Counted from the stretch's first letter, positions 1 through 64,000 are shown. The stretch is DNA of 64,000 nt from Dehalococcoidia bacterium (GCA_963662615.2 CAXXSR010000001.1:1728001-1792000), one strand, 5' to 3'. Numbers and translations: made by a program. The notes: a model not told the origin generated them from the sequence alone.

Positions 1-1
1 C

Positions 2-787
2 GGCGGTGAGCTGGCGGATCGCTTCGTGGCTCAGGCTCAGCGCTACGGGGTGGAGCTGCTCTCGGCGGTGGGCGTTACGAAGATTGAGAAGGACGGCGAG
101 GAAGTGGAGCTACGGCTCAGCACCGGCGCCGCCGTCTGCGCCCACGCGGCGATCGTGGCGACGGGCGCATCGTACCGGCGCCTGGGCCTCCCCGGCGAGG
201 ACGATCTGATTGGCGCCGGCGTCCACTTCTGCGCCACCTGTGACGGCCCCTTCTACAAAGGCGCGGAGGAGTTGCTGGTCATCGGCGGTGGCAACTCCGC
301 GCTTGAAGAGGGCCTCTTCCTCTCCCAATTCGCGCAACGCATCCGGATCGTGGAGTTCAATCCGGCGCTGAAGGCGTCGCAACTGCTGCAGGATAAGGTG
401 CGTGCCCATCCGCAATTCGTGGTGCACACGAACACGGAGGTGACGGCGCTGCGCGGCCGCGCCGGCAAGCTCAGCGAAGTCGTGGCGCGGGACCGCGCCA
501 CAGGCGAGGAGATGCGCTGGACCCCTGCCGCCGCCTTCGTCTTCATTGGCCTCACGCCGAACAGCGGCTTTCTCAATGGCGCGGTGCGGCTGGACCGGTG
601 GGGATTCATTGAGAGCGATGCCGTCTTCGAGTCGTCGCTGCCTGGGCTGTTTGTGGCGGGCGACGTGCGGGCCGGCTCCACCAAGCAGTTAGGGTCGGCG
701 GTGGGAGACGGCATCGCGGCGCTGCTGCACGTGCGGGAATACCTCAAAGAGCACGCGCATGTGAGTCGCACGTCGGTGAACGCGTGA
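2..787 (+). CDS. trxB: Thioredoxin-disulfide reductase (5'-truncated by window edge)
   Basis: Frame open to the left edge. Motifs HFCATCDG (redox CxxC), VIGGGNSALEEG (dinucleotide binding) and PGLFVAGDV...KQLGSAVGDG (FAD). Confidence 0.92.
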   Translation, partial: GGELADRFVAQAQRYGVELLSAVGVTKIEKDGEEVELRLSTGAAVCAHAAIVATGASYRRLGLPGEDDLIGAGVHFCATCDGPFYKGAEELLVIGGGNSALEEGLFLSQFAQRIRIVEFNPALKASQLLQDKVRAHPQFVVHTNTEVTALRGRAGKLSEVVARDRATGEEMRWTPAAAFVFIGLTPNSGFLNGAVRLDRWGFIESDAVFESSLPGLFVAGDVRAGSTKQLGSAVGDGIAALLHVREYLKEHAHVSRTSVNA

Positions 788-853
788 TGGGCTGAGCGGC
801 GATGCGCGACATCGCGCGGCGGGCCGCGGTCGATCGGGGACCAACGGCGCGCC

Positions 854-1993
854 TCACTGTGCCACGAAGGTGCGGCTAACGTCGTTGACGATCACCGTGT
901 ATTCCGTACCGGAAACGAAATCCGTGCCCAGGGGCACGTTGTGTTCCACTGTGCGGAAAATGTCGATGCAGGCGATCTCCGCCTCCGGCGCGGGCACGAG
1001 ATTCCAGACATCGATGCGGATGGTCGTGTCCTCACGAGTGACGTCATTGCGGTCGAACTCCGCGCAGCCGTCCGGCAGGATGGAGACAATGTGTGCAAAA
1101 TACTGCGGCGGAAACGACTCCGCCACGATCACCTCAAGCGATTGGATGGGCGCGAGCGCCGAAACCGTCGGAAACGGATCGCCACTTGCGGGGATCGTGA
1201 CGGGGAAGAAGTACAACGCGTCGCCCGTCAAGGGGACGCCGTTCGCGGCCGCGCCCCCCAGATCCCCCCACGCCGCGAACACGCTCAGGATGTAGTCGCC
1301 TGGATCGATAGTCGGTGTCCATGTGAGGTCCGGGCCGCCCGTATCGAAGGTGGTGCTCACGCCCGTGCCGACCTGGTCTGGCGTGGATAGGTTCAGGAAC
1401 ACCGAACCGGGGATCGGCTGGTCCCAGCGGAGGCGCACGAGGCCGTCCGGGAGGGGGATGAACGAATCGACGGCGGGGAAGAAAGGTGGGGAATCAGCGC
1501 ACAGCCCAATTCCCTGGACCAGGTCCGCGGGCCAGCAATAGCTGCCGCGCTCGGGCTCGTGGATCTGGTCTCCCACCAGGAGCCGCACGGCGGGTGGACT
1601 TGACGGGAGGCCCGCCGCCCCCGCGGGCGGGAAGCTCCACGTGCGGTCGCTCTGCACGAAGATGAAGTACGGTCGGCCGTGCTCGAGATCGGTGAAGCCC
1701 TGCAGCGCCGACGGGAGCAGCGGCGACTAGAGCAGCCAGGCCTGGCCGACGTTGTCGAACGACCAGATCACGTTGACCCACTCGCGGATGTCATTCAGGG
1801 CCGCGTCGACGGGCAACGTGGGGCCGCCATAGGTCACCAGGTTGCCGCCGTTCACCATGTCCACCGTGGAAGGCTCATGGCCGGCGCTGGCCACGTCCCT
1901 CTGCGACCAGGCGGCAAGAAGAACGGCGCCGGCGACCAACGCACAAGAGACAGCCGCAAAGACGAAGGTCCGCTTGGGTCGAACTGCTGTCAT
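854..1993 (-). pseudogene. Secreted multi-domain hypothetical protein interrupted by an in-frame TAG at 1727-1729
   Basis: ORF 1727..1993 (signal peptide MTAVRPKRTFVFAAVSCALVAGAVLLAAWS) and ORF 854..1657 are in the same frame. The sequence reads ...QAWLL*SPLLPSALQGFTDLEHGRPYFIFVQSDR... through one TAG. Confidence 0.65.
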
Positions 1994-2081
1994 GGGCGAA
2001 TCATCCTCTCGATTCGCGACCCGGACACATCCAGAGGCCGCCGGGCGAGGCGAAAGCGATCGTGTCCTCGCGCACCTCGCG

Positions 2082-3521
2082 TCATGTCAGCTCCATCAGG
2101 GGCGGCTCCGGCGGAATCTCAATGGGACAGCCGGTGGCGCCCCGGACGTCCGCCGGGGTGACCCCGGGGGCGATCTCGCGCAGCACGAGGCCATCCGGCG
2201 TCACATCGATGAGGGCAAGGTTCGTGACGATCGTCGAGACGCACCCTGCTCCGGTGAGAGGGTAGCTGCACCGCGAGACCAGGCGCGGCTCTCCGCTGGA
2301 GGTCGTGTGCTCCATCAAGACAATGACGGGGACGCGGCCGGCGATCAGGTCCATGGCGCCGCCAATGCCACCGATTCCGGCGCCGGGCAGGCGCCAGTTG
2401 GCGAGGTCGCCGGCTGCGGAGACCTGGAAGGCGCCCAGGACGATCGCGTCGAGATGGCCGCCGCGCGCCATGGCGAAGGCGACCGTGCTGTCGAAGGCCG
2501 CGGCGCCGGCCACGGGGGCAACGGGCTGCCCACCGGCGTTGTAGTAGTTGGGGTCCCAGGCGTTCAGATCGTCGACACTGACGTAACCGTAGAGCCCGTT
2601 TTCCGCGTGGAGGAGCGCGGGCGCGCCCACTTCGTCGAGCCAGCCGCCGACGAGCGTCGGCAAGCCGATGCCCAGATTAACGGAGCGGTAGCCGGCGCCG
2701 GCGATGATGCGGGCCACACGGAGCGCCATGAGGTCGCGGGGCAGGCCGGCGATCTCGCGCGGGGCTCTATCGCCCCGCGTCGGGTCACGGCCCAGCGCGA
2801 ACACCTCCGCCATGACCTCCTCACGCGGGATCTCCTCCCGCACCACACGGTCCACGTAGATTCCGGGGACGTGGATCGCCTCTGGCGCCAGGCTGCCGCT
2901 GGGAACGATCTCCTCGACCTCGGCAACAACCGTGTCAGCGGCGGTGGCCATGGCGACATTGAAGTTTTGGCCCACTCCGGAAACCGTGAGATTGCCAAGT
3001 TCGTCCGCCCGCGTGGCGCGCAGGAGGGCGAAGTCCGCCCGCAGCGCCGATTCCAGCAGGTGAGGGCGGCCGTTGAAAACGCGCTTCTCTTTCTCCGCGG
3101 TGTCGGCAATGGTGGCCACCCCGGTCGGCGTGTAGAACGCGGCGATGCCCGCCCCGCCCGCGCGGATGCGCTCCACGAACGTTCCCTGAGGGACAAGCTC
3201 AACCTCCAGCTTGCCCGCCAGCATCTGATCTTCAGAAGCGGTCTTGCGGCCAAGGAAGCTGCCAAACGATCCAATGAATCTTCGGATCAGCTCTCGCTCG
3301 GCCAGGACTTGCGGTGAATAGCGGCCGAAACCGAGAGTGTTGGCGATGATCGTGAGCTCGCCGGCCCCGTGGCCGGCGAGCGCTTGCAGCAGGGTATTGG
3401 GCCAGCCGTGAATGACGGCGAACCCCCCCACCATGACTGCCATCCCCGGCTCAACGTCGCGCACCGCGTCTGCCGCGGTAGCCACGACCTTCGACTCCAC
3501 GGTCGCTCCCTCCGCGGCCAT
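2082..3521 (-). CDS. 3-oxoacid CoA-transferase, fused alpha+beta subunits (SCOT-like, family I)
   Basis: Alpha part PQGTFVERIRAGGAGIAAFYTPTG. Beta part VNLGIGLP, HAENG (catalytic Glu), GGAMDL. Confidence 0.9.
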   Translation of the reverse strand: MAAEGATVESKVVATAADAVRDVEPGMAVMVGGFAVIHGWPNTLLQALAGHGAGELTIIANTLGFGRYSPQVLAERELIRRFIGSFGSFLGRKTASEDQMLAGKLEVELVPQGTFVERIRAGGAGIAAFYTPTGVATIADTAEKEKRVFNGRPHLLESALRADFALLRATRADELGNLTVSGVGQNFNVAMATAADTVVAEVEEIVPSGSLAPEAIHVPGIYVDRVVREEIPREEVMAEVFALGRDPTRGDRAPREIAGLPRDLMALRVARIIAGAGYRSVNLGIGLPTLVGGWLDEVGAPALLHAENGLYGYVSVDDLNAWDPNYYNAGGQPVAPVAGAAAFDSTVAFAMARGGHLDAIVLGAFQVSAAGDLANWRLPGAGIGGIGGAMDLIAGRVPVIVLMEHTTSSGEPRLVSRCSYPLTGAGCVSTIVTNLALIDVTPDGLVLREIAPGVTPADVRGATGCPIEIPPEPPLMELT

Positions 3522-3714
3522 GCACCCTCAGCGCCCATGCTACCGCGCTGCCCGGCGGTCGACGCCGTCGGCAAGCCCTTCTACTGGCGTTCAACCCAGG
3601 GCATGAGAGCGGCGGCCCAGCAACAGCAGGAGCCGCTAGACACAGCACGGCGCTGCCGAGACGGCAGCGGCAGTCGCACGGACCAGAGGCGCTGGGGAAT
3701 CGTGGCGGCGGGGC

Positions 3715-4437
3715 CTAGGAAGTCCCCGAACCCAAGTAAAGCTCCTGCATCACGCCCGTGCCCCGCATGTCAGAGAGATCGCCGGACGCCATGATCTCGC
3801 CGGTCTGCATGAGATAGCCGCGCTGGGCCACGGCGAGGGCCAAGCCAGCGTTCTGCTCCACGAGCAAGACGGAGGCGCCGAACTCCTCTTGCAGGCCCTT
3901 GATGATCCCTTGGAGGTCACGGACCAGGACGGGCGAAAGCCCCAGCGACGGCTCGTCCAGCAAGATCAGGGTAGGACGCGCCATCAAGCCCCGCGCGATC
4001 GCGAGCATCTGCTGTTGACCGCCGCTGAGGTCGCTGCCTTGCGCGCCCAGCCGGTCCCGCAGGACGGGGAAATATTCCAGCATCCGCTCAAGGTCCTGCG
4101 GCACTTCCGACTTGTCCTTGCGCGGGTAGGCGCCCAGCTCAAGATTGTCGCTGACGGTGAGGCCTTCGAAGATGCGCCGGCCCTCCGGGACCAGACTGAT
4201 CCCCCCCTTGGCAACGCGGTCGGCCGGCCAGGCGGTGATGTCCTTATCCTGGAAGCGGATGTGGCCGCCCGCCACCTTGAGGAGACCGGAAACGGCGTTG
4301 AGGAGCGTGGACTTGCCCGCCCCATTGGGGCCGAGGATGGCGACGATCTCCCCTTCGTTTACCTCTAGAGAAATCCCGCGGTGGACGCGCGTGCGTCCGT
4401 AGGCTGTATGGAGATCGTCAATTTCCAGTAAGCTCAA
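3715..4437 (-). CDS. livF: Branched-chain amino acid-type ABC transporter ATPase (LivF-like)
   Basis: GPNGAGKST, LSGGQQQMLAIARGL, LLDEPSLGL. TTG start at 4437 follows a GGAGG RBS and overlaps the livG end. Confidence 0.9.
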   Translation of the reverse strand: MSLLEIDDLHTAYGRTRVHRGISLEVNEGEIVAILGPNGAGKSTLLNAVSGLLKVAGGHIRFQDKDITAWPADRVAKGGISLVPEGRRIFEGLTVSDNLELGAYPRKDKSEVPQDLERMLEYFPVLRDRLGAQGSDLSGGQQQMLAIARGLMARPTLILLDEPSLGLSPVLVRDLQGIIKGLQEEFGASVLLVEQNAGLALAVAQRGYLMQTGEIMASGDLSDMRGTGVMQELYLGSGTS

Positions 4438-5161
4438 CGTCGCCTCCCAGATAGACTTCCAGGACCTTGGGATCGTTGCGCACTTCTTCGGGCGGACCTT
4501 CCTTGATCTTGTAGCCGAAGTCAAGCACGATCAGCCGTTCGCAAAGCGTCATCATCAACTTCATGTCGTGGTCAATAACGGCAACAGTGATGTGGCGCGC
4601 CGAGATGGCACGGATGAGGGTGGCGAGGTCGGCGGTCTCGCGGTCGTTGAGGCCGGCGGCGGGCTCGTCGGCGAGGAGCAAGCGCGGCTGGCTGCCCAAG
4701 GCGATGGCCAGTCCCAGCTTGCGCAAATTCCCGAAGCCCAGGTTGGCGGCGCCCTCGCCTGCCAAGTGACTGAGCTCCACAAAATCCAAGATCTCCGTCG
4801 GCGTGGTCAAGCCCCCGTTGGCGCCGTCCTCTCGCTTGCGACTGTGCTGACAGGCAATGCGCACGTTCTCCGCGATCGAGAGAGCGGAGAAGGCCATGGC
4901 CTGCTGGAAGGTGCGTCCGATCCCTTTCTTGGCCACTACGTGCGGGGCCTTGGCGGTAATGTCCTCGCCCAGCCAGGAGACGTGCCCTGACGTGGGACGG
5001 TGGACGCCCGTGATCACGTTGAAGAGCGTGGTCTTCCCGGACCCGTTCGGACCAATAATGCCCAGAATCTCGCCCTCGTTCACGGTCAGGTCGACCCCGG
5101 CCAGCGCGACCACACCGCCGAACCGCTTCTCCAAGCGCTGCACTTCAAGTATCGCGGGCAT
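4418..5161 (-). CDS. livG: Branched-chain amino acid-type ABC transporter ATPase (LivG-like)
   Basis: KRFGGVVAL, GPNGSGKTT, DEPAAGL, C-terminal PEEVRNDPKVLEVYLG. Start at 5161 or 5179. Confidence 0.9.
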   Translation of the reverse strand: MPAILEVQRLEKRFGGVVALAGVDLTVNEGEILGIIGPNGSGKTTLFNVITGVHRPTSGHVSWLGEDITAKAPHVVAKKGIGRTFQQAMAFSALSIAENVRIACQHSRKREDGANGGLTTPTEILDFVELSHLAGEGAANLGFGNLRKLGLAIALGSQPRLLLADEPAAGLNDRETADLATLIRAISARHITVAVIDHDMKLMMTLCERLIVLDFGYKIKEGPPEEVRNDPKVLEVYLGGDVELTGN

Positions 5162-5626
5162 CTCCACCCTCCCGATCATTGACCGCTGCCGCCTGCGGCG
5201 GCAGCGGAAAACGGATACGCACGCCGATCAGCGTGGGCGTTCACTCCCTCAGGCCGATCCAGACGGTCCAGATCTCGCCACCGAACCCCGTCGGCCGCGG
5301 GCTGCCGGCGGCGATCCGGATGATACTGTACGCGATCGCGCGAGCCGACGAACGCCGTAGCCAACGGATCCGACGGCAGGAGCTTCGCGAAGTCCAGCAC
5401 CCTGCTCCGCCAGGGAAGTTTCGGCGGCCCGCCCCTCGTTGACGGGGCGCCACCGCAACGTCGCGCGGAGCGGACGCGGGGGCCTGCAGGCGGTTGCCCG
5501 GCCCTTGCGCGGCCACGGTCCGCAACCAGGGAGGGCCGGCACAAGTCGCCCATCAGGCGGCGGCGGAGGGGCCGGCCGATCGTGGTCGAACAGGAACCGG
5601 CGCCACGCTGCCGCGTCTTCCGCGGA

Positions 5627-6520
5627 TCACTCCTGTGCAACTCGTGATCCCCCCGTGCCTCGCAACAGCCCTTGCGGGCGCACCAGGAGGATGATGATCA
5701 TCAAGCCGAAGGCGTACGCGTTCGTCCATTCCGGGGCGAAGTAGCCCGCACTCATGGCTTCCAGCTCACCAAGCAACAGCGCGGCCAGGACGGCGCCGTT
5801 GACGTTACCGAGGCCGCCAATAATCGCCACGGCAAAACCCTTGATGACGAAGGTGCCGCCAATAAAGGGCGTGATCGGGAAGAGGCCAATCAGCAAGGCG
5901 CCGCCGATCCCCGCGATCGCGCTCCCGCCAAAGAAGACCAACGTGATGTAGCGCCGCACCGGGATCCCCATCAGCGCCGCGGTCTCACGATCCGCCGCGC
6001 TGGCCCGCAACGCCTGCCCCCACCGACTCCGGCCGATGGCGAAGAACACGGCCACCACCAGCGCGGTGGTCATCCCAATGACGAAGATTCGCGTGGAGGC
6101 GATGCGAACGCCCCCGACCTCCCAGACCGTCGCCAGGGGCCGTGGCACCGCCTGCTGGTCGCCCGTCCAGATATCGGCGACGAAATGTTGCAGGATGATG
6201 ATCAGCCCGATCGAGACGATGAATCCGTTGATAGGATTCTGCAGGGTGAATCGAAACAGTCCGCGCTCAAGGACGAAGCCGAGCCCGCCAACGATGACGA
6301 TCGCCGCCAAGAGGCCCAGGAAATACCAATGGAAGCCGGGGCCCAGGCCCGTCTCTTGCTGGACGAACCAGACCGTGTAGCCGCCGATCATGAGCATTTC
6401 GCCGTGCGCGAAATTGACGATCCCGGTCAAACCAAAGATGAGTGTGATGCCCACGGCGACCAGGGCGATGACCGCGGCAATGGAGAGCCCGTTCAGCGCT
6501 TGCTGAAAGAAGATATCCAT
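5627..6520 (-). CDS. livH: Branched-chain amino acid-type ABC permease (LivH-like), copy 1
   Basis: QQALNGL...GITLIFGLTGIVNFAHGE, KGFAVAIIGGLG, RPQGLL. Confidence 0.9.
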   Translation of the reverse strand: MDIFFQQALNGLSIAAVIALVAVGITLIFGLTGIVNFAHGEMLMIGGYTVWFVQQETGLGPGFHWYFLGLLAAIVIVGGLGFVLERGLFRFTLQNPINGFIVSIGLIIILQHFVADIWTGDQQAVPRPLATVWEVGGVRIASTRIFVIGMTTALVVAVFFAIGRSRWGQALRASAADRETAALMGIPVRRYITLVFFGGSAIAGIGGALLIGLFPITPFIGGTFVIKGFAVAIIGGLGNVNGAVLAALLLGELEAMSAGYFAPEWTNAYAFGLMIIILLVRPQGLLRGTGGSRVAQE

Positions 6521-6833
6521 GGCCGGTCAGCCCCCTTGCGCTCCGCCGGCGCGGTCAGCGCGTGGCCCGAGTCCCGATCAGCGGACCCATCGTCCGCCCC
6601 CGCAGGCCACTGGCGCTGGCAGGCATCGCGATTGCTCCCGCCACTACGCCTCTGTGGCCCCCAACCTGACCCGATTCATACCCCGTCGCAGTGCACCGCG
6701 CAACCGACCTCGCTTCGAACTCGGCAGGAAGGCTAATGCTCGTAGGTCCGCGCGGCACCTTAGCTTCGTCAACCGCTCGTGCAGGCTGGCTGCGGCCGCC
6801 GCCGCCGAACGCGCTCCAGCCGGGCGAGGCGTG

Positions 6834-6862
6834 AGTATCTAACACCGTCACACGGGCGTCAA
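6834..6862 (-). promoter_or_regulatory. Putative sigma70-type promoter for the leftward livH gene
   Basis: Minus strand TTGACG-N17-GATACT in the divergent intergenic region. Confidence 0.35.
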
Positions 6863-7120
6863 CGTCGCCGCTGGGAACGACCGGTCCGCCCGCACCCCCA
6901 CGTGCGGCCGCCAGTCCTGGTCGCCCCCGAGCAGGAGCCCTGCGCCGAGCCCAGATGCCGGAAAGTCCTGCAGGCGCGAGACGAGGACTCCGGGCAACCC
7001 GCGACGGTCCCGCGGAGAGGCGAAGGCCTGGGGCGCGGCCGTCGCCCACGGTGATCGCACTGGCGGCTGCGTTCGCCGGTCTCCTTACTCTGTCGCCCCG
7101 ACTGCGCCCCAGGTGAACCG

Positions 7121-7158
7121 TTGCGAAATTCGGCTAATTCTGCTGGCTAAATGGGTCA
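7121..7158 (+). promoter_or_regulatory. Conserved upstream motif, copy 1 (before binding protein 1)
   Basis: TTGCGAAATTCGGCTAATTCTGCTGGCTAAATGGGTCA matches 11317-11354 at 26/38 positions with no gaps. Confidence 0.55.
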
Positions 7159-7323
7159 GAGTGCGGGTCCGGAACGAACCTGCAGCCGGAACTGGAGGAG
7201 TGTGCACAGAGCGAGCAAAAGCTCGACACTCGGTTGAGGGTTGGCGTGAGGCACACGCTGGGGCCTTCTGGGCCGTGGCGGGAGGGGCTGCACGCGGAGC
7301 TGAAGGGGGGCCAGGCTACGTAA

Positions 7324-8862
7324 ATGAAGCGAGGGAGGATTCCGAGTACCGACATACTCAGACACAAGCACGAGAAGGAAGGAAGAAGGAGCGAGAGGAC
7401 GAAGCTTCACTTCGGAAAACTGAGGGGGTGGCCTGCTACATTCTTCGTCATCCTCGTTGTCTTAGCGCTCGCGCTGGCCGCGGCCTGCGGCGATGACGAT
7501 GACGACGCGGCCCAACCTGCCGCCGCCGCCGCGCCGGAGCCCGCGCCGGCCGCCCAGGTGGAGCCCGCACCGGCTGCCGAGCCGGAGCCCGCGCCGGCCG
7601 TCCAGAAGACGGCCACGCTTCGGATCGGCGCGGTCTTCCCGATCACCGGCGGTGGCATGGCTATCTACGGGACCTCCGAGATGAACGGGGTCCGCTTGGC
7701 CGTTGAGATGATCAACGCTGGGAACCCCCGCTGCGTGGCGTCGGGGCACTGCGAGTCCGGCGGCGGATTCATTGTTGGCGACACCCTCTATAACATTGAT
7801 CTGATCGAGCGCGACAGCCGTTCCGACCACAACGTGGGCGTCACCGCCACGACCGAGCTGGTTCGGGACGAGGCGCTGAAGGTCATCTTCGGGCCGCTGC
7901 CGCACGGCACGGGGCTGGCGGCGCAGGAGATCACCCAGCCGGCGAAGGTGCTGCACCTGATGGCGCTGAGCATCCTGAACTCGCCGGACGGCGTCCTGAC
8001 GCCGGAGTCGGCGGGCCCCGGCGGCGACAAGCACTGGCTCTTCCAGACGGAGCCGGCCGAGGTTGTCCGTAGCACCATCACGGCCGCGGGCATCCTGGAG
8101 CTGCTGGGCGCGCAGCCCGGCGACCTCTCCATGGTCCTGGCGACCGACGACCCGTCCGGGAAGTTTCTGGGCCTGTTCTACAACGATGTTCTCGAGGCGC
8201 TGGGGCAGGAGACCAGGGAAGTGGTCTTCTACCCGCCCGGGACGACCGACTTCTCGCCGTTCCTGACGCGGATCAAGGCTGAAGAGCCCGACTACATGCA
8301 CAACTGGTACATCGTGGTGGACTCGGTCCTGATCAGCGCGCAGTCGCTCGAGCTGGAGGTGGCGCAGAAGGGCTACATGGTCTTCGGCGCCGACCCCGGC
8401 TGGTGGGCCGAGAACGCCACAACCGACAACGATGTCCCGGTCACGATTGCCTGCATCAACGTCTGCCGGGGCGACCCGGGCGGCTTCGACCCGGAGGTGG
8501 CGGCGGGGCACTACGACCGCGTGAACCAGTTCGAGTGCCCGCCGGCGGGTATCTGTGACCCGGCCCCCATTGCCGACATCACGCTGTGGACGCACGATTA
8601 CGTCTTCATGCTGACGGAGGCAATGCAGACCGCAGGGACGGTGGACGACACCACCGCGATCGCCGACGCGCTCGAAAAGGTGGAGTACGACGGCGTGCTG
8701 GGACCGCTCACCTTCGACGCAACTCACGGCGTCGCACACGGCTACGACTCTTGCCTGATTCTGAGTGGCGAGATCACCTGCAAGCACTTCAGCAACGCCG
8801 AGTACGGCCCGGAGGCGACGGGGGTCAACTTCGACTCGACGGGAGCGGTGATCTTGGACTAA
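7324..8862 (+). CDS. ABC transporter substrate-binding lipoprotein (LivJ/periplasmic binding protein type 1), Cys-rich, copy 1
   Basis: Lipobox LALAAAC-GDDDDD, EPAPA-repeat linker, LRIGAVFPITG, TTDFSPFLTRIK, GVLGPLTFD. The true start may be downstream of 7324. Confidence 0.88.
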   Translation: MKRGRIPSTDILRHKHEKEGRRSERTKLHFGKLRGWPATFFVILVVLALALAAACGDDDDDAAQPAAAAAPEPAPAAQVEPAPAAEPEPAPAVQKTATLRIGAVFPITGGGMAIYGTSEMNGVRLAVEMINAGNPRCVASGHCESGGGFIVGDTLYNIDLIERDSRSDHNVGVTATTELVRDEALKVIFGPLPHGTGLAAQEITQPAKVLHLMALSILNSPDGVLTPESAGPGGDKHWLFQTEPAEVVRSTITAAGILELLGAQPGDLSMVLATDDPSGKFLGLFYNDVLEALGQETREVVFYPPGTTDFSPFLTRIKAEEPDYMHNWYIVVDSVLISAQSLELEVAQKGYMVFGADPGWWAENATTDNDVPVTIACINVCRGDPGGFDPEVAAGHYDRVNQFECPPAGICDPAPIADITLWTHDYVFMLTEAMQTAGTVDDTTAIADALEKVEYDGVLGPLTFDATHGVAHGYDSCLILSGEITCKHFSNAEYGPEATGVNFDSTGAVILD

Positions 8863-8914
8863 CTCCCCGTGGGCTGCCGGCGGCTCCCGCCGGACCGCTC
8901 ACCGCAATCCGCTT

Positions 8915-8957
8915 CGGTCGCCCAGCGCCCGTCAGCCCGACGGGCGCTGGGCGACCG
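8915..8957 (+). terminator. Perfect 19-bp stem-loop after binding protein 1 (terminator or mRNA stabiliser)
   Basis: CGGTCGCCCAGCGCCCGTC-agccc-GACGGGCGCTGGGCGACCG; no U-tract. Confidence 0.6.
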
Positions 8958-9140
8958 GCGGGATCTGGCGCTGCTCCAGCCGCGTGCCGGGACGGGCGCG
9001 GCGAGCAGCTCACAGCCAACGTCTCCCCCTTGAAGAACGCCGCAGGGCACAGTAGAGTCCCCCGGTAACCCGTGACAGGCATCCTCCTCGGGCATGAGGA
9101 GCGGTCGCTGCTCATGCCCGAGGAGGGACAGCGAGCGCAC

Positions 9141-10070
9141 GTGGAAATCTTCTTCCAGCAGGTCGTGAACGGACTCCAGATCGCCAGTGTGATCGCCCTG
9201 ATCGCCATGGGCATCACGATGATCTTTGGTCTCACCGGCCTGGTCATGTTCGCGCACGGCGAGCTCCTAATGCTCGGCGGCTACGTGACGTGGCGGACCG
9301 TAGAGCTGAACGTGTTCGGAGGAGACGCAGCGAACTTCTTCTTCGGTGTCGCGCTCGCTGTCGTGGTCGTGGGAGTGCTGGGGTACTTGATGGAGCGCGG
9401 CCTCTTCCGCTTCACCTTCGCTTCACCCATCAACGGCTTCATCATCTCGTTGGGACTGATCGTCTTCTTGCAGCATGCCATTCAGATCATGCCGCTCCCG
9501 GGGCTTGGGCTCGGGCTCGGGGGCGACCAGAACTGGGGGGCAACCACGATCGCCGTGCCGAAGCCGATCGCCGCCGTGTGGACCGTCTCGGAAGTCCGCA
9601 TTCCCGCCACCCGCGTCCTGATCGTGATCGCAACCATTGTCGTCGTCGCCTTCGCGGTCGCGGCGATCTACCGCACCGGCCTGGGCCGGGCGCTGCGGGC
9701 CAGCGCCTCTGATCGGGACACGGCCGGCTTGATGGGCATCCCCGTGCGGCGCTACATCACGGCCGTCTTCGTGATCGGCAGCGGGGTCGCAGGCCTGGGC
9801 GGTGCGCTCTTGATCGGTCAGTTCGCCATCGACCCCTTCATTGGCGGGCGCTTCGTGATCAAGGGCTTCGCCGTCGCCTTGGTGGGCGGGCTGGGCAACC
9901 CCGTTGGGGCGGTGCTGGCGGCGATCATTCTGGGCTTGGGTGAAGCCATGGGGGCCGGCTACTTCAAAACGGAATGGACGGAGTCCTACGCGTTCATCCT
10001 GATGATTGTTGTCTTGCTGATCCGGCCGCAGGGCTTGTTGACCGGCCTGCAGGGACCGCCAACTCGGTGA
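9141..10070 (+). CDS. livH: Branched-chain amino acid-type ABC permease (LivH-like), copy 2
   Basis: GTG start VEIFFQQVVNGL is collinear with copy 1 (MDIFFQQALNGL). FAHGE, KGFAVALVGGLG, RPQGLL. Confidence 0.9.
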   Translation: MEIFFQQVVNGLQIASVIALIAMGITMIFGLTGLVMFAHGELLMLGGYVTWRTVELNVFGGDAANFFFGVALAVVVVGVLGYLMERGLFRFTFASPINGFIISLGLIVFLQHAIQIMPLPGLGLGLGGDQNWGATTIAVPKPIAAVWTVSEVRIPATRVLIVIATIVVVAFAVAAIYRTGLGRALRASASDRDTAGLMGIPVRRYITAVFVIGSGVAGLGGALLIGQFAIDPFIGGRFVIKGFAVALVGGLGNPVGAVLAAIILGLGEAMGAGYFKTEWTESYAFILMIVVLLIRPQGLLTGLQGPPTR

Positions 10071-10104
10071 AAGCGGTGGGGGCGTTGTTGGAACGAGACG
10101 AGTC

Positions 10105-11217
10105 ATGAACGCGCTGCGGACCCAGGAACGGGGCCAGAGGGCGTGGGAAGCGTTCGTGGCCTCGCCGGAGCGGTGGCTCCTCCTGATCGCGGTGCCGGTG
10201 ATCATCCTCGTGCTGCCGAATTTCTTGACCAGCCGGCATCTCTTCCTGGGAACGATCACCGGCACGACCGCCATTGTGCTCTACGGCCTCGCCGCGCTCT
10301 ACGGGCAGACCGGAATCCTCTCCATTGCGCACGGAGGGCTGTGGGGCGTCGGCGCTTACACGGCGGCGATCCTCCACGCCGAGTTCTCCCTCACATACTG
10401 GGAGGTGCTTCCGATTGCGGCGGTGACCGCGGCGATCGCCGCGGCGGTGTTGGCGTATCCGGCCCTCCGCATCCGCGGGCACTTTTACTTGATCACCACC
10501 TTCGCCTTTGCCGAGCTGATACGCATCATTCTGCAGAACGGGGGAGCCTTCGGCAGCGGGGAGACCCTGGGGCTCTTGGTCCTCGGGGGGATTGAAGGCG
10601 GCTTCTTCGGCATCGGCCTGCAGTCAACGAAGTCGATGTTCTACGTGATGGTCGCCCTCCTCTTCTTGGCCATGGCGGGGACGTACTTGATCAGCATTTC
10701 GCCGCTGGGGCGGACCTTCCGGGGCATCCGGGAGAACGAGGACCTGGCGGAATCGGTGGGGATCAATATTGCGCGGTACAAGATCGGGGCGTTCACCCTG
10801 AGCGGCATCTTCGCCGGGGTCGCGGGCGTCCACTACGCATTCTTGCTGCAGCACATTGAGCCGCTGCTCTTCGGCGCCTTCGCCGGCATTCAGATGGCGC
10901 TGATGCTCCTGCTGGGCGGCGCGCTGCCGCTGCTGGGGCCGATCGTCGGGGCGCTCACGGTGAATTTCATCCCCGAGCTGCCCATCGAGGGCTTCGGCGT
11001 CATTGAAGCGCGGATCATCTACGGCGTCGCCCTGATCTTGCTGATCTTGCTGCTGCCGCTGGGACTGGTCCGGGGAGTTTCCTCCCTCTACCTGCTCATC
11101 AAGGAGGCGGCCCTCTCCGGCCTCGCAGGGCGCCGGCCCGTGGAGGTGGTGGCAACACCCGAGGGCTCCGAGCCCAAGGACAACATCGACAGGTGGAAGG
11201 GTCCACCATCCTCTTGA
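10105..11217 (+). CDS. livM: Branched-chain amino acid-type ABC permease (LivM-like), copy 1
   Basis: GILSIAHGGLWGVGAY, GRTFRGIRENEDLAESVGI, LLGG...GPIVGA. Confidence 0.88.
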   Translation: MNALRTQERGQRAWEAFVASPERWLLLIAVPVIILVLPNFLTSRHLFLGTITGTTAIVLYGLAALYGQTGILSIAHGGLWGVGAYTAAILHAEFSLTYWEVLPIAAVTAAIAAAVLAYPALRIRGHFYLITTFAFAELIRIILQNGGAFGSGETLGLLVLGGIEGGFFGIGLQSTKSMFYVMVALLFLAMAGTYLISISPLGRTFRGIRENEDLAESVGINIARYKIGAFTLSGIFAGVAGVHYAFLLQHIEPLLFGAFAGIQMALMLLLGGALPLLGPIVGALTVNFIPELPIEGFGVIEARIIYGVALILLILLLPLGLVRGVSSLYLLIKEAALSGLAGRRPVEVVATPEGSEPKDNIDRWKGPPSS

Positions 11218-11316
11218 GCGTGCAGCCGGCGGCATCTCGGTCCATCTAGGGGAGCCCGTGGGCGCAGGGATAGCACGCGCGCTTCTCGTCGCGCGTGGGA
11301 GCAGGGGGTGAGACGC

Positions 11317-11354
11317 TTGCGGACAGAGCCGACTTCTGATAGCTAAAAGGCTCA
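11317..11354 (+). promoter_or_regulatory. Conserved upstream motif, copy 2 (before binding protein 2)
   Basis: TTGCGGACAGAGCCGACTTCTGATAGCTAAAAGGCTCA; see 7121-7158. Confidence 0.55.
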
Positions 11355-11584
11355 ATGGCGGTATTGGGCCGGTCAGGGGCGCAATGGACATGCCGAGCGA
11401 GGGCCGGTAGCGCGTTCCCACGGGGTTGAACGAGAAGCCGAAGGAAGCGACTCGCCCGGAAAGGGCAGGGACGGACGGCTCAGTCGAGATCCCAGAGAGG
11501 GGGCACGGGTACTAAACCACAGAGCGAGTTGATCCCTCCCGAGCGTAGCGACAGCGCAGACAGATTTAGGAGTAACGAAGCGAG

Positions 11585-12964
11585 ATGACAACGCATCAAT
11601 CCAGACGGAGGCGACGGTTGTGGGCATCGGCCTTCATGGTGCTCGTGGTCCTGGCGCTGGCCTTGGCGGCAGCCTGCGGCGACGACGACGATGACGGCGC
11701 GCAGCCCGCAGCGGCGGCGGCGCCGGGCGCCGAGCCGGCGCCAGCAGCGCCTGCCGGGCAGAAGACGGGAATCGTCAAGATCGGCGTGATCGCCCCGAAC
11801 GCCGGCATCTATGAGGCGTTCGGGCACACCTACCACACGGCCTCATCCCTGGTTGAAGATGAGGTCAACAACGGCCGCGACTACTGCGTCAACGTGGTCA
11901 AGCTGTGCGAGCCCGGCGGCGGCATCCTGGTGGGCGACACGCTCTACAAGCTGGAGTTCCACAAGCGGGATGACCGCTCTGACATCAACGCCGCCGTGGC
12001 CGCCGCGCAGGAGCTGGTGCGGGACGTGGGCGTCAAGTTCTGTTTCTGCGGCACCCCTCACGACTTCGCCATTGCCATCTCCAAGATCGTCAACCCCGCG
12101 AAGGTGATCATGTTCTCCGGCTCCAGCACGCTGGAAGAGCAGCTCTCTTTGGAGCGCACCAAGCTGGGCGGCCCGGAGCACTACACCTTCCAGTCCGAGA
12201 CGCGGGAGTGGCAGCGCAGCGGCAGCGTGGCCAAGGGCGCCATTGAGCTGATTGACCCGAACTCCAAGATCTCCGTAATCCTGATTCAGAACGACGCCAC
12301 CGGGCAGTTCCTGTCCGATTTCTACAAGCGGGCGCTGGAGTCCGAGGGCCAGACCGTACCCGAGGTGATCTTCTGGCCGCCGGAGACCACGGACTTCAAC
12401 CCCTTCTTGGTGCGAGCGAAGGCGCACAACCCGGACATCATTCACTTCTGGTACAACCCGGACAAAGAGATGATCGCGCTGGCGCAAGGGATCGAGCTGA
12501 ACGCGGCCAAGTCCGGCTATTTCATGTTCGCCATCGACCCCGGCCAGTGCCTAAGGGAGTGCCCACGAACGGACCTTCCGGTCGCCGCCTCCTGCCCGCC
12601 CATCTGCTGGGGCGCGACCGTCCGCCAAGAAGCGAAAGACTACTGGGTGCGGTATCAGGCGTTCATTGGCGGGGAGCTGCGGCCCTTCTCGGCCGTCTCC
12701 CTGCTGACCTACGACCACTACTACATGCTCTTCCGCGCCTGGAAGGAAGCGGGCACGGTGACGGACACTGACGCCATCGTGGATCGGCTCGTCAACAATC
12801 CGTTCCACGGCGTCGTTGACGACAATTTCACGTACGACGACAATCACATCGTCACCCACGCCACCGAGGTGTGCGTGACCGAGGGGCCCGCCGATAACCG
12901 CACGGCCCGGTGCACCTTCACGTTGCCCACGGTAGCGCCGCCGGGCACGCCGTCGTTCGAGTAG
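11585..12964 (+). CDS. ABC transporter substrate-binding lipoprotein (LivJ-like), Cys-rich, copy 2
   Basis: Lipobox LALAAAC-GDDDDD, VKIGVIAP, GGGILVGDTLY (as in copy 1), TTDFNPFL. Confidence 0.88.
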   Translation: MTTHQSRRRRRLWASAFMVLVVLALALAAACGDDDDDGAQPAAAAAPGAEPAPAAPAGQKTGIVKIGVIAPNAGIYEAFGHTYHTASSLVEDEVNNGRDYCVNVVKLCEPGGGILVGDTLYKLEFHKRDDRSDINAAVAAAQELVRDVGVKFCFCGTPHDFAIAISKIVNPAKVIMFSGSSTLEEQLSLERTKLGGPEHYTFQSETREWQRSGSVAKGAIELIDPNSKISVILIQNDATGQFLSDFYKRALESEGQTVPEVIFWPPETTDFNPFLVRAKAHNPDIIHFWYNPDKEMIALAQGIELNAAKSGYFMFAIDPGQCLRECPRTDLPVAASCPPICWGATVRQEAKDYWVRYQAFIGGELRPFSAVSLLTYDHYYMLFRAWKEAGTVTDTDAIVDRLVNNPFHGVVDDNFTYDDNHIVTHATEVCVTEGPADNRTARCTFTLPTVAPPGTPSFE

Positions 12965-13056
12965 ACCGGGAGCTCAGGAGGAAAAGCGCAACTGAGACTG
13001 CGCGGGACCGGAGGACCGTTGGGGCCTCCGGCTCCCCGCATCCATTCCGAGAGGAA

Positions 13057-13091
13057 GGCCTCCGGTCCCGGCCAAGCCGGGGCCGGAGGCC
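13057..13091 (+). terminator. 16-bp stem-loop after binding protein 2
   Basis: GGCCTCCGGTCCCGGC-caa-GCCGGGGCCGGAGGCC with one G-U pair. Confidence 0.5.
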
Positions 13092-13215
13092 GAAGGTTTG
13101 TGGGCGAGCGGCGGTGAGGCCCGTGCGAGTCGCGGGCTCGCGGCGCCCGGCAGCGTGAGGCGGCCGGCCCTGCGGAGACGGTGGCGAGCCAGCCGGCAAG
13201 GCGTGAAGGGGTCTA

Positions 13216-14346
13216 ATGGCGATGGACCAGCGTAGCCGGGCGGGCCTGAAGTCGCGTCTGCCGGACTTCCTCGCGACGGCCTCGCCGGAACGGCTCCTCC
13301 TCCTTGTGGCGGTGCCGCTCCTCCTCATCTTCAGCCCTGACATTCTGGCCAGCTCCCGCCTCCTGGACGTGTCCATCACGTACACGATCTTTGCCATCGC
13401 GCTGACCGGCTTGGCGCTGCTCTACAGCCAGATCGGCTTCCTCTCCATCGCCCACGCGGCGCTCTTCGGCGCCGGCGCCTACACGGCGGCGGTTTTTGTC
13501 AATGAATTGGACGTTGGCTTTTGGGCCGTCTTCCCCATTTGCGCGATCTTCGTCTCCCTGGGGGCCCTCGTGCTGGGATTCCCCTCCATCCGCATCAGCG
13601 GCCACCACTTCGTCATAACAACGTTCGCTTTCAGCGAGCTGTTTGTGCTCGCGATGACGAACATTGGAGGCGACAACGCCCGCCTCGGCATCCTTGGCGG
13701 GGCGCAAGGGCTTGACATCGAGCAGCCGATCGGCTCCGTCCTCGGGCAAAGCTTCAATATCAACATCTCCCTGGAGCCGTTCTTCTACCTGTGCCTGGGC
13801 TTTCTGGGCGTGATGATGGTCCTGGGGTACGCAATCATCAATTCGCGCCTGGGCCGGACGTTCAGGGCCATCCGGGAGAACGAGCCGCTGGCCAAGTCGG
13901 TCGGAATCCAGGCGAACCAGTACAAGATCGTGGCTTTCATGATCAGCGGGGTGTTCGCGGGCGTCGCGGGAGCGCTGTACGCCTACAAGCTGCGTCATAT
14001 CGCCCCTCCCCTGTTCGGCGCGTTCCCAGGCGTCCAGTTCGCCATGATGATGCTGCTGGGCGGGGGGGGCAGCTTCCTTGGTCCCCTGGTGGGGGCGATC
14101 GTGGTGGGCTTCCTCCCCGAAGCGCTGGACCTTGCCGGTCTCCCGGTCGCTCCGTTCGAGCGCCAGATCATCTTCGGTCTTCTGCTGGTCGGGGTGATCG
14201 TGCTGCTGCCTCAGGGGCTCGTCAACGGCATTTCCAGCCTGTACATCTTCGTCAAATCATGGATCCTGGAGGCGGCGCGACCACGGCCGCCGGCTGAGGT
14301 CGCCGCGGCCGCCGGGCGCGACGGCGACGACGGCACCGATTCGTAA
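13216..14346 (+). CDS. livM: Branched-chain amino acid-type ABC permease (LivM-like), copy 2
   Basis: GFLSIAHAALFGAGAY, GRTFRAIRENEPLAKSVGI. Paralog of 10105..11217 (both have ASPER near the N-terminus). Confidence 0.88.
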   Translation: MAMDQRSRAGLKSRLPDFLATASPERLLLLVAVPLLLIFSPDILASSRLLDVSITYTIFAIALTGLALLYSQIGFLSIAHAALFGAGAYTAAVFVNELDVGFWAVFPICAIFVSLGALVLGFPSIRISGHHFVITTFAFSELFVLAMTNIGGDNARLGILGGAQGLDIEQPIGSVLGQSFNINISLEPFFYLCLGFLGVMMVLGYAIINSRLGRTFRAIRENEPLAKSVGIQANQYKIVAFMISGVFAGVAGALYAYKLRHIAPPLFGAFPGVQFAMMMLLGGGGSFLGPLVGAIVVGFLPEALDLAGLPVAPFERQIIFGLLLVGVIVLLPQGLVNGISSLYIFVKSWILEAARPRPPAEVAAAAGRDGDDGTDS

Positions 14347-14484
14347 ACCGCCCGCCGGCGGACCTCCCGATTCCCGCGGCGCGCGCCTGATATTCTGTCT
14401 CCTGTTCAGGGGGAAGCCGCAGTGCCGCCGCCGTTGGGGCGGCAGCTTGCACGCTCCTGACGGTGACGGAATGGGGGGCATGCG

Positions 14485-15951
<1,467 letters not shown>

Positions 15952-16198
15952 ACGCGCCGGCCCGGATCCCCAACGGCTCCCGTGCGGGCGCACCGAGGCG
16001 GGTCGGTGGGGCGACGGCGGTCACGACCGTCCTGCTCTCCCTAGGCGTTCCTCGGGCACTGTTAGCAAACCGCGCCGGGGCCTATTATGGGCGAGAAAAC
16101 CGACCCGTGGGTCGGTTTTCAACGCAGCGGCGGCGGCGCACGCGGGCGCGGCGCATGCCGCGGCGGGCGTTCAGGAAGCGGGTTCGGAAGGCGATCGC

Positions 16199-17668
16199 AT
16201 GGCGGTTCGTCTCGCGCGTTCTCAAGGCGGGATCGCCACGCTCTCGCGGCGGCTCGCGGACGCGCTCCGCGCGGCCTCGGAAGAGCCCAGCGCGCGCGCG
16301 CGCGTGATCAGCGTCGCGGTGCCATGGCCCGCCCACGCCGGTGCCGCGCCCGACCCGCTCGCCCTCTTCGCCGCCGCGGCGGGTCAGGACGCCTTCTACT
16401 GGGAGCAGCCCCGCAAGGGCGTTGCCTTCGCCGCGATCGGCTCGGAGATCACGCTCGACGCCGACGCGCCTCCAGACACCGAAGCCGGCGTCGATCGCAT
16501 CACCGCGGTCGTGTCCCGCTGGCGGGCGTTGGCGTCGAGCGCCGTCACGCGATGCGACGGCACACAGGCCCCCCCGCTGCTGGGCGTGGGAGGCTTCGCC
16601 TTCGACGCGGGTCGCCCGCCCGACGCCGCCTGGGCAGGGATGCCGCGCGGCCTGGTGGTCGTGCCGAGACTGGCCCTGGGCCGCCGTCGTCGGGACCACT
16701 GGATTCAGCTGCAGCTCAAGGTTGACCAAGCGGGGGCTGTCGCCGTTGACTCGGCGCTTGAGCAGCTGGCGTCGCTGCTGTCGGCGGCGCGCTCCAACGA
16801 AATCCTTGAGGCCGGCGCAGCGGACCGGCTGCGGCCCGGGGCACTGGAACTGCTGGACGATCCCCCCGCCGCGTGGTGGCACGAAACGGTCGCGGAGATC
16901 ACGGCGGAGATCGTGGCGCGCAGGCTGCAGAAGCTCGTGCTGGCGCGGCGTCTGCGGCTCACCGGCGAGGATCGGATCGACCCGGTAGCGACTCTGGAGC
17001 GCCTGCGGTCGCGCTATCGCCAGACGACCGTTTTCGCCTATCGGCGGGGCGACCGCTGCTTTCTCGGCGCTACACCGGAGACCTTGGTGTCGCTGGACAA
17101 CGGCGCCATTCGGGCCAGCGCGATCGCCGGTACGTCCACCCGCAACCTCAACGGACGGTCAGGGCCACTCGGCGGCACGCTTCCGCTCCCGTCCGATCCG
17201 AAAGAGCGCCGCGAGCACGGATACGTTGTGGAGGCGTTTCGTGAAGCGCTGGCGCCGGTGTGCCGTCGTCTCCACGTGCCCCAGGCGCCGGAACTGCTGC
17301 AGCTGCCGGATCTGCAACACCTCCACACGCCCATCCGCGGAGAGCTTGCCGCGCCAGGCTCCGTGCTCGATTTGGTCGCCAGGCTGCACCCCACGCCGGC
17401 GGTGGGCGGCGTCCCGCGCGACCGGGTCACGCAGCTCTTGCGACGCTACGAACCGTTCGATCGCGGCTGGTACGCAGGTCCGCTGGGCTGGCTCGATGGG
17501 GATGGCAATGGGGAGTTCATCGTCGCGCTGCGGGCGGCCTTGCTGCAACGGGAGAGCGCCACTCTCTATGGCGGCTGCGGTCTGGTGGAAGGGTCGGACA
17601 GCGCCCGCGAATGGGACGAGGCGCGGCTGAAGATGGAGTCCGTGCTATGGGCGCTGGGGGCGGCCTAG
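16199..17668 (+). CDS. menF: Isochorismate synthase
   Basis: KLVLAR, FLGATPE, AIAGT, KERREH, LHPTPAVGG, RGWYAGPLGW; directly upstream of menD. Confidence 0.88.
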   Translation: MAVRLARSQGGIATLSRRLADALRAASEEPSARARVISVAVPWPAHAGAAPDPLALFAAAAGQDAFYWEQPRKGVAFAAIGSEITLDADAPPDTEAGVDRITAVVSRWRALASSAVTRCDGTQAPPLLGVGGFAFDAGRPPDAAWAGMPRGLVVVPRLALGRRRRDHWIQLQLKVDQAGAVAVDSALEQLASLLSAARSNEILEAGAADRLRPGALELLDDPPAAWWHETVAEITAEIVARRLQKLVLARRLRLTGEDRIDPVATLERLRSRYRQTTVFAYRRGDRCFLGATPETLVSLDNGAIRASAIAGTSTRNLNGRSGPLGGTLPLPSDPKERREHGYVVEAFREALAPVCRRLHVPQAPELLQLPDLQHLHTPIRGELAAPGSVLDLVARLHPTPAVGGVPRDRVTQLLRRYEPFDRGWYAGPLGWLDGDGNGEFIVALRAALLQRESATLYGGCGLVEGSDSAREWDEARLKMESVLWALGAA

Positions 17669-19491
17669 AGGCTAGCGGGCACGTCCTGCACCGGTACGTG
17701 GGCGCCTTCGTCCAGGGGCTGGTGGAAGGCGGCGTCCGTGACGTCTGCCTGGCGCCCGGCTCGCGCTCCACCCCGCTCGCCCTCGAAGTCTGGCGGGACC
17801 CTCGCATCAGGGCGTGGCTCCACCTTGACGAACGCTCCTGCGGCTTCTTCGCGCTCGGCATCGCCAAGACGTCGCGCGCGCCGGTCGCGCTGGTCTGCAC
17901 CTCCGGGACGGCGGCGCTCAATTTTGCCCCGGCCGTCGCGGAGGCATCGGCGGCCCGCGTTCCCCTGGTCGTCCTGACGAGCGATCGACCGCCCGAGCTA
18001 CAGGATGTGGGGGCCGCGCAGAGCATGGATCAGACCCGCCTCTTTGGCTCGTTTGCGAAACGCTTTGTGGCGCTGCCCACGCCCGATCCGGCGCCCGCGC
18101 AGCTGCGCTACGCGCACCACGCGGGCGCCCGCGCCGCGGCAATCGCCGTGGCGACGCCCAGCGGGCCGGTGCACGTCAATCTGCCGTTTCGTGAACCGCT
18201 CATCCCCGCCGGCCACGACGAGCCCGCGGCACCAGCAACGGGGATCCGGCTCGACGATGGCAGTGCCGTTGAGCGCCCCTCGATCCGGCAGGCGCCGCGG
18301 CGACCGGAGGCCACGGACGTGACGTCCTACGTCGCGCAGCTTCGAGACGTTGAGCGGGGCATCATCGTTTGCGGGCCACAGAGCGACGCAGCGCTTCCCG
18401 CGCAAGTCGTGCAGCTGGCGCGGGTGCTCGGCTTCCCCATCCTCGCCGACGCCCTATCCGGGCTGCGCTGCGGCCGTCACGACCGCAACCTGGTCGTCGA
18501 CACCTACGACAGCTTCCTTCGCGATGCCCATGTGCAAGGCGTGTTGCGGCCGCAAGCGGTCATCCGGCTGGGGGCGACCCCGACTTCGAAGCCGCTGTTG
18601 CAGTTCCTTGAGTCGTCCGCCAACGGGCGGCCGGGCAGCGCCCCGCGCCCGCTCTTCCAGCTTCTGGTCACGGATGGGGAGGGGTGGAACGATCCTGCCC
18701 TGCTTCCGACCCAGGCGATCGCCGCGGATGCAGGCGCCTTCTGTCAGGCGTTCGGGGAGGCCTTGGCAGAGAGCGACCGGGAACATCCTGCCGGCAGATC
18801 GGATTGGGTCAAGCGCTGGCAGACGTGCGCCGAGGCGGCGCGGGCCGGGCTGATGGAGCACTGGCGCGACGACTCCTCGCTCTCCGAGCCGCGCGTCCTC
18901 AGCGAACTGGCCGACCTGCTGCCGGAGGGCGCCACCCTCTTCGTGAGCAACAGCATGCCGGTGCGCGACCTGGACGGCGTCATCAGCAATCAGCCCAAGG
19001 AGTTGCGGTTTCTGGCCAATCGCGGCGTGAACGGCATTGACGGGATCGTTTCGTCGGCGCTGGGCGCCTCCGTCGCGTGCGCGCAGCCGCTCGTGCTGGT
19101 GCTGGGCGATCTGGCGTTTTACCACGATATGAACGGCCTGCTCGCCGCGCAGCGACACTCGCTCAATGCCACGATCGTCGTGATCAACAACGACGGCGGC
19201 GGCGTCTTCTCCTTTCTGCCGCAGGCGCGCGAGGTGGAGGAGTTTGAGGATCTGTTCGGCACGCCGCACGGGCTCACGTTCGAGCACGCGGCGGCGCAAT
19301 ACGGGCTGGAGCACCGCCGCATTGACTCCGTGGACTTGTTCCGCGCGGCGGTCAACGACTCCATCAGCCGTCCCGGCGTCCAGATCATTGAAGTGCCGTC
19401 GGAGCGGCAAGCGAACGCGGCGTTGCACGATCGGATCTGGTCGCGGATCGCCGTTCGCGCCAGCGCCGCCCTGCGCGAGATCGACGCCTGA
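17647..19491 (+). CDS. menD: SEPHCHC synthase (2-succinyl-5-enolpyruvyl-6-hydroxy-3-cyclohexene-1-carboxylate synthase)
   Basis: APGSRSTPL, DERSCGFFALG, CTSGTA, NSMPVRD, NRGVNGIDG, GDLAFYHD, NNDGGGVF. Start placed at the in-frame ATG 17647 (uncertain). Confidence 0.93.
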   Translation: MGAGGGLEASGHVLHRYVGAFVQGLVEGGVRDVCLAPGSRSTPLALEVWRDPRIRAWLHLDERSCGFFALGIAKTSRAPVALVCTSGTAALNFAPAVAEASAARVPLVVLTSDRPPELQDVGAAQSMDQTRLFGSFAKRFVALPTPDPAPAQLRYAHHAGARAAAIAVATPSGPVHVNLPFREPLIPAGHDEPAAPATGIRLDDGSAVERPSIRQAPRRPEATDVTSYVAQLRDVERGIIVCGPQSDAALPAQVVQLARVLGFPILADALSGLRCGRHDRNLVVDTYDSFLRDAHVQGVLRPQAVIRLGATPTSKPLLQFLESSANGRPGSAPRPLFQLLVTDGEGWNDPALLPTQAIAADAGAFCQAFGEALAESDREHPAGRSDWVKRWQTCAEAARAGLMEHWRDDSSLSEPRVLSELADLLPEGATLFVSNSMPVRDLDGVISNQPKELRFLANRGVNGIDGIVSSALGASVACAQPLVLVLGDLAFYHDMNGLLAAQRHSLNATIVVINNDGGGVFSFLPQAREVEEFEDLFGTPHGLTFEHAAAQYGLEHRRIDSVDLFRAAVNDSISRPGVQIIEVPSERQANAALHDRIWSRIAVRASAALREIDA

Positions 19492-20366
19492 TGCCGCGGA
19501 TCGCAGTGGACGACGTCCGGCTCCACGTCGAAGCGCACGGCGCCGGCAGGCCGCTCCTTCTTCTCCACGGATTCACGGGCAGCGCCCAGACGTGGAGGCC
19601 GTTCGTCGGCGCCTGGGACGGAGCCCGCACCATCGCGGTCGACCTCTTGGGGCACGGTCGCTCCGACAGTCCCGAGGAGGTTCCGCGCTACACGATGGAT
19701 CGGACGGTGGCCGATCTCACCACGGTGCTGGACCGTCTGTCCGTGCCTTCCGCAGTCGTGCTCGGGTACTCCCTGGGCGGGCGCGTGGCGCTGCGGCTGG
19801 CGCTCGCCGCCCCCGAGCGGGTCGGGGCGCTGATCCTGGAGAGTTCGTCAGCCGGCATTGAGACCGAGGGGGCGCGGCGAGCGCGCATCGCCGCCGACGA
19901 GGCACTGGCGACGCAGATCGACCAGGAGGGGATGGAAGCGTTCGTGCGCCACTGGGAGTCGTTGCCGCTGTGGGCGAGCCAGCGGCAGCTCACCGCCGCG
20001 GCGGCGCAGGCGCTGCGGCGACAGCGGCTTCGCAACGCGCCGCGCGGTCTCGCCAACAGCCTGCGCGGCTTGGGCGCCGGCCGCCAGGAGTCGCTTTGGG
20101 CGAAACTCGGGCGAATCGATGTCCCCACGCTGCTGCTGGCCGGCGAGCTGGACGAAGGATACAGGGCGATCGCGGCAAGAATGGCAGAGGCGCTGCCCCA
20201 GAGCCACTTGGAGGTCGTGCCCGGCGCCGGCCATGCAGTCCATCTGGAGCAGCCCTTGCAGTTTCGAGAGCGAGTGGGCCACCTTCTCGCCTCCCTGCCC
20301 CCCGAATCGCCCGCCGCAGCGCGCGCCGGCCAAGGCAGCGCGCCGGGCTATACAAGCGCCCCCTGA
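19491..20366 (+). CDS. menH: SHCHC synthase (alpha/beta hydrolase)
   Basis: LHGFTGS, GYSLGGRVAL, FVRHWESLPLW, GHAVHLE; TGATG overlap with menD. Confidence 0.9.
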   Translation: MPRIAVDDVRLHVEAHGAGRPLLLLHGFTGSAQTWRPFVGAWDGARTIAVDLLGHGRSDSPEEVPRYTMDRTVADLTTVLDRLSVPSAVVLGYSLGGRVALRLALAAPERVGALILESSSAGIETEGARRARIAADEALATQIDQEGMEAFVRHWESLPLWASQRQLTAAAAQALRRQRLRNAPRGLANSLRGLGAGRQESLWAKLGRIDVPTLLLAGELDEGYRAIAARMAEALPQSHLEVVPGAGHAVHLEQPLQFRERVGHLLASLPPESPAAARAGQGSAPGYTSAP

Positions 20367-20541
20367 TCAGCTATACAGAAGGCCGATTTTTCGGCGCTGC
20401 GATCAGATGGTGGCTGGGGTGCGGCACCGGCCGGGAGGCCTTGCGAGATTCGGCAGGTGTCAGCAGGAGACCGGGCAGTGAGGGCAGGCCACACGCGCAG
20501 CGCGCGGCGCGGCTCGCATCAGACTGACGAAGGAGGGACGA

Positions 20542-21933
20542 ATGCTTGAACTTGCGATCTTCCAGACCGGGCCGACGGACCTGCCCAGCGTCGCAGCGGA
20601 AGGGATCCGCGTGAACTCGGGCTCGTTGGCCCAGACGCACGAGAGCTTCCAACGGCAGGTAGTGACCCAGGTCCGCCAGGGCGTCCTGGCCGAGGAGCTG
20701 GGCTTCAACTACTGCTTCCCAACCGAGCACCACTTCCAGCCGGAGGGCGTGGAGTGCAGCCCCAATCCGCTGTTCATGGAGATGGCGATCGCCGCGCGGA
20801 CCAAGCGCATCCGCCTGGGGCAGATGGCCAACATCCTCTCCTGGCACCACCCGCTCCGGCTGGCGGAGCAGGCGGCCATGCTGGACGTCTTCAGCGGCGG
20901 CCGCCTGGAGTTCGGGGTCGGCCGCGGCTATCAGTCGCGCGAGACGGAGACCTTAGGCGGGCCGCTGGGCACCACGGTCCAGGACCAAGAGCGCAACCGC
21001 GCCTTCTTTGAGGAGGCGTTTCAGATCCTCCTCAAGGCCTGGACGGAGCCGTCCTTCTCCCACCAGGGCGAGTTCTTCAGCCTGCCGCCTACCTACACCA
21101 AGTGGAACCACAGCCAGACGATGGCCTACTTCAACCAGCCCCAGGTGGAGCGCAACGTGGACGACGTGCTCAACGTGGGGCCGCCGGACATGTACTCCAT
21201 GGGCGCGCCGGTCTACGCCAGCACCACCACGCTGAAGGAGATCAGCGTCTACCCGCAACCGCTGCAGAAGCCGCACCCGCAGATCTGGCAGCCCGTGACC
21301 AGCGCACGCTCCATTGACTGGGCGGCGATCCGCGGGGCGAACTGCTTCACGATCCCGGAGCCCAATTCGCGGGCGAAGGTCAACGTCGATCGCTACTACG
21401 AGCAGCTCGACAAGCACGGCTGGCCCGACCGCCTGAACCGCAAGGAGCCGTTCAAGTTCGGTTGGGACTCCGAGAAAGGGCGGGGCTTCCCGGTCGCGCG
21501 GTACATCCACGTCCTCCCCCGCGGCAAGGAGAAGGAGGACCTGCAACGGTACAAGGAGGGGCTTGAGGTCGCATGGCCGTTCTTCTCGCCCTTCGGCTTC
21601 GGCGCCATCCTCGCCGACGCGGACGAGCCGCCCTTCCCGCCCGACATGAAGATTACCGCCGACCTCACGATCGAGAAGGAGATCGTGATCGTCGGCACGG
21701 CCGACGAGGTCGTGGAGAAGGTCCTCCGGCTCAAGGAGACCGTGGGCTACGACGACTTCCTCTTGCCCGGTTGGTTCGAGATGGGCGGCTACAGCGGCGA
21801 GGAAATCGAGGAGCAGATGCGGACGTTCGCCGCTGACTGCGTCCCCCAGCTGGCGAAGGCCTGCGGCGGTCTCAAAGTGAACCCGGACGTCGCCCCGAAC
21901 CTGGAAGTCGGCGAGCCGGTCGCAGTTTCGTAA
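20542..21933 (+). CDS. LLM-class (luciferase-like) flavin-dependent oxidoreductase
   Basis: TEHHF, PLRLAEQAAMLDVFSGGRLEFGVGRG, YPQPLQKPHP; AGGAGG RBS. Confidence 0.9.
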   Translation: MLELAIFQTGPTDLPSVAAEGIRVNSGSLAQTHESFQRQVVTQVRQGVLAEELGFNYCFPTEHHFQPEGVECSPNPLFMEMAIAARTKRIRLGQMANILSWHHPLRLAEQAAMLDVFSGGRLEFGVGRGYQSRETETLGGPLGTTVQDQERNRAFFEEAFQILLKAWTEPSFSHQGEFFSLPPTYTKWNHSQTMAYFNQPQVERNVDDVLNVGPPDMYSMGAPVYASTTTLKEISVYPQPLQKPHPQIWQPVTSARSIDWAAIRGANCFTIPEPNSRAKVNVDRYYEQLDKHGWPDRLNRKEPFKFGWDSEKGRGFPVARYIHVLPRGKEKEDLQRYKEGLEVAWPFFSPFGFGAILADADEPPFPPDMKITADLTIEKEIVIVGTADEVVEKVLRLKETVGYDDFLLPGWFEMGGYSGEEIEEQMRTFAADCVPQLAKACGGLKVNPDVAPNLEVGEPVAVS

Positions 21934-21991
21934 CCAGAACGGCGGAGGAGCGGAGGCGCCGCCGCCGCCGCAGCGAGAGAGGAGTCGCGTA

Positions 21992-22828
21992 GTGGGAATC
22001 AAGCTCAAGGGCCTCAACCTGGGATACATGGGGATGGACTACGACCTGTTGGGCTTCCCCAACCCGGCGGAGGTCTTGTTGCCGGGGCGCTCCGAGGGCC
22101 GGCGAAAATGGTATCGCTGCCCCTCCATGGCGTTCATCATTGAGCACCCGGAAGGGCGGATCCTCTTCGATACGGGCATCTCCACCAACTTCAGCAAGGA
22201 ATGGCTCCCGGAGTGGCAGGGGATGATCGATCTCAGCGAAGTCTCAGCCGATACCCTGCTGGTGAGCGGCTTGAAGAGCGCGGGACTGGGGCCGGAAGAC
22301 TTCCGCTACGTGATCTCGAGCCACCTGCACGCGGACCACGCTGGCGGTCTGCGCAACTTCGAGGAGGCCGGGGCCGAGATCCTGGTGCACGAGGACGAGC
22401 ACAAGTTCGTCAGCAAGGTCTGGGAGGCCGAGAACTTTTTCGTCCGGGCCGACTGGGGCTTCCTGTCACGAAAGCGTCCCACGCTGATGTACGGCGACCA
22501 GGAGATCCTGAAGGACCTCTGGACAATCAGCCTGCCGGGGCACACGCCGGGTTCGATGGGGATCGTGACGAAGCTGGACCACACGGGCTGGGCGATCTTG
22601 ACCGGCGACGCGATCGCGACCCACGACGCCTACGGCCCGCCATACCTTCCCAATTTCGTGAACTTCAGCAATGAGAACGCCGCCGCCTCGATGACGAAGA
22701 TCGAGGGCATCGCCAAGGAGACGGACGCCTTCGTCTTCCCCGGGCACGACGAAACCGGGATCAACTACAACAAGGGGAAGATGGAGGTCAAGCAGGTCGA
22801 GTTCCTGCCCAACCACACCTACGAGTAA
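21992..22828 (+). CDS. Metallo-beta-lactamase-fold lactonase (AiiA/N-acyl-homoserine lactonase family)
   Basis: ILFDTG, SHLHADHAG (HxHxDH), PGHTPG, TGDA, PGHD. Confidence 0.85.
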   Translation: MGIKLKGLNLGYMGMDYDLLGFPNPAEVLLPGRSEGRRKWYRCPSMAFIIEHPEGRILFDTGISTNFSKEWLPEWQGMIDLSEVSADTLLVSGLKSAGLGPEDFRYVISSHLHADHAGGLRNFEEAGAEILVHEDEHKFVSKVWEAENFFVRADWGFLSRKRPTLMYGDQEILKDLWTISLPGHTPGSMGIVTKLDHTGWAILTGDAIATHDAYGPPYLPNFVNFSNENAAASMTKIEGIAKETDAFVFPGHDETGINYNKGKMEVKQVEFLPNHTYE

Positions 22829-22915
22829 GGACGTTGGGGCCACGCCGCAGCGGCGGCGGACGCGCAAATCGAGCGGCGCCAGTGCGATGCTGGCGCCGCT
22901 TTCTTGTCACGCACA

Positions 22916-24058
22916 ATGAGGATCAACCGGCTCCAGTGGGCGCCGTTTCGCCTTGCCTTCGTCACGCGCATGCGTCCGGTCGCCCCTGCGACAACTCTCC
23001 CCGCGCCCAGCCACCGCGAGGGTGTCGTCCTGCGGATCGTCACCGACGCCGGGGGCATTGGCCTCGGGCAGGGCCTCGGGGAGGCTTCGCCGCTGCCCGA
23101 GCGTGATCAAGGCACGGCCGCGGACGTCCTCGCCTTGCTGGCGGAGCATGCTCCCCGCTTCGTGGGATTGAGCGATGACGAAGCGCTCGCCGCGCTCGCT
23201 GAACTGGACCCCCAGCCCGGCCTCCGCGCCCTTGCCTGCGCATTCGACGTCGCCACCCTGGACGCGGCCGGGCGAGCGTCGGGCCGCCCGGTCGCGCAGC
23301 TGCTCCCCGGTGTGCAGAGCAGCCGCCTGGTGCCCGCCGTCGAGGTCAATGCCACCGTCGGCGAGGTGGACGCGGCTACCGCCGCCCGCGCCGCTGCGCG
23401 CGCCGCCGCCGCGGGCTTCCGCACCGTGAAGTTGAAAGTGGGCGGCAGCGAAGATGCGGCCGGGGAAGTCGCGCGGGTCTCGACGGTCCGCGAGGCGATG
23501 GGACCCCACGTCCGGCTTCGCCTGGACGCCAACGGGGCCTGGACGCCTCTCGAGGCGATCGGGCTAATCGAGCGTTTGGAACCGTTCCAGCTGGAATGGG
23601 TGGAGCAGCCGGTGGCCGCGGACGATCTGGACGGGCTGCAGCGCGTTCACGCGGCCGTCTCTACGCCCATTGCCGCGGATGAGAGCGTGCGATCCCTGGA
23701 CGACGCACGCCGGCTCATCGACGCCGCCGCCGCCGACGTGCTCGTGCTCAAGCCCATGTCCCTGGGCGGTCTGCGGCCCTCGTGGGAGGTTGCCCGACTC
23801 GCGTCGGGGACGAGCGTTCGCGTCGTCGTTACGACTACGATCGACGCCGGCGTCGCTACGGCCGCGGCGCTGCATCTGGCGGCGGCGATTCCAGGAGAGA
23901 TTCCCGCCAGCGGCCTGGCCACGGGGAGCCTGCTGGAGGATGATCTGCTGGAGACGCCACTGTCGATCGCGAATGGCCGCATGGACGTGCCCCAAGGCGG
24001 CGGATTGGGCATCGCGCTCAATCCTGCCTCCAGACTCGCCTGGACCGGCGTCCCCTGA
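22916..24058 (+). CDS. menC: o-succinylbenzoate synthase (enolase superfamily)
   Basis: GEASPLP, VKLKVG, RLDANGAW, WVEQP, AADES, VLKP, GLAT; men cluster context. Confidence 0.82.
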   Translation: MRINRLQWAPFRLAFVTRMRPVAPATTLPAPSHREGVVLRIVTDAGGIGLGQGLGEASPLPERDQGTAADVLALLAEHAPRFVGLSDDEALAALAELDPQPGLRALACAFDVATLDAAGRASGRPVAQLLPGVQSSRLVPAVEVNATVGEVDAATAARAAARAAAAGFRTVKLKVGGSEDAAGEVARVSTVREAMGPHVRLRLDANGAWTPLEAIGLIERLEPFQLEWVEQPVAADDLDGLQRVHAAVSTPIAADESVRSLDDARRLIDAAAADVLVLKPMSLGGLRPSWEVARLASGTSVRVVVTTTIDAGVATAAALHLAAAIPGEIPASGLATGSLLEDDLLETPLSIANGRMDVPQGGGLGIALNPASRLAWTGVP

Positions 24059-24204
24059 AGCGCCGCGGACGGCGATTCCGGCCGGCTCTCCTGCGGGCGG
24101 ACGGGGCACCTCGCGGCCTCCGTCATCGGCGCCAGTCGCGCGCTCGGACGAGCGCTTGACCGCGGTCACGTCGCCTGTCAGGCTTGCCGCGACATTGCCG
24201 TTGA

Positions 24205-24291
24205 GGCGTTCTGCGGGGGAAGTCCGGTGCGAATCCGGCGCTGTCCCGCAACGGTGACTCATCCGAGAAGTCCGACCGCCTGCCGAACGCC
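24205..24291 (+). ncRNA. Cobalamin riboswitch (compact, class II-like)
   Basis: GGGAAGTCCGGTGCGAATCCGGCGCTGTCCCGCAACGGTGA...AAGTCCGACCGCCTGCC core; closing stem GGCGTTC/GAACGCC; upstream of btuCD-like genes. Confidence 0.9.
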
Positions 24292-24332
24292 GTCGCCTGG
24301 ATGTGGCCTTCGCGGAAAGGCCGGGGCGCCGC

Positions 24333-24364
24333 GCGACTCGCCGCCCCGGCCGAGTCGCTTTTTT
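24333..24364 (+). terminator. Intrinsic terminator, expression platform of the cobalamin riboswitch
   Basis: GCGACTCG-N10-CGAGTCGC followed by TTTTTT. Confidence 0.8.
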
Positions 24365-24651
24365 ATTGCCGCATGACCGGGGCTCAAGGCTCCGGCCGTG
24401 CCTTCCCCCCGCGAGGGAGAAGGACGGAGGAGCCACAGGAACGTGCGAGGGCCCGACCGTCGGCATCGCTCTCCGTCAGCGGACGCGGGCACCCGGGTGG
24501 CCGCACCCCGGCGCGCTGCCGGTGACCCGGGCGTCTCGGCATGGGACGCGCCTGCCCCTGAAGTCGGGCCCTCCTGCGCGACCTCGCGCCTACGCCAAAC
24601 CTCTATCGCAATCGCGCGCGGGACGCGGCGCCCGGCCCCCGGCGGCCGACG

Positions 24652-25746
24652 ATGACCGCGATCCGGCTCCCGCTCAAGCGCCCGCAGTCGCTCCTCCAAA
24701 CGTCGGGGGGGCTGACGCTCTTTTTTGGACTCGGTCTGGCGCTGCTGGCTGCGGTTATCGCCCTCGCGACCGCGTCGGGCAGCGCCGGCATCCCGCTGGG
24801 CAGCACCGTTCGCGTCCTCATCGACGCGCTGCCGCTGGTCCAGTTGGATCAGACCTGGACCGACGCCGAGGCGACCATTCTTCTCCAGATTCGGCTCCCC
24901 AGAGTGGTCGCTGCCGCGTTGGTGGGCGCGGCCCTGAGCGCGTCCGGCGTCGTTTTCCAGGGCGTCTTCCGGAACCCGCTCGTGGACCCGTACATCATTG
25001 GCGCCAGTAGCGGCGCGGCGTTCGCGGCGGTGATCGGCTTCCTCATCGCTCCGCAGGCCGGCTTTATCGTCTACGGCTTCTCCTGGGTGCCGGCCCTGGC
25101 GTTCGTGGGCAGTGTCACGACGGTGATCGTCGTGTACGGAATCGCCAGAAGCGGCGGCCGCGTCGCCGTGACGACACTCCTGCTGGCGGGCCTAGCGGTG
25201 GGCGCCTTCCTCACGGCCCTGATGTCGTTCATCATGCTGAGCCAGTCCGACGCGCAATTCCGCCTGGGTGCGATCCTCTCGTGGCTGCTGGGCGGCGTGG
25301 GCACGGTGGGCTGGAATCAGTTCATTCTGCTGGTGCCGTTCATCGCCGGGGGCCTGCTGGTGGCGCGAGCCCTCGCGCAACCGCTGAACGTTTTTGCCCT
25401 GGGCGAGGAGCAGGCAGGCGCGTTGGGCGTGTCGGTGGAGCGCACGAAGCTCGCTCTGATCGGCGCCTCCTCGTTGATGACGGCCGCGGCCGTCGCCGCC
25501 GCCGGCTTGGTCGGATTCGTGGGACTCGTGGTGCCCCACATGATGCGCCTGCTCCTCGGCCCCAATCATCGCCGCCTGCTCTGGGCGGCGAGCCTCTACG
25601 GCGCCGGCTTCGTCGTGCTGGCCGACCTGGTGGCGCGGACACTCCTTTCGCCCCAAGAGATCCCGCTCGGCGTGATCACGGGCATCGTGGGCGCTCCGTT
25701 CTTCTTGCTCCTGCTGCGGCAGGCGAAGGGCCGCTATGCATTCTGA
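24652..25746 (+). CDS. btuC: Cobalamin/iron-chelate ABC permease (BtuC/FecCD family)
   Basis: IRLPRVV, QGVFRNPLVDPYIIG, GFVGLVVPH, EIPLGVITG; downstream of the B12 riboswitch. Confidence 0.85.
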   Translation: MTAIRLPLKRPQSLLQTSGGLTLFFGLGLALLAAVIALATASGSAGIPLGSTVRVLIDALPLVQLDQTWTDAEATILLQIRLPRVVAAALVGAALSASGVVFQGVFRNPLVDPYIIGASSGAAFAAVIGFLIAPQAGFIVYGFSWVPALAFVGSVTTVIVVYGIARSGGRVAVTTLLLAGLAVGAFLTALMSFIMLSQSDAQFRLGAILSWLLGGVGTVGWNQFILLVPFIAGGLLVARALAQPLNVFALGEEQAGALGVSVERTKLALIGASSLMTAAAVAAAGLVGFVGLVVPHMMRLLLGPNHRRLLWAASLYGAGFVVLADLVARTLLSPQEIPLGVITGIVGAPFFLLLLRQAKGRYAF

Positions 25747-26587
25747 GCGGGGAGAAGCGGCATTGTGCCTCTCCGATGTGCACTTTGCCTATGCCAAGAA
25801 GCCCGTGCTGCGCGGGCTCTCGCTGGACGTCGCTCGGGGCGAGATGGTCGCGCTGCTGGGGCCGAACGGATCGGGCAAGACCACGATCTTGCGTCTGCTC
25901 ACCGGCGCCCTGCGGGCGCAGGCCGGCGCCATCTCCATCGACGGGCGCCGACGGCAGGCGTACAGCCGGCGTGCGCTGGCCCAACGGATCGCCGTCGTGC
26001 CGCAGGAGCTGTACGTCACCTTCGACTTTCCGGTGCGCGAACTCGTCCTCATGGGCCGCGCGCCTCACCTGCCCTGGTGGCGCGAGGAGGGGCCGGACGA
26101 CCGTCGGATCGCGCAGCGCGCGATGGCGGACACCGGCACCGAGGAGCTTGCCGAGCGGCGCTTTTGGGACCTCTCCGGAGGCGAACGGCAGCGGGTCGTG
26201 GTGGCAATGGCCCTGGCGCAGCAGCCGCGCATCTTGCTGCTCGACGAACCGACCCACAACCTCGACATCGCGCATCAGGCCGCGATCTTTGACCTGATCC
26301 GCCGTCTCAACCGCGAACGCGGGGTCACCGTTTTCGCGGCGATCCACGACATCAATCTCGCCGCGCTGTATTGCGACCGGCTGATCCTGCTCCGGGAAGG
26401 CCGGGTCATGGTGGAAGGCCCTCCCGAGGCTGTCGTGACTGAAGCGAATCTGCGCCGTGGCTACGGCGCCGCAGTGCAAGTCTTCCCGCATCCGCTGTCA
26501 AGGCGGCCGCAAGTGGCGTTGGTGCCTGCGGGGGCTCTGCCGCGCGGTGAGCCGGGCAGCCCGGTCACACCCGGTATTTCTCAATGA
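25736..26587 (+). CDS. btuD: Cobalamin/iron-chelate ABC ATPase (BtuD/FepC family)
   Basis: GPNGSGKTT, LSGGERQRV, LLLDEPTHNLD, HDINLA. Confidence 0.85.
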   Translation: MHSERGEAALCLSDVHFAYAKKPVLRGLSLDVARGEMVALLGPNGSGKTTILRLLTGALRAQAGAISIDGRRRQAYSRRALAQRIAVVPQELYVTFDFPVRELVLMGRAPHLPWWREEGPDDRRIAQRAMADTGTEELAERRFWDLSGGERQRVVVAMALAQQPRILLLDEPTHNLDIAHQAAIFDLIRRLNRERGVTVFAAIHDINLAALYCDRLILLREGRVMVEGPPEAVVTEANLRRGYGAAVQVFPHPLSRRPQVALVPAGALPRGEPGSPVTPGISQ

Positions 26588-27707
26588 AGCCGGCATCCAG
26601 CTCCAGCCCCAATCCGGGGCCCTCCGGCGCCGGGTAGAGACCGTTCCGGAAAGCAGGGCGATTCGCCAGCAGCCCCCAGAAGACGGGATCGCGCTCTGGG
26701 TGGAAGCACTCGGCGTAGGTCCCGTGCGGGATCGCGCCCAGGAGATGCACGGAGACGTGCGGCTCCTCGTGATGCGCCATGCGGATGTCGAATGCGGCTG
26801 CCATGGCGGCGATGTTGCGCCACTCCGTGGGCCCGCCAACCATAGAGACATCCGCGTTGCAGAAGTCAATGGCGGCGTCGACCATCAGGTCGCGGATGGG
26901 CCCGCGCGCGACTTCGCTCTGACCGGCCGCCGTGGGCAGCCCACCGATTAGGCGCACGTCCCGCATCAGCCGGCGGTCGTTGTCCCAGGCGCAGGGCTCC
27001 TCCAACCAGAGGAGGTCAAGGTCACGGGTCAGTCGAACGAATTCAATCGCCTCCTCGCGGCTGTAGCCCTGGTTGGCATCCGCCATCAGGAGGAAGTCGG
27101 GGCCGGCCGCTTCGCGCGCCACACGGATACGCTCGGCGTCTTCCTGCGGCGAGCGGCCACCCACCTTGAACTTGCAGCCGGCGAAGCCGATCTCGTGATA
27201 CGACTCCATTTCCCGCACGATGTCTTGGCGCGACGGGGCGTAGTAGCCGCCAATGACGATCACCGGCACGGCGTCGCGATAGCCTCCCCAGAGCTGGTAG
27301 AGGGGCACGCCGAAGCGCTTGCCGATCGCGTCCCAGATCGCGGTGTCGACGCAGGCGATCGCCTGCATGGTGAGGACGCGGTTGCGGCGGATGTCGTCGG
27401 TGGCGCCGAAGAACGCCTCCCAGCATCCCTGGACGTTGAGGACGTCGCGCTCGAGAGCCAGCGGCGTCAGAACATCCCGGATGATCTCGACGATCCCGGC
27501 CTGCTCGAGATCGCTGTCGCCAAGATACGCCTCCCCCACGATGCCGCCGCGCGTGTACACCCGAGTGATGATGGTGCGGCGCGTATCGATGGCGTAGCCG
27601 CTGCCGCGAAACGTCCGCTGCAGCTCCACGCGGAGCGGGATCACCTCAATGCGCTCCACTCGGAGATCCTCGCTCACGACCCCGGCCGTCGTCGATTGTG
27701 AGACCAT
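26565..27707 (-). CDS. Mandelate racemase/muconate lactonizing enzyme family protein
   Basis: DTAIWDAIGK, KFKVGG, DANQG, WLEEP, AGQSE. ATG at 27707 follows AGGAG. Confidence 0.88.
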   Translation of the reverse strand: MVSQSTTAGVVSEDLRVERIEVIPLRVELQRTFRGSGYAIDTRRTIITRVYTRGGIVGEAYLGDSDLEQAGIVEIIRDVLTPLALERDVLNVQGCWEAFFGATDDIRRNRVLTMQAIACVDTAIWDAIGKRFGVPLYQLWGGYRDAVPVIVIGGYYAPSRQDIVREMESYHEIGFAGCKFKVGGRSPQEDAERIRVAREAAGPDFLLMADANQGYSREEAIEFVRLTRDLDLLWLEEPCAWDNDRRLMRDVRLIGGLPTAAGQSEVARGPIRDLMVDAAIDFCNADVSMVGGPTEWRNIAAMAAAFDIRMAHHEEPHVSVHLLGAIPHGTYAECFHPERDPVFWGLLANRPAFRNGLYPAPEGPGLGLELDAGFIEKYRV

Positions 27708-27894
27708 GGCAGCTCCAACTCCTTTCGCTACGCCGCCCCCTCGCGACGCCCAGCGCCTCGTGGGCATAGCGGAGCGAATTGTACTCCTCGCTGAGGAAAC
27801 GGTGCAGATGGGACGCGGGATGTTGGGGGGCTGAGAATGGGCTCCGAGCGCGTGGAGCCAGACGCCGCGTGCTGAGACGAGGAGGGCTGTCACG

Positions 27895-28131
27895 GTGGCC
27901 GTCTTCGAAATCGCCCGGGACAGTCGCGGCGGCACCTGGATTGAGCGTTGCACCTTGTGGGAGCAAGGAACGCGGTACTCCATGACGGTCGATACGTCCG
28001 ACTACCCCTACCCGCTGCGCAAGATGCAGGGGACATGGGGCGTGGAGGGAGTGGCGGATGGGAGCCGCATCAACATGCGGTTCGATTACGCCATGAAATA
28101 CGGACCGGTGGGCTGGATGCTGCAGTGCTAG
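27895..28131 (+). pseudogene. Fragment of an SRPBCC (polyketide cyclase/dehydrase-like) gene
   Basis: GTWIERCTLWEQGTRYSMTVDTSDYPYPLRKMQGTWGVEG...RINMRFDY resembles the central strands of SRPBCC proteins, with no N-terminal part or C-terminal helix. Confidence 0.5.
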
Positions 28132-28161
28132 GATCGAGCGACCTCAGAATCGCCGGGAGAG

Positions 28162-29043
28162 ATGCGAATGAACACGACAGAGGAAGCGCCGAGCTTCACC
28201 CCCTCGCCCGAACTCTATCCGTTCACCTCTCGCCGATTCGACAGCTCCGTAGGCTCGGTCCACTTCATTGACGAAGGGAGCGGCCGTCCGATCCTGTTCC
28301 TCCACGGCAACCCCACCTGGAGCTTTCTTTACCGCCACATCATCAAGGAGCTGCGTGATGGCTTCCGTTGCGTGGCAGTGGATTACCCCGGCTTTGGGCT
28401 GTCGGTGCGCCCGCCCGGATACGGCTATACCCCGGCGGAGCACGCTGGGGTCGTTCGCGAGCTGGTCGATCATCTGAACCTTGAGGACTTCATCGTCATG
28501 GGTCAGGACTGGGGCGGGCCTATTGGACTGTCGATAGCCGCGTCGTCGCCCGAGCGTGTGCACGGCCTGGTCATGGGCAACACCTGGTTCTGGCCGGTAG
28601 ACACCCGAATGATCAAAACGTTCAGCGTGATCATGTCATCGGCGCCAATGCAGTGGGCCATCCTCAAGCGCAACTTCTTCGTCAAGCCAATGATGCCCAT
28701 GGCGATGTCGAGCAAGCTGTCGCGGCAAGAGATGGATCACTACCGCGCCGTGCAACCGTCGGAGGAGATGCGCAAGGGGGTGGCGGAGTTCCCGCGCCAG
28801 ATTCGAGCGTCGGGGCCGTGGCTCGCCGACCTGGCCGCGCGGGTCCCAGAGACGTTGGCGCAGAAGCCGCTCGTCTTGGTTTGGGGCATGCGAGATTTCG
28901 CGTTCAAGCCCAAGGCATTTCTGCCGCGGTGGCGGGAGACCTTTCGCGACGCCACGCTGGTGGAGCTACCGAAGGCCAAGCACTACATCCAGGAGGATGC
29001 GCCCGCGGAGATCGCCGGCGCGATCCGCGAGCGCTTCGGCTAG
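28162..29043 (+). CDS. Haloalkane dehalogenase-family alpha/beta hydrolase
   Basis: LHGNPTWSFLYR, DYPGFGLS, GQDWGG (Asp nucleophile + Trp), WGMRD, AKHYIQED. Confidence 0.85.
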   Translation: MRMNTTEEAPSFTPSPELYPFTSRRFDSSVGSVHFIDEGSGRPILFLHGNPTWSFLYRHIIKELRDGFRCVAVDYPGFGLSVRPPGYGYTPAEHAGVVRELVDHLNLEDFIVMGQDWGGPIGLSIAASSPERVHGLVMGNTWFWPVDTRMIKTFSVIMSSAPMQWAILKRNFFVKPMMPMAMSSKLSRQEMDHYRAVQPSEEMRKGVAEFPRQIRASGPWLADLAARVPETLAQKPLVLVWGMRDFAFKPKAFLPRWRETFRDATLVELPKAKHYIQEDAPAEIAGAIRERFG

Positions 29044-29151
29044 CCAGGTCGCCGGGCGTCGCCTCGACGGCCCGAGCGATTCCCTTCTGCGCAGTCGCGT
29101 GCAACCCACCGGGGCGACGAGGCGACGGTTGGTCGTGTTCACAGACGGGCC

Positions 29152-30564
29152 TCAGCCGCTGACGACCTCGGTGTCCGGCTGGAACGCCGCCCAGGCGAAC
29201 CAAAAGTGATCGGTGTGAACTTGGGCCTCCAGCTGAGCGCCGGCCAGCGGCCCCGCCACCGCCTCCCCAAAGATGTTCCAAATGGATCCGGTCTCCTCGT
29301 CGATGAAGGTCTGCTCGTCGTCTGGATTCGCCACGAAGCGGAGGAGCCGGCCGTTCACTTCGCGGGCGAAGACGCCCGTCGAGCCGACCTGACGACTCGT
29401 GTCGATGATGCCGCTCCCGAGCGACGTGGAGGCGCCGGGCGTCCAAAAGACGGCGATCTCCTTCCCCTTGCGCACGTCCTCGTAGACCCGCACCTGCGCC
29501 AGAAGGACGGAGGGATAGGCGACAAACTCATCGCCGAGGTCGAGCGTCACCACGCGCTCGAACGGGCTGAGCCGCGCATCCAACTCGCCGCGGAAAAGAA
29601 ACGGCTGCTGATCAATGCTGTCGTAACCAACGTAGGGATTCTGGCCGTAGCGGCCCTCCGCCGCGTAGCGCGGCTCGCTCAACCGGGACAGGACCAGCCC
29701 ATCCGGGAAGCTCTCGCGGAACTGCTTCCAGGAGACGATTCCGGCCGGGAGGATCGTCAGGCGGGCGCCCACCATGTCGCCCACGATCGCCTTGCCGCCG
29801 ATCTGCTGCCAGAGGCTCTCCGTCTGCCGATCCCACATCACGAGGTCGCTGAAACGGAGCAGGCCGGAGGTACCGAAATCGAGCGTCATCTCCCCGACCC
29901 GCCGGTCGAAGGCGATGGCGCTGTTGCAGAGAGGGCAGAACGTCACCGTGACCGGCACGCCCCCGACGACGTCGTTGACGATCTCATGCCAGGTAAGGAT
30001 GTCCAGACCGTAGGCGCGGACGTCACCGTTCAGCTCGAACTGGATCAGCGGAGAGTTGTCCACGTAGATCTCGTCCGCCGCCGCGACGTCGATGAACTTG
30101 GGGTCGTCCAGGGGGAGGATGCCGTCGCGCGGCGGCCCGCCCGCGAACAGCTCATCCAGCGCAATGATGTGGACGCCCCAGTTGGTCTTCCAGTCTTGGC
30201 TTGAACGCCCCGGGATGGCCTCTGGCGCTTCACGGATGATGCGGTCGCCATCCGGCGTGAATTCGGCATCCGCCGGAAGGAAGAGGAAGCGGTCGTCGTC
30301 GGCGCCGTCCGAAGACTCCTCGGGGCGCGCGGAGCCGACAGCTGTGTCGGCAGGCTCCGGTCGAGCGGGGGTCGCGGCCGGGTCTGGGATCTCGGGGCCC
30401 GGTATCGCCGTGTCTACCGCCCCCTCGTCCGCCGCTGGAGCGCTCTCCGGAGTCGCAGGTGCCCTCGTCCCGGAGGGATCGGCATCGCCGCTGGAGCCGC
30501 CGCAAGCCGCGGCCACGACTCCGATCGCCAGCAGGCCCCCGGCTACCAGGCGTCGAATCGGCAT
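29152..30564 (-). CDS. DUF3179-domain lipoprotein, copy 1
   Basis: Lipobox VAAAC-GG, GGPPRDGI, WHEIVND, TFCPLCNS, FGTSGLL, DRQTESLWQQ, FWFAW. Confidence 0.85.
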   Translation of the reverse strand: MPIRRLVAGGLLAIGVVAAACGGSSGDADPSGTRAPATPESAPAADEGAVDTAIPGPEIPDPAATPARPEPADTAVGSARPEESSDGADDDRFLFLPADAEFTPDGDRIIREAPEAIPGRSSQDWKTNWGVHIIALDELFAGGPPRDGILPLDDPKFIDVAAADEIYVDNSPLIQFELNGDVRAYGLDILTWHEIVNDVVGGVPVTVTFCPLCNSAIAFDRRVGEMTLDFGTSGLLRFSDLVMWDRQTESLWQQIGGKAIVGDMVGARLTILPAGIVSWKQFRESFPDGLVLSRLSEPRYAAEGRYGQNPYVGYDSIDQQPFLFRGELDARLSPFERVVTLDLGDEFVAYPSVLLAQVRVYEDVRKGKEIAVFWTPGASTSLGSGIIDTSRQVGSTGVFAREVNGRLLRFVANPDDEQTFIDEETGSIWNIFGEAVAGPLAGAQLEAQVHTDHFWFAWAAFQPDTEVVSG

Positions 30565-30773
30565 GCCGCAGCCCCCGCGCGGCGAATCGCCGCTCCTGAT
30601 CCAGGTACGACCCGCCCGGCCATCTGGACGCGCCAAATGAAGTTCAGGTCCCGTCAGCCGGAGACCGTGGCACGCCAGTACGAGCATGTAGATGCCGGTC
30701 ACTCCGACAAACAAGGCCACCCATTCCGCCCGCGCGAACGTCTCGGCGGCGGGTTCCACGATCCCGTCCAGGC

Positions 30774-32225
30774 TCACTCGCCCGCTCCGGCCGGCTCCGG
30801 CTCCGCAATGGTCACGTCAGGAAAGGCGCTGCGATAGGAAAACCAGTACGCCGTCCGCGTGGGTAGGGGAGTCAACTGCCGGCCTTGCAGGGCCCCATCG
30901 GTCGCGCGTCCAGCGAATGTCCACTCTGTGCCGGTCTCGCGGTCGCGGAACCCGTCCTCCGCCACGTCGAAGGTGAGGCGCTGCCCGTCAACGACCGGAT
31001 CGAAGGCGGCGCCGGTGGGGCCGTCCGCCGACGTGAAGACGACAACCGCGCGTCCGCCCACGTCATCGTTCACGGCCGCTGTGCCGAGCTGATTGAGGGG
31101 GTAGGCGCGCGACGCGGCGCCGACCTCCAGGCCCAAGACCAGCTCCGCCAAGTCCAGCCGCCTATCCGCCAGCACTTCTTCGGACACGGAGAAAGGGAGG
31201 CGCCCGGCGCTGACGATTTCGTCGTACTCCGCGAAGACGTCAACAGCGTAATTGCTGGGGAAGCCGGTGTTGTTGCTCAGAACCAGCGTGTCCGGATGCT
31301 CGCGCAGCCATGACGCCCACGGCATCATCACCGACGGCAACACCGTCAAGCGACTCCCGGTCAGCGGACCGATCACTGCCTTGCCAGCAACCTGGAACCA
31401 GTACGAGTTGGTTTGACGGTCGAACATGACCGCGTCGTTCTGATAAAGCGCGCTGGTATTGCCGAACGTCAGCCCCTCACCATCCACGACGCGGTCATAG
31501 ACCACAGCGCTGCGACACAGGGGACAGAAGGAGATCAGGACCGCGCGTCCGCCCAGCGTGTCATTCACGAACTCGTGGAATTGGAGAATGCCGATCGGAT
31601 AGGCGTAAGGGCGCCCGTCGTCGGCGACGTAGCCCAGCACGGTGGCTTCGTCCGGAAGATAAGAGGCTTCCTCCGCCGACACGTACTCAACCGTGCCCAC
31701 CTGCGCCTGCACCGATTCCGGGAGCAGATCGCGCGCCCCGTCCAGGGGCGGGATGACGTCGATAAGCGCGACGATCGTGGCCTCGTCGACCTCGGCCAGG
31801 GAGATCTTCGAACCGTTGAAGAGGTCGAACTCAATCTCCTCGAGATCGACGGAGCGGATGCTCGTGTCCAGGCCGGCGATGACGCCGCGACCGCCATCCG
31901 CGCGATCCTCGTCGGCTCCTTGCTCATCGGGAAGCCCTTGCTCATTCGGGAGCGTAGCGGGCGCTCCCGCGCCGTCCGCCGCGGACGGCGCTTCGACGGC
32001 CGCCGCGTCCCCCGAGGAACGGTCACTCTCGACGGGAGGGGTGGTCGCGGTCACGGGCGTCTCTCCCTGCGATTGTACGGGCGGGACGGCGGCGGCGATC
32101 CCGCCGGTTGAGGGCTCGTCGTCATCGCCGCCGCAGGCAGCGGCGATCATCGCAGCCGTGAGGCCGAGGACGAGGACGAGGACGAATCCGGGGCGGCGCG
32201 CTTCCCCAGCCCTGAGAAGGAGCAT
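30774..32225 (-). CDS. DUF3179-domain lipoprotein, copy 2
   Basis: Lipobox IAAAC-GGDDD, AYP...HEFVND, SFCPLCRS, FGNTSALY, DRQTNSYW, AYWFSY. Confidence 0.85.
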   Translation of the reverse strand: MLLLRAGEARRPGFVLVLVLGLTAAMIAAACGGDDDEPSTGGIAAAVPPVQSQGETPVTATTPPVESDRSSGDAAAVEAPSAADGAGAPATLPNEQGLPDEQGADEDRADGGRGVIAGLDTSIRSVDLEEIEFDLFNGSKISLAEVDEATIVALIDVIPPLDGARDLLPESVQAQVGTVEYVSAEEASYLPDEATVLGYVADDGRPYAYPIGILQFHEFVNDTLGGRAVLISFCPLCRSAVVYDRVVDGEGLTFGNTSALYQNDAVMFDRQTNSYWFQVAGKAVIGPLTGSRLTVLPSVMMPWASWLREHPDTLVLSNNTGFPSNYAVDVFAEYDEIVSAGRLPFSVSEEVLADRRLDLAELVLGLEVGAASRAYPLNQLGTAAVNDDVGGRAVVVFTSADGPTGAAFDPVVDGQRLTFDVAEDGFRDRETGTEWTFAGRATDGALQGRQLTPLPTRTAYWFSYRSAFPDVTIAEPEPAGAGE

Positions 32226-32312
32226 CTCCCAGAAGGTACGTGAGAGCCCGCTCCAGAGATTGCGGCGGGCAGGCGGCGAGGCGGCACGGGCAGGGCGCGG
32301 GAGTGCCCGAGC

Positions 32313-32338
32313 GCTTCTTGCAACTAGTTGCAAGAAGC
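32313..32338. promoter_or_regulatory. Perfect 26-bp palindrome, candidate metal-responsive repressor operator
   Basis: GCTTCTTGCAACTAGTTGCAAGAAGC, AT-rich in a GC-rich background, between the divergent DUF3179 and metal-ABC genes. Confidence 0.7.
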
Positions 32339-32433
32339 CCTCCTTCCAGCTACCTTCTGCGCGGTATCGCCTGCTCCCGGCGCGATCGGAGGCCCCTCCT
32401 GCGACCGGCGCGGGGGTCCGGAGTGGAGATGAC

Positions 32434-33483
32434 GTGCTCGTACGGCCTCAGCGCGCCCGGCTCCTGCTGTGGCGGTCGCTCGTGATTCCGCTGGTCGTGG
32501 CGGCTGTGGCCGTCGCGGGCTGCTCGGAGAGAGGCGACGATCCCGGCGGCGTGCCGGTGGCGGCGCAGGGAGGGGCGCCCGTCCGCGTCGTCACGACCGT
32601 ATCGCCGCTGCGCAGCATCGCCGAGAACGTCGGAGGCGACCGGGTGGTGGTCGTCGGGCTGGTGCCGGAAGGGACCAACGCTCACACCTTCGAACCGCCG
32701 CCGTCGGCAGCGCGCGAGATCGGCGCGGCGGATCTGATCGTGGTCAACGGCCTCAACCTGGAGCTTCCCACCATGGAGCTGGCGACCGCGAACGCTCGCG
32801 ACGGCGTGCCGATCTTGCGGCTGGGTAACAACACGATCTCGCCCGAGGAGTACGTTTTCGACTTCTCGTTCCCCCCGACTGAAGGGAACCCCAACCCCCA
32901 CCTGTGGACCGCTCCGCACCTGGCCGCTCGCTACGCGCAGCTCGTGGCGGACGCGCTCGCAGGCGTCGATCCGGATGGCGCCGCCTATTACGAAGCGAAC
33001 GCGGTTCGCTTCCGCGATCGCTTGGAGGAGCTGGACGCGCTCTTCTTCACCGCGACGGCGACGATACCAGAGCAGGACCGCAAGCTGCTCACATATCACG
33101 ACTCGTTCCCCTTCTTCGCGGCGCGCTACGGACTGGAGATCATTGGCGCGGTCCAGCCGTCGGATTTCTCTGAACCGTCGCCTCGGGATGTGGCCGGCCT
33201 GATCCGGCAGATTCGGGAGGCCGGCGTCCCAGCGATCTTCGGCTCGGAGGTCTTCCCGAGCGAGGTGCTGGAGCTGATTGCGTCCGAGGCGGGAGCGGTT
33301 CAGGTGAACTCGGTCCGTGACGACGATCTGCCCGGTGATCCGGGCGATCCCGACAACACCTACGTCGCCATGATGGTCGAGAACGTGCGCACCATCGTCA
33401 CGGCCTTGGGCGGAGACGCGAGCGCACTGGCGGGCTTCAACGTCGGCGCCACCTGGATTCCGTTCGCACGATTCGAAGGATGA
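32434..33483 (+). CDS. Zn/Mn ABC transporter substrate-binding lipoprotein (ZnuA/TroA family)
   Basis: Lipobox VAGC; metal ligands AHTFEP, NPHLW, YHDSF. GTG start follows GGAG. Confidence 0.9.
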   Translation: MLVRPQRARLLLWRSLVIPLVVAAVAVAGCSERGDDPGGVPVAAQGGAPVRVVTTVSPLRSIAENVGGDRVVVVGLVPEGTNAHTFEPPPSAAREIGAADLIVVNGLNLELPTMELATANARDGVPILRLGNNTISPEEYVFDFSFPPTEGNPNPHLWTAPHLAARYAQLVADALAGVDPDGAAYYEANAVRFRDRLEELDALFFTATATIPEQDRKLLTYHDSFPFFAARYGLEIIGAVQPSDFSEPSPRDVAGLIRQIREAGVPAIFGSEVFPSEVLELIASEAGAVQVNSVRDDDLPGDPGDPDNTYVAMMVENVRTIVTALGGDASALAGFNVGATWIPFARFEG

Positions 33484-33487
33484 TGCC

Positions 33488-34417
33488 GTGAGCGAGCCGC
33501 CCCTGACGCCGCGACCGGTGGAGCACGGCCCGCCGCCCGACCTGGCCACGCGCGATCCGCTCGTGACCATGCAGGGAGTGAGCACAGGCTATGACGGCAC
33601 GCGAGCGCTGCGCGAGGTGAGCCTGACGGTGCATCGGGGCGAGTTCATTGGCATCGTTGGCCCCAGCGGAGCGGGCAAGACCACGCTCCTGCGCGCCATC
33701 CTGGATCAGGTTGACCGCTATGCCGGTCGCATCGAGCGGCACCCGCGGGCGCAGCGCGGCTCGCTGCGGGTGGGCTATGTACCCCAGGTGGAGACGGTGG
33801 ATTGGAACTTCCCTATTACGGTCGAGCAGGTCGTCCTGCTCGGTCGTTGGCGGGAGCAGGGCTGGCAGCCTTGGCCGCGAGCAAAAGATCGCCGCCTCGT
33901 CCACCAGGTGCTGGAGCGACTGGGCATCGCCGAACTGGCCAAGCGCCCCATCCGCGCGCTCTCCGGCGGCCAGCAGCAACGCGCCTTCCTGGCGCGCGCC
34001 CTGATAGGCGACCCGGACCTCCTCCTGCTCGACGAGCCGACGAGCGGCGTCGACATCAAGACGCGCCACGAAGTGATGCATCTCCTCGGAGAGCTGAACC
34101 GTGCCGGGACGTCCATTCTGCTGACCACGCACGATCTGAACGCCGTCGCCACACATCTGCCACGGCTCGTCTGCATTGGCGCAGGCACCGTGATTGCGGA
34201 TGGCCCGCCGGCATCGGTGCTGACCCCGGAGGTGCTGCGGCGCGCGTACGGCGCGGACATGCTGGTCCTGCGGCGCGGCCGCACAATCTACGTCGTGGAG
34301 CACCCCGACGAAGCGCCGGACGCGCCGTCCCAGGCGGACAGGGACGGCGGCGACACCGAGACGGCCACTGCGATTGCGATCGAGGCGTCCGGCGGACGCG
34401 CGGATCACAATGTTTGA
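33488..34417 (+). CDS. Zn/Mn ABC transporter ATPase (ZnuC-like)
   Basis: GPSGAGKTT, GYVPQ...DWNFPITV, LSGGQQQR, LDEPTSGVD. Confidence 0.9.
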   Translation: MSEPPLTPRPVEHGPPPDLATRDPLVTMQGVSTGYDGTRALREVSLTVHRGEFIGIVGPSGAGKTTLLRAILDQVDRYAGRIERHPRAQRGSLRVGYVPQVETVDWNFPITVEQVVLLGRWREQGWQPWPRAKDRRLVHQVLERLGIAELAKRPIRALSGGQQQRAFLARALIGDPDLLLLDEPTSGVDIKTRHEVMHLLGELNRAGTSILLTTHDLNAVATHLPRLVCIGAGTVIADGPPASVLTPEVLRRAYGADMLVLRRGRTIYVVEHPDEAPDAPSQADRDGGDTETATAIAIEASGGRADHNV

Positions 34418-35279
34418 GCCGTTCGAGTTCGACTTCATGGTGCGCGCCATGGTCGCCGCCAGCCTGGTGGGCGCCCTGACCGGCGCGGTCGGCGTCTTCG
34501 TGGTCCTGCGACGCCTCGCCTATATTGGCCACGGCCTCGCGCACAGCATCTTCGGCGGAGCCGTGGTCTCGTTCGTCTTGGGGATTAACTTCTACGTCGG
34601 CGCGACCCTCTGGGGCGGGATGTCCGCCTTCCTGATCAACCTTGCCGCGCGGCGACGGCAGATCGGTGGGGATGCCGCTGTGGGCATCATCACCACGTCG
34701 GCGTTCGCGGTGGGCGTGGCGCTGATCAGCCGGGAGCGCACGTTCACCCGTGACTTTGAGGCGGCGCTTTTTGGCGAGATCCTCGGCATCACCCAAGCCG
34801 ACGTCTGGGTCATCCTCGGGGTAGGGACCATGGTCGCGGCGCTCTTCTTCATCTGGTGGAAGCAGCTCGTCTTCACCACATTCGATCGCGAGATGGCCGG
34901 CGCCTATGGCGTGCCGGTGCAGTGGGTTGAGACGGTCTTCGCCCTTGTGCTGGCCGCCACGGTGATCGCGTCGCTTCAGGTCCTGGGCGTGACGCTGATC
35001 GCCGCCGCGCTGGTGATACCGCCGGTCACGGCGCGGCTGCTCACGGACTCCTTCCCGCGTCTCTTCCTGCTGTCCGTATGTATCGGGACGGTTGCAGGGT
35101 TCTTCGGCGTCTACCTGTCGTGGTTCGTGGACGTCTCCTCCGGCGCCACGGTCGTCCTCTTGCAAGCGGCGATTTTCACTCTGGTGCTAGCCTACGCCTC
35201 GGCGCGCTCGCGCCGGCTGCGGCGTGATCTGCGGCGGACGGAGCGACTCGCCGGTTTGGAGCGCGCCGTTTACGAGTGA
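34410..35279 (+). CDS. Zn/Mn ABC transporter permease (ZnuB-like)
   Basis: MFEPFEFDFMVRA, GVFVVLRRLAYIGHGLAH, LFGEILG, DVSSGATVV. Confidence 0.9.
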   Translation: MFEPFEFDFMVRAMVAASLVGALTGAVGVFVVLRRLAYIGHGLAHSIFGGAVVSFVLGINFYVGATLWGGMSAFLINLAARRRQIGGDAAVGIITTSAFAVGVALISRERTFTRDFEAALFGEILGITQADVWVILGVGTMVAALFFIWWKQLVFTTFDREMAGAYGVPVQWVETVFALVLAATVIASLQVLGVTLIAAALVIPPVTARLLTDSFPRLFLLSVCIGTVAGFFGVYLSWFVDVSSGATVVLLQAAIFTLVLAYASARSRRLRRDLRRTERLAGLERAVYE

Positions 35280-35327
35280 AGGGCGGTCGGCGGGGCCTTG
35301 CGGGCGTAGCCGACGGAGGAAGCGCGC

Positions 35328-35690
35328 ATGGCAGATGATGAAGTCCTAGCGGCCAATGCCGCGTTCTACGCGGCCTTCAACGAGCGTGATGTCCACGGCA
35401 TGGCCGGCCTCTGGGCGCGGCGGGCCACGGTCACCTGCGTCCATCCGCACTGGGATTTGTTGAGCGGCCGCGATGCGGTCATGAAGAGCTGGACCGCAAT
35501 CCTGGAGAACCCGGCGCAGCTCCCCATTGTCGGGGCGGTGGACACGACGCAGGTCCTGGGAGAGGTCGCCCTGGTGGTCGGGCGTGAGATCGCAGGGGGC
35601 AGCCCCATTGCGGCGACCAACGTGTTCGTCCGAGAAGGGGACGCCTGGAAGATTCTGCACCACCACGCGAGCCCCGTCCGATTGCGATAG
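35328..35690 (+). CDS. NTF2/SnoaL-like protein
   Basis: AANAAFYAAF, CVHP, ATNVF, WKILHHHAS; GGAGG RBS. Confidence 0.82.
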   Translation: MADDEVLAANAAFYAAFNERDVHGMAGLWARRATVTCVHPHWDLLSGRDAVMKSWTAILENPAQLPIVGAVDTTQVLGEVALVVGREIAGGSPIAATNVFVREGDAWKILHHHASPVRLR

Positions 35691-35819
35691 ACGTAGTGAT
35701 AGGCGGATGGGCAGGTGCTAACGTCGCTGCCGACGCCGCCGAAGCCGCTGATCGACGAGCCCGCCAAGGTCGGCAGGAACGGCGTCGAGCGCTCGTAACA
35801 CCGACAAAGAGAGGCGGCC

Positions 35820-36872
35820 ATGCGCAGTCCTCGGACCTTCTTCCAACCCCGCGCCCAGGGAGCGCCCGCGCCGCTGACGTCGATCCCGGTCCATGCAGCG
35901 CGCATGATCCACTTCATTGACCCCAGCAACGCCAAGCTTCTCCAGCGCGTGCCCCAGCTTATTCAGGAGGTAGACGTCCTCCTGGGCAATCTGGAGGACG
36001 GCGTCCCGATTGATCGGAAAGAGAGCGCACGCGACGGGTTGATCGCGCTGGCGCGAGCCAACGACTTCGGCGACACGAAGCTGTGGGCACGGGTGAACGG
36101 GCTGGACACCGCTTGGTTCCTGGATGACGCGCTGTCCTTGGTGGCGGGGATCGGCGAGCGGCTTGATGTGATCATGCTGCCCAAGGTGAACGGACCCTGG
36201 GATATCCACTTCATCGATCAGCTGCTCGCGCAGTTGGAGGCCAAGCATCACCTGCAGCGGCCCATCCTGATTCATGCCCTGCTGGAAACGGCCGAGGGTG
36301 TCACCAACGTCGAGGCGATCGCCGCTGCCAGCCCCCGGCTCCAAGGCATGAGCCTGGGCCCGGCGGACCTGGCCGCCTCGCGGCGGATGAAGACCACCCG
36401 CGTCGGCGGAGGCCATCCGGGCTACTTGGTCCGGGCCGATCGCGACCCCGACAAGCCGGAAGCGCCCCGATCGGTCGCGCAACAGGATCTCTGGCACTAC
36501 ACTTTGGCCAGGATGGTGGACGCCTGCGCCGCCAACGGGATCCTGCCATTTTACGGGCCCTTCGGTGATTTCCAGGATGACCAAGGCTGTGAGGATCAGT
36601 TCCGCAACGCCTTCATCCTCGGCTGCGCGGGCGCCTGGACGCTGCACCCCCGGCAGATTCCCATCGCCAAACGGGTCTTTCGGCCCGACCCCAAAGACGT
36701 CGCCTTCGCCCTCCGGGTCGTGGAGACAATGGTCGACGGGTCCGGCGTGGCCGTCGTGGATGGCAAACTCCAGGACGACGCCACCCACAAACAGTGCCAA
36801 GTCCTGCTGGAAACGGCGAAGCTGATCGCAAGCAAGGACCCAGAAGCGGCGGCGCTGTACGGCTTCAAGTAG
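35820..36872 (+). CDS. mcl: Malyl-CoA/beta-methylmalyl-CoA/citramalyl-CoA lyase (CitE family)
   Basis: [63 protein letters not shown] resemble the Chloroflexus-type MMC lyase. Confidence 0.85.
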
Positions 36873-36882
36873 TGATGGCCGC

Positions 36883-39645
36883 CTAAAGGGCGCGGCCGCG
36901 GTCCACGTCCTTCACCGACGGTTGCTTCACGATCCACGCCACGATCTGGCGCCAGTAGTGGCTGAGCACGTACTGCCCGACCATGGCGCCCAGGACGGCG
37001 GGAATGACGACGCTCCATTCGCTCGCGCCCACAGTGCCGAAGCGGAAGAAGCTCTGTAGCCACGGGGTGTAGATGGTCAGGATGAAGAGGCCCAACAGGA
37101 CCACGCCGGCGATGGTGGTGATGAGGGGCCGCCGCAGGGCCGACAAGCTCGCGCCCCGCCTTACGCCCTCGAAGCCCACCACCTGGACCATGAAGTAGAG
37201 ACCCATAATGCCAACGGTCAGCGCAACGAGCGTGCGCGAGTCGTCCGTGGGACGGTTCAGGAACCCCCCCCACAGGAGGTGCACAGAGATCGCCGCGGCC
37301 GCCAGCGCCAAGGACGCCGGCAGCGCGAAGCGCAGAACGGAGTTCGTGAAGTCTCGACCAGCCTGGCGGGGCGGCGTGGTCGCCGCAATGAAGATTGAGG
37401 GAATCCCCAACGTGAAGAGCGCCGTCAAGGAACCCTGCCGGGGCAGGAAGGGGAACTCCAGCCCCAGCATTTGCGTCGCGACGATCAGGAGGTAGGCGTA
37501 AAAGCTCTTGATGATGAACAGCTTGCTCAACTGCGTGCTGTTCCCCAAGACGTTCTGCGATTCCGCCGTCGCCTCCACGAAGGCCGTGAAAGAATCGTCG
37601 ATCAGGACGATCCCCGACACGGCCCGCGCGGTCTGGCTGCCCGATTCCATGGCCACGGCAACGTCCGCGATGCGCAAGGCGCGGACGTCGTTGGCCCCGT
37701 CTCCCACCATCGCCACGAAGTGCTTGCGCTCCTTCAGCGCCGTGATGATGCGCCCTTTCTGAGCAGGCGCAATGCGGCCAAACACGCTGTACTCGTCTAC
37801 GGCCCGCCCGAACTCGTCCTCTGGAAGAGCGTCCAGCTCGGCGCCGGAAATGGCCCCGCCCTTGAGCTTGATACCGAGCTGACGGATGAGCGCCAGCACC
37901 GTCTCCGGGTTGTCGCCGCTGATGATCTTGGGCTCTACCTCCAGTTCCTCCATGCGGGCGAAGGCGGTCGTCACCTCGGGGCGAAGCACATCCGCGAGTG
38001 TGAGCAGGGCGAGCGCCTTCAGTGGAGGAAGCCCGGCTTCGGGATCGGGGAGGACCCCGGCCTCCGCGAAGATGACGCCGCGGAGCCCGCCCGCCGCGAT
38101 CCTGCTGTAGATCTCGTCGAGCCCTTCGGCGCCCTCAGAGTGGGGCAGGACGGTCTCGGGCGCGCCCAGCACGAAGACTCGCCGCCGCCCTGCCAGCTCC
38201 AGCTCGAGCGCGCTCCAGCGCCGTTCGGAATTGAACGGGACTCCGCCGCGGGGCTGAGCACCATTCGCCGACTCCGCCACCGCTTCGGCGAGCGCGGCGG
38301 CCGTGCCGCTCTCTGCGGCCGTCGCTGCGGCGAAGGCGCCAAGCCAAGGTCGCATCGGTTCCGCGCCCGCAACCCAATGCAGGTCGCGCAGGGTGAGCTT
38401 GTTGGCCGTGATCGTACCCGTCTTGTCCATGCAGACCACGTCGACGTAGTTCATGGCTTCGACGGCCGCGATGTCTTGGACGATGGCGCCCCGGCGAGAG
38501 AGCCGCAGCGCACCCACGGAAAACGCCACCGTCAGCCCCAGCAGCAGCCCTTCCGGCACCACGGCGGAGATCAGAGCGGTGGTGTCCTTGATGGCCTCGG
38601 TGAATTCTTTATTGTCGCTAATACTGGCGCGGATGAGCAGCAGCGCGCCCAGGACGGCCGTGGCCATGAGCAGCAGGCGCAGGACGCGGCGAAAGCGGAG
38701 CTGGAGGGGGGTCTGCCTTCGCACCAGCTCCCGCGCGTCCGCGGTGAGCCGCATCACGTAGGAGTCAGCGCCGACTGTCTCAGCGGTGTAGTAGGCGCTG
38801 CCGGCCGTGCAGAAACTGCCGGAACGCACCTCGTCGCCTCTGCGCTTGCGGACCGATTCTGCTTCGCCGGTAAGCAGCGATTCGTCGATCTCCGCCGTCT
38901 CGTGCACGATGTGCCCGTCGGCGACGACCTGGTCACCTGGGTGGAGCCGGAGCAGGTCGCCCTGGACCACATCGCTGGCGGGGACGCTCCTCTCCTCGCC
39001 ATCGCGGATGACGGTGGACTGCGGCGCGCTCAAGGCCACGATCTCCCGCAACTTGCGGGTGGCGCGGATCTCCAGGAACGTCGCGAGGACCACGTTCGCC
39101 ACCACCACGATGCCCACGAAACCGGCGTCCTGGGCGTGCCCTTTGCCTCTGTCCAAGAAGGCCAGCACCAACAGCACCAGGATCAGCGACCCCAAAATCA
39201 CATTGAAGAAAGTGAGCGCGTTGTCGCGGATGATCTCGCGGTCGCGACGCTCGTGTCGGGCAACGACGTTGCGGAGGCCGCGGGCGGCCCGGTCGGCGGC
39301 TTCCGCCACCGTCAAGCCCGTCAGCGATGGTGCGGGCTCCGGTTCGAGCGCCGGCCTGGGTCCCGGTCTCGGGACCGGCTCGCCGCCCCCTGGCGCCGGG
39401 GCGGCCGTGCCTTCGCGCTGCCTCTGCGGCGGCGACGGCGCTTCGACCGTCGCGCCGTCGCTCTCCTCCGGCCCCGCTGCGTCCTCAACGGCGGGCGCAC
39501 TGCCGGTGGGAGCGCTGTCGGTGGGGGTGGCCGCAGGCGGCGGACCCTCCCCAGTTGGGCCGGTACGCGGCAGCGGAGCCTGTTGCAGCGGCTCTTGTCC
39601 CTCTTCCAGCGCGGCCAGATCGAAGAGCGGATCGTCTTTCTTCAT
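36883..39645 (-). CDS. P-type cation-transporting ATPase (CtpE-like) with Pro-rich N-terminal extension
   Basis: DESLLTGE, VPEGL, DKTGT phosphorylation site, ISGDN, MVGDGAND. Confidence 0.9.
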   Translation of the reverse strand: MKKDDPLFDLAALEEGQEPLQQAPLPRTGPTGEGPPPAATPTDSAPTGSAPAVEDAAGPEESDGATVEAPSPPQRQREGTAAPAPGGGEPVPRPGPRPALEPEPAPSLTGLTVAEAADRAARGLRNVVARHERRDREIIRDNALTFFNVILGSLILVLLVLAFLDRGKGHAQDAGFVGIVVVANVVLATFLEIRATRKLREIVALSAPQSTVIRDGEERSVPASDVVQGDLLRLHPGDQVVADGHIVHETAEIDESLLTGEAESVRKRRGDEVRSGSFCTAGSAYYTAETVGADSYVMRLTADARELVRRQTPLQLRFRRVLRLLLMATAVLGALLLIRASISDNKEFTEAIKDTTALISAVVPEGLLLGLTVAFSVGALRLSRRGAIVQDIAAVEAMNYVDVVCMDKTGTITANKLTLRDLHWVAGAEPMRPWLGAFAAATAAESGTAAALAEAVAESANGAQPRGGVPFNSERRWSALELELAGRRRVFVLGAPETVLPHSEGAEGLDEIYSRIAAGGLRGVIFAEAGVLPDPEAGLPPLKALALLTLADVLRPEVTTAFARMEELEVEPKIISGDNPETVLALIRQLGIKLKGGAISGAELDALPEDEFGRAVDEYSVFGRIAPAQKGRIITALKERKHFVAMVGDGANDVRALRIADVAVAMESGSQTARAVSGIVLIDDSFTAFVEATAESQNVLGNSTQLSKLFIIKSFYAYLLIVATQMLGLEFPFLPRQGSLTALFTLGIPSIFIAATTPPRQAGRDFTNSVLRFALPASLALAAAAISVHLLWGGFLNRPTDDSRTLVALTVGIMGLYFMVQVVGFEGVRRGASLSALRRPLITTIAGVVLLGLFILTIYTPWLQSFFRFGTVGASEWSVVIPAVLGAMVGQYVLSHYWRQIVAWIVKQPSVKDVDRGRAL

Positions 39646-39910
39646 CCTGCTGAGTGTATCGCGCGAGATGCTAGGAATCGGCCCGGGGCCACCACGCCGC
39701 TCGCGATCCGCCGCCGCCGCCGCGCGACCGTGCCCTTCAACACCCTGTAGTCTTCGGGCGAGCAGGCGCGCCGGTCGAGACGGTCTGCCCTACGGCGGGC
39801 GAGGTTGACGCCGGCGTACCCCCATGCGGCCGTGGCGCCGCTCCGGCGCCGCGAATCGTCAACGCGCGCGGCGGACGTCGGCGGCGTGCCGGCTCCCAGC
39901 GGAGCGTCCC

Positions 39911-40564
39911 GTGCCCCATCCCACCAAGCCGCTCTGGTTTCAGGACCGCCGCGACGCCGGTGAGGAACTCGCCGCGGCGCTCCTGCGTGACGGGATCAGC
40001 GCTGACCTTGTGCTGGCCGTGCCCCGCGGAGGGGTGATCGTGGCGGAGCCCGTCGCGCGTCGTCTCGGCGCCCCCCTCGACGCGCTGCTGGCACGGAAGG
40101 TCGGAGCGCCCATGCAGCCGGAATTGGCGATGGGCGCCGTGACGCGGTTCGGCGTCGTCTGGAATCCCAACGTGCTCGACGCGCTCTATCTCTCCACCGG
40201 AGCGGTCGAGCAGGCGAGGGCTCAAGCCGCAGCCGAGCTGCAGCGACGCGAACGGGCTTTCCGCGCCGTGCGCCCAGCGGAAGCTGTCGGCGACCGCAGC
40301 GTCATCCTGATCGACGACGGCTTAGCGACGGGGGCAACAGTGGCCGCGGGGGTGCGGGCGCTCCAAAGCGCGGGCGCCGCCGCGGTGGTAGTCGCCGTGC
40401 CGGTTGCGTCCCCCGAGGCCGTGGAGCGGATTGAGGCGCTCGCGGTTCGCGTCGTGGCGCTCTCTGTGCCACACCGGTTCGGCGCGGTGGGCGCGTTCTA
40501 CGAAGACTTCCAGCCCGTCAGCGACGAGGATTGCCTGGAGATCCTTCGCCGGGCGACAAGGTGA
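39911..40564 (+). CDS. Phosphoribosyltransferase-family protein
   Basis: FQDRRDAG, VPRGG, RKVGAP, VILIDDGLATGAT, AVGAFYEDF. Confidence 0.88.
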   Translation: MPHPTKPLWFQDRRDAGEELAAALLRDGISADLVLAVPRGGVIVAEPVARRLGAPLDALLARKVGAPMQPELAMGAVTRFGVVWNPNVLDALYLSTGAVEQARAQAAAELQRRERAFRAVRPAEAVGDRSVILIDDGLATGATVAAGVRALQSAGAAAVVVAVPVASPEAVERIEALAVRVVALSVPHRFGAVGAFYEDFQPVSDEDCLEILRRATR

Positions 40565-40620
40565 GCGCCCCGCGCCCGCCTAGGCAGGGCGCGCAACCAT
40601 GCCGGGAGCGCCAACTGCTG

Positions 40621-40644
40621 GGGGCGCCAAAGTGTTGGCGCCCC
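40621..40644. terminator. Stem-loop between convergent genes
   Basis: GGGGCGCCAA-agtg-TTGGCGCCCC, perfect 10-bp stem. Confidence 0.5.
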
Positions 40645-40671
40645 TCGAGGTCCGGCTGAGAGGGACTATTC

Positions 40672-41856
40672 CTAGACGTTCAAGTGGTACAGCGCTGCGG
40701 CGTTGTCGTGGAGGATGTTGCGCAGGTCCCGCTCCGGCAGGCCGCTGAGCGCATGCTCGATCTGGTCCTTGGGGACGCGGGCAATGGAGCCCCCGCCGGG
40801 CGACATGCTGGTGGGGTGCGGGTAGTCCGTCTCGTAGAGTACGTTCTCAGAGCCGATCTGCTCGATCGCCTTGACCGCGCTCGCCTCCTCGAACCAGAAG
40901 CAGGCGTAGACCTGCCGTTTGAAGTACTCGCTGGGGAGCAGGTCCATCTCCGGATGCTCGTAGATGGCGCCGCTGTTGTTCCACTGCCAGTCCGCCGCCT
41001 CCAGCACGAACGGCACCCAGCCAATCCCGCTCTCCACGGAAACGAACTTCAGCTTGGGGTAGCGGTGGCAGATCCCGGAAAGGATGACGTCCAGGACGGC
41101 AACGGAGTTGTCCAGGAAGAACAGGACGGCGTTCTTGCTGCCGGCCGCTTGCTTGCCGTTGTGGACCGTGGCCTCCTCAATGGTCGTGAGGAGGTCGCCG
41201 GAGCCGATGTGGAAGTTGATGGGCAGATCCAGTTCCTGCGCCGACTCCCACAACGGGTTCCAGTGCGGATCGGTGATCGCGGGGAAACCGAACACGTGCG
41301 GTTGATTCGTCATCAGGACGCCCTTGTGGCCCAGCTTGGCGCTGCGCTGCATCTCCGCCACACAGGCGTCCACGTCCCAGAACGGCATCGTCATGATTGG
41401 GATCAACCGCTGGGGATCGGCTGACGACCACTCGCTGAGGAAGTCGTTGTAGGCACGGATGCAATCGAGCATCAGCGGTCGCTCCTCAAGCTCAAGGAAG
41501 TTCCCGCTGCCGAAGCCGCCCACGTTGGGGTACAGGATTTGGGCGTAGATGCCGTATTCGTCCATGCGCTTGATGCGCTCTCCGGAGTCGTAGCAGCCCG
41601 GGTCCGCGTCCTGGAGAGTGGGGGGGTGACTGGGCAGCGGCTTGTCCCATCCCGCGATGGCCGTCCGGCCCACTGCAAGGCCCATCCTCCCGGCAATGAC
41701 CCAGCGGTCCGCCTCGATCTCCGGGTCGAAGACCACGTGCGGCACCCTGTCGCCCCACTTCTTCGTGGACACGCGGCTGGTCCAGAGGTCGTACGGCTCC
41801 GAGACGTGGGTGTCCACGTCGATGACTTTGATCCGGTCAGCAATGGCCTGCGGCAT
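40672..41856 (-). CDS. Amidohydrolase family 2 protein
   Basis: IDVDTH, AYND, PINFHIG, VESGIGW, ETDYPH, HDNAAALY. Confidence 0.88.
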   Translation of the reverse strand: MPQAIADRIKVIDVDTHVSEPYDLWTSRVSTKKWGDRVPHVVFDPEIEADRWVIAGRMGLAVGRTAIAGWDKPLPSHPPTLQDADPGCYDSGERIKRMDEYGIYAQILYPNVGGFGSGNFLELEERPLMLDCIRAYNDFLSEWSSADPQRLIPIMTMPFWDVDACVAEMQRSAKLGHKGVLMTNQPHVFGFPAITDPHWNPLWESAQELDLPINFHIGSGDLLTTIEEATVHNGKQAAGSKNAVLFFLDNSVAVLDVILSGICHRYPKLKFVSVESGIGWVPFVLEAADWQWNNSGAIYEHPEMDLLPSEYFKRQVYACFWFEEASAVKAIEQIGSENVLYETDYPHPTSMSPGGGSIARVPKDQIEHALSGLPERDLRNILHDNAAALYHLNV

Positions 41857-42048
41857 GGAGCCCTCCCATGTTGCCCCGCGCTACGTCACCCGACGCGCAG
41901 CCGGGGGAGGAGCGGCCCGCGCGGACGCGCTCCAGCATGGGGCGTAGGATAGCAGCTTGCCGATTGAATGGGCTGGAGCCGTTCCCGGCGATTCGCTCCG
42001 GGCAGGTGGACCCCTCGGCCCCGCCCGGGGGCTCCCGCTGAACGGCGC

Positions 42049-42927
42049 CTACGACACCGCCCCAGAGGCCGGGGCGTCCTGCTGCGCGCGCTGCTGGCGA
42101 GCCAGCGCCTCCTCTTCGGCCCCTATGCCGGCGAGATGGCTGATGTAGATCGGCACCAAGGGGAGCACGCAGGGAGAGATGAACGAGAGGACACCGCCCA
42201 CGAACGCAATCCCGAAGCCGAAGAGGCCCGTGACGCTGCCGCCCGTGCTCTCTTCCGCGCCACCCCCTGGGAGGAAAGCGAAATAGTCGTTCAGCACCGT
42301 CACGCGGTCCAGGAAGATGAGCATGCCAATGAAGACGAGGAGAATGCCACTGCCAATGGAGATGGCCGGCATGTACGGTCCCATCTTGCGCAGCAGTGCC
42401 GTGGACGAGCCCAGCGCCGCCCCCGTAATCAGGAAGGGAATCCCCAGCCCCAGCGCGTAGAAGACCAAGAGGAGGGCACCCTGGGCTACGGAGGAGCCGT
42501 CCGCTGCCAGCGTCAGGATGCCCGCGAGAATCGGGCCCACGCAAGGCGTCCAGCCCACCGAAAAGGCGCCGCCCACAAAGATCGACTTTCCGTACCGCCG
42601 TAACCCGGTGCGGCGCATGGGCGCGGCCGCCGAGCCGGACTTCGGCACCTGGGACGAGCCCCCGCCACCGAACTGGTACGTTCGCATGAGAAAGGGAATC
42701 GTGATCAGCTCGGAGAGGTGCAGGCCCAACACGATGAGGGCGACGCCCGCCACGCGCTGGAACCAGATGAGGTTGTCCTGCAGCGCGATTCCGACGATCC
42801 CGAGTGAGGCGCCCAGAATCACGAAGACGACGGAGAAGCCGCCCACGAAGGCGAGCGCGTGCATGAACGTGGTGCGCCGGGGGGCGGCGAATTCTCCTCG
42901 CCCTAACGTCGCTTGCGCCGTCGCCAT
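42049..42927 (-). CDS. ccdA: CcdA-family transmembrane electron transporter, apparently circularly permuted
   Basis: GWTPCVGPIL lies mid-protein; AFVGGVLSFISPCVLPLVPIY (normally N-terminal) lies at the C-terminus. Confidence 0.88.
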   Translation of the reverse strand: MATAQATLGRGEFAAPRRTTFMHALAFVGGFSVVFVILGASLGIVGIALQDNLIWFQRVAGVALIVLGLHLSELITIPFLMRTYQFGGGGSSQVPKSGSAAAPMRRTGLRRYGKSIFVGGAFSVGWTPCVGPILAGILTLAADGSSVAQGALLLVFYALGLGIPFLITGAALGSSTALLRKMGPYMPAISIGSGILLVFIGMLIFLDRVTVLNDYFAFLPGGGAEESTGGSVTGLFGFGIAFVGGVLSFISPCVLPLVPIYISHLAGIGAEEEALARQQRAQQDAPASGAVS

Positions 42928-43042
42928 AGCCGTATCCTAGTGCAGGCCGCGAATGCGTTCATATCAGGTTACGCCCGTCCCCTTCGCGCAGATTCCGTCG
43001 CCACGGACGCAAGGCGAGACCCGGGCGGAGAGCGACCCCGTC

Positions 43043-43726
43043 ATGATGCCCAAGCTGCGCCTCTCCGTCGTGATCCCCACACTGGACGAGGCAGGCGCCG
43101 TGGCGGGGGCCATTCGGAGCGCCCTTGCCGCCGGCGCCACTGAGGTGATCGTGGCGGATGGTGGCTCGCGCGACGGGACCACCGCGATCGCTGCCGTCCA
43201 GGGCGCCTCGGTTGTGCGGGCCCCACGCGGGCGGGGTCCCCAGCTCAACGCGGGAGCGGCCGCAGCCCGCGGCGACGCTCTCTGCTTCCTGCACGCGGAC
43301 GGCCGGCTCGCGCCCGCGGCGGGCGCGTCGATTCGTAAGATATTGAACGATCCGAGCATCATCGGCGGCAATTTTCGCCCCCATTTCGGCCGCTCGGCGC
43401 ACGGGCGCTTCCTTGCCGCCTTGTATCATGTCATCCGTCGCTTGCGGATCTATTACGGAGACTCCGCGATCTTCTGTCGCACAGATGCGTTTTGGGCCGT
43501 CGGCGGCTTCCCTGCGTACCCGCTGATGGAGGACCTGGCCTTCGTCCATCGGCTGCACCGGCGCGGCCGCATGGCCTACCTACAGGTGCCGGTGTTCGCG
43601 TCGCCCCGACGCTGGCAGCAGGGGGGGATCGCGCAGGTGTGGGCGTCCTGGCTGGTTATCCAGTCCCTCTACTTTCTCCGCATCTCGCCGCAGCGGCTCG
43701 CCCTCTTGTACCGGCAGATCAGGTGA
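43043..43726 (+). CDS. GT2 glycosyltransferase, TIGR04283-like
   Basis: SVVIPTLDE, VADGGSRD, GRGPQLNAGA, FLHAD, YGDSAIF, GGFP...MED, SPRRW. Confidence 0.85.
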   Translation: MMPKLRLSVVIPTLDEAGAVAGAIRSALAAGATEVIVADGGSRDGTTAIAAVQGASVVRAPRGRGPQLNAGAAAARGDALCFLHADGRLAPAAGASIRKILNDPSIIGGNFRPHFGRSAHGRFLAALYHVIRRLRIYYGDSAIFCRTDAFWAVGGFPAYPLMEDLAFVHRLHRRGRMAYLQVPVFASPRRWQQGGIAQVWASWLVIQSLYFLRISPQRLALLYRQIR

Positions 43727-44550
43727 AGAACGACGCCTCCCGTCCGCCATTGCCCAAGAGCCCAATGCCCAGGAGCGACTCGCGCCGCCGGCGGGGCGTG
43801 AAGCGTCCCGACCTCCCCACGCCCGCGGTGGGCGTCTTGACGCGGGCGCCGGAGGCAGGGCAGAGCAAGACCCGCCTGGCGGCCGCGATCGGCGCAGCGG
43901 CGGCGGCACAGCTCGCCACCGCGATGCTCCTGGACACCACCAACGCCCTTTGCGGCTCCGGCGCCTGGCGCACAACGCTCTTCGTGGAGCCTCCCGCGGC
44001 GGCGGGCACGCTGGGATCCCTCACCGGATGCGACGATGTGCGACCGCAGAGCGAAGGCAGCATTGGAGCGCGGATGCTCTCGGCGGCGCGAACGCTCCGG
44101 CGGGAGGGCTATGCCCCCGTGGTCCTCGTGGGTTCGGATATCCCTGGCTTGACGCGGGAGCACATCAGCGAAGCCCTGGAGGCGCTCCGAGAGGCGGACG
44201 TGGTCTTCGGACCGGCCTGGGACGGCGGCTACTACCTCATAGGGCTCTGGGAGGCGGCGGCGGACCTCTTTGACGATGCCGCCGTCCCCTGGAGCACGAG
44301 CGAAGTGCTGGCAGCTTCGGAGAAGGCAGCGGCAACGCGAGGGTGGTCATCCCGGCGCATCCGCCCGGAGCGGGACGTGGACAGTCCGGCGGATCTCGCC
44401 ACCCTGCGAGCGCGCCTGCTAGCGTCGGGGGCAGCGCCTGACGCGGCGCACACACTGAAAGCGCTTGCGGCCCTTGACCAATCCATCGAGGGACTGCTCA
44501 ATCCGAGCGAAGGGAGGGGACGTGGTGAAGCTCGCGACGTTCACACATGA
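43723..44550 (+). CDS. DUF2064/TIGR04282-like nucleotidyl- or glycosyltransferase
   Basis: RAPEAGQSKTRL, QSEGSIGARM, VGSDIP, VFGPAWDGGYYLIG, PWST, DVD. GTGA overlap with the upstream gene; start uncertain. Confidence 0.82.
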   Translation: MKNDASRPPLPKSPMPRSDSRRRRGVKRPDLPTPAVGVLTRAPEAGQSKTRLAAAIGAAAAAQLATAMLLDTTNALCGSGAWRTTLFVEPPAAAGTLGSLTGCDDVRPQSEGSIGARMLSAARTLRREGYAPVVLVGSDIPGLTREHISEALEALREADVVFGPAWDGGYYLIGLWEAAADLFDDAAVPWSTSEVLAASEKAAATRGWSSRRIRPERDVDSPADLATLRARLLASGAAPDAAHTLKALAALDQSIEGLLNPSEGRGRGEARDVHT

Positions 44551-45400
44551 CGGCCGCACTCGAATCGGCGTAGTGGAGGAGGGCGAGATCGTCGATCTAG
44601 CTGCCGCTGCCGCCGACCTGCCAACGCAGATGCGAGCGTTCCTGGCGGCCGGGGAGGACGCGCTGGACGCCGCCCGCGTCGCGGTCCGGGGCAGCCCTCG
44701 CCTGGCGCTCGCCGACGTCCGCCTGGAGGCGCCGGTCCCGGAGCCCAGCAAATACCTGGCCGTGGGCCTGAACTACGCCGACCACGCCTCCGAGGGGGGG
44801 CACGAGCCGCCCGACTTCCCCATGATCTTCAACAAGCAGACCAACTGCATCACCGGCCCCTACGACCCCATCCACCTCCCGCGCGTCTCCGCCGACCTGG
44901 ACTACGAGGGCGAGCTGGGCTTCGTCATTGGCCGGCGCTGCCGGCACGTCCCCAAAGAGCGGGCCGCGGAGGTGATCGCCGGCTTCGTCGTCGCCAACGA
45001 CGTCAGCGTGCGCGACTGGCAGCGGCGCTCGCCGACGACGACCCTAGGCAAGTCGTTCGACACGCACGGCCCCCTGGGCCCTTGGATCACCACGGCGGAC
45101 GAGGTGGGCGATCCGCACACGCTTGAGCTTCGTACCTGGGTGAACGGCGAGGAGCGGCAGCACTCCAACACCGAGCAGCTGATCTTCGATTGCTACGACA
45201 TCGTGGCAACACTCTCCACCGTCTGCACGCTGGAGCCCGGTGACGTCGTCGCCACGGGGACGCCCAGCGGCGTGGCGCTGTTTTGGAAGCCGCCTCGATT
45301 CCTCACCGCCGGTGACGTCGTCCGGATCGAGATCGACCGCCTGGGCGCGATCGAGAATCGTGTGATCGCGGAGCCGGAGGACACCGCGCGAATCGGCTAA
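44525..45400 (+). CDS. Fumarylacetoacetate hydrolase-family protein
   Basis: GLNYADH, DYEGELG, NDVSVRDWQ, GKSFDT, TGTPSGV. Confidence 0.92.
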   Translation: MKLATFTHDGRTRIGVVEEGEIVDLAAAAADLPTQMRAFLAAGEDALDAARVAVRGSPRLALADVRLEAPVPEPSKYLAVGLNYADHASEGGHEPPDFPMIFNKQTNCITGPYDPIHLPRVSADLDYEGELGFVIGRRCRHVPKERAAEVIAGFVVANDVSVRDWQRRSPTTTLGKSFDTHGPLGPWITTADEVGDPHTLELRTWVNGEERQHSNTEQLIFDCYDIVATLSTVCTLEPGDVVATGTPSGVALFWKPPRFLTAGDVVRIEIDRLGAIENRVIAEPEDTARIG

Positions 45401-45569
45401 GCCCCACCGATCTTGCGCGCGGCAACGCCTGGCCGGGCCTGTCGTTGCCAGAACCGCTCCTACCGCGACCGCGCCTCCTCCCCCGTCTCAATCGGAGCCG
45501 GTTGCGACGGACAGCGGCGGAGCCTACCTTACGCGCACGGTCCATCCCAGACGGAAACAGGGGAGTGCA

Positions 45570-46826
45570 ATGGCGGCGACACAGCATCCTGAGCCATGGC
45601 GGACGGAGAGCTGGTTTACCAGCCCGTGGAACTTCCTGCCCGAGATCACGGAGCAGTTCAGCCTGCCTCCCAAGGTGCAAGTGCATGATGTGACGCTGCG
45701 CGACGGCGAACAGCAGGCCGGCGTGGAGTTCACCGCGGACGAGAAGATTGAGATCGCGGAGAAGCTCGCGGCGGCGGGCGTTCATCGCATTGAGGCGGGG
45801 TTGCCGGCGGTCTCGAAGGCCGACGAGGCCGCCGTGCGCGGCATTGTGCGGCGGGAGCTGCCGTCCGAGATCTGGGCTTTCTCCCGCTGCATGGTCGCGG
45901 ACGTGAAGCTTGCCGCCGACTGCGGTGTCGCCGGCGTGGTGATGGAGATCCCGGCCAGTCACCATTTGGTCCAGGAGGCCTATCGGTGGCCCATGGAAAA
46001 GGCGATTGACCTGTCCATTGAGGCGACCTCCTACGCCCAAGAGCTGGGCCTGAAGGTCTCCTACTTCCCCATCGACGCCACGCGGGCCGGCATCGTTCAG
46101 TATCTGGACCTGATCGCGAAGGTGGCCAAGGAGGGCCACGTGGACTCCTGCGGGCTGGTGGACACGTTCGGCGTGTTGTCGCCGCACGCGGTGAGCTTCT
46201 TCGTGCGACGGAGCCGGGAGACGCTGGGCGTGCCGCTGGAAACGCACTTCCACATGGACTTTGGCATGGGGGTCGCGAACACGGCGATCGCCGTGGCCTC
46301 GGGGGCAGAGGTGATTCAGACCACCGTGACGGGCCTCGGGGAGCGGGCCGGCAACACCCCCATGGAGGAGACGCTCCTGACCCTGTTAACCATGTACGGC
46401 GTGGACACCGGTGTGAAAACCGAGGATTTCTTCGACCTCTCCCGTCTGGTGCTGGAGCGGGCCGGCGTGGCCCAACCGGCCAACCGACCCGTCGTGGGCG
46501 AGCGGCTCTTCAATGTGGAGTCGGGAATCATTGCGACCTGGGTGAAGAACGTCGGCGACGAGAAGCTCACGGAGGCCTTCCCCTACCGGCCGGAGCTGGT
46601 GGGACAGGAAGCGCCCAAGATCGTCCTGGGCAAGGGCTCGGGGCTGGACTCGATCGCCGTCTGGCTTGACCGTCACCGGCTCTCCGCCACCACGGAGGAG
46701 ATGGAGGCGATCCTGGCGGAAGTGAAGGCGCGATCGTTGGAGAAAAAGCGCCTCCTCAGCGACGACGAGTTCCTCAGCGTCGTGGCTGGGATCGCCACGC
46801 CCGCCGCCAACGCCCCCAAGCGCTGA
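45570..46826 (+). CDS. DRE-TIM metallolyase (isopropylmalate/homocitrate synthase-like, no LeuA regulatory domain)
   Basis: DVTLRDGEQ, HFHMDFG, GLGERAGN, ESGI, LGKGSG. Confidence 0.8.
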   Translation: MAATQHPEPWRTESWFTSPWNFLPEITEQFSLPPKVQVHDVTLRDGEQQAGVEFTADEKIEIAEKLAAAGVHRIEAGLPAVSKADEAAVRGIVRRELPSEIWAFSRCMVADVKLAADCGVAGVVMEIPASHHLVQEAYRWPMEKAIDLSIEATSYAQELGLKVSYFPIDATRAGIVQYLDLIAKVAKEGHVDSCGLVDTFGVLSPHAVSFFVRRSRETLGVPLETHFHMDFGMGVANTAIAVASGAEVIQTTVTGLGERAGNTPMEETLLTLLTMYGVDTGVKTEDFFDLSRLVLERAGVAQPANRPVVGERLFNVESGIIATWVKNVGDEKLTEAFPYRPELVGQEAPKIVLGKGSGLDSIAVWLDRHRLSATTEEMEAILAEVKARSLEKKRLLSDDEFLSVVAGIATPAANAPKR

Positions 46827-47219
46827 GCCGGCCGGCGGCGACACATCAAATCCCCGTCAGGAGACCGTTCAGCCGCAGCGCGATGTCGCGGCTAACCGTC
46901 TGGTGCGTCGCCGGGCGGCGTTGATTACGCAGCCGACCGGCAGCTTCTACGCTCCGCCCCCTCCGCCCTGGGAGGGGCTGCGGTCCTGGCCGTCGCGGAA
47001 TCGATCCCAGCCGAGACGTCGCTGCCCGGAGTCCCGGGAATCGACGAACCGGAGGTAGGATCGTGCGCTTTTCGGCGGCGCGCAGAGCGCGGAGCGGCCG
47101 GCCGCCCGAGATGACGGTCGCCTGCGACCACGCCGGGGCTCCACCCGGCCCCGCCGCGAGCGACCAATACGTCCGCCCGCCGGCCTCGTAGAATCGCTCA
47201 GAGGGGGCAAGAGCGCAGG

Positions 47220-48440
47220 ATGGCGGAATCCCACCGGGCCGCTTTGCAGGCCGGCGCCCCTTCGACGCCCGCCGCTCCGGAACAGCCGCCGCTGCCGGAG
47301 GAGAATCCCAACCGTCACCGCGAGTACCACGGCTGGCGCACGATGGTCACCGCGCTGTTCATTGTCGGCGTGGCGGCCCTGGCAATCTCGCTCGCCGTGT
47401 TCAGCGGCGGGACGCCGGCCACCGAGGGCGACTTCGGCGTCGTGGAGCTGCCCGCCTATCTCAATCCGGCCCAGCGGCCGGTGGAAGTCCGCGCCGGGGC
47501 GCTGGCGCCGGACCTTGAATTGGAGACGCTGAACGGCGAGCGCTTCCGCCTCTCGGACTGGCGGGGGCATCCGCTGGTGCTGAATTTTTGGGCCTCGTGG
47601 TGCGGCCCCTGTCGACGCGAGACGCCCGTCCTGATCCGGCTTCAAGACGAACACCGCCGCGCGGGCCTCGTCGTCGTGGGGGTCAACATTGAGGAGGCGC
47701 GGGGCCCGGCGCGCGGATTCGCCGACGAGTTCGCCATCAATTACCGCCTGCCCATGGACTTCTCCGGCTCGGTCACGCGGCGGTACTTTCCCGGGTTCAC
47801 GGGCCCACCCCGCACCTATTTCATCGCGCCCGACGGATCCATCCACGAGTTCTTCGTGGGCCAAGCGTCTGAAGCCGAAGTGGAACGGGCCACCGTGAAG
47901 CTGATGCGCCTGATCGACGGTCCGCTTGGTCCCAACGTCCTCCCGGGCCCCAAGGCGCTACCCACCAATCTTCTTTCGGAGTTCCATGTTGTGGGCACGC
48001 GCGTGGGGGAACTCGCCCCGGACTTCGTCCTCCCCACGGAGGGCAGTCCGGCGCGAATGTGGCGGCTGTCGGACCAGCGGGGCCGTCCCCTCCTGCTGAT
48101 CTTCGTGGAGCCGGGCTGTCCGGTCTGCGCGGTGGACTGGGCGATCGACGCAGCGACAGAAGGCGGCGTCGATGCGGTCGTCATCACGTCGTCGGGTACG
48201 GTGGCTGCCAGGGCGGGGGGCGCACCGTTCACCGAGTTGCAGTGGGAAACGGAGACCGGCTCCTTATTCGCGAAGGGGAACTCCGTCCAGTACGCCGTTG
48301 TAGGAGCTGACGGCGTGCTGCGGGCCCTGTCCGCGGCGAACGGGGAGATTCTGCGGGCGTTGGAGGCCCTGGCTGCCGAAGCCGCCGTCCCCCAAGCCAC
48401 CGTCCCCGAAGCCACCGCCCCCGACGCCCCGGCCTCCTAG
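47220..48440 (+). CDS. Membrane-anchored TlpA/ResA-family thiol-disulfide oxidoreductase with two redoxin domains
   Basis: N-terminal TM helix; GALAPDL...LNFWASWCGPC; second domain GELAPDFVL...IFVEPGCPVC. Confidence 0.82.
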   Translation: MAESHRAALQAGAPSTPAAPEQPPLPEENPNRHREYHGWRTMVTALFIVGVAALAISLAVFSGGTPATEGDFGVVELPAYLNPAQRPVEVRAGALAPDLELETLNGERFRLSDWRGHPLVLNFWASWCGPCRRETPVLIRLQDEHRRAGLVVVGVNIEEARGPARGFADEFAINYRLPMDFSGSVTRRYFPGFTGPPRTYFIAPDGSIHEFFVGQASEAEVERATVKLMRLIDGPLGPNVLPGPKALPTNLLSEFHVVGTRVGELAPDFVLPTEGSPARMWRLSDQRGRPLLLIFVEPGCPVCAVDWAIDAATEGGVDAVVITSSGTVAARAGGAPFTELQWETETGSLFAKGNSVQYAVVGADGVLRALSAANGEILRALEALAAEAAVPQATVPEATAPDAPAS

Positions 48441-48588
48441 CTCGCGGTCCTCCCAGCCGGCGCGACCGCATCCGGGCGGCGGGGATCGGTGTCCTCCCTC
48501 ATACCCGAGCGGGCAGGGCAGGCCGTATCCTAGGTTGTGTCGGAGTCCGGTCCGCGACAGAGCGGACGTCGCCAACGGGGAGCGGAGC

Positions 48589-49671
48589 ATGGCGCTCTTT
48601 CCCGAGCTGGTCAAACAGGGCCACGAGCAACTGATCTTTCACCACGACCCCGCTTCCGGCCTCCGCGCGATCGTCGCCATACACTCCACGCTCCTGGGTC
48701 CCGCGCTCGGTGGGACGCGCTGGTATCCCTACCCGGATGAAGGCGAGGCCGTGCGAGATGCGATCCGCCTCTCCGCCGCCATGACGCAGAAATCGGCGGT
48801 CGCCGGCCTGGACCTCGGCGGTGGCAAGGCTGTCGTCCTCGGCGACCCCACGCGCAAGACGCCGGCGCAGCTGCGCGCCTACGGCGAGTTCATTGAGAGC
48901 TTGGGGGGGCGCTACCTCACGACGACGGATGTGGGCACGACCACCGACGAGATCGATGAAGTCGCCCGCTACACCCGCCACGTCGTGGGCACGTCGGCCG
49001 CGCGCGGCGGCAGCGGCGACACCTCCGCGCTGACGGCCGTCACGGTCATCAACGGGATGCGCGCGGCCATGCGCGTCGCCTTTGGCGACGAGTCCTTCCG
49101 CGACCGCCACATCGTGGTGGTCGGCGTCGGCAAGGTGGGAGGCCGTGTGGCCCGCCATGCGGCCGAGCACGGCGCCCGCGTCAGCATTGCCGACGTGCGC
49201 GCGGACGCCGCCCGGAAGCTGGCCTGCGAGACCGGCGCCGACGTTGTCGACGTCGCGCGGGCCTACGCCATGGAATCTGACGTGCTCTCGCCCAACGCGC
49301 TGGGCGACGTCCTCACGCCGGAGACGATCCCCGCCCTGCGCTGCGCCGTCGTCTGCGGCGGCGCCAACAACCAGCTCCACTCCGACCCCACCGACGCCGA
49401 TCTCCTTCGCGACCGCGGCATCGTCTACGCGCCGGACTACGTGGTCAACTGCGGCGGAGTCATCAACGTGGCGGTGGAGCTGGACGGCTACGACCCGGAT
49501 CGCGCGCAGCGGCTCGCCGACAACGTCTACAAGACCACCTTGGCCGTCCTGGAGACGGCCCAACAGGCCGGCATCTCCACGGCTGCGGCGGCGCTGCGAC
49601 GAGTCGAGGAACGGCTGGCGGCGGCGAAGTCCGCGAGTAAAGAGGCGCCGGACGGATTCGAGATCCGCTAG
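48589..49671 (+). CDS. ldh: Leu/Val/Phe dehydrogenase
   Basis: AIHSTLLGPALGGTR, LGGGK, DVGT, GVGKVG, GGANNQL, PDYVVNCGG. Confidence 0.9.
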   Translation: MALFPELVKQGHEQLIFHHDPASGLRAIVAIHSTLLGPALGGTRWYPYPDEGEAVRDAIRLSAAMTQKSAVAGLDLGGGKAVVLGDPTRKTPAQLRAYGEFIESLGGRYLTTTDVGTTTDEIDEVARYTRHVVGTSAARGGSGDTSALTAVTVINGMRAAMRVAFGDESFRDRHIVVVGVGKVGGRVARHAAEHGARVSIADVRADAARKLACETGADVVDVARAYAMESDVLSPNALGDVLTPETIPALRCAVVCGGANNQLHSDPTDADLLRDRGIVYAPDYVVNCGGVINVAVELDGYDPDRAQRLADNVYKTTLAVLETAQQAGISTAAAALRRVEERLAAAKSASKEAPDGFEIR

Positions 49672-50123
49672 CGGTCACGGCCACGCGCCCCACGCAGCGG
49701 GCGGGCGAAGCTGAGTTCGTGTCCGTCCGGGTCCGTGAGGTGGAAGTAGCGCTCGCCCCATTCGGCGTCGCGGGGCGCGAACTGCGGCGACAACCCCCCG
49801 CCCAGGGCCCGCTCGTAGAACGCATCCACGTCCGAGACGTAGAAGATGAGGCGGCCCCACCAAGGGAGCGGCGGCGCGTCTCCCCGCACGACCAAGTTGA
49901 TGTAGCTCTCGCCCACGGCGAAGCTGGTGAACGACGCCTCCGCGCCGCCGGAGAGCCGGCGATAGCCCAGCGCCTCGTAGAAGTGCACGGCTCGCGCCAT
50001 GTCCGTTGTCGCCAGCGTGACCGCGCTGATCGACTCGACACGCGCATCCGAGGCCGGCGCTGCGGCGCCGTCGCCGGGGGCGTCGGCATCGGCACGGGCA
50101 TCGCCGGGCTGAGACCTGGCCAT
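49668..50123 (-). CDS. VOC (glyoxalase/bleomycin resistance) family protein
   Basis: ISAVTLAT.DMARAVHFY, WGRLIFYVSDVD, WGERYFHLTDPDGHELSF. Confidence 0.88.
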   Translation of the reverse strand: MARSQPGDARADADAPGDGAAAPASDARVESISAVTLATTDMARAVHFYEALGYRRLSGGAEASFTSFAVGESYINLVVRGDAPPLPWWGRLIFYVSDVDAFYERALGGGLSPQFAPRDAEWGERYFHLTDPDGHELSFARPLRGARGRDR

Positions 50124-50204
50124 ATGGCAATGCTACAGCCGCCCATGCTACCGCCGCCCCGTCGGGCGATGTCCCGCGCTCGGGAAAGGCGCAGCCAGCG
50201 GGCC

Positions 50205-50232
50205 TTGCATAGGCGTCCCCGTCCGATATGAT
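50205..50232 (+). promoter_or_regulatory. Putative sigma70 promoter of the TPP riboswitch leader
   Basis: TTGCAT-N16-TATGAT about 15 nt before the aptamer. Confidence 0.5.
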
Positions 50233-50246
50233 GCAGGCGACAGTGG

Positions 50247-50330
50247 TCACGCCGGGGTGGTGCGGCGGCAGCCGCGCCTGAGATGACACCCGCTGAACCT
50301 GATCCGGTTAATGCCGGCGTAGGGAGCGAT
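50247..50330 (+). ncRNA. TPP (thiamine pyrophosphate) riboswitch
   Basis: GGGGTG...CTGAGA...ACCC..GAACCTGATCCGGTTAATGCCGGCGTAGGGAG consensus; upstream of thiY-like genes. Confidence 0.95.
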
Positions 50331-50622
50331 GGGCTTGCCTCTCTTTTCCACGGTTCCTTGGTCCGCGCTCGTGCAGATGTCTGAGCCGATCCCCGGACGT
50401 GCCCTCGCCGCCAGGCGGCGGCATCGCTGACGGCGGTCAGGCTAGGCGTCCCGCGCGAGTATCGCCCTTCCTCGCAGACGCGGGCAGTCTCGCCAAGACG
50501 GATCCCCAGCGGTGCGCCGATTGGCCGTGGCCGCGACCGGGGGAGCGTGGGTCCGGTTCGCGCCGGGTGCATGCCGCCGGAGCCCCGCAGAGCGGAAGGG
50601 TCTACGTTGGAAGGAGGCGAAC

Positions 50623-51696
50623 ATGACGAAGGGACGGCCCTGGGCAGAGCTGCCCGCACAGCGCTTGAGCCGCCGCCGGCTCCTTGCTCTCAGCGCGAGC
50701 GCGGGCATCGGCGCGGCGGGACTCGCCCTCGTCGGCTGCGGCGACGACGATGACGGAGGACAGCCCGGAGGGCTGAGCACGGTCAGCCTGGCGCTGGACT
50801 GGGTGCCGAACACCAACCACACTGGCTTCTACGTTGCCGACGCGATGGGATGGTACGAGGACGCGGGAGTGCGGCTCGACATCCTGCCCTATGCGGACAC
50901 GTCCCCCGACGTCCTGGTGGACGCGGGCACGGCGGATTTCGGCATCTCGTTCGCCACCAGCGTCCCGCTCGCTGTCTCTGCCGGCCTTTCGCTCACCTCG
51001 GTGATGGCGATCCTCCAGCGACCGGCCAGCGCCCTTGTCGTCCGCGCCGACCGAGACGACATCCGCTCGCCCAAGGATCTGGACGGCAAGCTCTACGCCG
51101 GCTTCGGCGCACCCTTCGAAGAGCCCATGATCTCCCAGATCATCCAGGCCGACGGAGGCCGGGGCGAGTTCGAGACCGTCACGCTCAACACCTTCGCCTA
51201 CGACGCGGTCAACAGCGGCGATGCGGACTTCGCCTGGGCGTTCGTGACCTGGGAGGGCGTGCAGCAAGAGCTCCTGGGCGAGCCGTTCCGGGAGTTGCAC
51301 TTCCGCGATTTTGGCTTCCCGGAGTGGTATGCGGTGGTGCTGATAGGGAACCCGAACTGGCTCGGCGACCATCCCGATCTGGCGAGGGCGTTCGTGCAGG
51401 CATCGCAGCGTGGCTTCGAGTTCGCCGCGCGACGGCCGGAGGAAGCGGCCGGGATCCTGATCGATAAGAATCCGGGCGTCTTCACCGAGCCGGAGCTGCC
51501 CATCGCCAGCGCCGCCCTGCTCGCCGGCGAGTTCTACCTCAATGAGGATGGCAATTTCGGCACGCAGACGTTGCAGAAGTGGACCGACCTCCCGCGGTTC
51601 CTCTTCGAGATTGGTGCGCTGACCGACGAGAACGGGGATCCACTGCAACGGGAGCCCGACTACAGCCGCTTCTTCACGAATGCCTTCCTTTCTTAG
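50623..51696 (+). CDS. thiY: Thiamine-precursor ABC transporter binding lipoprotein (ThiY/NMT1 family)
   Basis: Tat-like SRRRLL plus lipobox LVGC; LDWVPNTNHTGFYVA; under the TPP riboswitch. Confidence 0.88.
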   Translation: MTKGRPWAELPAQRLSRRRLLALSASAGIGAAGLALVGCGDDDDGGQPGGLSTVSLALDWVPNTNHTGFYVADAMGWYEDAGVRLDILPYADTSPDVLVDAGTADFGISFATSVPLAVSAGLSLTSVMAILQRPASALVVRADRDDIRSPKDLDGKLYAGFGAPFEEPMISQIIQADGGRGEFETVTLNTFAYDAVNSGDADFAWAFVTWEGVQQELLGEPFRELHFRDFGFPEWYAVVLIGNPNWLGDHPDLARAFVQASQRGFEFAARRPEEAAGILIDKNPGVFTEPELPIASAALLAGEFYLNEDGNFGTQTLQKWTDLPRFLFEIGALTDENGDPLQREPDYSRFFTNAFLS

Positions 51697-51823
51697 GCGA
51701 CGAAGCCTGTCCTAGCAGGCGAAGGCTCTCGGAAGGGACCCGGGCTCTCGGCGAGCAGGGACGGGGACAGTGTCGGTCGCCGCGGGGCGGCTCTCCCGCC
51801 GCACCCAGGAAAGAGGAGGTGCA

Positions 51824-52669
51824 ATGGCGGCCGGCAGGCCGGCGGATGCAATCCTGAACGTGGCGAGCCGCCTTTTGCCGCCTCGATCATTGGCAGCCCG
51901 ATCGCGGCCGGCGCTCGCGGTCCTGCCCGTGATCGCCTTTGCCGCGATCGGCTTCGCGGCCTGGGAAGCCTATGTGCAGCTCAGCGACGTCCGGCCGCAG
52001 GTCTTGCCGGCGCCCAGCCGTGTCATCCGTGAGGGCTGGGAGTTTCGTGACCTCCTCTGGACCAACACGGCGCCCACCCTGATCGAGACCGGGATCGGGT
52101 TCGCCATCTCAATCGGCGCCGCGACGCTCTTCGCCGCCCTCATGGACTTCTCCGCGCCGGCCCGCCGCGCGCTTTATCCCACGCTGGTGGCGTCGCAGAC
52201 GCTTCCGCTCATCGTTCTCGCTCCCCTGATGATCATCTGGTTCGGCTTTGGCCTGACGCCCAAGATCCTCCTGGTCGTCCTCTTCACGTTTTTCCCCATC
52301 ACCGTGGGCTGGGTAGACGGGTTCAACTCCACGGAAACGGAGGCGACCAACCTGCTGCGTTCCATGGGCGCGAACCGCTGGCAGATCTTTTGGAAGCTGC
52401 GGCTGCCCAACGCCCTGCCCCGCTTCTTCTCGGGCTTGCGCATGGGGATCACCTATGCCATTGGCGGCGCGATCTTCGCGGAATACGCCGGCGCCCGGGA
52501 CGGGCTGGGAATCTTCATGCTGGAGCAGAAGAACGCCTTCCGCACCGACCTCGTCCTCGCCGCGGTCCTGGTGGCGGCCGCCTTCAGCATCGCCCTGTTT
52601 CTCTCCACGTACATCGTCGAGCGGATCGCGATCCCCTGGTACTTCGCCACCCGGCGCGCCCAGACATAG
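51824..52669 (+). CDS. thiX: Thiamine-precursor ABC permease (ThiX/SsuC family)
   Basis: LPAPS, SQTLPLIVLAPL, WFGFG, LPNALPRFFSGLR. Confidence 0.85.
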   Translation: MAAGRPADAILNVASRLLPPRSLAARSRPALAVLPVIAFAAIGFAAWEAYVQLSDVRPQVLPAPSRVIREGWEFRDLLWTNTAPTLIETGIGFAISIGAATLFAALMDFSAPARRALYPTLVASQTLPLIVLAPLMIIWFGFGLTPKILLVVLFTFFPITVGWVDGFNSTETEATNLLRSMGANRWQIFWKLRLPNALPRFFSGLRMGITYAIGGAIFAEYAGARDGLGIFMLEQKNAFRTDLVLAAVLVAAAFSIALFLSTYIVERIAIPWYFATRRAQT

Positions 52670-52676
52670 GCAAGCG

Positions 52677-53474
52677 ATGGCCGTCCCCAAGATCGAACTG
52701 CGCGGGCTCCGCAAGAGCTTCCCCACGAAGAATGGCTCGCTGCGCGTCCTCGCCGACGTGAACCTCTCCAGCGACGCAGCGGAATTCGTCAGCGTCATTG
52801 GGCCCAGCGGCTGCGGCAAGAGCACTATGTTCAACATCGTGGCCGGGCTGGAGCCCGCCGGCGGTGGCGACGTTCTGATCGACGGCGAGCCCGCGACCGG
52901 CCAAAAGCAGTTCTTCGCCTATATGCCACAGAAGGACCTCCTCTTCCCCTGGCGCACCGTGCTGGACAACACCACCTTGGGGCTGGAGATCCAGGGGCGG
53001 TCGAAGGCGGAGGCGCGTGCGCGTGTCGCACCGCTTGTCAAGACGTTCGGGCTTGCCGGCTTCAAAAGCGCCTATCCCCACGAGCTCTCCGGCGGGATGC
53101 GACAACGGGTGGCGCTCCTGCGGACGGTCGTACAGGAGCGCAGCGTCATCCTCCTGGACGAGCCGTTGGGCGCACTTGACTCGCTGACTCGCACGGAGAT
53201 GCAAGAGTGGCTGGGCGGGGTCTGGGAGCAATTCCGCTGGACGGTATTCCTGATCACGCACGACATTCGGGAGGCCGTGCTGCTCTCCGACCGCGTCTAC
53301 GTCCTGACCGCGCGCCCAGCGACGGTCAAAGCTGTTGTCCACGTGCCCATCCCGCGGCCTCGCTCCCTTGATGTCATCGGCACGCCGGAATTCCTGCAAC
53401 TGGAAGCCGCGCTTATGCGATCGCTCCACGAAGAGAGCGCGAACGCGCCGGCGCATCCCGCCCCCGGCGACTGA
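52677..53474 (+). CDS. thiZ: Thiamine-precursor ABC ATPase (ThiZ/SsuB family)
   Basis: GPSGCGKST, YMPQKDLLFPWRT, LSGGMRQR, LLDEP. Confidence 0.85.
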   Translation: MAVPKIELRGLRKSFPTKNGSLRVLADVNLSSDAAEFVSVIGPSGCGKSTMFNIVAGLEPAGGGDVLIDGEPATGQKQFFAYMPQKDLLFPWRTVLDNTTLGLEIQGRSKAEARARVAPLVKTFGLAGFKSAYPHELSGGMRQRVALLRTVVQERSVILLDEPLGALDSLTRTEMQEWLGGVWEQFRWTVFLITHDIREAVLLSDRVYVLTARPATVKAVVHVPIPRPRSLDVIGTPEFLQLEAALMRSLHEESANAPAHPAPGD

Positions 53475-53688
53475 GGCGAACTCCGCCGGCTCGCTCGGAT
53501 CGGAGCGGCAACGGCGTGACGTCGGAGGCCGTGACGGGCACAGCGCTCCTTGCCAGAGTGCTCATTGCCAAAGTCCCGGACGGCTTCCGTGCAGGCGTCG
53601 CGCGGGAGATCCGTTGCGCTAGAGGTCCGAACGCGCCTCAACTTACGCTCGCGGTCGCGAGCGCCGTCGCAGGGAGTGTTGAGACGTC

Positions 53689-54978
53689 TTAGAAATCGAG
53701 AGGCGCGGGCCTCGCCTTGTGTTGGAGGCCGCTGGGCCACCAGCGGTCCTCCCAGCCTTCGGCGTCCCAAACGTGGCGCAGGGAGGGAAGGACCTCACGC
53801 GCCGTCTTCTCAATGTTCGCGATGGCGAGCTCCTTGGGGATGCTTCCGAACTGATTGAGAATCATGAGGTGCCCCACGTGCAGGGAACGGATCACCGCCT
53901 CAAGCTGCTCGGTGACCTGCTTCGGCGTCCCCGAGACAACGTTCCCCTCGCGGATGAGATCCGCCCAGGTGACATCGGAGCCCTTCTTGCTCTGGGCGAA
54001 CTGTTTGGTGGTGCCGCGGTCGTCGAACTGCGGCGCATCGCCGAAGACCGGCTTCGCAGTCTGGCTGCTCCTGAATCCCTCCTCAATGGTGCGGACGGTC
54101 CGGTAGCCGGGTGGGTCGTAGTAGCGCGCGTCAATGTGGAGCATCTTGTTGTAGAAGTACTCCGCGTGCGGCCCGAACTTGTCGGCGACCTCCTGTTCAC
54201 TGTCCGCCACCGCCACCAACTGCAGGAAGCCGGCGTGGTAGGGATTGAGCGGCTTCTCCTTCTCCTGCATGATCTTCCAGAAGCCGTCCACGTTCCGCTG
54301 CCCCCGCTTGTAGCCGCCATAGGAGAGGTAGCAATAGACGTAGCCCTTGTCCGCGCACCACTCCCACGTCTCCACCGAACCTCCCCCGGGGATCCAGATG
54401 GGCGGATGCGGCTTCTGAAGCGGCCGGGGCCAGAGGTTCACGTAGCGCAGCTGGGTAAAGGCGCCGTTGTAGCTGAAAACCTCCGGCGTGGTCCAGGCCT
54501 TGATGATCAGGTCCTCCGCCTCGTAATACTTCTCGCGCAGCGTGGAGGGGTTGGTGCCGTAGCAGAAGACGTCGTCCATGGGCGACCCCACGGGAAAGCC
54601 CGCTACCAGGCGGCCCCCGCTGAGGCAGTCCAGCATGGCGAACTCTTCAGCCACGCGGATGGGCGGGTTGTAGAGCGGCAGCGAGTTGCCCATCACAACG
54701 ACCGCCACGTCGCGCGTCCGGCGCGTCAGCGTGGCCGCCATCAGGTTCGGCGACGGCATCAGGCCGTAGCCGTTCTGGTGGTGCTCGTTCACGCAGACGC
54801 CGTCGTAGCCGGCCGCCGCCGCCGCTTCCAGTTCATCCAGGGCGTCGTTGTACATCTGGTGCGCCTTGGCCGGGTCGAACAGCTCGCTGGGGATGTCCAC
54901 CCAGACGCTGGGGTAGCGCTCGGGAAAGTCCGGCGGCAGGTCCCGGTACGGCATCAGGTGGAAGAATTCGAACTTCAT
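53689..54978 (-). CDS. LLM-class flavin-dependent oxidoreductase
   Basis: FHLMPY, NEHHQNGYGLMPSPN, RVAEEFAMLD, WPRPLQKPHPP. Confidence 0.9.
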   Translation of the reverse strand: MKFEFFHLMPYRDLPPDFPERYPSVWVDIPSELFDPAKAHQMYNDALDELEAAAAAGYDGVCVNEHHQNGYGLMPSPNLMAATLTRRTRDVAVVVMGNSLPLYNPPIRVAEEFAMLDCLSGGRLVAGFPVGSPMDDVFCYGTNPSTLREKYYEAEDLIIKAWTTPEVFSYNGAFTQLRYVNLWPRPLQKPHPPIWIPGGGSVETWEWCADKGYVYCYLSYGGYKRGQRNVDGFWKIMQEKEKPLNPYHAGFLQLVAVADSEQEVADKFGPHAEYFYNKMLHIDARYYDPPGYRTVRTIEEGFRSSQTAKPVFGDAPQFDDRGTTKQFAQSKKGSDVTWADLIREGNVVSGTPKQVTEQLEAVIRSLHVGHLMILNQFGSIPKELAIANIEKTAREVLPSLRHVWDAEGWEDRWWPSGLQHKARPAPLDF

Positions 54979-55071
54979 GCGCCCTCTTTCGCGCTCCCTC
55001 AGCGGCCGCTGCGATGCCCACCATGTGCTCGAGGTTCGGTGCACACGCGCGGCCCCCAGCGTCAACGTCGA

Positions 55072-55100
55072 ATGCTAGGGACGCCTCTAGGGGGTGTCAA
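55072..55100 (-). promoter_or_regulatory. Sigma70-type promoter of the LLM gene
   Basis: Minus strand TTGACA-N17-TAGCAT about 95 nt upstream of the ATG. Confidence 0.7.
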
Positions 55101-55204
55101 TTTCGCGATTGGTGTCACGCCGCACGACCCGAGTCGGTACCGCGTCCACAGCGGCACGGCCCGGACTCCACGACGCCACGCTCGCCGCGACGGCGACATC
55201 ACCC

Positions 55205-56494
55205 TCAGCCGGCCGCCGAGTGCATCGGCGGGGCCACCTGGAGCACCGTCCCCCGCCGGTACAGAGCCTGAAGCTCGCGCGCTCCGAGTGACCACGCGAT
55301 GAGCAGGGCGATGAAGAGGACCGCTGGGCCGATGAGGAGGATGCGCACGCTGATCACGTCGCTCGCCGTCCCGTTGGCCAGGATCATGATCGCCATGACG
55401 CCGCCGGCGAACAGGGCAGCGAGGCTCATGACGCGACCGCGAATCTCGTCCGGCACCACCGACTGAATAAAGGTGAACGCCAGCGTCATGAACATCGCCT
55501 GTGCGGCGCCCGCGATCGCAGCCCCGGCAACGGCGGTGGCCACATTGGCGCCGAGTCCGAGCACGACGACTCCGACCCCGGAGAGCAGACCACTGCCAAG
55601 AAAGAGCGCGCCCCGCTGCTGGGAGTTGCTCACGATGGCGAGGGCGAGCGTACCGGCCAACGCGCCCCCTCCCAGCCCCATCAGGAGCGCGCCGAAGAGA
55701 CCGCTGCCGCCATCCAGCTCGCGCTTGGCGAAGATCGGGAGCATGGCGTCGATCGACATGGTGAGCATGCAGTGCAGCGTCACCAGCGCCATCACCATCC
55801 GCACCTGCCGGTGGCCGCCAACGTAGCGCAGCGCCTCCTTCACGTGGGCGCCGGCCTCCAGCACAAGATCGCGACCGCTCCCTTCAATTCCACCCGTCGA
55901 GCGAACACGCACGCGCGAGTTCCAGAACGCCGCCAGCAGGGAAAAGCCGGCCGCCATCACGAAGATCCACCCCGGCCCCAGGTTGCTGAGCATGGGCGTG
56001 GCGGCCACCGGCCCGATCAGGCGCGACCCGTAGCGGGCCAGCGAGGCGAGGGCGATGGCGTTGAGCAACTCGTTCTTGCCCACCGTGTTCGGCAGCAGTG
56101 CCTGTTGGGTTGGCGTTTCCACGGACCAGACCAACCCGCCCGCGAACGCGAACAGCACCAGCTGCCAGACCTGGACGACGTCGGCGAGGGCGAGCCCGGC
56201 CAAGCCCAGCGCGAGCAGCGCCTGGACCGCGCCCGCGTAGACCAGCACACGGGCGCGGTCGAAGCGGTCCGCGAGGGCGCCGCCAATGGGGGCAAGCATC
56301 CACGGCGCCATCGCCGCGAAGGTGACCACGCCGACTGCGAAGCCGCTGTCCGAGACGTCAAGCGCGATCCAGGCGCGGGCCATGAGGAGCGACCAGAAGG
56401 CGACCGCTGAGGCGGTGGCTCCCAGCCACGCCCGGCGATAGTCGCGGTGCCCCAGGGCCGGAAAACGGACCGCGCGGAGACGGGGCTCATCCAT
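55205..56494 (-). CDS. MFS transporter
   Basis: FPALGHRDYR, GALADRFDR, about 12 hydrophobic segments, RGRVMS. Confidence 0.88.
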   Translation of the reverse strand: MDEPRLRAVRFPALGHRDYRRAWLGATASAVAFWSLLMARAWIALDVSDSGFAVGVVTFAAMAPWMLAPIGGALADRFDRARVLVYAGAVQALLALGLAGLALADVVQVWQLVLFAFAGGLVWSVETPTQQALLPNTVGKNELLNAIALASLARYGSRLIGPVAATPMLSNLGPGWIFVMAAGFSLLAAFWNSRVRVRSTGGIEGSGRDLVLEAGAHVKEALRYVGGHRQVRMVMALVTLHCMLTMSIDAMLPIFAKRELDGGSGLFGALLMGLGGGALAGTLALAIVSNSQQRGALFLGSGLLSGVGVVVLGLGANVATAVAGAAIAGAAQAMFMTLAFTFIQSVVPDEIRGRVMSLAALFAGGVMAIMILANGTASDVISVRILLIGPAVLFIALLIAWSLGARELQALYRRGTVLQVAPPMHSAAG

Positions 56495-56647
56495 CGCTGC
56501 TGATTATAGGGAGCCCCGGGCGGCCAGAGCTGTCGGCGAGAGGCAACAGTCGCAGCACGGTCAACGTCTCCGGGGAGCGCGCGGTCGTAGAATGGGGCGG
56601 AACTTTAGGCGCTGCTGTGCCGTTCGGATGCAGAGAGAGTCTTGACC

Positions 56648-57944
56648 ATGTGCGTCGCTTTGCGGAGGCGAGCGATCGTGTTCGGGCTGCTGTCCTTCGC
56701 GGCCCTGGCGGCGATTGCGGCGCTATTCGCCCCCGCGAACGCAAACGCCGTCGAGGTATCGTATACCGTCACGCAGATCCTGGATGCCAGCGGTGATGGG
56801 ACCCACCCGCTCGATTATCCGATCGACATCGCCATCGATAGGGACGGGAACGTCTACGTGGCGGGGCTTGAGAGCCACAACGTTTTTTCGAGTCACTCCA
56901 GCCGGCGCGATCACCCAGATCCTGGACAGCTCCGGCGATGGCGTTCACGAGCTCAGTGGCCCCAGCGGCATCGCTGTCGATTCAGAAGGCAATGTCTATG
57001 TGACCGGGCAAGAGAGCCACAACGCGTTCCGGATCGCGCCCGATGGCTCGAGCTCACAAATCATCGATCAGACCGGCGACGGGGTTCACCGGCTCGTCCA
57101 CCCGAATGACATCGCTGTTGATGAGGCTGGAACCGTATACGTGGCGGGGCTCACGAGCGACAACCTCTTCCGCATCACGCCCACCGGCGAGATCACCGAG
57201 ATCTTCACGGCGAGGGAACCGTTCGAGGCAGTCGGATTCATCGATCTCGCCGTGCAAGCCAACGGCACCTCCTATATCGCCCAGCGATTCAGCGACAAGG
57301 CCTTCCGTGTCGCCCCGGACGGCGCCGTCACCACGGTGCTCGACGCGCGGGGTGATGGCGTTCAACCTCTCGAATGGCCCAACAGCGTCGCCGTCGATAA
57401 CGCCGGGAACCTCTACGTAGCCGGGCTGGTCAGCCGCAATCTGTTCCGGGTCACGCCGGACGGCGAAGTCCGCGTGATCTTCGACCTCCGGAGCGAGGGC
57501 ACGGATCATACCGATCGCCTCTCCGAAGTCGCCGTGGACGGTGCCGGCAACGTCTTCGTACTCGCGGAGGTACGGGACCGAGTCTACCGGGTGGGTCCAG
57601 ACGGAAGGTCGAGCGTCATCTTGAACGCCAGCGGAGACGGCGTTCATCCGCTAGGATTCCCGGTCGAGCTTGCCGTGGGCGCAGATGGAAGCGTCTACAT
57701 TGCCGGCGCTGTCAGCGACAACGTCTTCAAGCTCACGCCGGCGGTCGGCGCGCCCAGTGAGCTGCCGGCCACGGGCAGCGGCGGGGTGGCAGATGCCGGC
57801 GGGGGAGCGCACCCCGTCTGGATTTGGGCGCTGATCGCGTCGGTTGCGGTGTTCATCGTCGCTGCGGGCGCCCGCAGCAGATGCGGCGGGGGGAGCGAGC
57901 AGAACGGTGAAGCTACGGTCCTACCAGTTTTGAGGCACGAATAA
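56648..57944 (+). pseudogene. Secreted NHL/SBBP-repeat beta-propeller protein with LPxTG-like tail; +1 frameshift in T6 at 56883-56888
   Basis: Frame 1 has a signal peptide and the first repeat (...NVYVAGLESHNVF). Frame 2 resumes FRVTPAG with about six more repeats (IAVD..GNVYV.G..S.N.FR..P.G), then ELPATG, a hydrophobic stretch and basic residues. Confidence 0.78.
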
Positions 57945-58017
57945 TACGTCCGTTCGGATTTCGATCCGAACGAATGGTCGTCGCGCCTGTGATCAGTGCT
58001 CAACGAGAACGGACGTA
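57945..58017. repeat. 73-bp element bounded by 11-bp inverted repeats, with an internal hairpin (MITE-like)
   Basis: TACGTCCGTTC ... GAACGGACGTA; internal CGTTCGGAT-ttcg-ATCCGAACG. Confidence 0.45.
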
Positions 58018-58119
58018 GGATTGGTGCCCCACAGGGCTCATTTCAGAGCGCGTTGATCTATCCTCTGCCCGTCGTGCAGCGGGCAGTGCCTGCGCGGCGC
58101 ACCGCGGTGGGGAGGGATC

Positions 58120-59154
58120 ATGGCCACACGAATCGGCATCATTGGCGCCGGCGCGATCGGCTCACTGGTGGGCGGGATGCTCACCAAGGCGGGGCGCGAC
58201 GTCACCCTGGTGGACGCCTGGCCGGCGCACGTCGAGAAGATGAAGCGCGACGGCCTCCACATCTCCGGGACGAGGGGCGACCTCACCGTGCCCGTGCGGG
58301 CGTTGCACATCGGCGAGCTGCAGGGCGTCACTGAGCCGTTCACGCTGGCGTTCGTGGCCGTCAAGTCGTACGACACGGACTGGGCCACGACGCTGATCGC
58401 CCCCTTCGTCGCCGCGGACGGGGCCGTGGTGTGCGCGCAGAACGGGATCAACGACGATCGCGTAGCCGCCATCGCGGGGGATGAGCGCACGCTGGGCTGC
58501 GTGATCCTGGTGGGCGGCGAGCTGAAGGGGCCGGGGCACGTGGTGCGGACGACCGCCGCGGACGCGCCGGCCTTTCGCGTAGGCGAGCTGGACGGCAAGG
58601 AGACAGCGCGCGCCGGCGAGATCGCGACGATCCTCAGCGACGTCGGCGGGACGGACGTGACAACCAACCTCTCGGGGGAGCGCTGGGCGAAGCTCACCAC
58701 GAACTGCATGGTCAACGCCGTGGCCGGGCTGACCGGCTACGGTTCGGCGGAGCTGCGCCAGGTGGAGGTGACGCGGCGGGTCAGCATCCAGATCGGCGCC
58801 GAGGTGATCCGCGTGGCGGGCGCGCTGGGCCACCAGATCGAAGCGGTCTCGGGCATCGACTCCGCTCAGATCGTGGACGCCGCCGCAGGCCGCAACCTGG
58901 CGACCGTGGAGGCGCAAATGGTCGCGCACACCGCCACGGTCGGCGAGGGACTCCCTTCGCTCCTCCAGGACGTGCTCCGGCGCCGCCGCACCGAGATCGA
59001 TTACCTCAACGGCTACGTCGTGGAGCGGGGCCGTAAGGTCGGCGTCCCGACGCCGTTCAACGATGCTGTCGTGGCCGCCGTGCACGCCTTCGTGGTGGGG
59101 GCGATGACGCCCAACCCCACGAACCTGGACTCCGTGGCCGCGCTGCTCGCCTGA
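58120..59154 (+). CDS. Ketopantoate reductase-family oxidoreductase
   Basis: IIGAGAIG, VKSYD, AQNG, WAKLTTN, SLLQD...TEIDYLNG. Confidence 0.85.
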   Translation: MATRIGIIGAGAIGSLVGGMLTKAGRDVTLVDAWPAHVEKMKRDGLHISGTRGDLTVPVRALHIGELQGVTEPFTLAFVAVKSYDTDWATTLIAPFVAADGAVVCAQNGINDDRVAAIAGDERTLGCVILVGGELKGPGHVVRTTAADAPAFRVGELDGKETARAGEIATILSDVGGTDVTTNLSGERWAKLTTNCMVNAVAGLTGYGSAELRQVEVTRRVSIQIGAEVIRVAGALGHQIEAVSGIDSAQIVDAAAGRNLATVEAQMVAHTATVGEGLPSLLQDVLRRRRTEIDYLNGYVVERGRKVGVPTPFNDAVVAAVHAFVVGAMTPNPTNLDSVAALLA

Positions 59155-59336
59155 GGCGCCGGCTCAGGCGCCGCAGACCAGGCCGCGGCCTTCGCCGCGT
59201 CATAGGTTGCGGAGTAGCGGCGCGCCATCGCCGACGTCGAGTGGCCTAGACGTTTGCAGTCCCGCAGCTTCCCTCCTTTTACATCGCCAGCGAGAAGGAA
59301 CGCACGCCTCTTTGGAGATTCCTCTACTGTCGATGC

Positions 59337-60596
59337 ATGGCCTGGGCGCAGGAAACCTTTGCGGCGTTCGAAAGCCGGCCCTATCGCTTGCTGTGGTCCA
59401 GCGGCCTGTTGGCGACCACGGCCTTCATGATGTCGTTCATGCTCATGCCGGCCGTTGCCTACGAGATCACCGGCAACAACACGGACGCAGGGATCGCCAC
59501 GATGGGGTCAGGGGTTGGCATGTTCCTGATCTCGCCGATCGGCGGGGTGATCGCCGATCGCGTTCACAAGAAGCCGCTCATCATCGCGGGGCAGACCGTC
59601 CCAGGACTGGTCATCCTGGTCCTTGGGCTGCTCATCGTCACCGACCAGATCTCGATTCTGTCTCTCACGCTGGGCGCCTTGATCATGGGGGTTGCCTTCG
59701 CCTTCCTGGGGCCGGCACGCCGGGCTTGGGTCGCGGAGCTGGTTCCAGGCCGGCTGCTTGCGAGCGCCGTTGCCCACCAGCAGATCGCCATCACCGCCGC
59801 GCTGGTGGTGGCCCCGCTCCTGATCGCGATCCTGGTCAGTTCGTCGGTCGGAGTCGGCGGGACGTACCTCGTCATGGCGTCCCTGTTCCTCCTGATCCTC
59901 CCGCTGACCCACCGTTTGCCCAATACGCCACCTCCGGTACCGGCAGAGGGACGTCGATCTATCCGCCTGGAAATGTCCGAGGGAGCCCGCTACGTGCTGG
60001 GCGATCCCCGACTGCGACTCCTCTGGGCGGCATTCATGGCCCTGATCATTTGCGGCTTTGCCTTCCAGACGCTGCTGCCCGGCCTGCTCGACCGGGAGCT
60101 GGGTCGCGAGCCGACCGATATCGGCTTGATCTTCCTTGTCTTCGCGATCGCCGGTTTGATCGGAAACCTGCCGCTCGCTCGTCTCGTGCACACGCCGCTG
60201 GCATGGCCTGGCATGCTCGTCATGGGCAGCGTGATGGCCGGCGGATTCGGGTTGCTGGCCGCGTCCACAACGTACGAGTTCGCGCTGATCTGCGCGATCC
60301 CGCTCGGGCTTGGGCGCTCCGGCTTCATGCTCCTCAACCAAACGCTCCTCATGTTGAGCATCAGTCCGGCCTTCTACGGACGCGTCATGTCATTCGCGGT
60401 CATGGCCTTTGGCATGCAGGCGCTCTTGGCGCCTGTCTGGGGCGCCCTCGCCGATTCCATCGGGATGCGAGAAACGCTCTCGATAGTGGGGGGTGTCGCG
60501 GCCGTTGCCGTCCTGCTCACAGCCCTCGCCTGGCTTCGAATTCGGACCTTGCCGCGATCGACACTCGTACCGGTGACGGCGGACGCCTCCGGCTAG
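59337..60596 (+). CDS. MFS transporter
   Basis: GGVIADRVHKK, about 12 TM segments, GRVMS, GALAD. Confidence 0.88.
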   Translation: MAWAQETFAAFESRPYRLLWSSGLLATTAFMMSFMLMPAVAYEITGNNTDAGIATMGSGVGMFLISPIGGVIADRVHKKPLIIAGQTVPGLVILVLGLLIVTDQISILSLTLGALIMGVAFAFLGPARRAWVAELVPGRLLASAVAHQQIAITAALVVAPLLIAILVSSSVGVGGTYLVMASLFLLILPLTHRLPNTPPPVPAEGRRSIRLEMSEGARYVLGDPRLRLLWAAFMALIICGFAFQTLLPGLLDRELGREPTDIGLIFLVFAIAGLIGNLPLARLVHTPLAWPGMLVMGSVMAGGFGLLAASTTYEFALICAIPLGLGRSGFMLLNQTLLMLSISPAFYGRVMSFAVMAFGMQALLAPVWGALADSIGMRETLSIVGGVAAVAVLLTALAWLRIRTLPRSTLVPVTADASG

Positions 60597-60675
60597 TCCA
60601 CCGGCGCGGTGCCCCCAACGGGGCGAAGGACAGGACCATTCGAAGTCGTACTCGCCCTCGCCTGACGACGCCCCG

Positions 60676-61515
60676 CTAGGAACGCATCTCCGTGCGGTCA
60701 ACGCCTTGGTAGAGCGCGCTGATTTGCCGTTCCACCGCCGCCTTGTGCGCGGCCACGGCGGCGGCGTCCATGTCCGTCTGCGGATCCCCCTCCGCCAGGA
60801 AGTGGCGTTCGTCATCGCGGCCCCGCACCAGCATGGCGGAGTCCTGCACCTTGTGCTGCTGCACAGTGGTGGGGATATAGCGAATCGCGAGCCCTATGCG
60901 GCGGTGGGCCGTGGTGTTGGGCTTGGAGCCGTGCACCAAGCGGACATGGTGCAGCGAGAATTCGCCGGCCTCCAAGGGGATGTTGACGCCGTCGGCGTCG
61001 TCGACGTCCACCTGGACCTCCTGGCCGCGGGTCAAGAGATTGTCCTCGTGGAACGTGTCCTTGTGGGCGATCTGCCCCCTCGTGTGACTGCCCGGCAGGA
61101 ACTTCATGGCGCCGCTCTGCACCGGCGCGTCCGAGAAGGCAAACCAGGCAGTGATGACGTCCGGGGGCTCCAGCCCCCAGTAGGTCGAGTCCTGGTGCCA
61201 GGAGACGAAGCCCGGATCGTGCGCCTCCTTGATGAAGAAGCTCGTCGTCCAGCAGAGGATGTTGGGGCCGATCACCGGCTCCACAGCATCCAGAATGGTC
61301 GGGTGGCGCACCAGCTCGTTCGCCCAGGTGAAGAGCAGGTGGACCTTGTGGCGCAGGTTGCTTTGGATGGGGCCGCCGACGGTCGCTTCGTACGCTTCCA
61401 GCTGAGCGAGATAGGCCAGCGCCTGCTCCCGCGGCGTGGCTCGCAGGGGGAAGACGTAGCCGTCCCTCTGGTAGCGCTCCTTGATCGTGGCGGCGTCGAT
61501 CGTGGCGACAGTCAT
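60676..61515 (-). CDS. Phytanoyl-CoA dioxygenase-family Fe(II)/2-oxoglutarate oxygenase
   Basis: WHQDSTYW (HxD), HGS (distal His), RRIG. Confidence 0.88.
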   Translation of the reverse strand: MTVATIDAATIKERYQRDGYVFPLRATPREQALAYLAQLEAYEATVGGPIQSNLRHKVHLLFTWANELVRHPTILDAVEPVIGPNILCWTTSFFIKEAHDPGFVSWHQDSTYWGLEPPDVITAWFAFSDAPVQSGAMKFLPGSHTRGQIAHKDTFHEDNLLTRGQEVQVDVDDADGVNIPLEAGEFSLHHVRLVHGSKPNTTAHRRIGLAIRYIPTTVQQHKVQDSAMLVRGRDDERHFLAEGDPQTDMDAAAVAAHKAAVERQISALYQGVDRTEMRS

Positions 61516-61938
61516 GAGAACCTCCCCTGCGATCCGTCCGATGCGGCCAGACTAACGCGCCGGCGTGAGGGCTGGCAACGGGGGCTCCAGCGTCCGCCTT
61601 GCCACGTCGCGAGCGTACGCGTTCCGTCTTGGCGACGGCATGGCGCCGGTATCGGCGCTGGAAGACGGCGCGGGGATGGCTTGGGAGCCTTGAATTGGAT
61701 GTCGTAGAGGCCTCTCCGACTGACAGTTCGATTCAAGCCACTGCCATTCGACGTTGCGGCATTGCCGTAAACCTCTCACCGCGCTCGAGTGGCGGCGCGC
61801 AGCACCGGCGGCCCTAGGGCGGTAGGCTCTGCGGCGGCATGACGGCGGACAAGGCGCCGTCGAGACACGTGGGCAAGCGCTGCCGGAAGGAACTTTGGCG
61901 CTCTACAGCCGCAACGCCGCTGACGAAGGGGGGACGAG

Positions 61939-62568
61939 ATGGATGCGGACGAACGCTTTCCGATGCCGCTCGGGGAGGCGATGTTTTCCATGCGCGCGAT
62001 TCGGCGCCTCAGGCCGGAGCCGATCGCGGAGGCAGACCTGCGCGACATCTTGACGGCCGCGACCCAAGCGCCCTCCGGCAACAACAGCCAACCGTGGCAC
62101 TTCCTCGTCGTCCAGGATCCGGGCCAGCGCGCGCGGATGGGCGAGCTGTACCACGAAGCCTGGTGGGCAAAGCGGCGGGATGCCGGCGTCCAGGGCCCGG
62201 AGGACATCCCGGAAACCGACCGTATCGCCCGCTCGGCGATGCGCCTGGCGGGGGAGATCGGAGACGCGCCGGTGATCGTCCTCGTCTGTGCGCTGGCCGA
62301 GGGCGCGTCCCCGATGGCCTCCGTGATCCCGGCCACCCAGAACCTCCTGCTCGCGGCGCGGGCGCTCGGGATCGGCGGCACGATCACCACGCTCCATCCC
62401 ATCGTCAACGATCGCGTACATGCGCTCTTCGACATCCCCGAGACGGCGCAGGTCGTGTATTGCGTGCCGTTGGGCTATCCACGGGGCCGTTTCGGGCCCC
62501 TTCGTCGCAAGCCGGTGCAGGAGGTCACTTCGCTGGAGCGATGGGGAGCGGCGCCTGAATGGGACTGA
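61939..62568 (+). CDS. Nitroreductase-family flavoprotein
   Basis: RAIRR, APSGNNSQPWHF, QNLLLAARALGIG, LGYP. Confidence 0.9.
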   Translation: MDADERFPMPLGEAMFSMRAIRRLRPEPIAEADLRDILTAATQAPSGNNSQPWHFLVVQDPGQRARMGELYHEAWWAKRRDAGVQGPEDIPETDRIARSAMRLAGEIGDAPVIVLVCALAEGASPMASVIPATQNLLLAARALGIGGTITTLHPIVNDRVHALFDIPETAQVVYCVPLGYPRGRFGPLRRKPVQEVTSLERWGAAPEWD

Positions 62569-62784
62569 GCGCAGGCAGCGCCTAGTTAGCGACAGGTCCA
62601 CACGACGTGCTCATCGTGATGGGGGGCGTCGCACCCCTCGGAGATCCCACTTCCCGTGCGGCCGCGGTCCGCATATCATCGGCATGAGACCCACTGCGTC
62701 TCTCCTTTGCCCCGAGCGGTCGCGGCGGACCCGCCCCGATCGGCGCCGTGGCGGCTCTCGCCCGGCCGACGTAGAAAGAGATTC

Positions 62785-63219
62785 ATGAGCAGTCTCCTTG
62801 GGATCGCAATTCGGGAGCGCGCGCGCGCCCCAATGCTGGAAGTCCAGGAAGCGGAGGTGTCCGATCTCGGCATCCTGGGGGACTCACGCGCTCTCGGGGG
62901 GACCCGGGCCGTGACGGTCATTTCCAAGGAGTCGTGGGAGGCAGCGTGCACGGAGTTCGGTCGCGAGTTGCCGTGGACCGCGCGGCGAGCCAACCTGCTC
63001 GTTGAGGGCGCGTCCCTCGTCGACAGCCTCGGCGCCCGATTAGATGTGGGCGAAGCGTTCCTTGAGGTGACGGGCGAGACCGCGCCGTGTGAACGGATGG
63101 ATGAGGTAACGGCCGGGTTGCGCGCATGCCTGGCTCCCCGCTGGCGAGGGGGCGTGACTTGCAAGGTCGTAGTCCCCGGGCGGATTCGTGTCGGCGACGC
63201 CGTGAAAGTCATCAAGTAA
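62785..63219 (+). CDS. MOSC domain protein
   Basis: RAVTV, RRANLLVEG, TGETAPCERM, GRIRVGD. Confidence 0.82.
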   Translation: MSSLLGIAIRERARAPMLEVQEAEVSDLGILGDSRALGGTRAVTVISKESWEAACTEFGRELPWTARRANLLVEGASLVDSLGARLDVGEAFLEVTGETAPCERMDEVTAGLRACLAPRWRGGVTCKVVVPGRIRVGDAVKVIK

Positions 63220-63380
63220 CCTCCCCCAGGACAAGAGGCTGACCTACTCGGCCGCCTCAGGCCGGTGCACCATGTGGGAGTCGCTGAGACGCCGCTTGAC
63301 GTGCTGGTGGAACGGCCACCATTGGGAAGCGCCGGCGCGCTCGCCGAGCCGCGTGAAGAGAGTCCCGCGGCAGGACTTGT

Positions 63381-63998
63381 TCACCGGGCGCCAGGCCCGC
63401 ACGGGAGCTGCTCCACGAAGGCTCGCAGCGCGGCGAAGTAGGCTGCCCCGTCGACTCGGTAGGTATCGTTGTGACCGGCTCCGGCGATCGTATAAAACTC
63501 TTTGGGCTCCTTGGCGGCATCGAACAACGCCCGTCCCGCGTCGATCGGGACGATGTCGTCGCGGTCGCCGTGCAACACGAGCTTCGGCGCCTTCAGACCC
63601 CGAATCTTCGCCCGCGCGTCGTAGCGCGTCCGCAACAGGAGCCAGATCGGCAGGAACGGGTAGCGGCGACGGGCCAGATACGGCACGGAGGGGAAGCCCG
63701 ACTCCAGGATTAGCCCGCAGGGCTCGGCGCGCGACGCCAGCTCGACCGCGACTGCCGCGCCGAGGGATCGGCCGAAGTACAGGATGCGATCCGGGGACAG
63801 ATCGTCCCGTGCGCGCAGGTAGCGGAGCGCCGCTTCGGCGTCCCGGTAGGTCCCCTGCTCCGACGGCTTCCCCTCGCTGACGCCGTAGCCCCGGTAGTCG
63901 AAGAGGAAGACATTCACACCCAAGTGGTCATGGAGCAACTTCAGGTTCTCCAGGCGGTGGCTGATGTTTCCGGCGTTTCCGTGGCACCAGAGCCAGGT
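63381..63998 (-). CDS. Alpha/beta hydrolase (ABHD13/17-like), 5'-truncated by window edge
   Basis: HGNAGN, DYRGYG, GRSLG, HGDRD, GHND. Confidence 0.88.
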   Translation of the reverse strand, partial: TWLWCHGNAGNISHRLENLKLLHDHLGVNVFLFDYRGYGVSEGKPSEQGTYRDAEAALRYLRARDDLSPDRILYFGRSLGAAVAVELASRAEPCGLILESGFPSVPYLARRRYPFLPIWLLLRTRYDARAKIRGLKAPKLVLHGDRDDIVPIDAGRALFDAAKEPKEFYTIAGAGHNDTYRVDGAAYFAALRAFVEQLPCGPGAR

Positions 63999-64000
63999 GA

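What the first reader, a model, noticed from the sequence alone, without database searches (positions are those of the whole stretch)
42049..42927. Circularly permuted CcdA: the N-terminal SPC helix has moved to the C-terminus
Known: CcdA and DsbD-beta carry one redox Cys in TM1 (AF..G.LSF.SPC.LP..P.Y) and the other in TM4 (WTPC.GP). Seen: this ORF starts at the canonical TM2 (HALAFVGGFSVVFVILG) and runs through TM4 (GWTPCVGPIL) and TM6. A Gly-rich linker (FLPGGGAEESTGGSVTG) then leads into an intact TM1 (IAFVGGVLSFISPCVLPLVPIYISHLAG). There is no room upstream for a TM1: a -10-like TAGGAT lies 6 nt before the ATG, followed by the divergent gene. Inference: a natural circular permutation that keeps both Cys and moves the termini to the former TM1-TM2 loop. 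I do not know of this architecture being described.
Basis: partly seen in the sequence, partly recalled or inferred. Interest (0 to 1): 0.8.

Follow-up and report, generated by a model that had tools for sequence, protein, structure and literature searches.

The report
Circularly permuted CcdA membrane reductase
This gene encodes a real, conserved form of CcdA, the membrane protein that carries reducing power out of the cell, in which the first cysteine-bearing helix sits at the end of the chain, a rewiring that seems to have happened repeatedly in evolution.

Summary
The ORF at 42049-42927 (-), 292 aa, matches Pfam DsbD_TM in swapped order. It also matches the solved T. thermophilus CcdA (5VKV) that way: residues 21-72 and 115-217 align to CcdA TM2-TM6, and residues 240-268 align to CcdA TM1.

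It is not an assembly artefact. One contig in each of 4 runs from 4 studies spans the gene. All 120 best homologues share the order, and both redox cysteines are invariant in 36 diverse members.

It is the only PF02683 gene in a genome that has ResB, CcsA and c-type cytochrome domains, so it most likely works as an ordinary CcdA with both termini in the cytoplasm.

- **Spread:** 22 of 401 sampled genomes of the phylum carry a permuted form. Other carriers are labelled Eremiobacteraeota or archaeon, and one sits in an alphaproteobacterial clade.
- **Origins:** a single origin is rejected (AU p 1e-39).
- **Second order:** TM4-6, TM1, TM2-3 forms a large Dehalococcoidia family.
- **Literature:** six full-text searches found no description.
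- **Earlier scan notes:** this scan had already noted the same thing on other DNA.
- **Open:** the Cys-Cys distance and activity are untested.

It is a new variant of a known kind.

The parts
42049..42927 (-). Whole ORF, 292 aa plus stop: permuted CcdA in the order TM2-TM3-TM4-TM5-TM6-linker-TM1
42935..42938 (-).
   Evidence: sequence; no sigma-70-like site; my reading
42865..42927 (-). Residues 1-21: N-terminal tail (MATAQ...PRR), predicted cytoplasmic, 3 K/R
   Evidence: conserved in homologues; charge count
42688..42864 (-). Residues 22-80: segment A = canonical TM2-TM3
   Evidence: aligns to 5VKV residues 40-91; Pfam profile from position 39
42586..42687 (-). Residues 81-114: Gly/Ser- and Arg-rich loop between TM3 and TM4, 7 K/R, predicted cytoplasmic, low pLDDT
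42304..42585 (-). Residues 115-208: segment B = canonical TM4-TM6 with GWTPC (Cys129, codon 42541-42543)
   Evidence: aligns to 5VKV 113-211; W126, P128, C129 invariant in 36 of 36
42223..42303 (-). Residues 209-235: acidic, Gly-rich linker joining old TM6 to old TM1, predicted outside, 0 K/R
42139..42222 (-). Residues 236-263: segment C = canonical TM1 with SFISPC (Cys253, codon 42169-42171)
   Evidence: aligns to 5VKV 7-35; Pfam profile 8-38; S251, P252, C253 invariant in 36 of 36
42052..42138 (-). Residues 264-292: C-terminal tail, predicted cytoplasmic by topology
47220..48440 (+). Candidate acceptor, not shown to be a partner: membrane-anchored redoxin/AhpC-TSA protein with WCGPC, plus a second CPVC region, 4.3 kb away

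Best explanation
The gene encodes a working CcdA-type thiol-disulfide electron carrier whose helices are wired in the order TM2-TM3-TM4-TM5-TM6-linker-TM1.

Inferred topology:
- Both termini and the TM3/TM4 and TM5/TM6 loops face the cytoplasm.
- The new TM6-to-TM1 linker lies outside.
- TM1 can therefore enter the membrane from outside, as in the canonical protein, and place Cys253 next to Cys129 of TM4.

Inferred function:
- As in canonical CcdA, the Cys pair would be reduced by cytoplasmic thioredoxin. It would then reduce a membrane-anchored thioredoxin-like protein outside.
- In this genome that would serve System II (ResB/CcsA) cytochrome c maturation.

Inferred origin:
- The order most likely arose by tandem duplication, in-frame fusion and loss of the outer parts.
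- Changes of order happened several times in the CcdA family.

Shown here: homology, the swapped order, conservation of both Cys motifs, sole-copy status for PF02683, and rejection of a single origin. Inferred: topology, Cys proximity, activity, partners and route of origin.
For: Order:
- Searches show the swapped order.

Reality of the gene:
- 4 of 4 independent contigs span it.
- A 98% identical protein comes from another assembly.
- 120 of 120 best homologues carry the WTPC-type Cys mid-chain and the SPC Cys near the C-terminus.
- 149 of 350 classified relatives are A>B>C.

Constraint:
- In 36 permuted sequences down to 32% identity, W126, P128, C129, S251, P252 and C253 are invariant.

Fold:
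- The AlphaFold2 model has pLDDT 81.5 and pTM 0.78. The C-terminal helix blocks score 82-93.
- The only Foldseek PDB hit with high probability is CcdA 5VKV: prob 1.00, E 4.7e-3, TM 0.41/0.50.
- VIA-align matches model 17-230 to chain 36-224, that is from TM2 onward.

Topology:
- K+R count is 14 on predicted inside segments against 1 outside.

Need for the function:
- It is the only PF02683 match in a 93.6% complete genome.
- That genome has ResB, CcsA/ResC and 4 Cytochrome_CBB3 domain matches.
- In 5 of 5 other genomes examined, every DsbD_TM match lies in one permuted ORF.

Recurrence:
- Starred branches force at least 6 changes of order (183 rows) or at least 8 (71 rows).
- The AU test rejects one clade for A>B>C (lnL difference 514, p 1.3e-39). 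It also rejects one clade for all permuted rows (lnL difference 524, p 1.4e-4).
- One permuted protein (P0253) sits in a 99* clade with Microvirga and Kiloniellales CcdA. Its linker keeps their C-terminal tail motif.
Against: - No activity, topology or partner was tested.
- The Cys129-Cys253 distance could not be read because no coordinates are given.
- The structural match to 5VKV is weak on its own. Z 5.0 is tied with unrelated helical proteins.
- ResB was not found in 3 of 5 other genomes that have only a permuted CcdA: G059, G398 and G094. Cytochrome c maturation by System II cannot be its role everywhere.
- No doubled or half-truncated intermediate was found among 83 longer relatives or 350 classified ones.
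- The test that linkers resemble the C-terminal tail of the nearest canonical relative was not significant overall: 5 of 35 in the top tenth, p 0.27, median rank 57 of 129. For P0001 itself the rank was 90 of 129.
- The trees rest on 213 columns of one small protein, use quick or FastTree searches, and are unrooted.
- The 36 canonical rows of the 71-row set were picked as the nearest neighbours of permuted rows.
- Two sub-threshold DsbD_2 matches exist elsewhere in the genome. One protein has no cysteine that I saw in its printed sequence (my reading, no count run). Pfam does not assign the other.
Confidence: 0.8

Rival explanations
1. Artefact: a mis-assembly, frameshift or wrong gene call joined a TM1 piece to the end of a truncated ccdA.
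For: Nothing found.
Against: - One contig in each of 4 runs from 4 studies spans 41700-43200 with no indel or joint.
- 120 of 120 homologues, from many assemblies including chromosomes of 2-5 Mb, have the same order.
- Members of ten further clusters are permuted on independent contigs.
Confidence: 0.01
2. A real permuted protein that no longer does CcdA's job. It would be inactive or have a different role, with reductant export done by another protein.
For: - No function was tested.
- Three genomes with only a permuted CcdA gave no ResB match.
- In family f28 the permuted genes are extra copies beside a canonical one.
- A weak DsbD_2-like frame exists elsewhere in this genome.
Against: - Both Cys motifs and the flanking Pro/Gly/Trp residues are invariant in 36 of 36.
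- It is the only PF02683 gene in a genome with ResB, CcsA and c-type cytochrome domains.
- The other DsbD_2-like frames are below the cut-off. One protein has no cysteine that I saw in its printed sequence (my reading). Pfam does not assign the other.
Confidence: 0.1
3. One ancient permutation event, later spread by descent and transfer. The scattered placement in trees would be noise.
For: - The alignment is short (213 columns) and 79 of 180 inner branches are unresolved.
- The linker-versus-tail test is not significant overall.
Against: - The AU test rejects a single A>B>C clade (p 1.3e-39) and a single clade of all permuted rows (p 1.4e-4).
- Starred branches force at least 6 to 8 changes.
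- Lineage-specific tail motifs survive in the linkers of P0253, P0206 and L051.
Confidence: 0.08
4. The new order arose by gene fission and re-fusion (a TM1 mini-gene moved behind TM2-6), not by tandem duplication, fusion and truncation.
For: - No doubled intermediate was found.
- Short proteins holding only TM4-6 plus TM1, or only TM2-6, are in the set. Examples are P0267 (183 aa) and P0223 (213 aa). Their gene context could not be seen.
Against: - In the clearest cases the linker reads as canonical C-terminal tail followed by canonical N-terminal head. That is what an in-frame fusion of two tandem copies predicts.
- The short proteins may be contig-end fragments.
Confidence: 0.25

Closest known systems
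CcdA of Thermus thermophilus (PDB 5VKV) and the CcdA class of the DsbD family (Pfam PF02683)
   Same: - Homologous over all six helices (E 6.2e-22; Pfam 62.5 bits).
- Same two Cys motifs (SPC and WTPC).
- Membrane domain only, with no periplasmic domains.
- Expected to carry out the same thioredoxin-to-outside electron relay. That relay is described for the family in passages of PMC3322552.
   Different: - The helix order is TM2-6 then TM1 instead of TM1-6.
- Both termini are predicted inside instead of outside.
- A new external linker of about 27 residues joins TM6 to TM1.
DsbD beta domain and ScsB (8-helix relatives with alpha and gamma domains)
   Same: Two membrane-embedded redox cysteines in TM1 and TM4 (passages of PMC3322552). 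NCBIfam DsbD and TsoB models hit only weakly, far under their cut-offs.
   Different: - This protein has no periplasmic domains and six helices, not eight.
- All 83 longer relatives fused to redoxin or thioredoxin domains are in canonical order. That fits permuted forms having no terminus outside.
Half-swapped CcdA family (TM4-6, TM1, TM2-3), mostly Dehalococcoidia
   Same: - It has the same TM6-to-TM1 junction and both Cys motifs.
- It is a close relative: P0122 is 57% identical to P0001 over the 221 match columns.
- It occurs as the only DsbD_TM gene in G292, a genome of the window's own class.
   Different: - The chain is cut in the TM3-TM4 loop instead of the TM1-TM2 loop.
- 120 of 120 best homologues of P0122 have that order.
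Other natural circular permutations of membrane proteins (for example the domain orders of proton-translocating transhydrogenase)
   Same: Connectivity is rearranged while the fold is retained.
   Different: This comparison is recalled from memory and not checked here. Those cases move whole domains or subunits, not a single helix of a six-helix bundle.

Membership tests
CcdA class of the DsbD family (Pfam PF02683 DsbD_TM) | Significant match to the family profile | tested here: met
   62.5 bits against a cut-off of 27.1; E 6.2e-22 to solved CcdA 5VKV
CcdA class of the DsbD family (Pfam PF02683 DsbD_TM) | Two redox cysteines in the conserved SPC (TM1) and WTPC (TM4) motifs | tested here: met
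   Cys253 in SFISPC and Cys129 in GWTPC; both invariant in 36 of 36 permuted relatives
CcdA class of the DsbD family (Pfam PF02683 DsbD_TM) | Membrane domain alone, six helices, no alpha or gamma domains | tested here: met
   Only one Pfam family in 292 aa. The model's helices, by my reading, make six membrane spans (DSSP does not split TM2 from TM3)
CcdA class of the DsbD family (Pfam PF02683 DsbD_TM) | Canonical helix order, with the Cys-bearing TM1 at the N-terminus | tested here: not met
   Profile 39-214 precedes profile 8-38. 5VKV residues 7-35 align to query 240-268. I therefore file it as a permuted variant, a homologue by descent but not a canonical member
CcdA class of the DsbD family (Pfam PF02683 DsbD_TM) | CcdA fold with the two cysteines facing each other in the membrane core | tested here: inconclusive
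   5VKV is the top hit (Foldseek prob 1.00, TM 0.41/0.50; VIA Z 5.0, rmsd 5.6, 173 aligned). Z is tied with unrelated rows and no coordinates are given, so the Cys-Cys distance was not measured
CcdA class of the DsbD family (Pfam PF02683 DsbD_TM) | Transfers electrons from cytoplasmic thioredoxin to an extracytoplasmic thioredoxin-like protein | not testable with these tools
   Context only: ResB, CcsA, c-type cytochrome domains and 12 redoxin matches in the genome
DsbD / ScsB (three-domain reductases) | Periplasmic alpha and gamma domains flanking an eight-helix membrane domain | tested here: not met
   No such domains. NCBIfam DsbD scores 30.7 bits against a cut-off of 330

The most novel reading that the evidence does not exclude
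CcdA is a hot spot of natural circular permutation. The six-helix bundle has been rewired independently many times, with at least 6-8 changes of order forced by supported branches. The cuts fall at two different cytoplasmic loops. Three gene orders coexist within one small Dehalococcoidia clade of about 50-58% identity.

Every permuted form moves both termini from outside to inside. This suggests selection for easier membrane insertion (N-in). It also shows that the covalent path between helices is irrelevant to the electron-transfer mechanism. None of this appears to be in print.
Probability: 0.55. Interest if true: 0.7.

Novelty: new variant of a known kind. Interest (0 to 1): 0.6.

Why it matters
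Sequence-level circular permutations of multi-helix membrane proteins are, as far as I recall (not checked here), rarely documented. This is a large, conserved natural set with two different cut points. It lies in a small protein that has a solved structure and simple genetic assays.

- **Mechanism:** it gives a natural test of whether CcdA's proposed mechanism depends on how TM1 is tethered.
- **Membrane insertion:** it lets one ask how insertion copes when the N-terminus is moved from outside to inside.
- **Annotation:** linear profile models score these proteins low and in two pieces. Pfam gives 62.5 bits here, and some relatives fall to E 1e-4 or 1e-5 in genome searches. Permuted CcdA genes can therefore be missed or called partial when pathways such as cytochrome c maturation are reconstructed.

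Tried and rejected
- **Mis-assembly:** rejected.
- **Upstream TM1 in another frame or a second CcdA gene in the genome:** not found with PF02683.
- **DsbD_2 (PF13386) in the own genome:** two matches, one barely at the cut-off in the genome search and one below it. The first is a His-rich protein in whose printed sequence I saw no cysteine, and it scores 22.8 bits when scanned as a protein. The second has no Pfam family.
- **Doubled or fused intermediates:** none among 83 relatives of 512 aa or more. That search is weak evidence by its own note.
- **Systematic linker-versus-tail test:** not significant. Only five pairs ranked in the top tenth.
- **Promoter and terminator consensus scan of 41850-43150:** 0 sites of either kind.
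- **RNA evidence:** no RNA holder listed.
- **Structure search on its own:** Z 5.0 for 5VKV is not above unrelated helical proteins.
- **N-terminal fusions to permuted forms:** none seen. The long frames were stop-to-stop upstream sequence, and P0137 and P0140 have a long TM3-TM4 loop instead.
- **Bushweller review (PMC7485265):** not held.
- **AU test of the five B>C>A rows as one clade:** not finished.

Full report
**What is there**

The frame 42049..42927 on the minus strand gives a 292-residue protein, P0001. Pfam assigns one family, DsbD_TM (PF02683), at 62.5 bits against a cut-off of 27.1. The match is in two stretches, and the main one covers protein 14-204 = profile 39-214 of 219.

A six-frame search of the window's own genome shows where the missing start of the profile lies. 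Profile 39-214 matches the 5' part of the frame and profile 8-38 matches its 3' part.

The same swap appears against the one solved CcdA, 5VKV of Thermus thermophilus (E 6.2e-22):
- query 240-268 aligns to CcdA 7-35 (AF..GVLSF.SPCVLPLVP.Y),
- query 21-72 aligns to CcdA 40-91,
- query 115-217 aligns to CcdA 113-211 (GWTPC to the end of TM6).

An in-frame TAG lies four codons before the ATG. A divergent glycosyltransferase gene follows. There is therefore no upstream room for a TM1.

Its AGGA, 7 nt before the ATG, reads better as a ribosome-binding site.

**Is it real?**

Contigs of four runs from four studies each cover 41700-43200 in one piece, with 0-4 base differences, no indel and no joint. 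One of these runs may be the source sample.

The best 120 homologues are 54-98% identical and come from many assemblies, including contigs of 2-5 Mb. All of them have the WTPC-type cysteine mid-chain and the SPC cysteine near the C-terminus (120 of 120). Where sources name them, they are called 'cytochrome c biogenesis protein CcdA' of Chloroflexi, Chloroflexota or Dehalococcoidia MAGs.

**Conservation and fold**

In an alignment of 36 permuted proteins reaching down to 32% identity, the following are invariant: W126, P128 and C129, and S251, P252 and C253, together with several Gly, Phe and Pro residues.

AlphaFold2 on that alignment gives pLDDT 81.5 and pTM 0.78. The helices are 17-71, 108-143, 147-170, 172-205, 235-249 and 257-284. 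Only the TM3-TM4 loop and the linker have low confidence.

Foldseek's only high-probability PDB hit is 5VKV: prob 1.00, E 4.7e-3, TM 0.41/0.50, 30% identity. VIA-align pairs model 17-230 with chain 36-224. The model thus starts where CcdA's TM2 starts. The score is only Z 5.0 (rmsd 5.6, 173 aligned), tied with unrelated helical proteins.

Whether the two cysteines meet is therefore not measured.

A charge count on my helix boundaries gives 14 K+R on the segments predicted inside and 1 outside. This fits N-in and C-in termini with the Gly- and acid-rich linker outside.

**Likely function**

The genome is 2.66 Mb and 93.6% complete, and it has no other PF02683 match. It does have:
- ResB,
- CcsA/ResC,
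- four Cytochrome_CBB3 domain matches,
- twelve redoxin matches.

One redoxin protein lies 4.3 kb from this gene, at 47220-48440. It has an N-terminal membrane anchor and a WCGPC motif. It is a candidate acceptor, nothing more.

Two DsbD_2 matches elsewhere in the genome are not convincing alternatives. One is a protein in whose printed sequence I saw no cysteine, at or under the cut-off. Pfam does not assign the other.

[quoted passage not shown] I infer the same here.

One limit applies. Five other genomes had all their DsbD_TM matches inside one permuted frame. Only two of them (G348, G292) gave a ResB match. System II cannot be the client everywhere.

**How common, and where**

I cut P0001 into three segments: A (TM2-3), B (TM4-6) and C (TM1). 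I built an HMM for each and classified 350 proteins, namely 270 from the protein searches and 80 frames from a genome-contig scan:

| Order | Count |
|---|---|
| C>A>B (canonical) | 182 |
| A>B>C (this order) | 149 |
| B>C>A | 5 |
| Fragments or split hits | 14 |

This set is biased towards relatives of the query.

- **Genome-contig scan:** of the 80 best loci, 7 are A>B>C. Two are Dehalococcoidia MAG chromosomes. The others are labelled Chloroflexi, Anaerolineae, Chloroflexia, 'bacterium' and Woesearchaeota.
- **Even sample of the phylum:** I searched 401 genomes with residues 150-292, which span the TM6-TM1 junction, then classified the 30 loci it returned. This gave 21 genomes with A>B>C (the own genome included) and one with B>C>A (G292, same class as the window). 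That is 22 of 401. Three further junction-spanning matches in G043 and G274 were not classified. The six genomes flagged as unpublished are in the denominator only.
- **Paralogues:** genomes of family f28 carry one to three permuted genes beside a canonical one.
- **Outside the phylum:** cluster names include Candidatus Eremiobacteraeota and 'archaeon'. All full-length members of the ten clusters I looked up are A>B>C.
- **Long fused relatives:** none of the 83 relatives of 512 aa or more, which are fused to redoxin or thioredoxin domains, is permuted.

**More than one origin**

For trees I kept the 325 proteins that had one of the three full orders and at least 80% coverage of each segment HMM. 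I aligned each segment to its HMM and joined the match columns in canonical order. I then thinned the set to under 70% identity, keeping all five B>C>A rows. This left 183 rows: 148 canonical, 30 A>B>C and 5 B>C>A.

- **FastTree:** A>B>C needs 20 changes, of which starred branches force at least 6. B>C>A needs 3.
- **IQ-TREE quick (LG+G4):** run on 71 rows, that is all 35 permuted rows plus the two nearest canonical rows of each. Starred branches force at least 8 and 3 changes.
- **AU test:** it rejects A>B>C as one clade (lnL difference 514, p 1.3e-39). It also rejects all permuted rows as one clade (lnL difference 524, p 1.4e-4).

The window's protein sits in a starred clade of four A>B>C rows. 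The nearest neighbours of that clade are canonical P0123 and P0124, and the pair B>C>A P0122 plus canonical P0127 (96*). All three orders therefore occur among proteins about 50-58% identical.

P0253 (A>B>C) lies in a 99* clade with Microvirga and Kiloniellales CcdA.

Caveats: the trees use one short protein, quick searches and no root. Gain and reversion cannot be told apart.

**Route of origin**

In the clearest pairs the linker reads as the canonical C-terminal tail followed by the canonical N-terminal head:
- P0253 'MLENFPGLANIE...' against the tails 'LLETFPALANLG*' and 'ILEAFPDLGRIG*',
- P0206 'TPSWLAETE' against P0195 'TPEWLLERM*',
- L051 against L041.

This is what a tandem duplication with in-frame fusion and loss of the outer parts predicts.

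The systematic test was negative, however. Only 5 of 35 linkers ranked their nearest canonical tail in the top tenth (p 0.27), and P0001's rank was 90 of 129. No doubled intermediate was found. The route is inference, and fission followed by re-fusion is not excluded.

**The second order**

P0122 and four other representatives read TM4-6, linker, TM1, TM2-3. The best 120 homologues of P0122 (64-100% identical) all have that order and both Cys motifs. Where named, they are called CcdA of Dehalococcoidia. In G292 this form is the only DsbD_TM gene, and ResB is present there.

**Known or new?**

Six full-text searches found no description of a permuted CcdA or DsbD:
- CcdA + 'circular permutation',
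- DsbD + 'circularly permuted',
- CcdA + permut + transmembrane,
- DsbD + permut,
- 'cytochrome c biogenesis' + 'circular permutation',
- a general search on transporters.

The few papers holding both terms use them for other things. I checked one, PMC11205269. The ScsB paper holds no 'permut'. Subscription journals, Pfam/InterPro notes and TCDB were not searchable.

This scan had already noted the same architecture on other DNA: e1-4378140, e1-4646504 and e1-1902561 for this order, and e1-727311 for the half-swap. I reached my reading before looking, and my tests agree with those notes.

**Verdict**

The protein is a homologue of CcdA with non-canonical connectivity, and it is very probably functional. 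The family shows recurrent permutation at two cytoplasmic loops. This is a new variant of a known kind. The function is ordinary, but the architecture and its evolution are unusual.

Noticed in passing
not in the window; P0122, P0125, P0133, P0219, P0247, P0382-P0500; L087 (G292:C2:332122-335499): A second circular permutation of CcdA, in the order TM4-6, TM1, TM2-3. 120 of 120 best homologues of P0122 have it. It is the only DsbD_TM gene in G292, a genome of the window's own class.
   Followed up: partly
window 47220-48440 (+): A 406-aa protein with an N-terminal membrane anchor, a redoxin/AhpC-TSA domain with WCGPC, and a second region with a CPVC motif. It is a candidate extracytoplasmic acceptor, 4.3 kb from ccdA.
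   Followed up: partly
P0298-P0380 (relatives of 512 aa or more): All 83 long relatives fused to redoxin or thioredoxin domains are in canonical order, or have TM1 first with TM2-3 undetected. None is permuted. This fits permuted forms having no terminus outside to carry such a domain.
   Followed up: partly
G006, G043, G067, G166, G258, G274, G354 (family f28); L096, L098, L100-L102, L104, L106: These genomes carry one to three permuted CcdA paralogues beside a canonical copy. Families f1, f19, f31, f54 and f56 seem to have only the permuted form.
   Followed up: partly
P0267 (183 aa), P0158 (216 aa), P0223 (213 aa), P0143 (234 aa): Short proteins hold only TM4-6 plus TM1, or only TM2-6. They may be contig-end fragments or split genes. 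Their gene context could not be seen.
   Followed up: no
P0137 (340 aa), P0140 (360 aa): Permuted CcdA proteins with an insertion of about 100 residues in the TM3-TM4 cytoplasmic loop.
   Followed up: no
L122 (G000:C1:602500-604000), frames 281-1024 and 238-1173 (+): A membrane-protein-like frame with LPCGFP and ACPMP motifs gave a sub-threshold DsbD_2 match (19.3 bits). It seems to continue in another frame, which could mean a frameshift. Pfam assigns nothing to either frame.
   Followed up: partly
window 42953-43726 (+) and 43492-44550 (+): Divergent from ccdA lie a family 2 glycosyltransferase and an overlapping DUF2064/CofC-like frame. The true start of the glycosyltransferase may be the later ATG near 43043.
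   Followed up: no
window 42208, 42318, 42789, 43033: Single-base differences (A>G, T>C, T>A, C>T) appear in contigs of runs X8 and X10, with no indels. They look like strain-level variants of the same gene.
   Followed up: no
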